A stretch of 63,963 nucleotides of DNA, filler included, from Folioceros fuciformis (Eukaryota): NCBI GenBank assembly GCA_049999805.1. It is 9 parts of 9 records of this genome, joined end to end, with 100 filler letters (N's around TTAATTAATTAA, not from the genome) between each part and the next. Parts side by side here need not be neighbours in the genome. Positions count along the whole stretch, not along the records: positions 10,720 to 25,968 come from JBNGIO010004205.1; 8 more parts are not named here. One strand, given 5' to 3'. Position 1 is the first letter of the stretch, and each line of letters begins with the position of its first letter. The translations under genes were made by a program, and so were the position numbers. The notes under the pieces are model-generated. The model ran no database searches. It was not told the DNA's origin and was given only the letters and a program-made list of their open reading frames with translations. Positions 1 through 63,963 of this stretch are shown in pieces.

Positions 1-978
1 CTTCACAGCTGCTTGACCTGCATTGTTAGCTGGCCTCTCCTTCGGCGCATGTGGCTGCTTGCCATGTCCTGAGGACTGTGCTTGCTCCCGGTACTGGTAC
101 CTTGGAACAAATCTGGAATTCCCGTGTCCTCCAGACCCGTGCTGCGAGGAGCCCTTCACGACTCCGTGATTTTCCAAGTAAGCCTGGCTTACTGCATCTC
201 CTTTGAGCACCTTCTCAGCAATTTGGTAGGCGTCTATCAACTGATATCTTTCTCCCATCGCTCCATGCAGCGAGTCCATTACCTTCCTTCTTTGTCTGGC
301 AGGCAATGCTGCCATGAAGATCTCGGCAGCCTCCCTCATCGTCTTCACTCCCGTGTCTTCCACCAGAACCTTCAGTCTGAGGTAAGATGCACGCAATGTC
401 TCGTTAGGCCTGAAAGAAAACCTCGACAGTTCCTGGATCTTTTCAAGCGAAGCTGTAGGAAACATGGTGGTTAACTTGGCGAACATCAAGTCCACCAGAT
501 GCTCGAGCTTGTCCTCGTCAGTAGGGGGTGCAGTCGAACCAGCCCTCTTGGCCGCCTCGTGCACCGCTTCTCTTCTCTCGGCCACCTTCAGGATCCCAGC
601 CTTCTCATCTCTGTAATACATTAGAGCCTCACCCGCAAGGTAGGATGACATCTTCATGAACGCCATCCTCTGAGTGAACTCGTCCTTGTATTTCATCTTG
701 TTTTCCGCCATTGCCCAACGAAACTTCTCCTCGAAATCTGCAAGAGACATGCTTCCATGTTTTCCTGTGAAGACATCGTTCTTACTTGGTGTGAACTCAA
801 GCTCCATTCTTGCAGACTCTCCGCTCCAATCGCCAAACTGTCTCCTTGTGACTGGCGCGTTGTCTCTGTATTGTTCCGGTGTCCTCTTGAATGGCGAGTA
901 GTAGCCGTCGTGCACTTCTCCGACTGAAGACGGCGCAGGTGTCCTTTCGTCAGTCCACCCTGATCTCAGGAACACCAT
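1..978 (-). mobile_element. Retrotransposon gag-like ORF, open off the left edge (MVFLRSGW...MELEFTPSKNDVFTG...)
   Basis: Manual translation from the ATG at 978 is open to base 1. Gag capsid-like pattern FTG...DFEEKF...YLAGEALMYY...FRPNETLRASYLRL followed by a G/S/Q-rich tail. Missing from the ORF track because no stop falls in the window. Confidence 0.7.
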
Positions 979-1202
979 CAATGGTTACTTCTCCTATGCC
1001 TGACCACTGCACGGATGTTGTCAAAGGGCAAATTGTTTCCACCGTTAGCCCAATCAGCTAGCCAGAAAAGTACATCCACTGCCTCTATCCACAAACGACT
1101 CCAGACGTATGCAGGCTCTTCTCCCGACAGCTCTGCTAACTCAGCAATCGTGAGACTACCACACCTAAGCCGTGTATAATCAATGGCAGAATTCCTGTCC
1201 AT
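978..1202 (-). CDS. 74-aa ORF upstream of gag, TGATG overlap at both ends; unknown function
   Basis: MDRNSAIDYTRL...YVWSRLWIEAVDVLFWLADW; a decayed homolog at 58602-58825 reads YVWERLWIETIDTLFWLVDW. Confidence 0.55.
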   Translation of the reverse strand: MDRNSAIDYTRLRCGSLTIAELAELSGEEPAYVWSRLWIEAVDVLFWLADWANGGNNLPFDNIRAVVRHRRSNH

Positions 1203-1827
1203 CAGAAAAACATCAGCCTATCTCTTAGTGCTGCCTCTGNNNNNNNNNNNNNNNNNNNNNNNNNNNNNNNNNNNNNNNNNNNNNNNNNNNNNNNNNNNNN
1301 NNNNNNNNNNNNNNNNNNNNNNNNNNNNNNNNNNNNNNNGGTGAAATCAAGCTGGAAAATTCTCCCAACCTGGCAATGCAACGAACCACAAGAACCTCTA
1401 GGAGACAAAGACACAGCAGGGACGAAGTATGGCTGTCTATTGGAACAAGACAAACATCAACAATCCGAGAATCCATGGCTGGGTGCCTACATATATAGGC
1501 AAAAACCCCCAGGAGTTCTCGATGAAGTGTCCACCCGTATCGATGGTGGGCACTTTATAATCCTACTTTCCTTGATTTATGATTTTTATGTATTTTCTAA
1601 TATCTTCTAATATAAATCTGCTATCTATATATGCGGCATAGCACCGCGCCTTTCATGCACAACCATGCATATAGGTTGCATGCGCCATGACACATCACCT
1701 GCCACATGTCCACATACATCACATGTCATCCTTCATCTCCATATGCATGCATACATGGCACACATGCATATATGGCATACATGTCATGTGCAGGCCATCC
1801 ATGGGCCATGTACATGACATCATCAAG

Positions 1828-1930
1828 CACTTCAGCATCAGGGCTTATGCCCGAGATGCTCCAGTCAGTATCTAGTCATTTCAGCATTCAGGGCTTATGC
1901 CCAGGATGCTCTAGTCAGTATCCAGTCATA
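1828..1930. repeat. Two ~51-bp tandem copies (ttcagcat(t)cagggcttatgccc..gatgct..agtcagtat..agtca)
   Basis: Direct reading. Confidence 0.75.
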
Positions 1931-1936
1931 GAGTCT

Positions 1937-2631
1937 TAGGTGCTCTGTTTCCCATACAGCAATAGCAAATTCGGTGCCCCAAATAAAAGCCAACACACGT
2001 TCTTCCATTGCAGTTTCGCTCAAGAGATATGGAGTGAGGTGGGCAATTGGCTGCAAAGGATTATCCCTTGCGCCAGCCTCAGGATCACAAAACAAACTGC
2101 CCTTTTTAGGTTGGATGCAATCTCGGGCAAAGCTCTACTTCAGGCGCAGTGGTAGGGCTTTCTATGGTCTTCGTGCATTTTTCATCTTTGGGTCAATTGC
2201 TCTTCTGTGGTCTATGGAGGTAATGAGCCAGTCTCATCAAAGGCTTTGCTGTGGTGCATCTGGGAGCACTTACTAATTGCAGCTGAAAGTCTGAGGCAGA
2301 CTCATCGAAAACAGTTCAAGCGGATCGAATGGAGGTCGGCGGGTTTCCTAGTTAACCGGAATAACGAGCAATGGAACCACGTCTGTCCTTGGGGAAGGTG
2401 AACCCCCATGATCCCAGGGCGAGTTTGAGGTGGTCTTAGCAGTCCGCTAATAGTAGGGTGATGGGGAGGATTTCCCGAGCCCTGGTCAGAGAGCTGGACT
2501 CGGGGCCGGGGTGTTACCTTCCCCGAGTGGGTTACGCAGGCTATGCAAATACGTAGGCAGGGGTCCCCTTAGTATTGTAAGAGAATGACACTCTTAATCA
2601 GAATCCTTTTTTTACGTGAAAAAAAAAAAAA
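1937..2631 (+). mobile_element. 5'-truncated L1-type LINE 3' end with poly(A)
   Basis: GAPNKSQHTFFHCSFAQEIW zinc-binding motif shared with the LINEs at ~53580 and ~57530; poly(A) at 2619-2631. Confidence 0.8.
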
Positions 2632-2830
2632 CGCAGGTCAAGCGGCTTCTTCGACACGGGTGGTAGGTAGGCGTTTTGTTATTCCACATCATGACATTGT
2701 GGGATCAATAGGTAATTTTTGAGAATGATATTTGAAGGGGCTAGTACCCTTTTAGCCTTTGGCCCTACCTAGGTTGTTCCTCCAAGAGTAGATGGGACTT
2801 TCCATCTCTTTTTCAATAATAAAAAATAAT
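2632..2830 (+). mobile_element. 3' end fragment of a CRE-like non-LTR element
   Basis: Clear DNA similarity to 26828-27020 (ggtcaag.ggcttcttc.aca...gggctagtaccc...ttcaataat). Confidence 0.6.
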
Positions 2831-3337
2831 TACTTCCAAAAAGGTTTACAAAGAAATATAATTATGTCAAAGCAATTCTTAATAATTAATTTCCATGATA
2901 TTGGTCACAATTATTTTAAGTACCAAAAATAAATAAATTTATGATCTCACTTCCATCCATGACTGTCTCTCACTATAATTATGATCTTTTGATAGGGTGA
3001 CTCATCTTTGGCTCTTGACAAGCTGGATGGCGAAAATGCTAAAGGAGGCACTTCATGACTACCTAAAAGTTTAAAAAAAATATTGATAGTAAAACATAAC
3101 TAAGAGTTTTTGGAATACACATAAGTCCTCTTGGACGTTTGAATTTTGGTAGTCCATATTGTGTGGTGAATATTTGATATCCTTGGGGTCACAAGTAGAC
3201 ACGAGATACATGTCTTGATCATCATGCTCGGCTAGAATACCGCAAACGTACTACCTAGCCAATAGGATTGTATGCTTATTCACTCACTCAGGTTGCAGTA
3301 AGGAGATGGTGTTGGTCAAGTGTTGGTGGCGGAGACA

Positions 3338-6300
3338 TCACGCTTCTGCCCTTTCCCGCACTTCACAGAGTTGATCAAGAACTGAGCTAATCAGGAATTC
3401 TGTGCCAGGTTCTGCAACGGAAGGCATGCGTCAGGGCCGACTAGCTCATGCAAGGGTCTCACAGGATAGCCTAAGCGGTGTTCACCTCGGTAGCTTCCGT
3501 GTGCACATTCCTCGTCCAAATCTTCGTCTAGCACGTTTTTGTGGAGCTCGAGCAGCGTGTTAGTCAAGAGTGGTGTCACACTGGTCGGAAGCTGGAACCA
3601 AGGCTTGCTTAGCAGAGCTTGCACTATACCGATCGTCGGGCGCACGAATACCCCATCGTATTGCAGGCAAGGAATGACAAAGTTCTCAACCAGCTGAACC
3701 GTAAGAGCTTCAGTGCTTGGGAATCTGTCTGGGGAGCAACCCACCATACTTTGCACTGCAAAAACTAACCTGGCGATAGATCCAGGTTCCGCGTAAGTGT
3801 GGGCTAGGGTAGGGTGTGTTGAAGTGTTACCAATTGGACTGGACAGGAGAGTGTGCACCTCAGTTTCACATCCTGATCCAGGGTGTTCTTTATTGAAGAT
3901 GCCAGTACGTGGAACAGCCTGCAGTAACCGAGCAGAAATGATCAGACTGTGTTCCGCAGGTACATGTGTGACAGACAGTCCGGAGGAGCTGCAGCGGGGT
4001 ACGATGGGGCTTACTTAGCAAGAGTGTCAGATGTAGTTTCACTCGTCTGTTGCAGGAGCAGGCAGAAGACGTTGACCTCTAGAGACCGGTTAGCCCAAAG
4101 TTCAGGCGGTGGCAACAGAGATAACAGGTTGTCCATTGATGCGGACATCTGATGTTCAACTGATTCGTACCCTGATGAGATTGCCAACTCCAAAAGAATT
4201 TCTTGCACCTGACATTCCCCAACATTCATGTATAAGAAAAGCTCAAGCTGCTGAGCTGGTTAGGAGTAGCAGCTTCCACTTACTTCGTTTGCTGCTCTTC
4301 CACAGAAGTCGGCAGCAGCAGCAGCATTCAACAGAATCCACATGATCGAAATGGTCTCACCCTTGCATTCCTCACCCCACGCTGCGACCATTTCTCTGCT
4401 TACACCAACTACTCCTTCGATTACCTCCCTGGTTGCCATGGGCAAACACCAAGAGACAAATCTTTAATGTTTTCGATTCGCATACATTCGGAAGTCGTCG
4501 ATATCAAAACGTCTGCCTACTGCACGCCTGTGCTAAATGATAACCTTACTGCTGAATGCTTGTTACAAGCTCCCGCTCTGTAAGCACTGTGCAGATTTCT
4601 GGTATGTGTGGGGTAAGAGCAGCTCGTGGAGTGCCTTGCATTATGCTACCAAGTAAGGTGAGGGCTTGAGCAGCTTGATACAGGGGGCTGTCACCCTCAT
4701 ACTCGCCAGTTATTTGAGGCAATACAGATAGCAGATAAGCTGATGGAGCCACGAAGTAACCCACAACATTCGCACACTCTCGAATCTGCAAGTAGAGATG
4801 CCATGTTAATCTAAAATGCCATAAAATGCTCGAGCAGCTCCCCTGGGATAATGCACAGGCTATCAACTTAACTTTCTCCCAATTGCGGAATCTCTGCATG
4901 TCTTGCCGAGAATACCCAACACAGGCTGAAGGTGCTGCGTAACGGCTTCTTCGACGAAAATGAGCATTGTCAGTAGAAAGTCAGCAGCCAGGACTTTCGT
5001 GCCGCTGGTCCAAGCAAGAAGGTCGGCAGTGATGGCATGCAGCATAACTGAGAAACAGTTTCGCACCAAGATCCTGGCACCCAAACAGGGTCGTCCTGCA
5101 GCCAACTGACGCAGGTTAGGACTAGATCTGTGCATACGTTCGTTTCATCTTTTGTTGTGATTTCACAGTGAATCTGATTAAACCGTTTGGCAGCAGACTC
5201 TGCGAAGAGTTAAGAAACGGTACTGATGAAAGGTGGAGGCAAAGGCTTCCCAGCAATGCTGACGATGTTGATCGATGATTCGGGCAGGTAGTCCTTTATG
5301 TCTCGTACTTCATTCTCAAAGTCGTGTTCGTACCTGTGTCGTTTTCTTGTTGCCTTAGGAATGGGCAAGTGAGAGACTGATGGGAGGGACAGAAAGCCTC
5401 CTGTTGTTTGTCTCTTACCGCTGGCCAATGGCTTCCATGAGGGAAAAGGCTTGTTCTTGAAGCCGAGCGTTTGGATCATTGAAACCGCTTAACACATACC
5501 TGCAATGCTGAATCCCGGTTAGTGCCCTTGGAGCTCAAGACTGCACGACATGACATTGCGAGCTCATGCCTAGTCACAAACTATTGACCCTGTCTTTGTT
5601 GCTGAGAAAGCGGTACAAGCAGCGAGACTTACGGCAACAGTCGAACCTCATGCTCCTTTCGCTGTTCAAGATCAAGAAGCCAGCAAGATACCGTTGCCAT
5701 CAGCTCCTCTCTCACGCCAGCGTTTCTGTCCGCAGCAAGGAGTGCTAGATATTGTGTCTGCAACTCAAAAATCACCACATTTGAAGTCCTGCTCCAGCGT
5801 GCAAAGAGCACAGATACTCTCTAGTGATGCGGTGTACCTTACTTTGGTATCTGGATGGTAGAATGATCTAATGGGAATGAGATTTGGATCACGAAATGCA
5901 GTCAGGTCATATATACTCTCATGCGCACCACAAAGCACCAACCTGCGTACAGCACATCAGTAACAACGAGTTGCACAAATTGCAGCCAAGATCCAGTGGT
6001 TTGACTTACCTGCGAATCGCCCTAAGTGCAGCCACTCTCACATGGTAATGACTATGCGCTAAGGAGGGGATAATTGACGTCACAAGCTGCTTTGCAACTG
6101 GCTTCAGCATGTCCCCCATGGTCTCCCCAAGCAGCTGAAGTGCTGCAAATGTTGCCTGCATGGCAGATCACATTCTGCCACCATCTCTTACCATGACCTG
6201 AACATCAGGCTGGCAGAATGTTCTATTGCTGGTACACTTCGAAACAAAATGTGGGACCAGGACGGCAGCTCAGCAACCACATTAAAAGGATGCAAAGCAT

Positions 6301-7534
6301 GGTTACCTTCAAAACCTCTGGATGTGAATCTGTTGCAGCAGCCATAAGTATGGATGAAACATCCGATGCAAAGGGGTGGAACAATGTTGGAGCTTGCTTT
6401 AGCATTCCATGAATCAATTGGACTAATGACAGGCGTGATTCTTCACACAATTCCACATTCACTCCCCGCAACTCAACCTGGTACTCACAAGACCCACGAC
6501 GCACAATGCTCAAGTGAGACGGTGTCGATATGGTGAAGAGACAAACATTGGACCCAACAATCATGAACCTTAGGAGTTGACGATCGACTGTCAGGCTTGG
6601 CGAACTCCTTCAACGGCAGGCGCTCCGAAACAACCGGCAGGATGTATGGTAGCAAAGCTATGACAGACTGGGGAACAACCTGCAAAAGGCTGTGACAGAA
6701 GAGTCCAATCAACAAGGTCATGGGAGAAGCTTCACTGTCGTCACACGGTGAACAACTCGAACTCTGCACTCACACTGTATGAGGACATGAAGATAAGAGG
6801 ACCTACTCTTGAACGATAGCGATGGATAGATGTCGACACTTCTCAGTTTCATCCCCAAATCGTCTAAGTAGAGCAGTGATCACCAGCTCCTCCACAGCCC
6901 ATGCCAGCTCACTTCTTTCCAACCCAGGTACGTTCTGCTTTTCCAGCCACGCGTCTTGTACAATGGCACAGCCTGTGAAGTCTGTGAAGCTGTGAAAACG
7001 GTGCCCCTCCTCCAAGTTCTTAGAAAACAGGATGTGGCGCAGCTCGATCAAAGCTCCGTATCGAACATCAGCGGCCTCATCACTGAGCTCGTAAATGACC
7101 CTGAACAGAGCTTCCCTCTGCTTAGCTTCCAGCAGCTCCTTTTCACTAGGAGACAAGCTTGCAGACGGCATTCCGCCATCATCACCTTTCGAAACGTGCC
7201 TTCCACAACTCTCGCTCGAATCTAGACTCCTATCTGAGGTCTTGATTTCGCTCACGAACTGTGCAACAGGACCTTTAGAGGCATCACCGCTGTGCTCCTC
7301 ATTTCCCTCCAGATATGCCGTGTCGTAACCGCGAACAAGGCCCGTGTCTACGATCACGCCGGGGTATGGGCAAAACTTGGTGCTTTCAGAGGATTTTGGG
7401 GCCTTCTTGGGCTCCTTGGAGCAAAACTCGTTCCAGTTTGTGCGCACGCTTCCTGCAGGCATCTTTGCGGTAACCAGCTTAGTCTCCTTCAGCGTCTTCC
7501 AGATCTGCTCAACGGGATCTCTTTCAGCCTCCAT
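3338..7534 (-). CDS. DNAAF5: Dynein axonemal assembly factor 5 (HEATR2), multi-exon HEAT-repeat protein
   Basis: Exons encode RPCLGARILVRNCFSVMLHAITADLLAWTSGTKVLAADFLLTMLIFVEEAVTQHLQPVL and LAADRNAGVREELMATVSCWLLDL, matching the DNAAF5 pattern. Short GT-AG introns; ATG at 7534; stop at 3338 inferred by manual splicing. Confidence 0.85.
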
Positions 7535-7793
7535 TGCGTTCTGCTCTCCACTCGTCCTTGCTTGCTTCTCATCTTCCTCCCGGCTCTGGGCAGACCTAAC
7601 TGGTTTGGTTTCCGACCGCGATGAAAGGTAAACCGCGCCCTCTGGTTAATGAAACTTGGGGGTGCAGTTAGCGGTGCATGCTTGTCTCTTCACCATCCAC
7701 GGGGCACTTGGCGTTCATGCTCCTGCTAATTCTGATGCTGATGTCAGGACGAGCCTTGTTGAGACGTTGCAGGCTGAGAGAGAGGAAGGAAAG

Positions 7794-9203
7794 ATGGTGC
7801 CAGAATTGAAGCTGAAAGAGGGTATCTCTGACAAGGAGGAGGTCCTGGAACATGATGTACCTCCTTACCAGACAGCCTGGGTCTACAGGCAATACGGCCC
7901 CAAGGAAAACCTGAGCGTGGAGTTGATCAAAGTCCCCAGGTTGCGAGGTGACCAAGTGCTTGTGAAGGTGAAGGCTGCTGCAATCTGTCCTCTTGACGTG
8001 AAGCGGAGGGAAGGACTGTACAGGAGGCTCGATTCCAAGCTTCCGGTGTGCATTTCCTTTTCTTCCAGTGTCCAGACCTTTCTTTCAGTCCTGCGTCGTT
8101 TGGTCAGGCATCATCTAACATTGTTGCTGATGAGATTAGCATGTGCCAGGGTACGACGTCGCGGGAGTAGTGGTGAAATGTGGCAACAAGTTCCCCATTT
8201 ACCCCGTGGGTTCCGAAGTGTATGGGTGCGTCCATCCAAGGGCTATGTACTCCCCAAATCGGCTTGGATCCCTCGCGCAGTTTGTGGCTGTAGAAGAAAG
8301 GCTGCTGTGGTGGAAACCCAAGAAGCTAAGTTTCATTGAAGCAGCTGGAATGCCTCTAGCGATGCAAACGGCTCAAGGAGCTCTGGAAGCCGCCCACTTT
8401 CTGTCGGGACAGCGGGTTCTTGTTTTGGGAGGGGCAGGAGGAGTTGGTACGATGGCTGTCCAGGTACGTCGGGGTGCCCTTCATGGTTTGTGATGCGTGC
8501 ACCACTTGCTCCTCACATGAAGGCTTGCTTGGACCAGGACAGATTGCGAAAGTCATGTACGGAGCAGCAAGGGTTGCTGCGACGACTAGTCCTAAGAAGA
8601 TGGAATTCCTGAAAAGCATTGGTTGTGACTACGTGGTTGATTACACCAAATGGAACTACGTGGACATGCCTCACAGATACGATCTGGTGGTGGATACACT
8701 CGGTTAGCAATTTCTTGCATCTTGCTCTGACATACCTACAATGGTGAAGTTCCCATGAGCAAGCAGCATTTGTGATGAGCAGAATCGGTATGATGTGTCG
8801 ACAAGCAAGCACATCTGAGCAAGGTGACCACATTCATGTGTTAGTAGTTCCTTCACAAGGCGGCTCAAAAAACTCGAGTGCTGACTCGTCGTTATGCTGC
8901 TGCTGACAAACAGGCGACTCTAAGGAGGCCCTCAGAGTGATAAAACCATTTGGAAGCGTGGTGCAACTAGGGGAAGAAACCAAGAGCGCAACTCGACCAA
9001 CCTTCCGGTTTGTGGTCGACTCCAGGGGAGCAACATTGGGACGCCTCCAGCCCCTCATAGATAATGGCAAAATTAAGCCTATAGTGGATCCAGCAGGCCC
9101 CTTCAAATTTTCTGAAGTTGTTGAAGCATTTGCACACTTAGAAAGCAAGAAGGCAGTTGGCAAGGTTGTGATTGTGATTGATACAGAGAATACAACATTT
9201 TGA
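7794..9203 (+). CDS. MDR-family NADPH alkenal/one (quinone) oxidoreductase, 4 exons
   Basis: AWVYRQYG, VLVKVKAAAICPLDVKR, PGYDVAGVV, GGAGGVGTMAVQ nucleotide-binding motif, VDPAGPFKFSEVVEAFAHLESKKAVGKVV. Introns near 8047, 8464 and 8703. Confidence 0.9.
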
Positions 9204-9835
9204 TCACCGTCCGCTTCGACACACATTCCATCGGCTTTTCCAGATGGCAATGCAGACAGACAGCAGCGACAAAGTGACTTGCAGTGGTGTACATACATAG
9301 CTGACAACAATTATGGTGTCACGATTGACACCAGCTTGGACTCCCCCGAAGGTGGCGTAATGATTAATTTTGATTATTTGAGTACATCCTGCACGCTCAG
9401 AAAATAGCGATGGTACATCATACGGGCTAAAGAGCTTCGCAAAGGCTCCAGCACTTTCCCACGCGGCCACGAAGATTCCGGATGGACACAGGCCATGAAA
9501 GCAGCTTGTTAGCCTTGCTACAACTTGCTCGCGCGAGGAGTAACAGGCGCTTTCCTGTCCCAGAGATTTCTCGACACCACATAGCTGGCTTCCATCGGAC
9601 TGAGTGCTCGCTGTCGTGGAGACATTCAAGCCGTACGATAATCCCGCACAGTGACGTTCAAGTCGGACGATCAGCTCTGTGCGGGCCACCGGTGACCTTG
9701 TAGGGATTCTCACGGTGCTGCTGGGCCCCGTATTGAAAGGATACACTGCAAGTTCAAGCACATGTTTCTGAAAGGACGACGAAGTGATGTGCTTGATTGG
9801 TTGGAACTTGCACAGATACATTTGCCACAAACTCG

Positions 9836-10539
9836 CTAGCTGGCTTGCCCCACCATACCTCGAGGACCTCATCAGTCCGGAATCTCTGCGTGCAAGTTGT
9901 TTTCTTCCATTGGGGTAGTGATTTCATGCTCATACGCCAGAGGACCTGTGTATGACGCCAGACGGTATGCGATCATCGCTTCATTATCCACGCAATATCG
10001 GTCGTCGGTTGCGAAGAGGCCGCCACCCAACCATCAAACATGAACTACATCATCTGCTGCAGCCGCATGTTGCATCCGACCCCACCTATCAGGACATCCT
10101 GATTATCGGTGTGCGAAAAACATAGGTCTCTTGAAGAAGACTCATGGCAGTTGGTTTTTTTAGTGGCAGCATCTCCAATGAAGCTCAGGATGCTATCGCA
10201 AGACACATCCCTGCCCTTCAATAACTCAACGTCTTACATACAACAATTCAGTAAAATCCTTCCCATGCTTGGCTAGCTGTTGTCACTTGCCAGACGTAAC
10301 ATTCATGAAGTGAGCAAAACAAGCATACGAACAACCAAAGACGAAAAGATAAGCTCAAGTATCGACAGAGATTGCATGCCGCAGTCAGGATTAGGATCGT
10401 CTGAAATTTCCAGCACGCCAGCACGCTGGCAAACCGGTCCAAACAGTTTCCCACGGCGATGTCTACAATTTCTCCCAAAGTCCTGTACCTGCCGAATGCC
10501 GATCTTGTTTGCGGAACCTTCAAACCCCACTGCCATCAT
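9836..10539 (-). pseudogene. KAE1/OSGEP (t6A threonylcarbamoyltransferase) pseudogene
   Basis: GFEGSANKIG, GRYRTLGEIVDIAVGNCLDRFA, KGRDVS..ILSFI, GGVGCNMRLQQMM, FATDDRYCVDN, TQRFRTDEV. Contains stops, frameshifts and a large internal deletion. Confidence 0.85.
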
Positions 10540-10619
10540 GGCCAACAAGAAAGCTCCAGCTCCTAGTCCCTGCAAGGCTCGTTTTTCAATTTGGTCCACT
10601 CCACCCATGTAAACACGTC

Positions 10620-10719
10620 NNNNNNNNNNNNNNNNNNNNNNNNNNNNNNNNNNNNNNNNNNNNTTAATTAATTAANNNNNNNNNNNNNNNNNNNNNNNNN
10701 NNNNNNNNNNNNNNNNNNN
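10620..10719. other. Artificial scaffold linker (N run + TTAATTAATTAA). Also at 25969-26068, 30066-30165, 38827-38926, 45643-45742, 55133-55232, 60930-61029, 62718-62817
   Basis: The same 100-nt spacer, with stops in all six frames, occurs eight times. Confidence 0.97.
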
Positions 10720-11400
10720 TGCCCAAATACTGCCCTACCCAGACAAAAAGGCTCCTTTGCAACGAGATTCTATACCTTCTTTCAAAAAGGAGATCCCAAT
10801 GCTAATGAATGCTGCACAAAGCCATGATGGTCACCTCGAAGGCCAAAGCCACTCGCTCAAGATAGAGGGCTCGGGTGTACTCCCTGGCACGACCAAGCAA
10901 AAGGGTTTTCTTGAGATATGCCTTGGCGGGGTCTGGATGGACTCTATCCATCTTGGTAGAATCCAATCGAAACCTAGCGATGCAACTAGACTCCGCATGA
11001 AGGCCTTGGTAGTCTCCAAAATGAAAACGACAAAGACAAGAAACCATCTCACGATGGTATGAGACATGCCCCTCTTCCTCGACCATCGAAGATAATTCCT
11101 AGGAAGGAAAAGGAACAAAGCCCAAGCAACCTCATCGTGGGGATCCAGTACTAGTTGCTCGAAAGAAAAATGATAAGCTAAGCAAACATTGTCATAACGG
11201 ATTTGGGGGAGATGTTGGAAGAGATGTGGTCTTGGGAAACACACGTCAAATAATGCCATGAGGTGACCAAATTGAGGCATCAACCATTGCTAAGACTCCA
11301 AAGAAGAGGAATGAAGGTTATCTATACCTGCAACCCTAGAGACCACCAAAGAAGAAGAATCTTATCGAAGTTCACTAGTACACTTCCGGGGTATTTGTTA
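10720..11400 (-). mobile_element. CRE-like non-LTR retrotransposon, N-terminal region, decayed
   Basis: FPRPHLFQHLP...AWALFLFLPRNYLRWSR is homologous to 54900-55132 (FPCPCLFRRLP...AWILFLFLPKWCLRRSRGG). Confidence 0.6.
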
Positions 11401-12561
11401 CACTTTTGTAACAATTTATTACACGTTGTAACAATTTTTTTTGGGAATTTCGTTTGGGGCTTGTAACATTCTCTATTACACTATGTTGTACTTTGGATGT
11501 GGAAAGTGTTACATAGCGCAACAAAAAGTGTGACATAGTATTACCACCAAAGCGTTATTAAGTGTAACAAACATGTTTTTAACACTTTTTGTTACACATT
11601 TTGAGGTATGGTTCCAAGCTTGGTAACCCCCTCTTATCTTGGGTTAAAGTCTCTATCCTTTATTTAATGCAGTTGTGATTTTAAAAATATTCTTTCCCTT
11701 GTAGATATCTATTTGGATGTCTAATTCAGCATGTTGTCCTCTCGTCACAAGAGGATCAGGAAGATCCATGGGTGGTCGAGAGCTCTATGACCCAAGTCCA
11801 GGATTGGTGTGGCTTGATGTGTATGAGAATCAACTTGCACAGGCCATAGCCCCCTAACAATCATGGCCAGAAACCCGCGCATGAGCCAAACGGGTGGGTC
11901 CCACCACGGTGATGGAATCCACTACCGCAGTTGCGAAACTCCCGACGATGGCAGAGCTAGGTACGATGGTGGCGGACTTAGGCATAGTGGTGGAGTACGT
12001 CTAGGTAGGAACTGATTGTAGGAAGTCTAGAAGTCATAGATTTGGAACAACTTAACACAAACCATTCCCTTGGAATTGAAACCTAAGACTACAACAACGT
12101 AGAGGGTGAATGTGGGCCTCATGGTATCCCTAGACACAAAATTTCACTCCACTGCTGTAAAAAAAATTTCAAGATATACAACACAAAATCCTAGAACATT
12201 AAAATAATTTAAAATCATGCCTTCTCACTTTATTTTTTGAAATTAGTTCCATTTGGAGAATGTGTTCAAAACACTAGTGAAAATACTTAAATCCCCCGTA
12301 CTAAAAAAGGGTTTACAACAAAAGTAAATGCACTAGAACCTAGTGGTTTTAGTGGGGCTTAAGTCGTTACCTACTCTTGCCTCATGCACACAAAAGAATG
12401 TTGAATGATGGGTTTATGGAATTTGGGTGAAAAAGAAATGAGAAATCCCATCTACCCAAAAGATGAGGAAGAACACTTTCAAGAGGGCTAAAGCCCAAAA
12501 GAGGGAACTAGCCTATAAAATAAGGTATATTTCCATGTTCATGTGTTCATTGAAATATGTT

Positions 12562-12592
<31 letters not shown>

Positions 12593-12639
12593 TTCTCTTT
12601 GTTATTTTCTTTGCCGTCAATATCAATATGGTATCCCTC

Positions 12640-13475
12640 AATGTAGTCTTTTTTATGGTATATCACCATCAATGTCTTCGTTGTCTTCTTTATTTTGTAC
12701 TTATGGTCCATATTGTGTTAAGATATAATTCAAGAGTGTTCTTGGACCATGTACTCTTTGTATAGATGCCAACAATTGTAGTTCAACTTGGATGTCAAGC
12801 AATTCATCTTCATCTTACTCCTCCATCCTTTGTTCTCCATTATCAATATCTTGACTTTCATTGTGCTCCTCCCTCCCTTGGTCTTCGTTATTAATGTCTT
12901 AACTTTCGTTGTGCTCCTCCCTCCCTTGGTCTTCGTTGTCAATGTCTTGACTTTCGTTGCGCTCCTCCCTCCATGAGTCTTCGTTATCAATGTCCCGACT
13001 TCCATTCAACTCATGATCTCCATATTCGGTTTGGAGAAAATTTAGTATATCAAAATCTTCAGTTCTCCATAAATGAATATAGTTTTGAATTCCTGTTTCA
13101 CCGTGACTCAAATAGATATGAGCTAGTATCATCATTTCATATTGTAGAACATTCAGTACTTCTACATCATTGCTCTCATCTTGAGAGTATTGATGAATGC
13201 CCCCATCTTGGGAAATAGCTTGTCCATGGCTGTTGTTTTTTATGTATATTTCAAATCTACAAAGTGGGCATATGACTACTCTCCTGCATGCATCAAACCA
13301 GGAAGACAAACAATTTTCATGAACTATGAGAACATCCATTTATTTTAGCTATGGCTTGGTTACGTTTAAGGGCATCAAGGCAAATTGAACAAAGTACTTG
13401 TTTGCTATCTTCAATTTCAAATATGTACGTGGATGTCGCTCCACTTTCATTTCTAGGCAAATTATGATTCTCCAT
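12640..13475 (-). pseudogene. Intronless AT-rich RING-H2 gene with acidic repeat tail, frameshifted
   Basis: CSICLDAL...INGCSHS [frameshift] HENCLSSWF...CPLCR; in-frame stops in the tail; 3' limit approximate. Confidence 0.75.
12841..12996. repeat. 48-bp coding tandem repeat, about 3 copies (DIDNEDQGREEHNESQ)
   Basis: Direct reading. Confidence 0.85.
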
Positions 13476-14753
13476 AATTAATGCAAGGGTTTGTTTGGGG
13501 TGACTAATTTCTTGAAACTTAAAGTTTTATATCTTATGATTGGAGTATTCTCACTTCATAAACAACTTGGTTAATTGTGATGGAAAATGAATGAGCATGA
13601 GTGCGAATGAAAAACATGTGTGTTAATATGCTTTGTCTTGTCTTCCTGAGCACATAACAATTAATTGTGATATCGAATACAATATTTGTGTTTCTAACCT
13701 CTAAATCTTTATATAAGGAACATACCATACCATTAGAGAAATAATCTTACTAAATTTTGATATGGAAGCACAAACTAGTAAAAGCATTAATATGATTGTC
13801 ATATAGTATCATTATTCTATACCACTAGACTTTATGATACTATATATCAATATATATCCTTCCTTTGGCCCTTAAAAAAGAAAGATCCCATGTTTGAATT
13901 GGCAAGTAAGTATGTTCTAGTGTTATTATTATCTATAAGTTTGAAAAGAAAATATTAAAAATTAACTAAAGATTTAATATTAATTTTTATTAGTCATAAA
14001 TATATATATTTGAGATAAAAATAATGGGAAGAAGCCCATCCACATGCGAACAACAAGAAGGACTTGAAGGTTAAGGTGAAAAGCAGCAATCTAAGGCCCT
14101 TGCCTACAGGTACGCTCTCCTCCCAAAACAACTTAAGCAAAGAGTCTCCAAACCAACTACAAGGGAAATACATCCTCCCAAGACAACTTAAGCAAAGAGT
14201 CTTCACACGACCAGGGAAGAGGAAAAAGGTTACCCATCCAATTGATGAAGAGGTGGTCAACTTGCAGCTCGCCACAGGTCTCCCTCTTGCTTATTAGGTG
14301 TTTGCTTGTTGATCTCTCTTTAACCATTTCAATCTCCAAGTGCTTGGTAGCAGGTCGCGGCACCCTATTCCTGTGGCTGGTAGCCCATCTAAACCTACAT
14401 GTCATGAAATTTCGCTGCCAGTCATCTTATTCAAGGCCTGTCCTGTTGTATCAAGCTCTCACTTTACATCCTTTTGCAAAAGAACTCGGGCAGGGATTGC
14501 GACGACCATGCCCGCTCTTTGGATCGACATGGGCAAGAAAACATGGAACCATGGTTGTGTCCAGGACTCTGGACACGTGAGATTGCCGGGGCCCTTCAGT
14601 GGAAACAGCTGTCCATAGTTCGGATGACAAACATCCCTTCCTCACACGATAGCGGCTCTTCGCATCAAAAGAGTTGTCCCCAGGCGTGTTAAGGCTTGTG
14701 CGATTGCGTAACTGTCCAACTCAAAATTTTACGGATCAAAAAATGGAACACGG

Positions 14754-17700
14754 CTACGCCAGGCTCGATGCAATGGCTACAGCGTGTGATTGGATGAGCT
14801 GCAGAGCCTGTTCCATGATGGCACGGTTGCGAGCCAGTCTGGCCCATTCCGCTGCAAGTTCCTCGGCCTTGGTGCCTTGAGCATTCTTCTCCAAAATGTC
14901 TGCTGCCTCTGCCAGCTTTCCCTCTGCCAAGTAGTTCTCGACATGACCAATTACGGATTCGATTCCCTCGTTCCCCACCCAGGGACTTTGCTCGCTAACC
15001 TGCGCAGCGAAAGTCAAATTCGTGTCTGGATGAAATGCAAGGTGCGGTGAGATGGGTTATATTGTAGACGTACCTTGATGTTTGCAACAAGTCTAGCCAA
15101 AAGGTGCGTTAATACACCTCCACTGCCAGCTGGTATCAATACCAGCTCCCTCAAAGGACCCTTCATCCTGGTGAACTGAAATTTGACAGAGAATCACATT
15201 AGGACATGCGTATGGTTTTAAGCAGCAGCTCCCTGAAGTCATTTCTCACAGCGGTACCGAAGAAGACAGCATACCTTGTGATGTAGTTGAGCACGTGTCT
15301 TGGTGCCCTCTTGGAAAGCTTCCCCCGGGATGGAGGCCAATGCAGCGTCCAACACAGGATCCTCACCAGGTCCTCCAGCAGATGCAATCAGCAAGATAGC
15401 CTCTCTAACAACCGGAGCACCAGTTCTCATTGCATTCTCAAACGCAAATGCTCCCTGAAGCAGATTAAACAGCCACATGGCATCAATTTACGTTGCCATG
15501 ACAGAAGACAGTGACCGCCACACACTGCCGAAGAGCAAACTACCATGGAGAGTTTGTGTGCAGTATGGCTTTTCTTAGCCTCTTCTGACCGGGCGTAAAA
15601 TGCAGTTCGCAGTGCATCTACCTACATCACATAGTTCAGCAACACTGCTTTCAAGTGATGGAAAGAATCACCTCAAGACCAAAACACCTGCAATTCTACA
15701 AAGCCAAAGTGAACTCCTAAGAATTTCCACGTAATGTTTCGTGTTACCTGTAGCCTCACACCATCCAGTTCCTCAATGTGAGCAGCCCTTTCCTCAGCTA
15801 CGGATGCCTTGGCTTTTAACACAGCAAGCTTTTGAGCTTCCTCCAGAGCTGTTTTAATCTCTTCATCCTGCAGAATGAGTTCCCAGCCAATCCAGCTAAG
15901 CGGATTTAGAATCTCAGATCGTGATGCATTCAACCAGCTATGTGAGCACGTGAACGGGGTAGCAACCTTTCGCCTGAGTTCACTCTTCAGTCTCTCCTCT
16001 GCTGCCTGTTGCAATTGCCTCACTCTCTCGTCAGCTTTCCGTTGCTCCTTGATAATCTCCTGCACATACCGAGGAGATTCCCCTTTGATAAATTACATCT
16101 GGCATGAAGGAAGGAAACAGGTTCTTTGCGATAACAAACCTTCTGTAGACGGTCTGCAGCTTCGGCATACATCAGCTCCTTTGCATGAGCATCTTTCAGT
16201 TCGGACGCATGCTCTTCCTGCGTTCAACTCATGCTGCATCATGACACAGAGCTAACAAAAAGGTTGCATTCGGAATGATGAAGATCACTTGCCACCAGAC
16301 ACAAAACATCTACTGCAGCTTTGAAACACTCATCATACTCATACACTGGTCTAGAAAATATTTCTAACAACTCAGTCTTACCCTTAACTTCTGCAGAGAC
16401 CTATTAAACTCACGGGTATCTGTCTCAGCTTGCTTTTGTGCAGCTGCATGCATGGCTCCAACGAGTATATCAGGTTCAACTTGACGAGATGGCTGGAGAG
16501 GACAACACATGCTGTCTTAGAATGCCACTACAGCGGATGTCTGATAAAATCTTTCAGGATGACACGTGTTAACCTCTAGGGACTCAGAAAAAAACCTCTC
16601 TCGACTCGTCACGGTTAGTGGGAACTGGTCTGCCTTTCCCCCCCCCGTCCAAAAAGCTTGCGACCTTCTCTTCATGTGCTCGTTGAAGGAGAAACTCTTC
16701 AGAGAAAACCCCTTGCCCCAGGGCACCATCGCTCTTCTCATCGTCCGCTCTTCTCGAAACCCACGTCCCTTCTCCCCACTGCTGGGGACTTCTAGATGGC
16801 TTGTCAGAGCTTTCAGCCAGCAGCTCTTCTTCCAGCGAAAGATAAGTGTCTTGTTTGGTCACATTCCTCTCATGATCAATTGTTCCCCCTCCCTTCTCCA
16901 AACCATCCTCGAGACTGTCAGCTACATCCTCACCGGTTGATTCCCCCTTGACTCCATCCCCTCTGCCCACGTGACTCTCAAGGGCACCTTCACTTTGGTT
17001 TTCAGAATGTTCTTCAACAACCCCCTGGTTTGCAATGGAAGCGGACTCCTTCTCATGATCTTGCCCCTCGGGAACCTGATCCAGTCAAACTGAAACCATG
17101 ATCTCACGGAAAATCAGAGCAAAACCCAACACATACACTCCGCAATCCTACAGCCGAGTCACCGACTCTTGATCTCCACTTCGCGGCTCAGGAACCTGCT
17201 ACCTTCCCCTTCCAGAAACCAGTGCATGAAGCCTATCAACAACAACACTAGGCATTTGAAGATCTCAACCGAGCAAGGCACAGGTTTTCCGTCCGCACCT
17301 CAGCCTGATGTTGCACCGATTCGCCACTCCCCGATCCAGTCTCCTCAACCGAGCGGCCACTTCCGGCAGCAATCTCGTCCTCCTCAACGCGCTTCTCTTC
17401 GTCCATCTGCTCCGATAAAGCGAAACCTTCCATCTCATCCCGCTCCTCCTCAGAAACGCGCAACAGCTCATCCACACTCCTCACAGTTTCTTGGATACTG
17501 GCCTCCAATTGCCTGTCGATCTCCTGCTCCTGCTCATCCGCCTTCCCAAGTCCCTTCTCATCCGCATTCCCTTCCACATGCGGCTCGCTCTCCTCCGTCC
17601 TATCCTCTTGCAGCCCCCGGGCCTCTTCCTTGCGCGCCTGCCGCGGAGTCTCTCCGTCCGGGTCAGGGATGGTCTGCTTCAGCGGATTGGGAGGGAAATT

Positions 17701-18075
17701 CAGCTTGAACGGAGCCCGGCCGTCCCAGGTGAGCCAGGTGAACCCGCCCGCAGCGGCCACGATCGCCAAACCCACAATGACGACGATGGAGGACGACCTG
17801 GGCGGAGTAGCGGCAGCTGAAGTTCCTCCCGCCTGCGCTTCTGGAGCAGATGCGGCCACCTCGGCAGCTGGAGCAGAATGGGGACTTCTGGGCTCTGCAT
17901 CAGGCGCCTTGCCGGGCTTGCCTCCGGGCGGCGGCTTTTTGTGAGCAGCTGAGGAGAAGGATGCTCCGGGAGCGTGAGGCTGCAGCAGAGAGCTGGAGCC
18001 GGACCGCGCTGCTGCTGCGGCTACGACCCTGTTCCTGGCGAGCAGCAGCCTGCGCATCATCGTTCCGACCGACAT
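14754..18075 (-). CDS. MIC60: MICOS subunit MIC60 / mitofilin, multi-exon
   Basis: R/A/S-rich mitochondrial presequence, single TM (IVVIVGLAIVAAAGGFTWL), coiled coil, C-terminal YLAEGKLAEAADILE...AAEWARLARNRAIMEQALQLIQSHA. Start could be 18075, 18060 or 18057. Confidence 0.9.
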
Positions 18076-20246
18076 CCATCCAAGTGCAACTCACTCCCAA
18101 TGCCCGCCCCTGCTCCTGCTTCCGCTGCTAGCGTTCTTCACATCCCGGCCCCCTGAGCTCCCGCTGTCTGCCACTCTCCAGAATTGATTCATGAATCTAA
18201 TAGGCTACACTGTCCGCAGATCGAACGACCCCAACTTATTTCGGATCGCCACTCTGGAGGTTAGGGTTCAGCTGTGAGGACTGGAGAGCTCTGTCTACTG
18301 TGAAGCTAGCTAACCGTGCATTTGAGGCCAAGCAGATCGTGCATACTGTGCATGCTGTCGTGGAGAGCTCTGTGAAGCCGAGGAGATGCAGTGACAGAAA
18401 GTGTGGGGAAATGGATGCTTTCCTGATGGTCGAAATGTGGCGCTAAAGGATGCCTGGCGACATGGAGGACTGTGGTTTATGATTGCAGAAGTCATGGCTG
18501 CTTGTACCAAGCCATGGCCAAGAAATACGTCTGCTTCGATTACTCTTTCGTACATGTGCCAAGGGGGAGGTTCTTTTACCCCTGAATCCTCCAATGCAGG
18601 ACGTCAAGCGGCTTGCGTATGTAGCATGGTTGCTAAGGGTGTCTCAGTACAAGGTTGGTGAAGAAGATGCTTGCAAGTGTGGGCAAGTATCCCTCGCAAG
18701 GGGGGGTCTGGGAGATGCCGACAGAGATTGTTTGAAGCCCTGCAGTGGAGGATGTCAGGGTAGCAAAACTGTACCATCTGCGCCTTGCGAAGGAAAGAAG
18801 AACGAGAAGTTGGACGACGGACATGATGAGGGGGAATACACAATCTCAGGATGGGTAGATCAGGCTCTGTTCGTACGTAAGGGGATCCAACTAAAGGGCA
18901 TTAGCTAGCTGAGTAGAGGGATCAGGCTTTTCATGTCGAGTGATTGACAAGTTCCCGAGCTGTTTGAGGGGTGGTGACCGTGGGAAGGGTATCAAGCCAA
19001 TTGCTGCAGGTGAGATCGATCTGTTACTAAGTTGTTTGTTTAACGTATTGCATATAAAGAGACTGCTCCACGTCTGTGCTAACCAGGGACACGTTTCACA
19101 TTAGCCTTCGTTCCTTCCTTCTACCCTGCTTTGTATCTCTCGCTGCACAATGGCGGGACAGCTTTATTTTGGGGAGCGAGATTGGCTATAGCAATGACAG
19201 AGAAGTATAGAAAGCTGTGAAGCCATGCTTCGAGCCGAGCACTTCTAAGGTAGTGTGATCTGGACGAAAATTAGATGTCCTCGTATGGCAAGCCACGACG
19301 TTGGGGACGGAGATGGCAGGCTGGTACTCACCAGCACCGGTACACAAAAGAAAGAGCACAGCTGACCTGAATGCTATGAAGACACGCCTGCACGATGTGT
19401 GGGATGGCATCGATTGGCAAAGCACACTGGGCCGCCCTGATACTCCAAACGGCTCCACAGAGACCACTTCTCCTTGGACTGCTGGTCCGACACCACAGCG
19501 CTGGTCGGCTCTGTGCGCACCTTAAGGCTTCCGTGTTCTCGCATCAGGTTTGTCGACACGAAACCCGCCATATCTTTCCCTGTAGGAAATACGCACCTCG
19601 TTGTTCATCGGCCCCCTGGTGTCGGATGCAACGCTAGCTGGCGGAGGCCATGGTGACGGCAAAGTTGGAGCTCGGCTGCACCTGCATTGTTGCAGGAAAC
19701 GCGTCCTCTTCTGTTTGTCCAAGCGGTTTCCGGATGATGCCGGAAGCGGAGCAGAAGTCGGCAGCTTCCGCGTCGAGCCTAAGATTGAGCAGATCGCCGG
19801 AAGCGACGGCCTAGCCGAATCGGGCCACTTAAACTGGTGAGAGGCGGGACACCAGGTTCGGCGTCCATCCCGCCGAGGGATGCTGACGAGTTTGCCATTC
19901 CAGTAATGCGCTACGTCCCCGAGTTTAAATTTCTTGGCAAACCGAGAGCGACCACTGCACTCATCCGCTGGAGTAAGAGCTGCCACGCCGAGACCGAAAT
20001 GTGGTCCTCGTCCGCCATCGCCGTGATGCCTAACGAGGCTGATGGGGCCAGTTGGGGCCCGCTCTCGGCTGCAGGACGGAGAAGGAAAGACCAGAGAAAG
20101 TGAAAGAAGGAGAATTGATCCCTGCAGGATCAATTTTCCTCTCCAAGGAGCACGCTGAACAACTTTCCGCATGCGCATTGAACATACTTCGTTCGCAATC
20201 ATCCTGCCTATCTCGCCAAGTTGCCGAGCATGCTTAGAATAAAATA

Positions 20247-20366
20247 TGAGCACTGCGAGAATCGAACTCGCGTTCTCTAGGTGCGTTTCCTTGCCCAACT
20301 CCAATGGCTTTCTGTCCATCCCCATCTTCTAAACGGCCTAGCGTCAGACCACCTGACCCAATGCTC
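20247..20366 (-). ncRNA. tRNA-like gene copy 1: cloverleaf with 48-nt anticodon-loop insert; GTT at the anticodon position in a non-canonical loop
   Basis: Acceptor GAGCATT/AGTGCTC+A, D stem GTCA/TGAC, anticodon stem CTAGG/CCTAG, T arm GCGAG-TTCGATT-CTCGC, then TATTTT. Confidence 0.75.
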
Positions 20367-20449
20367 GAAATCCGACCTCCAGAAATCAATAATACACAGT
20401 CCTGGAGCATACAATGCGGTTCACCGACCGGAGTGCTTAAAATAAAATG

Positions 20450-20576
20450 TGAGCATTGCGAGAATCGAACTCGCGTCCTCTAGGTGGACCAATGGTTTTC
20501 AAACTCTCATTAAGTGAGAATCATCTTCGAAGAAAGAGATGTCAGCCTAGCGTCATACCAACTTGACCAAATGCTC
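20450..20576 (-). ncRNA. tRNA-like gene copy 2: cloverleaf, loop CT-GAC-A (nominal Val-GAC) with 54-nt insert at the canonical 37/38 intron position
   Basis: GAGCATT TG GTCA AGTTGGTA TGAC G CTAGG CT GAC A [54 nt] A CCTAG AGGAC GCGAG TTCGATT CTCGC AATGCTC A CATTTTATTTT. All four stems Watson-Crick; intact A and B boxes and a T-run terminator. Confidence 0.8.
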
Positions 20577-20639
20577 ATGATGCATACTTTGATGGGAGCA
20601 TTAATGTTATACTCTACCAAAGTCCAAGGGGTTGGTGGT

Positions 20640-21000
20640 TCCGTGCTTACTCCAAAATGTATGTACTCGGTGATCACTTCATACCGTTGCATCCAATGAT
20701 ACATGGTTATCCTTAAGCTCCAAGGGGCATGGAGGGCTCTCGTGGGAATCCAAAACTCGTCCAAGGGCATGAAGGGCTCTCGTGGGAATCCAAAACTCGT
20801 CAACCTTGATAGACGCTTTTTCTGCAAAGCAAGCCTCACATATGCTTACAAAAGCAGGTATGGCATGGCAAAGGAGACAGAGCCTCTATCCTATTTGTTT
20901 ATTCATTTTTTTCAAGGGTATCTTGGAGTATATGCTCCTTGGATCTCCAATCAAGGGAATAACTAATTCTAAATGTGCTTCACTGGCCAAGCACATTGGT
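20640..21000 (-). mobile_element. Decayed Copia-like fragment (GAG-pre-integrase CEAC...K region) with a 39-bp duplication
   Basis: ICEACFAEK...WIPTRALH; gggctctcgtgggaatccaaaactcgtc occurs twice. Confidence 0.35.
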
Positions 21001-21234
21001 CACTTCCTAGCACGTCTTGACAATGCTTAGAGAAGGGCCTCCACAACACACTCCCTTGTTTGCAAGCACTCATATTTAGTTTGCCGGCTACGAAAACAAC
21101 TACAACCTTTCAAGAGTGTGCTACTTAGATGAGAGCGTCTGCTAAGCATATGAAGTAGGGATCTCTTGCAAGAGATCCCCAAACCCTAAACCAATTGGTT
21201 GCAAGCATTGTCAAGTACAACGCTTCTTCTGATA

Positions 21235-21365
21235 GCCTAGCCTATTTCCTACTAGCAAGCAGGCCTAGCCTATTTCCTACTAGCAAGCAGGCCTAGCCTA
21301 TTTCCTACTNNNNNNNNNNTTCCTACTAGCAAGCAGGCCTAGCCTATTTCCTACTAGCAAGCAGG
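21235..21365. repeat. 28-bp tandem repeat (gcctagcctatttcctactagcaagcag), spans a 10-N gap
   Basis: Direct reading. Confidence 0.9.
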
Positions 21366-21368
21366 CGT

Positions 21369-21630
21369 TGTGTGACATCATCACATACAATGCAAAGCTC
21401 TGCACATTGCATCAGACTAGCCATGATCTCAATTCTTTTAGTCATTATGTGTGACATCATCACATACAATGCAGAGCTCTGCACATTGCATCAACCTAGC
21501 CATGATCTCAATTCTTTTAGTCATTACGTGTAACATCATCACATTGTCGTGTGATATCATCACATACAATGCAGAGCTCTGCGCATTGCATCAGCCTAGC
21601 CATGATCTCAATCTTCAAGGGTCATTACGT
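21369..21630. repeat. ~79-bp tandem repeat, 3 copies (tgtgtgacatcatcacatacaatgca...)
   Basis: Direct reading. Confidence 0.9.
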
Positions 21631-21960
21631 ACAACTTGGCAATGTGGGCTATGAAGATGGCAGTGCCCATAATAATGTGCTTATATATGAGCTCAAGTTT
21701 GATGGAGTAAGTAACAACCTCAACTAGTTGACACTAGGGGAATGTCCTTAGCAAGAGGGTAGGAGGCAAGTTTCTACCTTTCTGACCTTTCTAACTATGG
21801 AACTACAACTGACATTCACGATACTACTTACATGACTTTATTATTAAAACAATACATACAAGGATAAACATATGTTGTAGGCAAGTGCATACCATCCACT
21901 AGTTGCAAGCAAGTGTGTACTACTTGCTGGTGGGTGGGTACAAGTGCATGTGTTCACGAA

Positions 21961-22125
21961 CAAGTAGTAATCTAGAGTTTCTCATCCTTAGTATTGATTT
22001 TTTCTAACAACTTCTCTATGGCTTCAAGTACCACTTGTGCTGACAAGTAGTAATCTAGAGTTTCTTATCCTTAGTATTGATTTTTTCTAACAACTTCTCT
22101 ATGGCTTCAAGTACCACTTGTGCTG
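21961..22125. repeat. 83-bp tandem duplication of the RNase III gene's last codons and stop
   Basis: caagtagtaatctagagtttct...ccacttgtgctg occurs twice, nearly identical. Confidence 0.9.
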
Positions 22126-23433
22126 CTGCATTTTCAGCATGTTTCTTGCATGTTTGTGGAGTTCCTTTACCTTCAACAACTTTATCCACCTTTTCCACAC
22201 CTAAAATAGTCAATGTCACCTTTACGTTGCATGTGAATCTGTAAATGAATACAACAGTGAGCACAGATTATTTGAAGTAAGAGCACTTTGATAGAAATGC
22301 GTTGGAGCAAGATCTCACCTTCTTTGATGAGGGGGTCCTTCTTCGTGCAGGCTATATATTGGTAGAACCCAATGGCTTTGTGAACAAAGTTCGTTGAGTT
22401 TAGCCTTATATTGACCAGAAAGTGCTTGAGGTAAGGTTTTGGTAGATTCTATATACTCGTGCTCTGCCAAAAGAAAAGATTAAATTTTTAAAAAATGAAT
22501 AAAATATAAATGTGATGGGCATAAGAATAATACTCACTGATCCTTTTGTTTGAAATTTGTGTGTCCATAGGTTGTAGTAATTTTTGTTCTTTCCGTTTCT
22601 GTACGAATTAAAAATAAATTCTTCATTAACCCTAAAAAGCGTGGGTCTGAAGTGTAGATAGGGTTAAACCCTAAACCCTAAATCAATTTCATAACATGAA
22701 AAAATATTTCTTACCAATGAAGCAGAATTTGACAACTCATTTGGAGTGATTACTTGCAATAAGAGGGGATGTATAATACTCCATGTTTTCCGAAAATCAT
22801 CTTTCGTATCAATGAAAATTGCGGCCACTATGCTTTCGACAACATCTGCCAAAATCTATTGAAAGTATATATTCAAAATTTATAACATCGTCACACGCTT
22901 GTGGCACATATGAGAGAATGAGAAGTAGTGAACAAAACGCCACTTTACCTTAGGAAATTTCTCGTTACCAGTACAATTAAGATTGCAATTTGTGATTTGA
23001 GCATAAACACTTTTTTCTCTGTGCTGAATGTAGCGCCCAAGATTATAGGTTATTGCAACTTTTGCTAGTGACTCATTGTTCACCATAGCAGATCTCATAC
23101 GAGTCATGTCACCTTCAGAAGCATTTGGATATTTTGAATACAAATATCTAGTTAGCATTGCGCTAAGCAAAGTGTCTCCCATGTGTTCAAGTCGCTGCAT
23201 GAAAAATATTGGATTAGCATAAACCCTAAACCCTAGAAAATTAAGGCAAAGTATTGGTTTAACAACTACATCCTTACAAATCATACCTCATAAGACCCCC
23301 ATATGTCAGCACCTTCGTGTGACTTGTGAGTTATTGCTGCAAATAAAAGATTTTTGTCCTCAAAAGTATAGTCTAGTAGTCCCTCAAGTATGTCGAGTGC
23401 CTCTTTTGGAGAAAAACATTCATAGTTCTCCAT
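22055..23433 (-). CDS. RNase THREE-like protein: one RNase III domain + one dsRBD, 6 exons
   Basis: Manual splicing gives a continuous frame: LDYTFEDKNLLFAAITHKS, YE|RLEHMGD, ADVVESIVAAIFID, dsRBD YKAKLNELC...EEGPPHQRRFTCNVKV...KKHAENAAAQVVL. The frame stays open ~55 codons upstream of the ATG, so the start is uncertain. Confidence 0.88.
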
Positions 23434-25349
23434 TACTTTAACTCCAGATGTAGTTAGGTGTACTAAAGTTTCTTGATTAACAACTCCTTGCTTATCAAGC
23501 CAAAAGTTTGTTATGAAATTAGCTCTTGAAATTAGGTCTTGTTTTAAGATAGAGAGTCCTACTTCAAACCTTAAATAGCTTGAGTTTGCATATGACGGGC
23601 AGCTTTATATGTAGGCCAATACGAATACTAAAATAGTAATTTTGTAATATCAGTCCTAGAAAAGAAGATGAGGGATTTTATCTATTTTAGAAGTATTAAA
23701 TATTTTGTTTAGTTTAAGCAATATATATTTTGAGGATAATATATCCCACGTGCGAGAGCTGGTACCTTTATAGAAGAACCGATACCACACAAGCTACAAC
23801 ATCGAACAACAAGGGAGGCCTGGACATGATCTACAAAACATGTCTAGGAGCGGTCCTATGGATAGGCTAAGAGTGCTACACATAGGACCTCTACCTATAC
23901 ATAGCAGCGCGCGGCAGCCTTGTGCTTGTTCGATATGGATGGATGCAAGGCTGGGGTCAAGCTGACCCTGGAACCGGAATGGGAGCCTTGGCTTCGGCAC
24001 CTCATTGGGCTGCCCACCTCCAGCTGTTCCTGGCATTTCCTCTCGCCCTCACCGTGAGATGGCTAGATTTGGCGTACGAGCATGGAGAAATTCTGCATCG
24101 CCGACGGGCTGGCAGGGAGGCGGGTGCCAGCTCGTCCCTGGACATGGCGTTTGGAGTTTTGCTTTCATGACTGACGACATTTGACCTGAGAACTTCGTTC
24201 TCCTGGCTAAGCGGTCAGTGCGGGAGTGTGAGCCTCAGGGGTTAATGGATTGCTGCTAAATCGTTTTGGTTTCCAGTTGAAGGAGCGGTGGTGTTGGAAT
24301 CACAACCCAATCCTCCACACTGAAATTCAAACTGCCCATCCCCATTCTCCCCGGCACAGCAGCTCAGCGACTGTGCTTGTTCCGTTTGCGATCAGTTTGT
24401 GACTTTCAAGAGCGAGAAGAACGCTTTGTCAGAAAAGACGCACACGATTGCGGGCAGGTGAAGCTACAGTTGTGGTGGGTCTCCAAGGGCGTGGTGGTAT
24501 ATTTGGAAGTATGCGTCTGCGAGAAGGTTGCCAAGGCTTTTGGAATCTCCCACCTTAAAGTGCGCTCGAGCCACCATGGTGCTCGACACCATCAGGTCCC
24601 ATCCTGCAAATCCATCCTTAGTGACCGTCCGTGTAAGGTGCCGTTCAAAGACACCCATTTCAACAGAATTACAACATCCTACCCACCCGCTGAATGTCTC
24701 CATCGGAACTGCAAAAATCCAACTTACCCACGTCCAACGAAATTTCTTGCAAAATCCTGGATGCACCAATGGAACTCGGCTCCCCGGGAGGCGCCGGGCC
24801 GCAGTGCAAGGCCCTGCACGCACCAATGGAACTTGGCGCCCCGAGGATTTATGCCACATCGGAGGAGGGCCTCAAGTGGCCGTGACGACACGTGTGACAT
24901 TGAACCTTCGAGATTATGGTTCCCGCTTTGTACCTAGCTAGGGACACCATGGTGCAGTGTTCACGACGGAACCCCGCTCGTAGTGCCAGTATGAGCCCAC
25001 GTCTGTGCACCAGTAATACGGTAATATGTAAATCGCTCGACGAGTTTAGGAGCCGGCGTCGGGAATCGCACATCTGTTCTATCGGGCGTTCTCGGCAGGA
25101 TCCGCTAGGTAGGTGGTAGAGGCAACCGTGGGGACGGATTCGGTTGGCAAGTGGGCGCGCCGAGATTGTGGACGAAGGACACGTTAAAGGTCGTAGAGAT
25201 GGGGACGCAAGCGAGGGGACGGAATGGCAAACAAGCGGCCGCCGAGCTTGTGGACGGCTCCACGAGAGGTAGGGCGCACGCTGACGGGATGCTTCGGACT
25301 GGGCCGCATATGAAAGGAGTGCAGGAAGCGAGCCAGGACGAGGCCATGT

Positions 25350-25520
25350 GAAGCGGTCGGGGTCGGGCCACACCGTCGGGTCTCGCCCGATGCCGTAGAT
25401 GTTTACGATGACGGCGGTGCGTTCGGGGATGCGGTATCCGGCCACCTCCGTTTCCACCAGGTTGAAATGCGGGGGGAAGATGCGGGGGGATGACCCCGGG
25501 CGGTGCAGCCGCCACGCCAA
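25350..25520 (-). pseudogene. Isolated cytochrome P450 (CYP71-clan-like) fragment
   Basis: WRLH..PH...VAGYRIPERTAVIVNIYGIGRDPTVWPDPDRF, covering post-ExxR to pre-PERF only. Very GC-rich; no heme motif nearby. Confidence 0.75.
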
Positions 25521-26068
25521 CCCATCAGGCCTTACGAATCCGGCCTTGTGTTCCTAAGTAAAGGTGAACCAAGTGGGATCCTAAGGTATCCAATGCATCA
25601 AGCTTGGTACGAAGGTGAGGTAAAGAGTGTAGGTTATACCAGTCTACAACCAACAAAATCATTTCCACCAGTGTTGTGCATTTCCACCAATGTTGTGCAA
25701 TCTTGCATCGCAAAGTGCTTAAGAATATTTTCAAGAAAATGAAATTGGAGTATTGTCTAACACAAATATGCTAGCAGACTGAAAGCCTCAGTCTAGACAA
25801 GCATACTAGGTATAGGAAGATGCTTGGCTTCAGGGATTAGTTTGGATATGTTGTCAACATATCGAAATTGGAGTGGTTATCAGGAGTTGAGCAACCTCTA
25901 TTTACATGGACACTAAACAAACGGCTCTATGACCACTAAGCAGACCGCTCTATCACCATATTGGATGANNNNNNNNNNNNNNNNNNNNNNNNNNNNNNNN
26001 NNNNNNNNNNNNTTAATTAATTAANNNNNNNNNNNNNNNNNNNNNNNNNNNNNNNNNNNNNNNNNNNN

Positions 26069-26469
26069 GCTCTAGCTAGGGCATGGCCTCCATGGCCATT
26101 CATGCCAGCCAAGCAATCAGCCAGCCTATCGTCAGACCCTGACATACCCAGATACCCGTTCCTATGTTCAAACCATTATTTTATTATTAATCATTTAATA
26201 TTATATATCTTTAATTAATATTAAACTAATCACCAGACCTAGACTCAAACTTTCCCGACCCTATGGCTTGGTACCGAACCTAAACCTTCCCAGGTCTGGG
26301 AGCAAACCTATACCCACTCTTATAACCAAACCAACTATTTCCTGGTCAATTAACCTAATTAGCACAAAGAAAAATAGGAAAAATAAGTTGAAAAAGAAAC
26401 CCAAACCATACCACTATTAACCCTTTTTCAACCAAAACAAACTACTATCCCAAACTTTGGAGGTTCACA
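26069..26469. mobile_element. LTR fragment ending ...ccaaactttggaggttcaca
   Basis: Same terminus at ~36460-36693, and reverse-complemented (TGTGAACCTCCAAAGTTTGG) at ~45597. Confidence 0.75.
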
Positions 26470-26629
26470 ATTGTCCTTACAGCCAATCCAACGGCTCATT
26501 CGCCGAAGTAAACTATGGCATGCTGGTTAATCTGAAGACTTGGCTTCACTACTACTTTACCCTAGTCCATCCAATTTGGTCGGACTCCGGAAAATGACTT
26601 TGGTGCAATATCGGAGTAGAGCTCTAATA

Positions 26630-27020
26630 TATTTTTGAGGCTAACAAGACTCAAGGGGCAATGGGCAAGGACTTTTCAAGGTTCATCAAAGAGTGTGCAA
26701 AGGTTTTTCAAAGTCATAGGAATAGTGTTTTTCCTCTTTCCTTTGTGGTGGCTTTCTTTTGACAACGCATATGCATTGCTTTGCAAAGAGCATTAGCTAA
26801 TGCCAGTTTTAGAACAGTAACAAGCATAGGTCAAGTGGCTTCTTCAACATTGGTGGTAGGTAGGTCTTTTTTTATTCCATATTATGACATTTTTTGAGTA
26901 GTAAGTAGTTTTTGAGAATGATGTTCAACGGGGCTAGTACCCCGTTTGGCCTTGGGCCCTACTCAGGTTGTTCCTCTTAATTTTTGAGTAGATAGGACTT
27001 TCTATCTCTTTTTCAATAAT
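26630..27020 (+). mobile_element. CRE-clade non-LTR element: end of restriction-like endonuclease and 3' UTR
   Basis: TQGAMGKDFSRFIKEC...FF*QRICIALQRALA resembles the ET-G...QRxSxALQR end of RLE-type elements. Further 3' copies at 2632-2830 and (reverse) ~28935-29060. Confidence 0.6.
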
Positions 27021-27113
27021 AGAAAATACTCTCTTATCTATAAAGAGTGATAATGGATATTGACTATAGTTGTTGATATATTTAAATACATGATAGCAAT
27101 ATTTTGCTTCTAG

Positions 27114-27895
27114 GTTGCTGAAACAATTCTTGGAGATTATTTGCCACGCAATATAACATCATCTAATATTGCTTCAAACTCATTCTACAATCGAATAAAC
27201 AAAAGAATATCTTCCAATATTATAGCTTATGATGAGTTGGATGAAACATTAACAAAAAATAATAATGTTTTGTGCAAAGAATCAGATACAACATTCACAC
27301 ATGCATCTCTTGGTGTTGTGCCTTTATTTCCGACAATTGTGCAAGCTAATCAAAATAATGACCTGCCATTGAGTCTCTTATTTGGAACGGCAAGTAAAGA
27401 AGACTCAATTATTATGGTATCAGATATTGCTCATGGAACTCCTTTGAAAGAATCCATTCTACACAGCAAGCTTCAATCAGCAATGAAACCCACAGAAAGT
27501 ATATCAGCAACTATTATAGCTACTGTTAAACATTTACCTCAAAGCCAATTGCATGACTACCCTACGTCTATTACATCGACTTCTTACTCAAAATTTGATG
27601 AGAAAAGGAAAACAAAAGCATTTACAATATGCTATCATAGACTTTGGACCACTTTGCTTATGTATAGTAAAATTATGAAATTGAAGAAAGCACTAGATAG
27701 CAAAGCATGGGTTTCAATAATTATATCAGCTACTTTGATTGCATTATTTATTGATGACTTTACAAAAGCTCTATTACCAAAGGAAGCTGATGTTTATGAA
27801 ACACACTTACTCATCATATGTTTTGTGTTATTTGTTCTGGACATAGTTGCACTTTCTATGCTTCGTGAAGAATATTTTGTAGGTTTTTTTTTCTG
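27114..27895 (+). CDS. Single internal exon of an ion-transport-domain adenylyl cyclase, probably CAPE-like
   Basis: AG acceptor at 27113, GTAAG donor at 27896, 260 open codons ending TLIALFIDDF...D...CFVLFVLDI...YFVGFFFW, the S1-S2 pattern of channel-type cyclases. No catalytic exon is visible. Confidence 0.5.
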
Positions 27896-27921
27896 GTAAG
27901 ATGTCTTTGATGGCATGTTCT

Positions 27922-28045
27922 CTATACAATTATAGGTATATATATGCAATTATAGGTATATATATGTAATTATAGGTATGTATATACAATTATAGGTATA
28001 TATATGTAATTATAGGTATATATATGCAATTATAGGTATATATAA
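27922..28045. repeat. 20-bp AT-rich minisatellite (tatatgcaattataggtata), about 6 copies
   Basis: Direct reading. Confidence 0.9.
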
Positions 28046-29089
28046 TTTATAGTGTTAGACAGATGCATTGTTATGCATCAATGTAAATTTTCTCATTTTC
28101 CTAATATTTTTTTTCATAAACTCTAAATCTGATACTTATATCTCATATGAATTGTGGAAATGAAGACTTGAAAAAGAAAAGAAGATTGGATGAACTCATA
28201 TACCAAGATAGAGGGAATAACTCTTAGAAGGGCATTAAACCATAACAGAATAACCCCTATTGTTGCCCATCTTGTAATTTCATATCATGTTGAGGATGTC
28301 AAAGTTGGGAATAGGAAAGGACTCACCTACTATGAGTGCCAAAGAAGCTGTTTCACTTTGCTCTTCGTAGGTTCCTTCCATACTTTTACTTAAGCTTATA
28401 AATCCAGTTGTTTCACTTTGCTCTTCGTAGGTTCCTTCCATACTTTTACTTAAACTTATAAATCCACCTTTTCTTTCTACACCTACCAAACTGATTTGGA
28501 TCTTGATTAAAATGGCTTGTCAAGTTTTTCTTAGGCCATAAACTAGTCTTTTGATGGCAGAAAGTTGTTATGTTAGCCTAGCCTAACCCTTGCCCAAATC
28601 NNNNNNNNNNNNNNNNNNNNNNNNNNNNNNNNNNNNNNNNNNNNNNNNNNNNNNNNNNNNNNNNNNNNNNNNNNNNNNNNNNNNNNNNNNNNNNNNNNNN
28701 AGCTAGCCCAGCCACTTTATGTGGAGTGCACAAGTTTCCTTAAATTAAAGGTTGATGTAAATCAATTAAATATAAATAAATTTTAAATATTTATTTATAT
28801 TTTCAAGAATAACTTAAAACATACATTGTTGTTAAGATTGAAAATAAGCTTTAACTTAAATTTTTCTTAAAGACATGACTCTTCATATAAGGTTGTAATC
28901 CTTATGACAAGTATTTTCAATTATTATGGAAAGTTTCTTCTATTCCAAAAATTGGAGGAACAACCCGAGCAAGACTAGAGGCCAAAGGGGGTAGTAGCCC
29001 CTTCAAACATCATTCTCAAAAACTACCTAATGCCCCCAAAATGTCATGATGTGGAATAACATGACTGGGTGTGTGTGGAGTGATTTCTT

Positions 29090-29790
29090 GCACCCAAGAA
29101 CCACCAAAGGGGCCACACATCCCCTTATTGTCGTTGCAAACTTATGATTCGCTCCTAAGGGAGTGAACTTGTGCCAAGGGACACTACCTATCACACTTCT
29201 ACCTATCAGCCGGTCTATAGGCCTGACCATACCCACAGAACAAGGAGGCCAGAAGCCTAGCCTATCCTCAAATCAGCTCACAACAACTCACACTCCAAAT
29301 CTTCAGTCCTTCAGCTCCTCATGATTCCCACTTCAGTCCTTTCCTCTTCACTCCAACTCTTCCTCTCCTTGCCTCAGCTATTCCCTGGAAATTGGAACAC
29401 AACGGCTTCACTCCTTGCAGCCTTCAAGCATAGTGTGGATACTAGAACTGGATAGCCCTCCAGGCTCACGGTCCTGTCCCTTCACTCCAGCTAACTTGCG
29501 AATCATTCAGCCCTTGCGGATCCAGCCACACGGATCTTGACAGTCTTGAGATCTCCACGTTCCCCTAGTGGCAAGGGAAATCAGGACCTCGATTTAGTCT
29601 CAACCGGCTCAGCGCCCTAAGCCAGGAGTTCTACACACAAGGTCCAGGGACATCACACCGTAGACCCCCCCTCTCAATGGCAGGTCTCCCCTCTTATACT
29701 GCCTAGCCCTCATCTCTGTCTACTAGGGTTAACCTGAGTCAACTACCTAACCATCTCTCTCTCTAACCTAAACCATCCTACATCCAGTTC
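29090..29790. mobile_element. Probable LTR / LTR-adjacent repeat, related to ~50685-50930
   Basis: Shared ccaagaaccac...attgtcgttgca...aagggagtgaact; non-coding. Confidence 0.5.
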
Positions 29791-30065
29791 TGACCTAAAC
29801 CTGACCTAAGTATGACCTATCTTGACCTAATCTAGGTCTACCCTAACCTGGATCTGACCTAAACCTAACCTAGGTATGACCTAAACCTAACCTAGGTCTA
29901 CCCTAACCTGGATCTGACCTAAACCTAACCTAGGTATGACCTAAACCTAACCTAGGTATGACCTAAACCTAACCTAGGTATGACCTAAACCTAACCTAGG
30001 TATGACCTAAACCTAACCTAGGTATGACCTAAACCTAACCTAGGTATGACCTAAACCTAACCTAG
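29790..30065. repeat. 22-bp satellite (atgacctaaacctaacctaggt) running into the scaffold end
   Basis: Direct reading; copies become more uniform toward the end. Confidence 0.92.
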
Positions 30066-30165
30066 NNNNNNNNNNNNNNNNNNNNNNNNNNNNNNNNNNN
30101 NNNNNNNNNTTAATTAATTAANNNNNNNNNNNNNNNNNNNNNNNNNNNNNNNNNNNNNNNNNNNN

Positions 30166-33100
30166 CAAGTCAACTCGACATCCCAAGCCATGTTGGCAAA
30201 ACGCCTTACACATAGTGATCCTCAGCTCTTGTGGCATTCAAGGCTTGAACTTCACGAAGATGAAACGGATGACAGAGCAGGAGTTGTACAACCGTGAGAA
30301 ACTTGACTGGAAGGTTACTGACACACATGTATTATGTGGTGCTTGCATCCATAGTAAGATGGTCAAAAAGAAGCCTAAGAAGAGTGAACATGACTGTGCA
30401 TCTGACTTATTGGAAATGGTCCATACGGATCTTTGTGGACCGATGTCAACACCATCCCTTGGTGGTTCCCTTTACTTCATGGCTGTTATTGATGATTACA
30501 GTAGATACACTATCACATATTTCTTGCGGCAGAAGAATGAGGCCTTAGAGAAGTTTCAACAATATGTTGACTTCTCTCAACGACAAACTGGGAAAACTCT
30601 CAAGGTGCTCAGGACTGATAATGGGGGCGAATTTATTAGTGGTGATTTTCAATCATACTGTCGTTCTCTTGGCATTGCCCGTCAGCTGACCTCCCCACAC
30701 ACATCTAGCCAAAACCCATTGGCAAAGGCAAAGAACAGATACCTCTAAGAAGCAACCAAGGCCATACTTTATCAGTCCGGTTTATCCAAGCCATTTTGAG
30801 CTGATGCAGTACAAATTGCCACATATGTGCAAAACTGTTTGCCCACTTCTTCCTTCATAAGTGCTACCCCATATGAGCGGTGGACTGGTCGTAAACCATC
30901 CATTTCACATCTGAAAATTTTTGGCAGCCGTGTGTACATGCACATCCCAAAGACCCAAGGGAGGAAGCTAGATTACCAAGCTCGTGCTATGACCTTTATT
31001 AGATACACTGAGGGTATCAAAGGGTATAAGGTTTATGACCCTAACTCCGGCCATGTCACTCATAACTGTGTTGGCATTTTTGATGAGAACAGCTTATTGG
31101 TTGCGGCTTGTGCTAGAGAGGGGGGCCGACAGGATGTGATGTCTGACTTTCAAGTTACTGAACTCCAAAGCGATAGTGATTCTGAACTTGAGCAAATAAT
31201 CCACGTGCAAGTCAGCCACAAGTACCTCCACCACAAAGCCCCAAGCCATACCTCAGCTCCTGGCCTAAATCCACCACCACAAGTTGACACTGATGCTGGT
31301 GACACATTTGAGGCCAATGCAAGTGAGGGTGAAGCTCAAACCAATGTGCCAACACAACCTGAACTTGGTCAGCCTGCTATGCTTAGGAGGTCAGCAAGAC
31401 ACCATACAAGCTCTCCCCTGGAATGGAGTCAAGTGCCGCTTGCCATGGAAGGGCACATATGACCTAATGCAAATATGAATGCCATGCTCGCTCAAATACT
31501 CATAGCAGCCCAAGACCTAGGTGAACCAGCATCCCACAAAGAAGCCATAAACTCATCGGAGAAGGAGCAGTGGCAAGCAGCGATCAAATCAGAGTTTGAT
31601 TCCCTCATTGAGAACGAGACTTGGGAATTAGTTGATCTACCCCAAGGAAGGAGGCCGATTTCAAACAAATGGGTGTTCAAGAGGAACTCAACCCTTATGG
31701 CAGCACAGCTAGGTTCAAAGCTAGACTAGTGGTGCGTGGATTCTCCCAAAGAGAAGGGATAGACTACAATGAGACCTTCTCTCCTGTTGTGTGTGCGTCA
31801 TCATTAAGGACACTCATGGCTATCGCAGCTCAAGAAGGTTATCACATCCACCAGATGGATGTACAAACGGCATTCCTTAATGGCCTCCTTGAAGAAGAGG
31901 TATACATGATGCAGCCTGAAGGCTATATTGATGCCAAGCACCCAAGCAAGGCTTGTAGGCTGAAGAAAACCCAGTATGGCCTCAAACAATCGAATCGTGG
32001 GTGGAACTTGAGGTTGCACACATATCTTGTAAGGAGAGGGTTTAAGCAATCAGATGCTAATGGCAGTGTCTATGTATATAAGAAGAAAGGGCAGACTGCC
32101 TACCTAGCGGTGTACGTCGATGACACAATCATATTTGGGTCTGATGATGGCATGATAAAAGAGGTAAAAGGCATCCTGTCATGAAAATTCAAAATGACGG
32201 ATTTAGGCCCTTGCAAATTCTTCCTAGGTGTCCAAGCACTCATGAACCCAGTGACGGGAAGCATATTTCTCCACCAGCAGCATTATGTGAACAGATTACT
32301 TGAGAAGTTCAACATGCAAAATGCGAAGCCAGCAGCACCTCCAGCCGCAGTGGGGGCTACCTTGACACAAGATCAATGTCCCAAGACACCTACTGAGCAG
32401 AAGGAGATGGAGAATACACCATACAGAGTTCTTGTAGGGTGTTTGCTATGGCTGAGTGGCTGGACTAGACCAGATATTGCCCATGCGACATCAATTGCCT
32501 CACAATTCTTAGCCAACCCATGACAGCAGCATTGGATAGTTGCTAAGCGCGTCCTCAGGTACTTGAAAGGCACATCTGACCTAGGACTTTTGTACAGCAA
32601 GAAAGGGGCTGATGGAAGGACTTGGATGGAATGCAAGACAGACTCTGATTGGGCTGGTGATAAGGACTCACGTAGGTCCATATTTGCATATTGTATTAAG
32701 GTGTGTGGCGACCTCGTTAGCTGGTCCTCAAAGAAGCAAACAGTGGTTGCACTATCATCTACGGAGGCCGAATATGCGGCAATCACAACTACAGCTCAAG
32801 GAGTTATGCACTTACGGAATTTCTTGGAAACTCTAGGTCACCAGTAGTTGGAGCCGACGCCAATGTACTGCGATAATCAGTCTGCCATTGCTATAGCCAG
32901 GAATCCCATCTCACATGCTCGTACGAGACATGTGGAGGTGAAGCAACATTTCATAAGAAATGCGATTGCCAACAAGACAATCAGTCTCAGCTACATCCCC
33001 ATAGATGACAATACAACTGATTTACTGACCAAGGCTTTAGCAAAAGAAAAACATAACTTGCATGTTGTTGGACTTGGCTTGAGACACAGGTGTGACATTG

Positions 33101-33485
33101 AAGCCGAGAAGAAAGAAAATGAAGTGATCAAGAAAATTGGTGGCGACTGACGGCTGCGACTAAGTGGGGGTGCAAAGTGAAGCGTAGGAATAGTCTAGCG
33201 TCAGCTAGTCAACAACTAGGTTAAGTTAAATAAGTTTTAGCTAGGGCTAGATAGCCTAATGTGAAAAGACACATAATCACAAAATACCTAACCACCATAG
33301 TGTATGGCATAAGACACAAGACATTGCTTTTGTTATTCACTACTGCACACGATCATTATCAATGTAAGATGCTTCTCTTGTTTTTGTATTCGCTTCTGCC
33401 TCTGCTCTCAATCCCTGTAGCTGCTTATTCAATTGTTAGAATAAAGTTGTTGCATGTTGTTGCAAAAAAGGCCACTTTTGTAACA
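30166..33485 (+). mobile_element. Ty1/Copia pol (integrase, RT, RNase H) with PPT and 3' LTR, decayed
   Basis: VHTDLCGP, RTDNGGEF, QMDVQTAFLNG, YVDD, DSDWAGD, SSTEAEY, CDNQSA; purine tract before TG at ~33170; LTR ends tgtaaca; several stops and frameshifts. Confidence 0.95.
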
Positions 33486-35299
33486 TGGTTATTAACTGTT
33501 AGCACAAAATTTTCATGTTTGGAGTCGCATCTACTAATTGGCCTACTGCTTGTGTGCATGTACCTTGGGGTTGAAGGGTCTTGGAATTATTTTTTGTTGC
33601 TTTGTAGTGATGGCCCATAAATGTTAGTTCTAAGATGGAGTTTGATGATAAATGTGTTAGCCTCAAGTTAAACATTAGAGAGGTGGCTACAAATGTTTTG
33701 TTTTAGAGAGAACTTGAGAGGGAATGTTGAAGTGCTAGATACAGGCCTTTAGAAAGACGACTAAAGATGGGAGAAGGTTGATAGAGGATGGTTGGTTTTT
33801 TTTTTTTTTTTTTTTGCAAACTTATTTGACAGAGGGACTTGAGGTGAAGAGGTACTTAAGCAAAGAAGATTGTGGGTGAGATTTATGTTGCAAAGATGAA
33901 GAAGGTAATAAAAGCTTGGTGTAAAGGAAGTTGAGTGGTGAGCTTGTTAGAAGAATCACATTGAGATCTACAAGGTTTGAGAGGTGGAGATAACTAGGAT
34001 TCAATGGTGAATTGGCATGTCCAAAACAAAACAAAAAGCAAAAACAGTTAAGAGTGGTTAGGGTTTTCCAAAAGCGGGAGAATTGTGAGGGAGGCGCGCA
34101 GCGGCGGGAGCTGTGATCATGGCAGGCAAGAATAGGGAGCAGGAAAAAGGCGCGGGATCTTCTAAGGTGCAACCAAGAAGATGTACCAAGACTAGACCTA
34201 GTGAAAACAGTCAAATTAACCAGCAAAACCAAGAAACACGGGAGAAGTTTGGAGAAAATGAGCACAATGAGGGGCTGCAACTATGAAAGAGGCAAAAGGT
34301 GCGAGATCTTCCAAGGCGCAACCAAGAAGATGTGCAAAGGATAGACCGAGTGAAAACAGATAAATCAGCCAGCAGAAACAAGAAAAATGGGAGAATTTTG
34401 GAGAAAACGAGCGGAGTGAAGGGTTGCGGCTATGGCAGGCAAGAGAAAGGACAAGGCAAGTTCTGCAGGGTCTTCTAGGGTTCAAGTTGGTGGGCGCGTC
34501 GAAGATAGCTCCGAGGTTTCGTCAGCATGCAGGATTACCAAGGCTCAGCTTCTCCAACAATACCAGGAGCAAGCTACTAAGTTGGAGCAGCTCAAGGAGA
34601 TCACTGACCTTGTCTTGGAGTGGTTGAAGGATGCTGTAACTCACATTTGTGGGACGCCCGTTCTTACTCCACCTTTGGGGCTTGGTCACTTGTAGGGTCT
34701 GGGAGCAAGAGGCAATTCAGGCCAAGAAAGTTCGAAGGAGGTGTTGGATGCCCAGGCAACCAAAGGGGTGGACAACGGGAAGACAAAGGTCAAGAGGAGA
34801 AAAAACCCTTTGAGACGATAGGGGTTGGGAGGATCGGATCTGCAAGTACGTGCGGGAGAAGGCACAGGCAAGCCGTGTGAGGGAGAGATGGCAGGCGTGC
34901 TTCTTACCAAATGACAGGATCAAGAAAGGGCAGAGGAGGCAGCAAGAAAGGGAGCGAACATGGGCGCAAGCGCATTTTCAGCCAAAAAAAAAAAAAAGCT
35001 TGAGAAGGAGTCAAAATTGACAAGAAGGGAAGCGGGCGCGAGCACGAGTGTGTCCCCAGGAGAGGAGTTTGAGGGGGAGCCAAAACCACCAAGAAAGGAA
35101 GCATGCGCGAGCACAAGCGCATTTTTAGCAGGGGAGTAAGAGGAGCAATCAAAATCAACAAGGAAGTGAGTGTGGGCGCACCTTCAGCGGCGAACAAGGT
35201 GGAGGAGGAAGGAGGAGGAAGGAGCGCCCGTGGGTGAGCCAACAAAGGATCAAGTAGAATCTTTGGGCAGTGTGGAGGCAAAACCCCGGGCACTAACTG

Positions 35300-36693
35300 C
35301 CGACGGGTTCCACCTTTAGTGGCCACACTTATCCCACTGTCGTTNNNNNNNNNNNNNNNNNNNNNNNNNNNNNNNNNNNNNNNNNNNNNNNNNNNNNNNN
35401 NNNNNNNNNNNNNNNNNNNNNNNNNNNNNNNNNNNNNNNNNNNNTGCCGACGGGTTCCACCTTTAGTGGCCACACTTATCCCACTGTCGTTGCGACATTG
35501 GGTTCTGTTCCCACGAAGGAGCGATGGGGTTCCTTGCTGCTGTGGATGGAGGGTGGGACTCAATCGACTCGATGATGGATTCGAGGGCTCCCCTCCAGCT
35601 TTGATCAGGCGTAGGACATGCCTCGTTGTCCAGCAGTCAACTGCACCTCTCTTGGTGCCCACAAACTCACTCCAGTCACTACAACGACCCTAACCTCTCA
35701 GATCTGCGACTTCCCTCACTCACTTCACTCGCTCTCTCACTCCAGCACCAACACTAGCAACTAACAACGACACCACTACCTTCTACACTTCCCTATTGAC
35801 TCCTCCTACCCGGCAAGAGTCACTAGACTAACCCCAAAGAAGAGAAAGAAGGGAACACACTCTCCCCCCCCCTCGAATATCTCCTCCCCACAACCTTACC
35901 AGACGCCATGAAACATGGCTGGCCTACAGCACTTGTCCAAACAGGGAACAAGAGTGGATAGGTCGAGAGAAAGACACATCCTTTACAATCAGAAGCTAGG
36001 GGCAAGCCTCTTCACCCTGGTCATTACACCTTGTGATCCTTGAAGGATCGGAAAGGGAGCCACATGATGAAGGAGAAGAGGAGAGGAGGAGAGGAGAGGA
36101 AGAGAGGAGGAGAGGAGAAAGAGAGGTCTCACAGTGTCTTTCACAGCTCTCACAGTGTCTCTCACAGCTCTCACAGTGTCTCTCACATCTCTCACAGTGT
36201 CTCTCACATCTCTATTGAAAAGGGAGCTCAAGAGGGTATTTATACCCTCTAGAAAATTTCCCAAGGAAGCTTCACAAGAAGCTCACAGGAAGCTATGCAG
36301 GAAGCTTCCTAAAAATTACCTTAAGCTAATCTAAACTAATGATACTTAATTAGTCACTAATCTTAGACTAATTACATTAGCATAATTAAACTAATCACAT
36401 TAGTCTAATTAGACTAATCACATTAGTCTAAGCACATTGGGCTTTAATAACCCAATGGCCCGGTACCGGACCTAAACTTTCCCAAGTCCGGAACCGGACC
36501 TGTACCCACTTTAATAACCAAACCAACTATTTCCTAGTCAATTAACCTAATTAGCACAAAGAGAAATAGAAAAAATGACTAAAAAAATAAAGAAAAATTA
36601 GGAAAAAGAAGTAGAAAAAGAAAACCAAACCATACCACTATTAACCCTTTTTCAACCAAAACAAACTACTCCCCCAAACTTTGGAGGTTCACA
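35300..36693. mobile_element. LTR-type insertion with 21-bp ctctcacagtgt repeats; partial inverted relative at ~37226-37510
   Basis: Ends ...ggaggttcaca like 26469; 37230-37400 is a reverse-complement match to ~36230-36455. Confidence 0.65.
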
Positions 36694-36699
36694 GGCAGC

Positions 36700-38826
36700 G
36701 TAGTGTGTGAGTGTGTGACACTTGTTTCAAGGTTTGGGAGTAGGCAATTGCTTGAATATAGTTCCTCCTCATAGGAAGAGAGCAGCGCTGGTCAGGAGCC
36801 TATAAGCACGTTGGTGATAGTTATAAAATCGTCAATTCAAGAGGAGCTTAGACAGGGTGTTGAAACAAGGCAGAAAAGAAAAGCGAGAGAAGAAGCAGAG
36901 GAAGTTGAAGGCGCAGGTGGCACTGAGGTACAAGAGGCTTTGGATAGCGGCAAACAATCTTTGCTTAAGTGCAGGTGGAATCTCACAGAGACCCATAAGC
37001 TCACTAATGAGGAACTTTGCCAGTTTCCAGCGCAAGTTGAGAAGGAGGTGGAGGAGATAAAGGGAGAACTTGCACTGCGCATGGCGAAGAGAACCAAGTT
37101 TTTTGTAGTTGCACGCAAAGCAAGTGGAGAAATAGCGACTATTGGAGACTTGTGCTCCACAAACTTGTTGTATAGAGAAGGTGTGTCCTTTGCTTTTGGT
37201 ATTCTTATAGGCTAGCAATTGGATGCTACTTTTGGGTTATTAAAGCCCAATGTGCCTAGACTAATGTGTTTAGTCTAAGATTAGTGTCTAGTTAAGTATC
37301 ATTAGTTTAGATTAGCTTAAGCTATTCTCTATGAAGCTTCTTGTGCAGCTTCCTGTGGGCTTTTTGTGAAGCTTCCTAGGGAGCTCTTCTAGAGGGTATA
37401 AATACCCCCTTGAGCTCCCTTGTATGGGTGACTCCCTTGTGAGAGTGTAACCTCTCTTTCTTCTCTCCTCCTTGCCTCCTCCTCTCTTCTCCTTCACCAT
37501 GTAGCTCATAGAGCGTTCCTTCAGGGGATACATAATGAGATGAAAGTGTACTTTAAATACATTTGTAATTTAGATGAGGACATTAGAGAGGATGTTTTTA
37601 GGGGGCTGACATCATTGTATGGAAAAAACATATACGCTGGAACAAGTTTCTCCAAGTACAGAAAAGCATGAGCAGGCAAGAGCATTGCTGAAGTCTATGG
37701 GTAGAAACGTTGGGGTAGATAAAAAGAAGGTTTATTTTTTGCAGTTACACCAAGATGGAGACCAGGTTGGCAATAGCATGCGAATGCCAGACGAGTGGAT
37801 AATAGATATATGAAGCCTATCTTGAAAGTGGAATCAAGCAAAGAGATCAAATGTTTGAGATGTGGAAGCAATACACATGTGATGATAGAGTGCATGGTTA
37901 AAAGATGTAAGTTGTAACCATTGTGGAAAGAAAGGGCATTAAGAAGGGGTTTGTTAGCAGAAACATCTGTCTCTTAGACCTACTAAATTTGGTCAGAAAG
38001 GACATAACATTAAAAATGTTAGACAAGTGCAAAGAGCTAGAGGAAGTTTGTTGGTGGGAATAAGTGAAGAGTCGATGGATAGTTGCATGAAAAAGTCTCA
38101 CAGGATATTAGAACTGCACATATCAGATCTAAAAGTTGAAATAGACATATTGACGGCTGCCAATATTTAGAGTAACTGAGTTAAGATCACAAAGGTTAAA
38201 ACTATGGAAAAGAAGAAAGGGAAGATTGAGGAGGGGGAGGCTTACAAAGAATTCTAGTTGAATGCTTTTGTGTGTGAAGTGGAAGGTGAGAAGGCAGTGA
38301 ATGTGGGGCCATGCAGAAAAGAGTCAATACAAGATTTGTAGAAAAAGGCAAGGATCATGGAAGGACATGTGCCTCATGATGGAAGTACCCTTAGTCATTT
38401 AAAGTTATAGACGTGGATCTGAACAACTTTAGCGTGAGTGTAAAGGAGAAGGCTACAAGCATGCTGGATCAATAGGGAGGTAAAAAGGTAGAGGCTATGT
38501 AGTGGAATCTAATGTTTTGTGTCAGAAATTTGTTGGAGTTGTGTGTTAAAGCAGAAATAGTTGAAGCAAAAATTCAAGAACTTTTACAAGAAGTAGCTTC
38601 TTTTCAACTTAAAGATATGGTTGGGCTAAGAAAAACTATAGTAGTCTGTGTGGACAATGATAAGAGAAGTTTTGAACAAAGAGCGAAAGTTAAGCTAAGA
38701 ATTGCATTTCTAGACAATAACCAACAGGACTTGATAGATGGCTTTACACCAGCAAAAGTATTGATTGATTCAGGAGCCTTGCCCACTTTGATACATTGTG
38801 GCACGACGTACGCGATGGGGTTGAGG
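36700..38826 (+). mobile_element. Decayed Ty3/Gypsy gag-protease
   Basis: Zinc knuckles CLRCGSNTH...C and CNHCGKKGH near 37850-37940; protease VLIDSGA near 38760. Confidence 0.7.
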
Positions 38827-39479
38827 NNNNNNNNNNNNNNNNNNNNNNNNNNNNNNNNNNNNNNNNNNNNTTAATTAATTAANNNNNNNNNNNNNNNNNN
38901 NNNNNNNNNNNNNNNNNNNNNNNNNNAAGAAGAATTCAAAGTTATGTGATACTACTGATACTGACGGAACTTCCTATGGGTCGACGATATATGGACTTTA
39001 ATTCCAACAAAAGGAACACACAACCAACTACTTAAGAGGTAGTCACAAGATATTTTTTTTGCTAAAATTTGTTACGAACTTTTATCTCTAAGGCTTGTAA
39101 TGGGCAGACGAGTTCTTCCTCTATTTCTATAATAAAATTATTTCCATAAATAAAAGAATGATCTATCACACATATATGAACTTCATTAAACTTTCAAACT
39201 TTTATATTTATTTATACATGAGAAAGTTTAAAAAACAATTGAATAATATCTTCATAAGAAAAGAAAGAAACCATGAGAAAGTTACAAAAAATTATCCAAG
39301 AGACCGCAAACCTTATCAATGATTATGTATATTGACACTTCAGTTTTTTTCATTTTATGTATAGCATGTACAACTTTATTCATGTATTTACTCAGTGGTC
39401 TTTATTTACCTATATTCTCAGTGGTATTTACTTGCAACTTTTTTCATAAAACTCTTGAACAATAGGTAAATCTAGTCAG

Positions 39480-41370
39480 AAGTAAGATTTGTGGTCCAAA
39501 AGGGGGATTTGCAGGGTGTGTGATTATAGAAGTGCCCTTGGATACGGTCTAGAGTGAATTTAATGACTAAAGATATGGCCCATAAGTTGGGGTTTCACAA
39601 TTTTGAGCCAATATAGATCTACCTAAGGATGGTGAATCAATCATGAACGATACCCAAGGAGGTACCTACCAATATTGGACGCACGATATTTTTGTTGGCT
39701 CCATATCAAGGGGAGACACTCTCTACCGCCCTAGGGTACACATCCAAGGATTGTGTGGTATCATCTAACAATGATAAGACCTACGGAAAATTGGTGGTAC
39801 AACAAGTGGATGGTAAGGAGACTCCATAGACCGGATCATGAAGGGGATTAGAACAGAAGGCAGTGGACAAAAAGGAAGATACCTGATTTTCTAAAGAAAG
39901 AGTCTGGAACAAGTGTAGGTCGCAAACTGGAGGGTACTCACATAAATCCAGATGCTATAGAGGATTTGGAGCTAAAGGAAGGGAAGGTGGTGAAGATATC
40001 AAAGCATATTGGAGCTAAGGAGAAGGAGGTCTTCAGAGCATTGTTGAGAGAATATATTGATGTGTTTGGCTTTAAAATTACCAACATGACAAGAATTTCG
40101 CAGGAATTCCCAATTCCTCGGAAGTACAGGAACTCCAAGGAGTACACAGCATCAACTTGAAGGAAGGAAGCGAGTCTGTGAGGGTCAAGTAATACCTATT
40201 AAATCCAAAGTATTCAATGGTGGTGAAGGATCAGCTTGATCTGTATCTCAAGGTAGAAGTGATTTACCCAATGCTCACTAGCAATTGGGTGGCACCAATA
40301 ATGGTGGTGCAGAAAAAGTAGAAGGGGAAGGTACGAGTCTCTCAAGGCTTCCAGAAGCTCAAAGAGGCTAAGTTGAAAGATCATCACTCGAGGCTTGTAG
40401 AAGCTCAAAGAGGCTAAGTTGAAAGATCATCACTCGTTATCGTTTCTGGACAATGTCTTAGATACCGTGGCTTGTCATGAGATGTATAGTTTTTTGGATG
40501 GCTACTCAAGATACAACTAGATTTCACTTCGTAAAGAGGACCAAAGCAAAACAATATCCACCATGGATTAGGGAGCATATGCATATTCAAATTTGTCACT
40601 TGGATTATGCAATGCTCCAGCAACATTTTAAAGGGCGGTGAAAACAATTTTTAAGGATTGCCTCATACATTTATGAAGATGTTTCTGGACATTTTTTGTC
40701 GGTAGACAAATCTAAAACCTCATCATGGGAACTGCTTCTTTGGAATGATGGGGGGGATTTTGTTGGCTCTAAAACCTCATCATGGGAACNNNNNNNNNNN
40801 NNNNNNNNNNNNNNNNNNNNNNNNNNNNNNNNNNNNNNNNNNNNNNNNNNNNNNNNNNNNNNNNNNNNNNNNNNNNNNNNNNNNNNNNNGGGATTTTGTT
40901 GGCTCTAAAACCTCATCATGGGAACTGCTTCTTTGGAATGATGGGAGGGATTTTGTTGGCTCTAAAACCTCATCATGGGAACTGCTTCTTTGGAATGATG
41001 GGAGGGATTTTGTTGGCTCATTGGGTTTCTGCTCAAGGGCTGTAGGTTGATAAGGAGAAGGTACCCAATATTGTGGAGATGGATCCTCTGGTCACTATGA
41101 AACAAGTTCGTACTTTCATTAGACTAGTGGGTTATTATAGAAGATTCATTTTGAATTTCGCAAAGAAAGATGCTTCACTCACACAACTTAGGAAAGAAGG
41201 TGTCGTTCAAGTGGACAGCTAAGAGGCAAGATGCTTTTCAAGAGTTTGAAAACGTGTTGGTGAGTGCACCTACTCTTCAACCACCAAATTAGGAGAAGCC
41301 ATTTGATGTCTTTGTGGATGTATAAGCCTATGCCATTCAGGCAGTTCTTAGCCAACGAGATGAGTGATGA
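39480..41370 (+). mobile_element. Decayed Ty3/Gypsy pol (RT to RNase H)
   Basis: YLLNPKYS, WVAPIMVVQK, YSFLDGYS.YN, GLCNAPATF, GYYRRFI. Internal 55-bp repeats at 40713-41020. Confidence 0.8.
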
Positions 41371-42209
41371 GAATCATAAGATGCTCTCTAGTGCATATAA
41401 ATTAACATATATTATAGTGCTAGAGCAAGTGCTTTTATAGCACAAACGGTTACAAAGTGGTTACAAGGTTGTTGTAACCAATATAACAACTAACTACTTG
41501 AGTAACCAATTAAATAACTGTATTTAACCCTAGACATGAATTAGATAAACCCTAGAAATGAATTATATCTAATTCTAGGATTTAATAATATCCTAATGAG
41601 TAGTGCCCTAATATATTTGTATATTTTATCACTCCCACTCACTATGAGATAGGGGTGACGACGAACTATAAGAAAACATATTTGCCTAAAGACATTAATC
41701 TAATGCTAGGATAAGGTAATAATATCCAAAACTTCCTCCCCCCTCTTATTATAATCTTTATTTCAATTTCAAGTCATTTTCTCAATATAAATACCAAAAA
41801 CGAAATGAAGGTAGGAGAAACGACAGACGGGATTTTTTTTTAGGCGGTTAGTTGAAGGTTGAGGTCTCGAGACGGGTGCGATGGTGAAGCAACTGCGAGC
41901 ACCTGTTGGTAGGATCCTGCAGGAAACATTGATGGCTGCTGAGAGCATGGTGCCCTCGGCGCCTATCTAGCATGAGAGAGATACTACACCCGTCGCGAGG
42001 GTCAATAGTGCCGCGCCAAGAATTCCTCCAGACAAAACGGGAGATGAAGGTAACAATGTTGGGTCTGCAACGACTCCAAAATATGGTTTGTACACGAGGC
42101 GTGGGGGTCCTAGCAGGCAAGAGTCGCCTCTGGGAGGCATCGCGAGCCCTGGGCGCCCGTGTTCCTGCAAAAATTGCCAAGATAAAAGTCACAAAAAGAT
42201 AGTGACGGT

Positions 42210-45123
42210 ACATAATGTGAGTTGGAACATACTGAATATCTATTGTTTTATTTTCTAATACTTCTCTAATATAATGATATTCAACTGCAATGTGTTTAGT
42301 TCTAGAATGAAAAACGGGATTACGGGCTAAAGCTATGGCTCCTTGACTATCACTAAACAACATAGTGGGGTTATTTTGAGCATGACCCAGTTCTTTCAAA
42401 ACTAACTTGCTCCATATAATATCCTTGGCTGTTGATGTTAGAACTTTATATTCTAATTCAGTACTTGAAAGTGCAATGGTAGGTTGCTTTTTGCTGGACC
42501 ATGATATTGGTGCATTGCCCAAAACAAGTACATAACCGGAGACGAACTTCCTGGTATCATAGTCTCTAGCATAATCAGCATCGGCATAAGCTGTCAACGT
42601 AAGTGTCTCAATTGCAACCGTATGCCTATACATGAGTTCTATATTCATTGTGCCCTTAAGATATCTAAAAATACGCTTCACTGACATCCAATGTTCACAT
42701 CCAGGATTTTCTAAGAATTGTGAACAGGTGCTTACTTCGAATGAGATGTCTGGTCTAGTGAAATTACTCAAGTATATCGAAGTACCAACAGCATGTCGAT
42801 AAGGAACTATTAACATCTCTTGTTTTTCAGCAACTGCAATTGGACTCATTCAAAAAGTAAGGCGTATACCACTAGCGAATGGTGTAGGAGCAGGCTTAGC
42901 TTCTTCTAGTCCAAATTTAGCCAAGCTTTCTTTTATATATTTTGTCTGAACAATACTCAAGGTTTTATTAACTCTATCACGTATAATGTTGATACCAAGA
43001 GCATATGTCATTTCTCCGAGATTAGTCATCTCAAAATGACCTTGTAACCGAAGTTTTATCTCTGCTAAGAGAGAAGCTGATGATGAAAACATGAATAAAT
43101 CATCAACATATAAAAGTAGATAAAGAATATCATTTTCAGCTTTTAATATATACATGCTGGCATCGACTTTGCTAAGCATAAAACCTTTATTTACCAGCTT
43201 AGTATGTATAGTAACATTCCATTCTTTGCCTGATTGTTTTAGGCCATAAATGCATTTTATAAGTTTGCATACCCAATCTTCTTTTCCCTTAACTTCATAA
43301 CCCTCAGGTTGTCGCATGTAAATTTCTTCTTGAAGACAGCCATATAAATATGTTGTCTTAACATCCATCATGTGAAGATGGAAGTCATATTGTGCAGTTA
43401 AGGAAAAAATCATTCGTAGTGAGGTGAACTTTGCTACTGGGCCATATGTAGCATAAGGTATAAAGATGGAAGAATCATCAGATTCTATGAGAGGAGACAT
43501 AGGGGGAGGAAAATCAGAAGGTCCTCTCACTGGAGAAGAAAACAGGGCAAACTCATGAAATGTAACGCTTCTAGCATAAATCAGCTTGTGATTAGAAGGG
43601 TCAAACAATTTATAGCCTTTGATACCTTCGGTATAACCAATAAACTTGTATTTTGTAGCTTTAGGATCCAATTTCTTGCGTTGTGTAGGAGGAATGAAAA
43701 CATAAGCAGGACATCCGAAGATACGAAGATGATCAATAGAAGGCTTACGACCAATAAAAGCTTCATATGGAGTTTTGCTCTTTACCGCAGAGGTAGGTAA
43801 TCTGTTTAAAAGATAAGTAGCAGTAAGGATAGCTTCTGCCCAATAAATCTTAGGTAATCCGGCTTGAGATAAGAGGCAACCAGTGATTTCTTGTAAACGT
43901 AGATTCTTATTCTCAGCCACACCGTTTTGTTGAGGAGTATAAGCAATAGAAAATTGTTGGGCTATGCCTTCAACCGGGCAAAAATCAGAAAACGCTTGGG
44001 AGGTAAATTCTCCTCCATTATTAGAACGTAAAGTCTTAAGTTTCCTCTCTGTAAGGCGTTTTGCCCATGCCATATAATCCTTGAAGAAATGATAAGCATC
44101 ACTCTTGTGTTTGATAATATAGGTGAGGACAAAACGGGAATAGTCGTCGGTAAAGGTCAAGAAATATCTACTGCCACTGATAGAGGGGGTACAAATAAGA
44201 CCACAAATGTCTGTATGAACAAGCTCAAGAGAGAACTTGGCCCTCTGTGGGGAGATGTTCTTCTTCTGGAAGAAGTTGACCTGAATCACATCGGAGAACT
44301 ACATGACTAGTGCCTGCAATAGGTAGATTATGGTCATCTCCCATAAGGACAGACTTGTGACCTTTTGATGGGGAATAAGACTCAAAAAAGTTCTTACTGT
44401 AGTAGATGTGTGAGGTGGCTGCACTGTCAAGATGTGTGAGGTGGCTGCACTGCAAGGTTCAGAAGGCTTAGAAGAAGCCAAACATACAGTGAGAGCAGAT
44501 GGTGTTGCTGAATGTTGTCTCTTTACAGCAACAAGCGCTCCAGGTGAAGCCTCTTTCCTAGGCTCACCACTTTTCTTCTTTCTGCAATCCTTCTCTAAGT
44601 GGTTAGTAGTTCTGCACCAAGTACATACTATGCTGCTCTTCTTACTACCTTTTGAAGGTGTGGAAGAAGAGGCTATATCCTCAGTGGGATTATATTGAGT
44701 AGAGGCAGGAGAGCGTTGGGGGAATCCTCTACCACGGCCTCGGCCGCGCCCACGGCCTCTGCCCCTACCTCTTCTTGTAAACATCACCTGCTGTCGGCTG
44801 GGACGATATTCTTGTCGCCGGGTTGACTCCTCCTGAATCAATGCTCCAATTAACTCAGTAAGACTTATATCCATAGAATCTTCTGAGTCATATGTCCCCA
44901 TATTTTTACGAGCATTTCTGAAAACAGCGTTTTGAGTGGTAACAAGTGATCTATAGGAGGGTGGCAAAGAGGATAAGAGAACCACAAAGCAATTCAATTT
45001 TGAGATCTTTGAATTGGAGGCGCCCTCAAGTTGTGATCGTGCCAAGCGAAAAGCATTGACATGATGCTCAATGGAGTCTGACTCCTTCATCTTGAGGTTG
45101 TTGAAGTTGCGAGTAGCTGTCAT
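42210..45123 (-). mobile_element. Ty1/Copia gag-pol with internal deletions
   Basis: CTWCRTTNHLEKDC, DSAATSHI, VHTDICG, NGGEF, MMDVKTTYLYG, YVDD, DADYA, DSQGA. Confidence 0.95.
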
Positions 45124-45294
45124 TGACAGGTCATATTTAATTACCTTTTATTAGTTCAGGTTAAGGTTAGAGGATTAGGTGACGGTTACAACTAATACCC
45201 GTCGCCTAGTCAAGTTCACAAGACATGTCTCGTGACGCTCAATCTAATCTAATCACTTCTCTACGCTCACGCGAACATGTCATGGTATCAGAGC
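45124..45294 (+). mobile_element. Short 159-bp LTR (TGACA...TGTCA) followed by a tRNA-iMet primer-binding site
   Basis: Inverted termini at 45124 and 45282; TGGTATCAGAGC at 45283-45294. Confidence 0.75.
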
Positions 45295-46439
45295 TGGCGA
45301 TGATCCATGTCGTGCGTTAACTCTCAGCGCACGAGCAACCTGGATCGGCTATGTGCATTTTTTGTGCACACAGCGCGCATGAAGCTTTAAAAGTCGCATC
45401 GTTCTCATTTTCTAAACTCTTTGCTTCTTGGAAATCTGGACGGGTAACAGCAGCGCGTAGGGAATTCTTTTGCGAGAAAATGACTTCAGGCACCTTGCCT
45501 GCGAGAATGCTCATGAAGGAATTATCCCTGTGCCAACCATGCCTGGACAGTGCAAGCAAGAAAGATTAGCGAGAAGAGCAAGGCGGCTTCAGGAGTGTGA
45601 ACCTCCAAAGTTTGGGGTAGTAGTTTGTTTTGGTTGAAAAAGNNNNNNNNNNNNNNNNNNNNNNNNNNNNNNNNNNNNNNNNNNNNTTAATTAATTAANN
45701 NNNNNNNNNNNNNNNNNNNNNNNNNNNNNNNNNNNNNNNNNNAAGGCCCTCGCAGAATGAACGAGCAAAAGGAATGACGCTCTCCAATTGCCCTACAGCA
45801 TCCAAAAGCTCGTCAAAGATAACTGCCCTGGATATCGTGTCAAAAGCATTTTCTACGTCCACCTATACAATGACCCAGTCTGGGTGAGACTTAAGAATAG
45901 CTGAAACCCCAAATGCGACCAATTCACAACCTCCTGGAGTCGCAATCTCAAATTGGTGCGGATTGAAATGAGATATGAAATGATCTTAGAGTGGCAATCC
46001 CAAATTGGTAAGGATTGAGATGAGATTGGAAATGATCTCAAAGCTGAATAGTAATTCTTCGACTGATGAGCCGCAAGAAAGCCTCTCCCATAGCAATTGG
46101 ACGCACCTCAAGAGTGGCCTTCTATATGGCTAGCAACTTACTTGCCCCCAAAACCTGTGAAACCTGAGGAGGAAAGTTTCCCCCCTCACAGCTGCAGCCG
46201 CCAAAAGAAAAAGCTCTGGACAACCACTAGAGGTATCCTTAGGAGAAAAGTAGTCACGAAGATGATCATAGACTATCCCTCACAAACCCCCGGAAGAAAA
46301 ACATGGGGCATATATAAGGGCTCGCCCAAATATAGCCTTATTCAGAGAGAAAAGCTCCTTTGCAACAAAATTCAAAACCTCCTATGAAATAGAAGATCCC
46401 GATGCTAGATAATGGTCGTGTAAAGCCATTGCAGAGGAA

Positions 46440-46620
46440 CAAGTATTTCTTGAAGGTGGGATTTAGGAGGGACAAGTATTGCTTGAAGGTGGGATGTAGC
46501 TTTAAGGTGGGATTTATGAGGGATAAGTATTGCTTGAAGGTGGGATTTAGGAAGGACAAGTATTCCTTGAAGGTGGGATTTAGGAGGGATAGTATTCCTT
46601 GAAGGTGAGATTTAGCTGTA
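46440..46620. repeat. 33-bp tandem repeat (aagtattgcttgaaggtgggatttaggagggac), about 5 copies
   Basis: Direct reading. Confidence 0.85.
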
Positions 46621-46668
46621 TGATAGAGATTATGGTATGGGCATATGAATCTTTCCATCCCTTCCTTT

Positions 46669-46837
46669 TTAAAGTCTACACAATGTAGATCAAATTGATT
46701 ACATTCCTTTGTTTACAATAGAACAAGGGCGTTATCATAACCGCGTACCCATTTTAAAGTATACACAATGTAGATCAAATTAATTACATTCCTTTGTTTA
46801 CAATAGAACAAAGAACGTTATCATAACCGCGTACCCG
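46669..46837. repeat. ~87-bp tandem duplication
   Basis: acacaatgtagatcaaatt...tcataaccgcgtaccc occurs twice. Confidence 0.85.
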
Positions 46838-47066
46838 TTGGTATTCCCATCTTGCCGAAGGCCACATCGCACTCAAGTGTACCAATTCAGCGTTTCCCAA
46901 CTTTATTCCAGATAATAGGAAAAGGTGCTGCTTGAAGGTGCAAGACGTCCAAATTCTCGTGACAAACCTGCCCTCACCTTCACCAACTGAACCCAGTGGT
47001 CAATGTCCCATGGTCAGGAAGGTGCTGAAGACAAGGTGCACCCAGTGTCCCTTGTGTGCACATTGA

Positions 47067-48119
47067 TCAGTCGGTGTAGTTCGGGAGGGACGCCTCCGGG
47101 GCTCCTTGCACGGCGGCAGCGGAAGGAACCACATTCAGGTCGGGTTCTACATGCTTCTTCAGCAGAAAATCCGGAAGGGGAGGAATGCCGAACAAGTAGA
47201 ACGTGTAGAAGAGCTTGGTAGGAAAGATTATCTGGTGCAGTTTCACGAATCCGTACACTCCTCTGAATATTCCCGCGCCCCCAACCACAGCCAGCTCTGT
47301 GTCTTGGTATGTTAGGTAAGGGCCCTGCGTTACAACCAGTGCATTAGACTTGCTTGCAACGCTACACCCTTGGTAATGCGCGAGAGTATGGTGAAGAGGA
47401 CGGGACACGGCTACCTGGATGGTAACATGGCCGTAATCACCGAAGTAGAAGCTGTAATTGGCCTCGAACCTCTGCCCGTTCTTCTCGGGTACAGTCTTGA
47501 TGACTGCAGTTGTACCAGCCGTGATTCCCAGCCTGAGGGTTAATGATCCATCGTACAGCTGCCAGCACAATAGGCACGAACCACACACACCTTCCCCACA
47601 TTGAGAGCTCTTACAAAACACAACAACACAAGCACAAGCTAATTGATCCCAACCACAACGTTCTGGACAGGACAGGCCTCGCACCGTGGAAAGACTCGTG
47701 CTGCAGTTACTAACCTTGTTGGAGAAGGGCACCAGATCACCGATGGCAAGCACGGGGTTCCCGTTAGCATCCACCACCTTGGCCAGGGTCGGAGCCTGCG
47801 AGTTAAAAGGGGACCTGGACAAGGCGAGAACGGCAGGGCTGTGTCTATCTCCCTCGTTTATCTCGTACACTCGAAGCACCTGCGCCTTCTTCGGATCGAT
47901 AGTCCGCTCCGCCTCCTTCTCCTTGATGAAGAAAAATGCGTCAGCTGAGCCAGGGCCGGAGCCCGCAGGAGTGGAGACGGAAACCTCCCGCCTCGCCATC
48001 CCCAAGCTCACCGAGGCTTGCCCCCCCAGCCTCTGCCGCACACTCGCCAGCGAAGAGAAGGCCTCCGAAGAGCTCCGGTGCACCAGGGATGGCAGCGAGC
48101 GTCCGCATAGCGCAGCCAT
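47067..48119 (-). CDS. AOC: Allene oxide cyclase, plastid-targeted. Exons 48119-47715, 47558-47415, 47324-47067
   Basis: VYEINEGDRHSP, GDLVPFSNK|LYDG, RLGITAG, YSFYFGDYGH, GPYLTY, KLHQIIFPTKLFYTFYL; S/A/R-rich transit peptide. Confidence 0.95.
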   Translation of the reverse strand: MAALCGRSLPSLVHRSSSEAFSSLASVRQRLGGQASVSLGMARREVSVSTPAGSGPGSADAFFFIKEKEAERTIDPKKAQVLRVYEINEGDRHSPAVLALSRSPFNSQAPTLAKVVDANGNPVLAIGDLVPFSNKVSNCSTSLSTVRGLSCPERCGWDQLACACVVVFCKSSQCGEGVCGSCLLCWQLYDGSLTLRLGITAGTTAVIKTVPEKNGQRFEANYSFYFGDYGHVTIQVAVSRPLHHTLAHYQGCSVASKSNALVVTQGPYLTYQDTELAVVGGAGIFRGVYGFVKLHQIIFPTKLFYTFYLFGIPPLPDFLLKKHVEPDLNVVPSAAAVQGAPEASLPNYTD

Positions 48120-49039
48120 TCTCCGCAATTCCTTCTCCGTCACCAGCGCTCGCCGTAGCCCGTCGCGCTCATCTGCCTCAACAACGTTTGAGGCAGAAAC
48201 TGCGATCAGTACCGGGGGCCAGCAGACAGGAGTAGGAATACGGAATATGAGCGAGGCGAGCACCAATCAGGAAGCGCTGCTGTCCGTGTAGAGACCAGCT
48301 AGCAAAAGAGCTGAGGGTTGCTGGCTAGCGATCTACAGCATCCGGTCCCTTTCAGACTAAGGCCTATCTTTGTGCCCAAGAATCTTTTCACCGGACGCTC
48401 ACGAATCTGACTGCCCTGCTGTTTGAAGACGATCTGCTGTTTTCTTTCTTTTTCTTTTTCGTCGACACGAGATCTGCCGCTTTCGCCTACCTGGCGTCAA
48501 TAAGTGCGGCATGAGGGTACTTATTAATTACAATAAAATGTACGTGCGTAGTATAGGTGTATGTCGTATTTGTTTTTCCACATAAACAAAGAACCTTGGA
48601 TCCTTTCTTGGCTGTCCCTTAGTTAGAAGAACGAATTAAAAATAGTAAGACTGTGTATAAAATGTACAACTATGAAGTCTATGGTAGTCTACTACAGAGA
48701 AATTTTCTATTTGTGGTCTCGTGGGAAGTTTGGAGTGGAGTTGAGCCCAGTGGTCAGCAGAAGCTCCGTGGGAACAAGTAGGACCCCCAACTAGGGAAGG
48801 AAAGGTGTCTCGTAACCGGGGAAGGGAGGTTACCTCTTAGCCGGGGCAAGGAGGGAACCTCTTAGTTGGGGCAAGAAGGGGCCTCGAATTTGTGTGTTTT
48901 TAGTGTGTTTGTAGTGTGTTTCTTGGCAGCAAAAGCTCCGTGGGAAAAAGTAGGAGCCCCAACTAGGGAAAGGAAGGTGACTCATAACCAGGGAAGGGAG
49001 GTTATCTCTTAGCCAGGGCAAGGAGGGGACCTCTTAGTC

Positions 49040-50690
49040 GGGACATTTCGCTGCACATATCACGTGCATGAAAGTTCTCAAAACAGGGTACTGGTGGTCG
49101 AGCATGCATTAGGATGCAAGAGAGTTTGTGAAGCGCTGCGATGTTTGCCAGCGGGTTGGGAAGCCATCAACCACAACTCAATGGGCCTTCGTTTCTATCT
49201 TGGCCTTGGCCCCATTCGAGAAGTGGGGCATCAACTTTGTGGACCTATCCAACCCAAGACAAAGACCCACTAAAATCAATACATCCTTGCGGCCACCAAC
49301 TACTGCACTCATATGGTGGAGGCACAAGCCCTGCAAGTCGACACAGCTCATGTGGTGGCCAGATTCCTCTATGAGCAAGTGATTGCTCGTTCTGGGTGTC
49401 CCCTAGAGCTGGTCAGCAACCGAGGTTCGCACTTCGTGAATGACATCATTTCTCATATGCTGGTCTACTTCAACGTTCGCCACAGGACGACAACTCCCTA
49501 TAATCCGAAGGCCAATGGTTTGACAGAGAAGGCGAACGGGCTCTTGTGTGTGCAGGATCTTCAACAAACTCACAGTGGAGTATGCATACAACTGGGATCT
49601 GAAGCTCCATTCAACACTTTGGGCGTATAGAACTGCGGAAAGAATCACGACTTAGTAGACACTATAGTACCTCATCTACGATCATTTTCCGGTAATGCCT
49701 GCTGAGTTTGAAGTTCCTACTTTGCACATTCAAGAGCCTAACCGCATGACTAATGAGGACAGAGCAACTTGTTAGCTTCGTAAGACACACAGAAGATAGG
49801 GAACAAGCACTGGCTATCATCATGTAAGAGATACACGCAAAAAGGAAACCATGGCATGACAATCGATTGCAAAGCAGGAATGGGTAGTACCAGGTGACTT
49901 GGCCTTGCTATACGATAACAGATACATACATTTTCCAGGCAAGCTTCACCTACGATGGATGGGGCCGTACAGAGTTGTCGAAGTCTTCGACAATGGTTCC
50001 ATCTAGCTGCAATAGTTAGATGGACAATCACTGCCAATCAGAGTCAACGATTGGCGAGTTGAAAAGTACTACACATAAGTTGGCGATAACGCCAACAAGT
50101 GAGAAGGGGAGTATGTGAACGACCGGATGACTAGGAACTCCCTGCTGAGGTGTGCGTTGGAGTGATTTTTTGTGTTTTTTTGATAAGTTTGATGTGAAAT
50201 AGAGTCAAGTCTTGAGTAGGCCGAGGTATTTATATTTAAAAGTTCCTCGGTTTATGAAGTTTTTAGTTTTGGGTTTGGTTTGACCAATAATTGGTCCTTG
50301 GACCAGGGGGGCTAATTGTTCCTTAGCCTTTAGACAATTCACAAAAGCCTATATAAGGGGGGGAACCCCATCGACATAGAGTCATTTTGTGATTGAGGTC
50401 AAATCGGAAGTAGAGAGTCTTGGTCTGCGTGTGGACTTAGCCTGAGAAGGGAGGTAGTCGAAGCCCAACGATGGTCGTAGAATGAGAAAAGTAGTCGTAG
50501 AAGGAGCGACCGGTAGTAGAAGGCGGTAATGGTTGTGGAAACAGGAACGACTTCCGGCGGATGGAAACTCTAAGGGGAAGTCCAAGTGTCCGAAGGCCAC
50601 TTTCGAAGTGGAGTGCAACCATAACTGAAGAGATATCGGGGAGCAGACTTAGGCAAACGAAAACATTGGTGTGGAGCGATTCTTGCAACC
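49040..50690 (+). mobile_element. Decayed Gypsy integrase, PPT (~50100-50112) and probable 3' LTR
   Basis: CDVCQRVG, PFEKWGINF, ELVSNRGSHF, TTPYNPKANG, WMGPY. Confidence 0.85.
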
Positions 50691-52599
50691 AAGAACCACT
50701 AAAAGGACCACATTAATCCCTATTGTCGTTGCAGTCCTAAGATCTGCTCCCAAGGGAGTGAACTAGTGTCAAGACAGTCTACTATTCTTTCCTAATGTAC
50801 TAACCTGATCCTATCTATCCGCACTTACCTAACCCTGACAGGACTATGTTGGTTAGGTCAGACCCCGTAGCTCTATTCCTAACAGCAGCCACCTCTGCAG
50901 CTGAAGGGAAACTCCAGCATCAGCTCCAACCTCCACGTTTTGGTTAAGTAGTAACTGGTTTTATTTGGTTCACGACAGTTACTTTAGGTACTTAGGAACC
51001 AAACGATATTTAATGGTTAAGTAGTAACTAGTTTTATTTGGTTCACGACAGTTACTTTAGTTACTTAGGAACCAAACGATATTTAATGCAGTTATAGCGG
51101 AACTGCACCTGTATAAGTTCAGATCAATACATACACAAAGTATCGTGGAGGACAAACTTCAGTTTGTCTTTAATGATGCCTTCACAATTTCCATCTTAAG
51201 AGCCCCAAAGGACATTTATATGGACACACCACATGTTTGTCCTGAGAGAGGTATCATGTGCTTCTTCACAACAATGTCATATACAATCATGAAGCTATAA
51301 TTATAAAATAAACCTTAACTAGAATTAGTCACCATATTTACTTGCTCCTTAATAGAATTTTTTCTACATGCCAACCTAAGGTGATGTACTCTACCCTATT
51401 ATTGTTTATGATCATTTTGTCCATAATAAAGGAACGCATCTTGTGCTTTCTATAAAAGTTTCCCATTGCTTTCCTAACTATACGGGACTTCTTCACTTCG
51501 TGTATGACTACCTAGCCAAATTCTTTAATAGTTACTTTCTCTTGGAAACTTGGAAAGACACCGATTATCAATGGCACATCGCATCTATTGTTCATTAGCT
51601 CCATATTAAATACCCATATTTTTTTTCATGGAAAAAAAGGTCGGATTTTGACAGCTTACGCGATATTTAAGAGTACAAGGTGCTAGGCACAGAGTGGGTG
51701 GCCCCTATAAGACTAGCACTATTCAAACACTACTAGAAAGAACCCTTGCGGTAGCAACCACAAAGGGGCGATGCATCGGTGGGATACTCCTGACGTCGGA
51801 CTAAAGACTCCCAAGAGGGCCTTACCTCCTTCAGGGACACGCATAATTCCATCTTGTCTCCCTTCTCGGAGTGAGGAGATGACAAACAGGAGATGACATG
51901 GTCTTTACAAACAAATAAGAATAAATGGTAGATGAGATAGAGTCTTTACACATTGGAGATAACATGGACAAAGAGGAAGATTACAAAACGAGGCAAAATG
52001 TTTGAGGGATCCCATGTTGTACTCATGTTGTTGAGGTTCCTATATTTGAAAGAGGGCTCTATGCTTGAATGAAGTTACCCTTGATTTGCTATCAATTTTG
52101 TATTGAGACTAAATCGACGGGTTCTCTTTGTGCTTCCTTGGATGGCTCTCTTTGCAAATTTTATTACCTTGATATTGAATATGAATCCCACTTCCTTTTT
52201 CTCTTGCCATGTTTATGCACACATTCCTACTCATTATACTCNNNNNNNNNNNNNNNNNNNNNNNNNNNNNNNNNNNNNNNNNNNNNNNNNNNNNNNNNNN
52301 NNNNNNNNNNNNNNNNNNNNNNNNNNNNNNNNNNNNNNNNNGTACGTTTTTCTCTCTGCCATTTTTTCTCTTCTATATCCCTAAGCTCATTAGCCTTTGC
52401 CTCCATAAACTCCTTATCAAGGAGTTTAGGGAGTTTAGGCAATGACTATTATCAATCTACGCTAAATTCTATATAAGCGTTTGCTTACTTCCTCCTTTAG
52501 TCTTTTCTTGCACACAATTCATATAGTTTCACTCTCTCTAGTTTAGACGTACCCATCAGCACAACACAATTATACTTCTTATGCCTCGATACCTAGATG

Positions 52600-53790
52600 A
52601 AGAAGTCATCCAAGTAATCAAGGATTTGTCAAGTCACAAGTCTCCATGGCCCTAACGGTATACCTCCAAAATTCTTGTTGTGGGGTTGGGAGTTTATGGG
52701 GCCACTGTTTATGGAGGCCTGAGACGTAATATGAGCAAAAGGTAGTATGGGTAGTTGGTTCAATTTGGGGGTTATCTCCTTACTATCAAAACAGGATGCT
52801 AGTGTCTTCATCTCGAATTGGCGCCTGATCATCTTGTTGACTACCACATACAAGGTGATTGCGAAAGTCTTGGGCTAATGGACTCAACCCTTTCATGGAT
52901 GAGTGGATCGAGCGAGAACAAAGGGGGTTTCCATACACAACAGGTGCATTCTTGACAACTTGCTCCTTTTGCGTGAAGCTAAGTATGAGGTCTTGATGTA
53001 GAGTAAGCCAGTGGTTTTCATTTCCTTTGACTTCTTTGAGGCCTACAATTCAGTGGAGTGGCACTTCCTCTAGTGTTGTCTCCGCAACTATAGATTGGGC
53101 AACAATTTCTGCCGTTGGGTCATCATCCTTTGTGAAGAGGCAGGTGCCAAGGTCACTGTCAACGGCTCATTTACGAAGCCCTTTGACATCACCCGCTCAG
53201 TAAGGCAAGGGTGCCCTCTTGCAGCTTCTTCGTTTATTATTGTTGCTGACTTCTTCCTTCGAGCCATTAAGCAGGTTCCACACATCGAGGGCATTTAGGC
53301 CCCGGATGGTTCTCAACTTCGCATCGGTGCCTTTGTTGACACACCATGCTATTTTCCTCCGCCTCAGAATCCTCCTTGAAAGGTATGTTGGATCAGGTAC
53401 AAGTCTTTGGGCAACTCTCAAGATGCAAAGTGAATTGGGGGAAGACACACATGATGTGTTTGAGTATGAGGAGCAAGATACTTCACTGCATCAACCACAT
53501 CACACAAAGTGCACCAGGGATCTTCCCACAAATACTTGGGTCTACATTTTTAGAAGACTCTGGAGAACAGGGAGATTGCAGGCTGTGCACCCTTGGTGCT
53601 CCCAACAAAAGCCAGCATCTGTTCTTCCATTGCGCTTACGCACAAGAAGTTTGGGGGGAGGTCTACAAATGGCTGCAACGCCTGTTTCCATCGGTGGATG
53701 TTGCTATTTCGGAACATGCTGCTCTCTTCAATCTTAGGGAATCATCTAACAAGCCACTTCTTTCTATTCTGTACATTTTCTGGATTCCAT
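52600..53790 (+). mobile_element. Decayed L1-type LINE RT fragment
   Basis: NWRLIILLTTTYK, SVRQGCPLA, GAPNKSQHLFFHC. Confidence 0.85.
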
Positions 53791-54129
53791 AAAACTTAAG
53801 AACCAATCTTCCTCACAGCAAGTGACATGGTGGTACACTGCGGTGGAGCGATGCGGCCTAGGGTAGAATGGTGCACTACGGTGGAGCGGTGTGGCCTAGA
53901 GCGGAACGGTGGAGCAGTATGGTGCGGTGCACTACGGTGGAAGGTTATGGCCGTATACGCAAGAGTGTTGTAGAGCATGGCCCAAGTCAACCAGACAGGA
54001 GTGAGCGATGTGATGGTATATTAGAGGAGCAATATAAAAACAGTATGAGTGGTGTACACGTGATGTAGAATTGCTTGTAGGAATGGTACACTGGATGAAA
54101 ATGGTGTACCGATATGGTGGAGCAAGCAA

Positions 54130-54625
54130 GTAAGGTTTACGGTTTAGTAGCAAGCCAAAGTGGAATGAGTTTGGTGTTTAGTAAAATGGCATAGCATAAT
54201 GAGATTAGGGTTTAGTGGCATGGCAGAGCAACAAGGTTTACAGTTTACAAGCATGGCAGCAACAAAATGGATTTAGGACATGGCGGGGGAGAATGGATGC
54301 AGGGTTTAGGGGCATTGCTGAGAAAAATAGGTTTAGGGATTAGCTACATAATGGAGCAGAATAGGTTTAGGGTTTAGCCGCATAGCAGAGTGGAGTGGGT
54401 TTAGGGTGTAATGAAATGGTGGAGAAAAATGGATTAGGGTTTTATCAGGATTATGGAGCAAAAAATGGGTTTAGGGTTTAGTGACATGGTAGAGCTGAAT
54501 AGGTTTAGGGTTTAGTGACATAGATGGAGAAAAGTGGGTTCAGGGTTTTATAAACATTGTGGAGCAAAATGGGTCTAGGGTTGAGCGGCTTAGAGTGGAG
54601 CATATGGAGGGCATTATAGGGTTAT
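54130..54625 (+). repeat. Degenerate ~35-bp array built on the telomere-like core GGTTTAGGGTTTAG
   Basis: About a dozen spaced TTTAGGG-like cores. Confidence 0.75.
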
Positions 54626-54693
54626 GTGTTACAATGATGAGTACAATTGTTTGGTTTTGATCATTTTATAAGACTTTCTACATGCCTCCATCA

Positions 54694-55132
54694 CATGGCG
54701 CGTGACACCCAGCCTTTACCTGTCAAGGACACCCCTTGCCCGGTGTGTTCTCAACTTTGCTCCGGGGTCAAGAGGGTGAAGTGCCATATTGGTCACAAGA
54801 AAAGGACTTCGATAATACCACTTGGGTGGCACAAGTGCGACTTGCTTCTTCCTCTGAACCAGCTGCCAATCCTCTTCTAATAGATCCTCTGGGGCCGTCC
54901 CTAAAGGCTTGGTTGTGGCTTCGAGGGCAATTTGATTACTTGTTGGCTCTTTTCCATGCTCGTTTTCCATGTCCTTGCCTCTTCCGACGTCTCCCTAGGC
55001 GCCTACATGATGATATTCGCCTTGCTTATCGTCTTCCCTTGGATCGCCTTGCTTGGGACTCGAGGGATGAGGGTGCTTGGATTTTGTTCCTTTTCCTACC
55101 CAAATGGTGCCTTCGGCGCTCTAGGGGTGGTC
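54694..55132 (+). mobile_element. CRE-like non-LTR element 5' region with C2H2-like zinc finger
   Basis: CPVCSQLCSGVKRVKCHIGHK, then AWILFLFLPKWCL..SRGG; homolog of 10720-11400. Confidence 0.6.
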
Positions 55133-55377
55133 NNNNNNNNNNNNNNNNNNNNNNNNNNNNNNNNNNNNNNNNNNNNTTAATTAATTAANNNNNNNNNNNN
55201 NNNNNNNNNNNNNNNNNNNNNNNNNNNNNNNNGCTCAAAGCTAAGGGCCATTTGACTTGGCCTAAGTCAGTATCTGGGGCTAGGATGCCCAAGCCGTCTG
55301 TTGTCTGAAATCTTTCAAGCAAATCCCGTTAAATGGGTATTGACACTTTGAAAAATTACGAGAGGGGTCTCATTTGC

Positions 55378-58204
55378 TGATCATTTCCTGGAATGTTAGG
55401 GGGTTGGGGGTTGGTCGAAGACGGCGTCAAAGTGTAGAAGACTAAAGAATCTGCTAGAAGAGCAAGTCACATGGGATGTGGTGTGCTTGCAAGAGCATAA
55501 ACTGTCACTGGAGCATATCCATAAAGTGAAGAAAATCCTTCTTCATGGGAGAACAGTTTGGGCAGCTGCTAGAGCAGGAGAGACAAGCGAGGGTCAAATC
55601 TCCTCTCAACGAGTTTCAGCGACCCGCGGAGGAGTGTCCATTACAGTTCATCCTGAGCAAACCCATAACATTCTGGAATCGGGGCAAGATGAGGATGGGA
55701 GGTTTGTGTGGCTGGTGCTACAAACTCCTCAAGGTCCGGTTGGAATTTGTAATATTTACGCGCCTAATGCAGCTGTTGACAGGAATACCCTCTGGTACAG
55801 GCTTGGTGAGCAGCTTGATGTGCAGATTCCGTGGCTACTGGCTGGCAACTTCAACTTTGTTGAACGCCATTAGGACATTCGTGGGGATAGCCCAGTTGAT
55901 GTTCGGGCGGTGCCTATGTCTTGGCAGGAGCTTAGAGATATGGTCTTAGCGGTGCAGGATCCTTGGATGGCCCTTCTGGCGCATCGCCAACCACAGTCCT
56001 TGATGGCAAGACACCAGTTTATCACTCTCCAATTGGCGCCCGATTTCCTTGCTCACTACCATGTACAAGGTGATTGTTAAGGTACTGGCTAACCGAATTA
56101 CTCCATTTCTTGATGATTGGATTGAGAAAGAACAGCGAGGGTTCATTCAAAATAGGTGCATCCTGGACAACCTCCTTCTTCTGAGGGAAGGTAAGTACAA
56201 CACCCAGGTACACAAGAAAGCCGCCATTTTCATTTCCCTTGACTTTTACAAGGCCTATGACTCAGTTGAGTGGCACTTCCTGTGGTGATGCCTGCGTAAT
56301 TTCGGCTTCGGGAATAAATTCTGTAGATGGATAGCCATTTTGTGTGAAGACGTAGGTGCCAAGGTGGCTGTCAATGGTTCTTTTATGGAGCATTTTGACA
56401 TCTCTTAGTCGGTACGTCAGGGTTGCCCCTTTACTCCGTTCTTACTTATTATCGTCACTAACTTCTTTCTCAGAGCAGTCAAGCAAGACCCGGCAGTGGT
56501 GGGTATTCGAAACCCATATGGAACACAATTAAGGGTATCTGCATTTGCAGATGATACTCTTCTCTTTTCCTTAGCAGAGGAGGCCTCATTGAAAGCGCTG
56601 CTTCAACATGTCGAGGTCTTTGGTGAATTTTCGAGCTGCCAGGTGAATTGAAACAAGACACGCATGATGTGTCTTCACATGGAGGGGGAGCTCCCTCAGT
56701 GTATTAACCACATGAGGCAAGTGACCCTGAGTTCTACTCACAAGTATTTGGGGCTCCCTTTCCAAGAAGGGGATGAGAATGGGGAGATAGGGAAGTAAGT
56801 CTACCTCAGGTTCATTCGCAAAGCGGCGGGTCTACAATTGTTGGAGCTCAATTTGGCAGGTAGGCTGCTGGTGATCAACCATATCGTTAGTGCAACTCTT
56901 TAATACCATCTGTTTTTGTGGGCCCCTTCTAAGTCAGAGGTGAAGCGCTTACAACAAGTGCTGACTTCTCTCCTGTGGAAGCGTTCGGGGGATAGTATGG
57001 CAGGGTGTTCTAAAGTGTCTTGGCACCATATTATTCAAGAGTGTGGAATGGGGGGTCTCGGGGGGGTCTCGGGGCGATCGGGGTGCAAGAAGGATATTTC
57101 TCGATCTTTCTTCAACTTCCCAACGGCGGACTTGTTCCTCTAGTTGGTTCGAGCGCAGAAAGTCACGCAAAGACAACCAATGGCGCCCCGACTGCAGCTA
57201 GCTGGACGGCGACAAAGGGAAGCCATCAAGCTCCTATGGAAGTCCGTAGGAGTCCCCTCCAAGGTCAGGTTTACGATTTGGTGTTTCTTTCAAGCGTGTT
57301 TGCCTAATGCGGATCGCTGGGATGGGCTGTTAGTTGCAGCGGGGGAGGATGTGTGTCAACTGTGCACCGAGGGGGCTCCGAACAAGAGTCAACACATATT
57401 CTTTCACTGNNNNNNNNNNNNNNNNNNNNNNNNNNNNNNNNNNNNNNNNNNNNNNNNNNNNNNNNNNNNNNNNNNNNNNNNNNNNNNNNNNNNNNNNNNN
57501 NNNNNNNNNGAGGATGCGTGTCGACTGTGCACTGATGGGGCTCCGAACAAGAGTCAACACATGCTCTTTCACTGCAATTTTGCTCAAGAGATCTGGAGGG
57601 AGGTGGGAAGGTGGCTTCGATTGATTTTTCCTAGTGCTAACCTCAGGATCACGAGTCAATCAGCCTTATTTGGGCTGGACGTAGCCTCGGGCAAACCTCT
57701 CCTGAAAAACCAATGGTGGGGTGTACTGTGGTCTTCTTGTCTTTTTCATCTCTGGGTTAATTGGTCCGCGGTGGTTTATGGAGGATAGGAGTCGGCCTCA
57801 CGGAAAGCTTTGTTATGGCGCATTTGGGAGCATTTTTTGATAGTAGCAGAAGCTCTGGAGCAATCCCGTCGGAAGCAGTTCAAGCGGAAAGATTGGAGGA
57901 TGGCGGGCTTCCTATTGCCTGGGAAAGATCGCTGGAATCACTCGTGCCCATGGGGAAGGTGAGTCTTTAGGGTCCGGGAGAGGCTTAGAGGTGGATGTAT
58001 CAATGGCTTTGGCAGTTCACGGGTACTATCGGGTAAGGGAGCGCTCTCGAAGCGCCTTGACTTGAGTTTTGGGCTCAAGGCCAGTTTCCCCCCTCTTTTG
58101 GTACTTGATTTATGTACATATGTAAGCAGGGTTTTCCTTTGTATTGTAAGTGGGAGGAGTCTTCCACTCATAATCAGAAATATATTTTTTTCGCAAAAAA
58201 AAAA
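55378..58204 (+). mobile_element. L1-type LINE ORF2 (APE endonuclease, RT, zinc finger) with internal deletion and poly(A)
   Basis: ISWNVRG, CLQEHK, NIYAPN, LDFYKAYDSVEW, VRQGCP, AFADD; poly(A) at ~58195-58204; many stops. Confidence 0.92.
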
Positions 58205-58274
58205 TTTGAACCTCCATTTTACTCGAAGCTTGATATAACAAAATCCGACTGTTTTGACCAAACCTTGTTATACT

Positions 58275-59510
58275 TTGACATCTTCATAAGGGCCATCCTC
58301 TAAGTGAATTGGTCCTTATACTTCATTTTGTTTTTCACCATTCCCCAAGGGAACTTCTCTTCAAAATCTGCAAGTGACATACTCCCATGCTTCTCGATGG
58401 AGACATCATTCTTGCTAGGCGTGTTCTCTAGCTCTATTTAAATTGGCTCTTCACTCTAGTCTCCAAACTAAGGTCTTGTGACAAGCAAGCTATCCTGGTC
58501 AGGCATCTTTTTGAAATGCGATCCGTACACCTTGTGTCCCTTTGTAGACGAGAATAGAGTGGGTGTCCTCTTGTTCTTCTAGCTTGACCTCAAAAATACC
58601 ATCAGCCAAAAATCCGCCTATGCTTGACACTTTGAGGAATATTCTTGTCAAATGGCAATCCTAGCTAAACTACCCAATCAACTAGCCAAAATAGAGTGTC
58701 TATAGTTTCTATCCATAGACGTTCCCACACATATGTAGGACTCTCGTAAGTCTAGCCAACTTAGCAATGCTCAGATTCGGACTACAATGAAGCTACGTGA
58801 AATCGATGGTAGAATTCCTATCCATCAGAAGTCATCTAGCTGATCTAGTGGAGCCTCTATTCTTCACACCCTGCCTTCTTGGACTGTAGTCGCTCCTTAG
58901 GCTGGAAGATGATCGATTTTTGCTCCTTTGGTCTCCAGTGCACCACAATATCCTCAAATGCAATTGACTCAATTCTCCAAGCAGCAGATGGGATTGTAGA
59001 TGTGGTGAAATCAAGTTGGTTGCTTGAGGCTCCCACTTGACAACGTGGTTTCCAAAAGTCACAAGAGAGAAATAAGACAAGCTGCATTGACAAAGTATGA
59101 CTCCATTTCAATTCAGACAAACATCTACAATCCATGGCAAGGTAGGCCACGTATACAGGCCAAAACCCCCATGAACTCTCCATGAAGTGCCTCCTCGTAC
59201 TCGATGGTAGGCACTTCATGTCTATTTATAATCCTACTTCTCCTTGGCCTTTGAATAAATAATACATATGGCCTCTAACAAACTTCTTACCCTTTTCCTT
59301 AGTTTATGATTTTAGGTATTTTCTATATAGATTTGCTGACCTATACATATGTGCTAAATCGCCACGCCTTACATACATCATGATGCACATGAATTGCGTG
59401 TGCCATGACACATCATCTATTTAGACACGTTCACATACATCACATGTCAACCATCCATAATGCATACATACCATATGCATGTCATCCATGGGCAATACAT
59501 ATGTCACATC
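58275..59510 (-). mobile_element. Diverged, decayed second copy of the element at 1-1820 (5' region, small ORF, start of gag)
   Basis: MVFLRS...TPSKNDV..KHGSMSLADFEEKF; the upstream non-coding catg-rich block is also homologous. Confidence 0.8.
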
Positions 59511-60441
59511 ACATGCACTTCTACATCTAAATCACGTAACTTATATATGCCAAGTGGGATGTTGAGAGTTAATTATCAATCTCTCATTAGCTTGGTCTGT
59601 TCAATTCATAGCAACAACATGACAAGTACATGGTTCCCACACTTGCTACTAAGTGCATAGTGGATTGAACGTGGCTTCTAGATGAACAAGATGTGATGCA
59701 CTAGAAGCTAGTCACAAGTTACAATCAAGATAGATAACCAATCTGCTAGGTGTGATGCACCAGAAGCCAGTCACAATCAAGATAGATAACCAATATGCTT
59801 TTGCACTTGTCGATAACCCCAAGTGTAATACAAGATCAAAGCATTATTATAGATCTCCAGTATGATTATGTTCATCACAATCATAGATTGGAGGAAGTCC
59901 AGCTCAAGGACTACCTTACCAAGCAAATGGGAGCACATGTTCTTTGTAAAACCTTACCTTGTGACGAGCATGTATCATGCACAACCCTCCGTGAGCACCA
60001 TGCACTAATCACATTAAGAGGGTTCACTTTCTAAGACATCTAGCTTGGAAAGGAGTATTAGAATAGCCATGAAACAGCTCCTAAGGAGCTAGTACGCAAG
60101 CTCGTGTTTGTTCACTCTAGACATTTAAGCCCTTGCACCAAGAGAAGTCTTTGAAAGGAGAGAGAAAAAGCATTTCATTAGATGCACGGGCACCTTATGT
60201 ACACTCGGCAGTTAGGGTTTCAAGTCTTTGGATATATTGTTTGTAGTTATTTACGCATGGTTTTATTTACAGGTCTATTATATATATGCTGCTGCTAAAT
60301 TAGACTATTTCTATCTGAATCTTTCTACTCTCACTTAGGCTAGTTGCAGCATACATGTGTTGTCTTCAAGCTTCACGTTGAATAATCAGCTTTCTGATTG
60401 TTAACTTCAACTGCTTCGATAACTAATGCCTTTGTATGTTT

Positions 60442-60929
60442 CTAGTGTACTTCTTTGGCCAGTGACTTCGTCAACAGATCTGCCGTGTTGTCGCTTGTAC
60501 TGATGTACTTCAAATCAAAAATTTTGTCTTCTATTGCCTTACGAATGAAGTGTTGTTTAACGTCTATATGTCTTGTGCGTGAATGTGCCACAGGATTCTT
60601 AGCGATGGCTATCGCTGACTGGTTGTCGCACCAAATGCATGAGGGCCCTTTTTGCTCATATCCAAGTGTGCCTAGCAAAGATCTCATGTGCATTATCTCT
60701 TGAGCTGCAAAGGTGACAGCAGAATATTCGGCCTCTGTCGAAGACAAGGCCACGACCGATTGCTTCTTAGATGACCAATTCACCAAGTTTCCACTCAACT
60801 TAATGCAAAACGCCGAGATTGATCTCCTTGTGTCCTTGTCTGACGCCCAATCTTAATCAGCATAACATGTGAGCTCGACTTGATTGCCTGATTGTTTTGA
60901 GTAGTGCAGCCCATGACTTGCAGTGCCCT
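60442..60929 (-). mobile_element. Copia RNase H end
   Basis: WSSKKQSVVALSSTEAEY, CDNQSAIAIAKNP, ADLLTK. Confidence 0.9.
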
Positions 60930-61029
60930 NNNNNNNNNNNNNNNNNNNNNNNNNNNNNNNNNNNNNNNNNNNNTTAATTAATTAANNNNNNNNNNNNNNN
61001 NNNNNNNNNNNNNNNNNNNNNNNNNNNNN

Positions 61030-62717
61030 ACGGTTTAGATACGTATTTAATACGTACTAATATGTATACCGTATACATACCCCCATATTCTTTTTCTTTT
61101 AATTTTCCTAATTTCCCCTTTTCTATTTTCTTCCCTATTTTTCTGGATTTAATTCCAGAAATTCCATTTTAACTCCGTTTCACCTACTTTCTTTTCCTCT
61201 TAGTTCAGAGCCTCCCCCAGCACCCCAGGGTCAGTCTTCCATGGCCGAGGAACCATTTCGGCTGGGAGCTGATCCCGCTGAATAAGCTACCGTTTTCAGG
61301 CCAGGTTGCGGCTGCTGATCCCACTCCTTCCCACCTCTTCTCTATTTTTCCCATTGCTGATGCTCCTCCCCTAGAGGCTGGCTTAGCCACCAAGGGTGAA
61401 CAGTTGCAGGGGAAGACTTAGCGGGCGACCATCCAGCAAGGAAGAGGCGGCGTCCGCAGACCTTTGAAGATCAAACATCCTCCGAAGTCTCTGGATAGTC
61501 TAAGAGGTGGTATATTCTTGTGGTGGCAGGGCCAGGAGCTCATTGGTGGCAGGTTGTGCTAGGAATTTAAATAAGTGGCTGGTGACAGCCGGCTAGGCTA
61601 TTAAAATAATATTTCTCAAGTTAGAGAGAGGTGAAGTCAGAGAGAGAGAGAGAGGCTCCTATAAGATCGGGGGAGCCTGTAGGAGGAGGGAGTCATTCAC
61701 TTTGGGAGCCAGTCTATGTCTTTGTGAGCTCTTGGAGGTCCTCTCTTCATGAGCTCTCGTGGTCTGTCCCTGCTTGGTTTAGGACCTGCAGTGTGTTGCC
61801 GGCTGTGCAATGTCTGGTAGAATCGCACGCCGTGTGTTGCCGGCTGTACAGTGTCTGGTAGGATCGCGNNNNNNNNNNACGGTTTAGATACGTATTTAAT
61901 ACGTACTAATATGTATACCGTATACATACCCCCATATTCTTTTTCTTTTAATTTTCCTAATTTCCCCTTTTCTATTTTCTTCCCTATTTTTCTGGATTTA
62001 ATTCCAGAAATTCCATTTTAACTCCGTTTCACCTACTTTCTTTTCCTCTTAGTTCAGAGCCTCCCCCAGCACCCCAGGGTCAGTCTTCCATGGCCGAGGA
62101 ACCATTTCGGCTGGGAGCTGATCCCGCTGAATAAGCTACCGTTTTCAGGCCAGGTTGCGGCTGCTGATCCCACTCCTTCCCACCTCTTCTCTATTTTTCC
62201 CATTGCTGATGCTCCTCCCCTAGAGGCTGGCTTAGCCACCAAGGGTGAACAGTTGCAGGGGAAGACTTAGCGGGCGACCATCCAGCAAGGAAGAGGCGGC
62301 GTCCGCAGACCTTTGAAGATCAAACATCCTCCGAAGTCTCTGGATAGTCTAAGAGGTGGTATATTCTTGTGGTGGCAGGGCCAGGAGCTCATTGGTGGCA
62401 GGTTGTGCTAGGAATTTAAATAAGTGGCTGGTGACAGCCGGCTAGGCTATTAAAATAATATTTCTCAAGTTAGAGAGAGGTGAAGTCAGAGAGAGAGAGA
62501 GAGGCTCCTATAAGATCGGGGGAGCCTGTAGGAGGAGGGAGTCATTCACTTTGGGAGCCAGTCTATGTCTTTGTGAGCTCTTGGAGGTCCTCTCTTCATG
62601 AGCTCTCGTGGTCTGTCCCTGCTTGGTTTAGGACCTGCAGTGTGTTGCCGGCTGTGCAATGTCTGGTAGAATCGCACGCCGTGTGTTGCCGGCTGTACAG
62701 TGTCTGGTAGGATCGCG
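61030..62717. repeat. 839-bp contig duplicated around a 10-N gap
   Basis: 61030-61868 and 61879-62717 look identical by eye. Confidence 0.92.
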
Positions 62718-62817
62718 NNNNNNNNNNNNNNNNNNNNNNNNNNNNNNNNNNNNNNNNNNNNTTAATTAATTAANNNNNNNNNNNNNNNNNNNNNNNNNNN
62801 NNNNNNNNNNNNNNNNN

Positions 62818-63963
62818 GTCACCCACTACGGAAACAGCAGTGCCGATTAGCTTCAAAAAACGGGACCGTTTAGTATACGATCGTGTCCATATTGATATTT
62901 CATAGTAAAGGCTAAGGTTACTAGGAAAAAACAACTTCATATAAGGATTGTGTGTGAGGAACATTATCTGTGTACCTGTGGGAGAATACTGTCTCTATCA
63001 TACCTATTGGAGTGTGTGTAAAGAAAAATATGATATATAATATTTTTATTTCATATATATATAGATATATATAACTTGCATTTTAGATATCCATGCATTG
63101 GCGACTAAGGACAAGATTGCCCTACAATTCAAAGACCAAAGAGACAAGAGAACCTTGTTTTGCCCTTGTCTCTTGTTTCTTGTTCTTGAGCTCTTGTTTA
63201 TAATATTGAATTGAAATTGAACATATGGCAGAATTCAAAGCAATGAAGTAAGCAAACTGCAAGGAGCTCACAAGAAAAAATGTCTGTAGCAACACTTTTT
63301 TTGAGCTAGAGAATGTCTAAGTAAGAAATTGAGCTCGTATAATATGTTATATATGCAAATCCACAGATTTGCATATACAACATATNNNNNNNNNNGTCAC
63401 CCACTACGGAAACAGCAGTGCCGATTAGCTTCAAAAAACGGGACCGTTTAGTATACGATCGTGTCCATATTGATATTTCATAGTAAAGGCTAAGGTTACT
63501 AGGAAAAAACAACTTCATATAAGGATTGTGTGTGAGGAACATTATCTGTGTACCTGTGGGAGAATACTGTCTCTATCATACCTATTGGAGTGTGTGTAAA
63601 GAAAAATATGATATATAATATTTTTATTTCATATATATATAGATATATATAACTTGCATTTTAGATATCCATGCATTGGCGACTAAGGACAAGATTGCCC
63701 TACAATTCAAAGACCAAAGAGACAAGAGAACCTTGTTTTGCCCTTGTCTCTTGTTTCTTGTTCTTGAGCTCTTGTTTATAATATTGAATTGAAATTGAAC
63801 ATATGGCAGAATTCAAAGCAATGAAGTAAGCAAACTGCAAGGAGCTCACAAGAAAAAATGTCTGTAGCAACACTTTTTTTGAGCTAGAGAATGTCTAAGT
63901 AAGAAATTGAGCTCGTATAATATGTTATATATGCAAATCCACAGATTTGCATATACAACATAT
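62818..63963. repeat. 568-bp contig duplicated around a 10-N gap
   Basis: 62818-63385 and 63396-63963 look identical by eye. Confidence 0.92.

Follow-up and report, generated by a model that had tools for sequence, protein, structure and literature searches.

The nearest described counterparts of the locus analyzed here are the clustered proline tRNA genes of plants, plant tRNA genes with introns, and tRNA genes that have shifted their anticodon or gained an intron. Tandem clusters of tRNA-Pro genes are widespread in plants, and the excerpts of PMC13437025 cited here describe their downstream flanks as better conserved than their upstream flanks; in Arabidopsis, the tRNA-Pro clusters are silent, according to the cited part of PMC7544208. 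Canonical introns in embryophytes are confined to tRNA-Tyr and elongator tRNA-Met, to which Ginkgo adds tRNA-Ile(TAT) (PMC13578239 and the PlantRNA 2.0 preprint, in the passages cited), and in Arabidopsis these introns have a length of 11-25 nt, as given in summary form. An earlier note on this DNA had likewise stated that tRNA introns of land plants are short and largely limited to Tyr and Met, and it had raised the possibility of an undescribed class of intron-containing tRNA. The reviews bear out the first statement; however, the tables of a survey of flowering plants (PMC11700998, as excerpted) list rare intron-containing genes in most other isotypes, including two for Pro in Panicum virgatum and one for Val in each of four genomes, as well as outlier introns of 59-172 bp in angiosperms. 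These tabulated cases argue against an undescribed class. Elsewhere in eukaryotes, recent gain of tRNA introns has been described in yeasts (PMC4090602, cited sections), and shifts of tRNA anticodons have been documented by Rogers and Griffiths-Jones (2014, PMC3923123, cited sections).

Here, we present an analysis of two tRNA-shaped genes in a window of 63,963 nt, i.e., the whole stretch of DNA analyzed, from the Folioceros fuciformis assembly GCA_049999805.1. We tentatively favor, with a confidence somewhat short of even, the reading that the locus is a two-copy tandem cluster of proline-type tRNA genes with an old insertion in the anticodon loop, in which one copy (gene A) has remained intact and may be active with an anticodon that has shifted, and the other (gene B) is degenerating. 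Because A looks like a working gene and B like a decaying one, the locus would represent an unusual but ordinary instance of tRNA gene turnover rather than a new class of RNA.

Gene A spans 127 nt (20450-20576, minus strand), and gene B is a degenerate tandem copy of 120 nt (20247-20366, minus strand). They are arranged head-to-tail in the same orientation with a spacing of 203-209 bp (repeat families D4 and D9). A 17-nt T-arm core has exactly two occurrences across the window and was absent from 100 shuffled sequences, and the aligned genes are identical at 27/31 positions in the 5' bodies and 33/35 positions in the 3' bodies, within which the B-box region is the same in both. The anticodon stem CTAGG/CCTAG is likewise present in both genes. 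The two strands of this stem are separated by 61 nt in A and 55 nt in B, leaving inserts of 54 and 48 nt if the rule of insertion between positions 37 and 38 is applied. For A, this placement comes from ARAGORN: the 5' exon comprises tRNA positions 1-37 with the anticodon GAC at 34-36 (20540-20576, minus strand), the predicted intron of 54 nt follows (20486-20539, minus strand), and the 3' exon comprises positions 38-73 with the discriminator A73 (20450-20485, minus strand; sequence and ARAGORN). For B, the 48-nt insert (20283-20330, minus strand) is placed from the sequence by analogy with A alone.

The flanks of the two genes are also similar. Downstream of A, the T-runs CATTTTATTTT (20439-20449, minus strand) likely form a Pol III terminator, and B is followed by the T-run TATTTTATT (20238-20246, minus strand); in both cases, a T4 run begins 3 nt past the end of the gene. 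Upstream of A, a TATA-like patch TATAACATTAAT lies at −35 to −24 and a CAA triplet at −15 to −13 (together 20589-20611, minus strand), and upstream of B an AT-rich patch TGTATTATTGATTT lies at −30 to −17 (20383-20396, minus strand), all as counted by eye; a CAA triplet is absent between −16 and −1 of B. Motifs of the TATA-like and CAA types have been described upstream of plant tRNA genes (PMC11700998, in the section cited). When the 30 nt downstream of A and B are compared, their alignment beats 999 of 1000 shuffles, and the downstream poly(T) flank of the pair is better conserved than the upstream flank. Both genes have a Pol III-style layout, and A combines internal A and B boxes with its TATA-like patch, CAA triplet, and T4 terminator. 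What the earlier note had described from the DNA, i.e., two minus-strand genes with a nearly identical body approximately 200 bp apart, inserts of 48 and 54 nt, common T-run terminators, and an AT-rich patch upstream of each, is thus reproduced in all of these respects.

Based on the Rfam tRNA model RF00005, which has a gathering threshold of 29 bits, A scored 58.6 bits (E 4.2e-10) and B scored 39.1 bits (E 2.3e-7), the latter with the search narrowed to 146 nt, as B gave no match to this model in window-wide and 1-kb searches. The covariance-model search that the earlier note had proposed accordingly places both genes above threshold, and this match to RF00005 is a match to a catalogued family, an outcome that the note had named among those that would refute its interpretation. 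ARAGORN with default settings called no gene across the window. With introns allowed, it called a single gene in the window, which is A, at c[20449,20576]; the predicted product is tRNA-Val(GAC), interrupted by an intron of 54 nt at the canonical position 37/38. B was not called with or without introns allowed. Together, the two cloverleaves contain standard pairs in 42/42 cells, i.e., 21/21 in each gene. Twenty of the 21 stem pairs are identical between A and B, and the remaining pair has a substitution on a single side (U-A versus U-G). Covariation between the copies, which the earlier note had proposed to examine, was found in 0 of the 21 pairs.

Beyond the stems, the genes differ in the core nucleotides. 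The invariant core of tRNAs includes U8, A14, G18-G19, A21, U33, T54-T55-C56, and A58. Inspected by eye, A keeps every one of these nucleotides, whereas B has G8, G14, C21, and C33 in place of U8, A14, A21, and U33. When the inserts are removed in silico, the predicted minimum-energy structure is a perfect cloverleaf for the exons of A but not for those of B. The resulting anticodon loops (A, CUGACAA; B, CCGUUUA) bear no relation to each other, and a Pro anticodon (NGG) is found in neither gene. A differs from the Tyr and elongator Met families by its GAC anticodon and its Pro-type body, and the inserts of 54 and 48 nt compare with approximately 11-25 nt in those families; judged by its predicted structure, A would formally be an intron-containing tRNA gene outside both families. 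For annotators, it is relevant that one gene finder names such copies by their anticodon alone.

The body of the two genes was compared by hand with a single isotype, using the 72-nt Arabidopsis tRNA-Pro consensus printed in PMC2863065 as reference and outgroup; probes printed in the cited part of PMC7544208 additionally give the 3' halves of Arabidopsis tRNA-Pro of the dispersed and the clustered type. Outside the anticodon loop, A is identical to Arabidopsis tRNA-Pro at 52/66 positions, the remainder being 13 substitutions and an additional T in the D loop, and B is identical at 47/65 positions by hand. Eight of the 13 substitutions in A make up four double compensatory changes, at the pairs 2:71, 29:41, 31:39, and 49:65. 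Two more convert U13.U22 and G10.U25 into Watson-Crick pairs, the remaining three are unpaired (positions 26, 47, and 73), and no pair is broken. One of the unpaired changes concerns the discriminator, in that the C73 of tRNA-Pro is lost and A has A73. This pattern supports that A and B descend from a tRNA-Pro-type body. The likeness to plant tRNA-Pro had been put forward in the earlier note from a tRNA-Pro sequence that agrees with the PMC2863065 consensus and the PMC7544208 probes, and the paired differences A2-U71 and G49-C65 that it listed are real in our hand comparison with Arabidopsis tRNA-Pro. The change of the anticodon stem relative to Arabidopsis is real as well; the stem is not, however, a new one, being the Pro stem with two swapped pairs. 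In one DNA run, a 32-nt contig of higher depth matched 29 nt of the variable loop, T arm, and acceptor strand of A with one difference, and the match ends near the 3' acceptor end. As a weak hint, this contig would be expected if the parent family is multi-copy and its T stem already contains G49-C65, with the proviso that contig depth is not copy number, and it hints equally weakly that the A2-U71 change may be private to the pair.

Compared with the Arabidopsis tRNA-Pro clusters on Chr1 and Chr2, as they appear in the cited parts of PMC7544208, PMC13437025, and PMC11700998, the pair is alike in its Pro-type body, its head-to-tail order, and its better-conserved downstream poly(T) flank. It differs from these clusters in comprising only two copies, in having lost NGG and C73, in the swapped pairs 2:71, 29:41, 31:39, and 49:65, and in the insert of 48-54 nt. 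A third copy of the body was absent from the window in searches with the exact T-arm core and with blastn-short. Among the contigs of three DNA runs with the species label, matches with at least 80% likeness comprised only the locus itself, in two runs that are possibly the assembly source, and the 32-nt T-arm contig; such contigs can miss copies. The DNA run X3 and the presumed RNA run X4 gave no coverage of the locus, and no RNA run is listed as containing it. A pattern spanning both stems and the insert, as well as a pattern for the 3' half, had 0 matches in metagenome contigs, and the 3'-half pattern had 0 matches in prokaryote genomes and 0 in viral contigs.

The two inserts have the motifs GAAGATG and GAAARCCATTGG in common. 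The former is identical at 7/7 positions (A, 20522-20528; B, 20323-20329; minus strand, from the alignment), and the latter, present as GAAAACCATTGG in A (20489-20500) and as GAAAGCCATTGG in B (20301-20312; minus strand), is identical at 11/12 positions and was recovered by reciprocal blastn-short matches. The remainder of the inserts is separated by approximately five indel events, as counted by eye. The score of the global alignment of the inserts was reached by 23/2000 and 10/1000 shuffles, i.e., it is better than approximately 99% of them. From this comparison, we infer that the two inserts are diverged versions of one ancestral insert. The earlier note had called the inserts different, which is correct in that their lengths and sequences differ, but not in the sense of unrelated cargo, given that two motifs are common to both and that the shuffle test indicates homology. 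Nor does the locus fit the description of a variable cargo on a conserved scaffold: it comprises only two copies, the inserts appear to have diverged from one ancestor, and B lacks core tRNA nucleotides.

Several candidate origins and identities of the inserts were considered and rejected. Local alignments of both inserts with both tRNA halves on both strands gave P=0.09-0.99 in 16/16 cases, which argues against the inserts having arisen by partial copying of a tRNA half. Further copies of the inserts were absent from the window by blastn-short, and no Rfam family matched the inserts at E up to 10; the known RNAs listed near the locus at E up to 10, i.e., bxd_7, Plastid-ycf2, and flavi_FSE, are all far below threshold. 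By eye, no box C/D elements are conserved between the inserts of A and B.

With the cloverleaf enforced, the anticodon stem of both copies continues into a further helix past a small internal loop, whose 3' side ends in CA in both genes. This helix consists of 3 bp (GAC/GUC) at positions 34-36 in A and of 5 bp (CGUUU/AAACG) at positions 33-37 in B, a register that is shifted relative to the canonical anticodon-intron helix; in A, part of the anticodon pairs with the 3' end of the insert. Because 34% of shuffles for A (P=0.34) and 2.6% for B (P=0.026, marginal) form an extension helix of this kind, we do not regard it as evidence of design. The proximal anticodon-intron pair, which joins position 32 to intron position −3, is the sole conserved pair of this helix and is critical for excision, as described in the cited part of PMC10485636. 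This pair is absent from both genes, which have C.U (A) and C.C (B) by eye.

Compared with the canonical, protein-spliced introns of plant tRNA-Tyr and elongator tRNA-Met, A is alike in having a predicted 37/38 insert in an otherwise normal cloverleaf, with part of the anticodon paired to the 3' end of the insert. It differs from them in insert length (54 and 48 nt for the pair, compared with 11-25 nt in Arabidopsis), in the missing proximal pair, and in isotype, and its splicing is a prediction. A also resembles the sporadic intron-containing genes outside Tyr and Met tabulated by Monloy and Planta (2024, PMC11700998, cited tables) in that it is a lineage-specific gene with an insert at the canonical site in a normally intronless isotype, with a length in or just under the range of 59-172 bp; those genes belong to tRNAscan-SE high-confidence sets and are not characterized further in the excerpts cited. 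In contrast to these genes, the body and the anticodon of A disagree, being of the Pro and Val types, respectively, and a degenerate copy adjoins it. Similarly, A is alike the described cases of alloacceptor remolding (PMC3923123) and of intron gain in yeasts (PMC4090602) in that its body and anticodon are of different isotypes and an intron is present where relatives have none. In the cited sections, those cases are shown by cross-species synteny, whereas direction and timing are deduced here from the Arabidopsis outgroup only.

The differences between the two 66-nt bodies provide information on constraint. There are six differences, of which five are unpaired and one lies in a stem with its pairing kept, a placement with a hypergeometric P=0.021, or 0.008 if the kept pair is counted. 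With Arabidopsis tRNA-Pro as the outgroup, five of these differences are derived in B (G8, G14, C21, A46, and G67) and one is derived in A (the extra T17), supporting that A stayed canonical and that B drifted, partly at universally conserved positions. In the alignable blocks of insert and flank, approximately 8/51 positions differ by eye, compared with 6/66 in the bodies, which is not significant; the main contrast between body and insert lies in the indels, with one 1-nt event in the body and approximately five events in the insert (by eye). Gene conversion between the neighboring copies could keep the bodies alike and thereby mimic constraint. Altogether, these comparisons constitute moderate evidence that A has been under tRNA-type constraint and weak evidence that B retained its stems for part of its history. 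The earlier note had argued for selection on structure rather than decay; the pair-preserving differences from Arabidopsis tRNA-Pro agree with this argument for A.

The closest rival of the preferred reading, possible although we consider it the less probable of the two, is that both copies are dead relics, i.e., that a tRNA-Pro gene of a cluster was inactivated by an insertion in the anticodon loop and then underwent local duplication and drift, with A being young or lucky. The divergence of inserts and flanks is not clearly above that of the bodies, which speaks for this reading, as do the lack of covarying pairs between A and B, the missing proximal anticodon-intron pair in both, and the unrelated anticodon loops. 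The literature adds that plant genomes contain many tRNA-like genes and pseudogenes (PlantRNA 2.0 preprint, as excerpted) and that clustered Pro tRNA genes of Arabidopsis are not expressed (PMC7544208, as excerpted). However, all of the invariant nucleotides lost by B are kept in A, with derived body changes at one position in A and five in B, and each of the 13 substitutions that separate A from Arabidopsis tRNA-Pro leaves pairing as good as before or better; A2-U71 belongs to these substitutions and is private to the pair only by the weak hint of the 32-nt contig. The scarcity of indels in the body, with a single 1-nt event compared with approximately five events in the insert by eye, also speaks against the relics. 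The preferred reading, in turn, has against it the missing proximal anticodon-intron pair and the reviews that confine land-plant tRNA introns to short ones in Tyr and elongator Met, with Ile(TAT) in Ginkgo. By our estimate, the canonical U33 and a purine at position 37 would also be found in one of two copies by luck in roughly 1 in 4 cases, and it is slightly odd that the stems of B are fully intact, at 21/21, if B has undergone pure decay.

The same intact stems are among the few observations that speak for a lineage-specific family of Pol III noncoding RNAs, which we consider unlikely. Here, a tRNA-Pro chassis would provide the promoter, the ends made by RNase P and RNase Z, and the anticodon stem, and would present or release an evolving RNA of approximately 50 nt; the functional part would be the insert, with the core GAAGAUG ... 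GAAARCCAUUGG, which would either remain in place within an extended anticodon arm or be freed as an intron RNA of linear or circular form. B has lost decoding features and nevertheless keeps 21/21 stem pairs, the B box, and the terminator; the insert motifs are identical at 7/7 and 11/12 positions with the remaining insert rearranged; and in both copies a helix of 3 bp (A) or 5 bp (B) extends the anticodon stem beyond the internal loop with its common 3' CA. Animal tRNA introns can yield circular RNAs. In archaea, the intron of tRNA-Trp is a box C/D guide (listed among the references of PMC4090602), and by analogy with such functional intron RNAs an insert of this length at the intron site might conceivably be set free as a separate RNA. 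Compared with the archaeal guides and the animal circular RNAs, the inserts here have no C/D boxes conserved by eye and no Rfam match at E up to 10. Moreover, there are two copies in one place and none elsewhere in the window or among the DNA-run contigs at at least 80% likeness, the metagenome, prokaryote, and viral collections gave no matches, and the extension helix is at P=0.34 (A) and P=0.026 (B). Positive support for a scaffold with a cargo is thus limited to the intact stems of B and the two conserved insert motifs, and this reading of the locus remains a doubtful one. A role of the pair at the level of DNA alone appears quite improbable; here, the genes would be retained because TFIIIC/Pol III bind to them, with an effect as a chromatin boundary or on the activity of neighboring Pol II genes, and the RNA would be irrelevant. 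tRNA genes can act on chromosome structure, the B-box region is the same in both copies, and the pair sits between an open reading frame with an RNase III domain and a GC-rich stretch; such a role does not, however, require the intact acceptor, D, and anticodon stems seen in both copies. Finally, a tRNA-derived SINE or other mobile element would share the tRNA-like head with A and B boxes, but in the pair the insert is directly followed by a complete tRNA 3' half and a terminator. The earlier note had itself named dispersed, tailed copies with target-site duplications as the mark of an ordinary SINE. Copies of this type were not found in the window or among the DNA-run contigs, which contain the locus and the 32-nt T-arm contig; the two genes aside, neither direct repeats nor tails flank the pair, which makes a SINE very unlikely, close to negligible.

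For the preferred reading of a two-copy Pro-type cluster with one degenerating copy, we suggest the following course of events. The common ancestor of A and B would have been a member of the plant tRNA-Pro family that had already lost the Pro anticodon and had already gained an insertion of approximately 50 nt in the anticodon loop. A would be a still intact Pol III tRNA gene, whose transcription would give a precursor of approximately 127 nt. RNase P and RNase Z would trim the ends of this precursor, and splicing at 37/38, provided that the insert is a substrate of the plant splicing endonuclease, would then yield a 73-nt tRNA with the anticodon GAC and A73. In the spliced product, a Pro-type body would carry an anticodon for reading Val codons. 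To our knowledge, eukaryotes do not usually have a Val anticodon with G34, and charging could be poor when such an anticodon sits on a Pro-type body. Within the preferred reading, we estimate the probability of A taking part in translation as close to, but under, one half. B would be a degenerating duplicate that has kept its stems, has lost U8, A14, A21, and U33, and could not decode, and the inserts would be diverged copies of an ancestral insert rather than payloads. If the product of A is spliced and charged, the locus would document a recent intron gain with an isotype switch, from a Pro body to a Val anticodon, in a poorly sampled embryophyte; if nothing is expressed, it would provide a clear snapshot of the decay of a clustered tRNA-Pro gene.

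The surroundings of the pair contain several further features. The window has 25 N runs with lengths of 10, 44, and 100 (e.g., 1240-1339, 21310-21319, and 25969-26068), none of which touches the pair. Gene B is overlapped by a 268-codon open frame at 19522-20328. This frame matches no Pfam family and resembles GC-rich noncoding DNA, and we rejected it as a coding candidate. Upstream of A by 150-225 nt, a 37-nt repeat is present twice, 40 nt apart (20725-20801), and its minus strand is, by eye, faintly like a T arm and acceptor end. Tandem repeats are abundant in the intergenic DNA that follows upstream, with 28-nt units at 21218-21366, three 79-nt units at 21369-21626, and two 83-nt units at 21960-22125. 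Approximately 2.3 kb upstream of the pair and on the same strand, an open frame at 22880-23287 (minus strand) contains a Ribonuclease III domain (PF00636, E 1.8e-18), and this frame probably corresponds to a single exon of a gene of the RNase III-like or Dicer-like type.

Farther along the window, a repeat with a 22-nt period at 29854-30050 gave eight 8-nt blastn-short matches, of which seven are spaced by 22 nt from 29933 on; it overlaps an Rfam match to MIR8757 that is far below threshold (25.6 bits compared with a threshold of 83). The coding region of a Copia-type LTR retrotransposon, with gag, integrase, SH3-like, and RVT_2 matches, extends over three adjacent stop-to-stop frames at 41848-45147 (minus strand). 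An allene oxide cyclase gene lies at 47067-48266 (minus strand), with three Pfam-matching stretches in one 399-codon open frame. As all of these stretches are in a single open frame, the introns of this gene appear to stay in frame, and the frame is only 38-48% identical to angiosperm and fern homologues alike, which places this plant at a distance from all well-sampled species. The window, which also contains a P450 fragment, is land-plant nuclear DNA.
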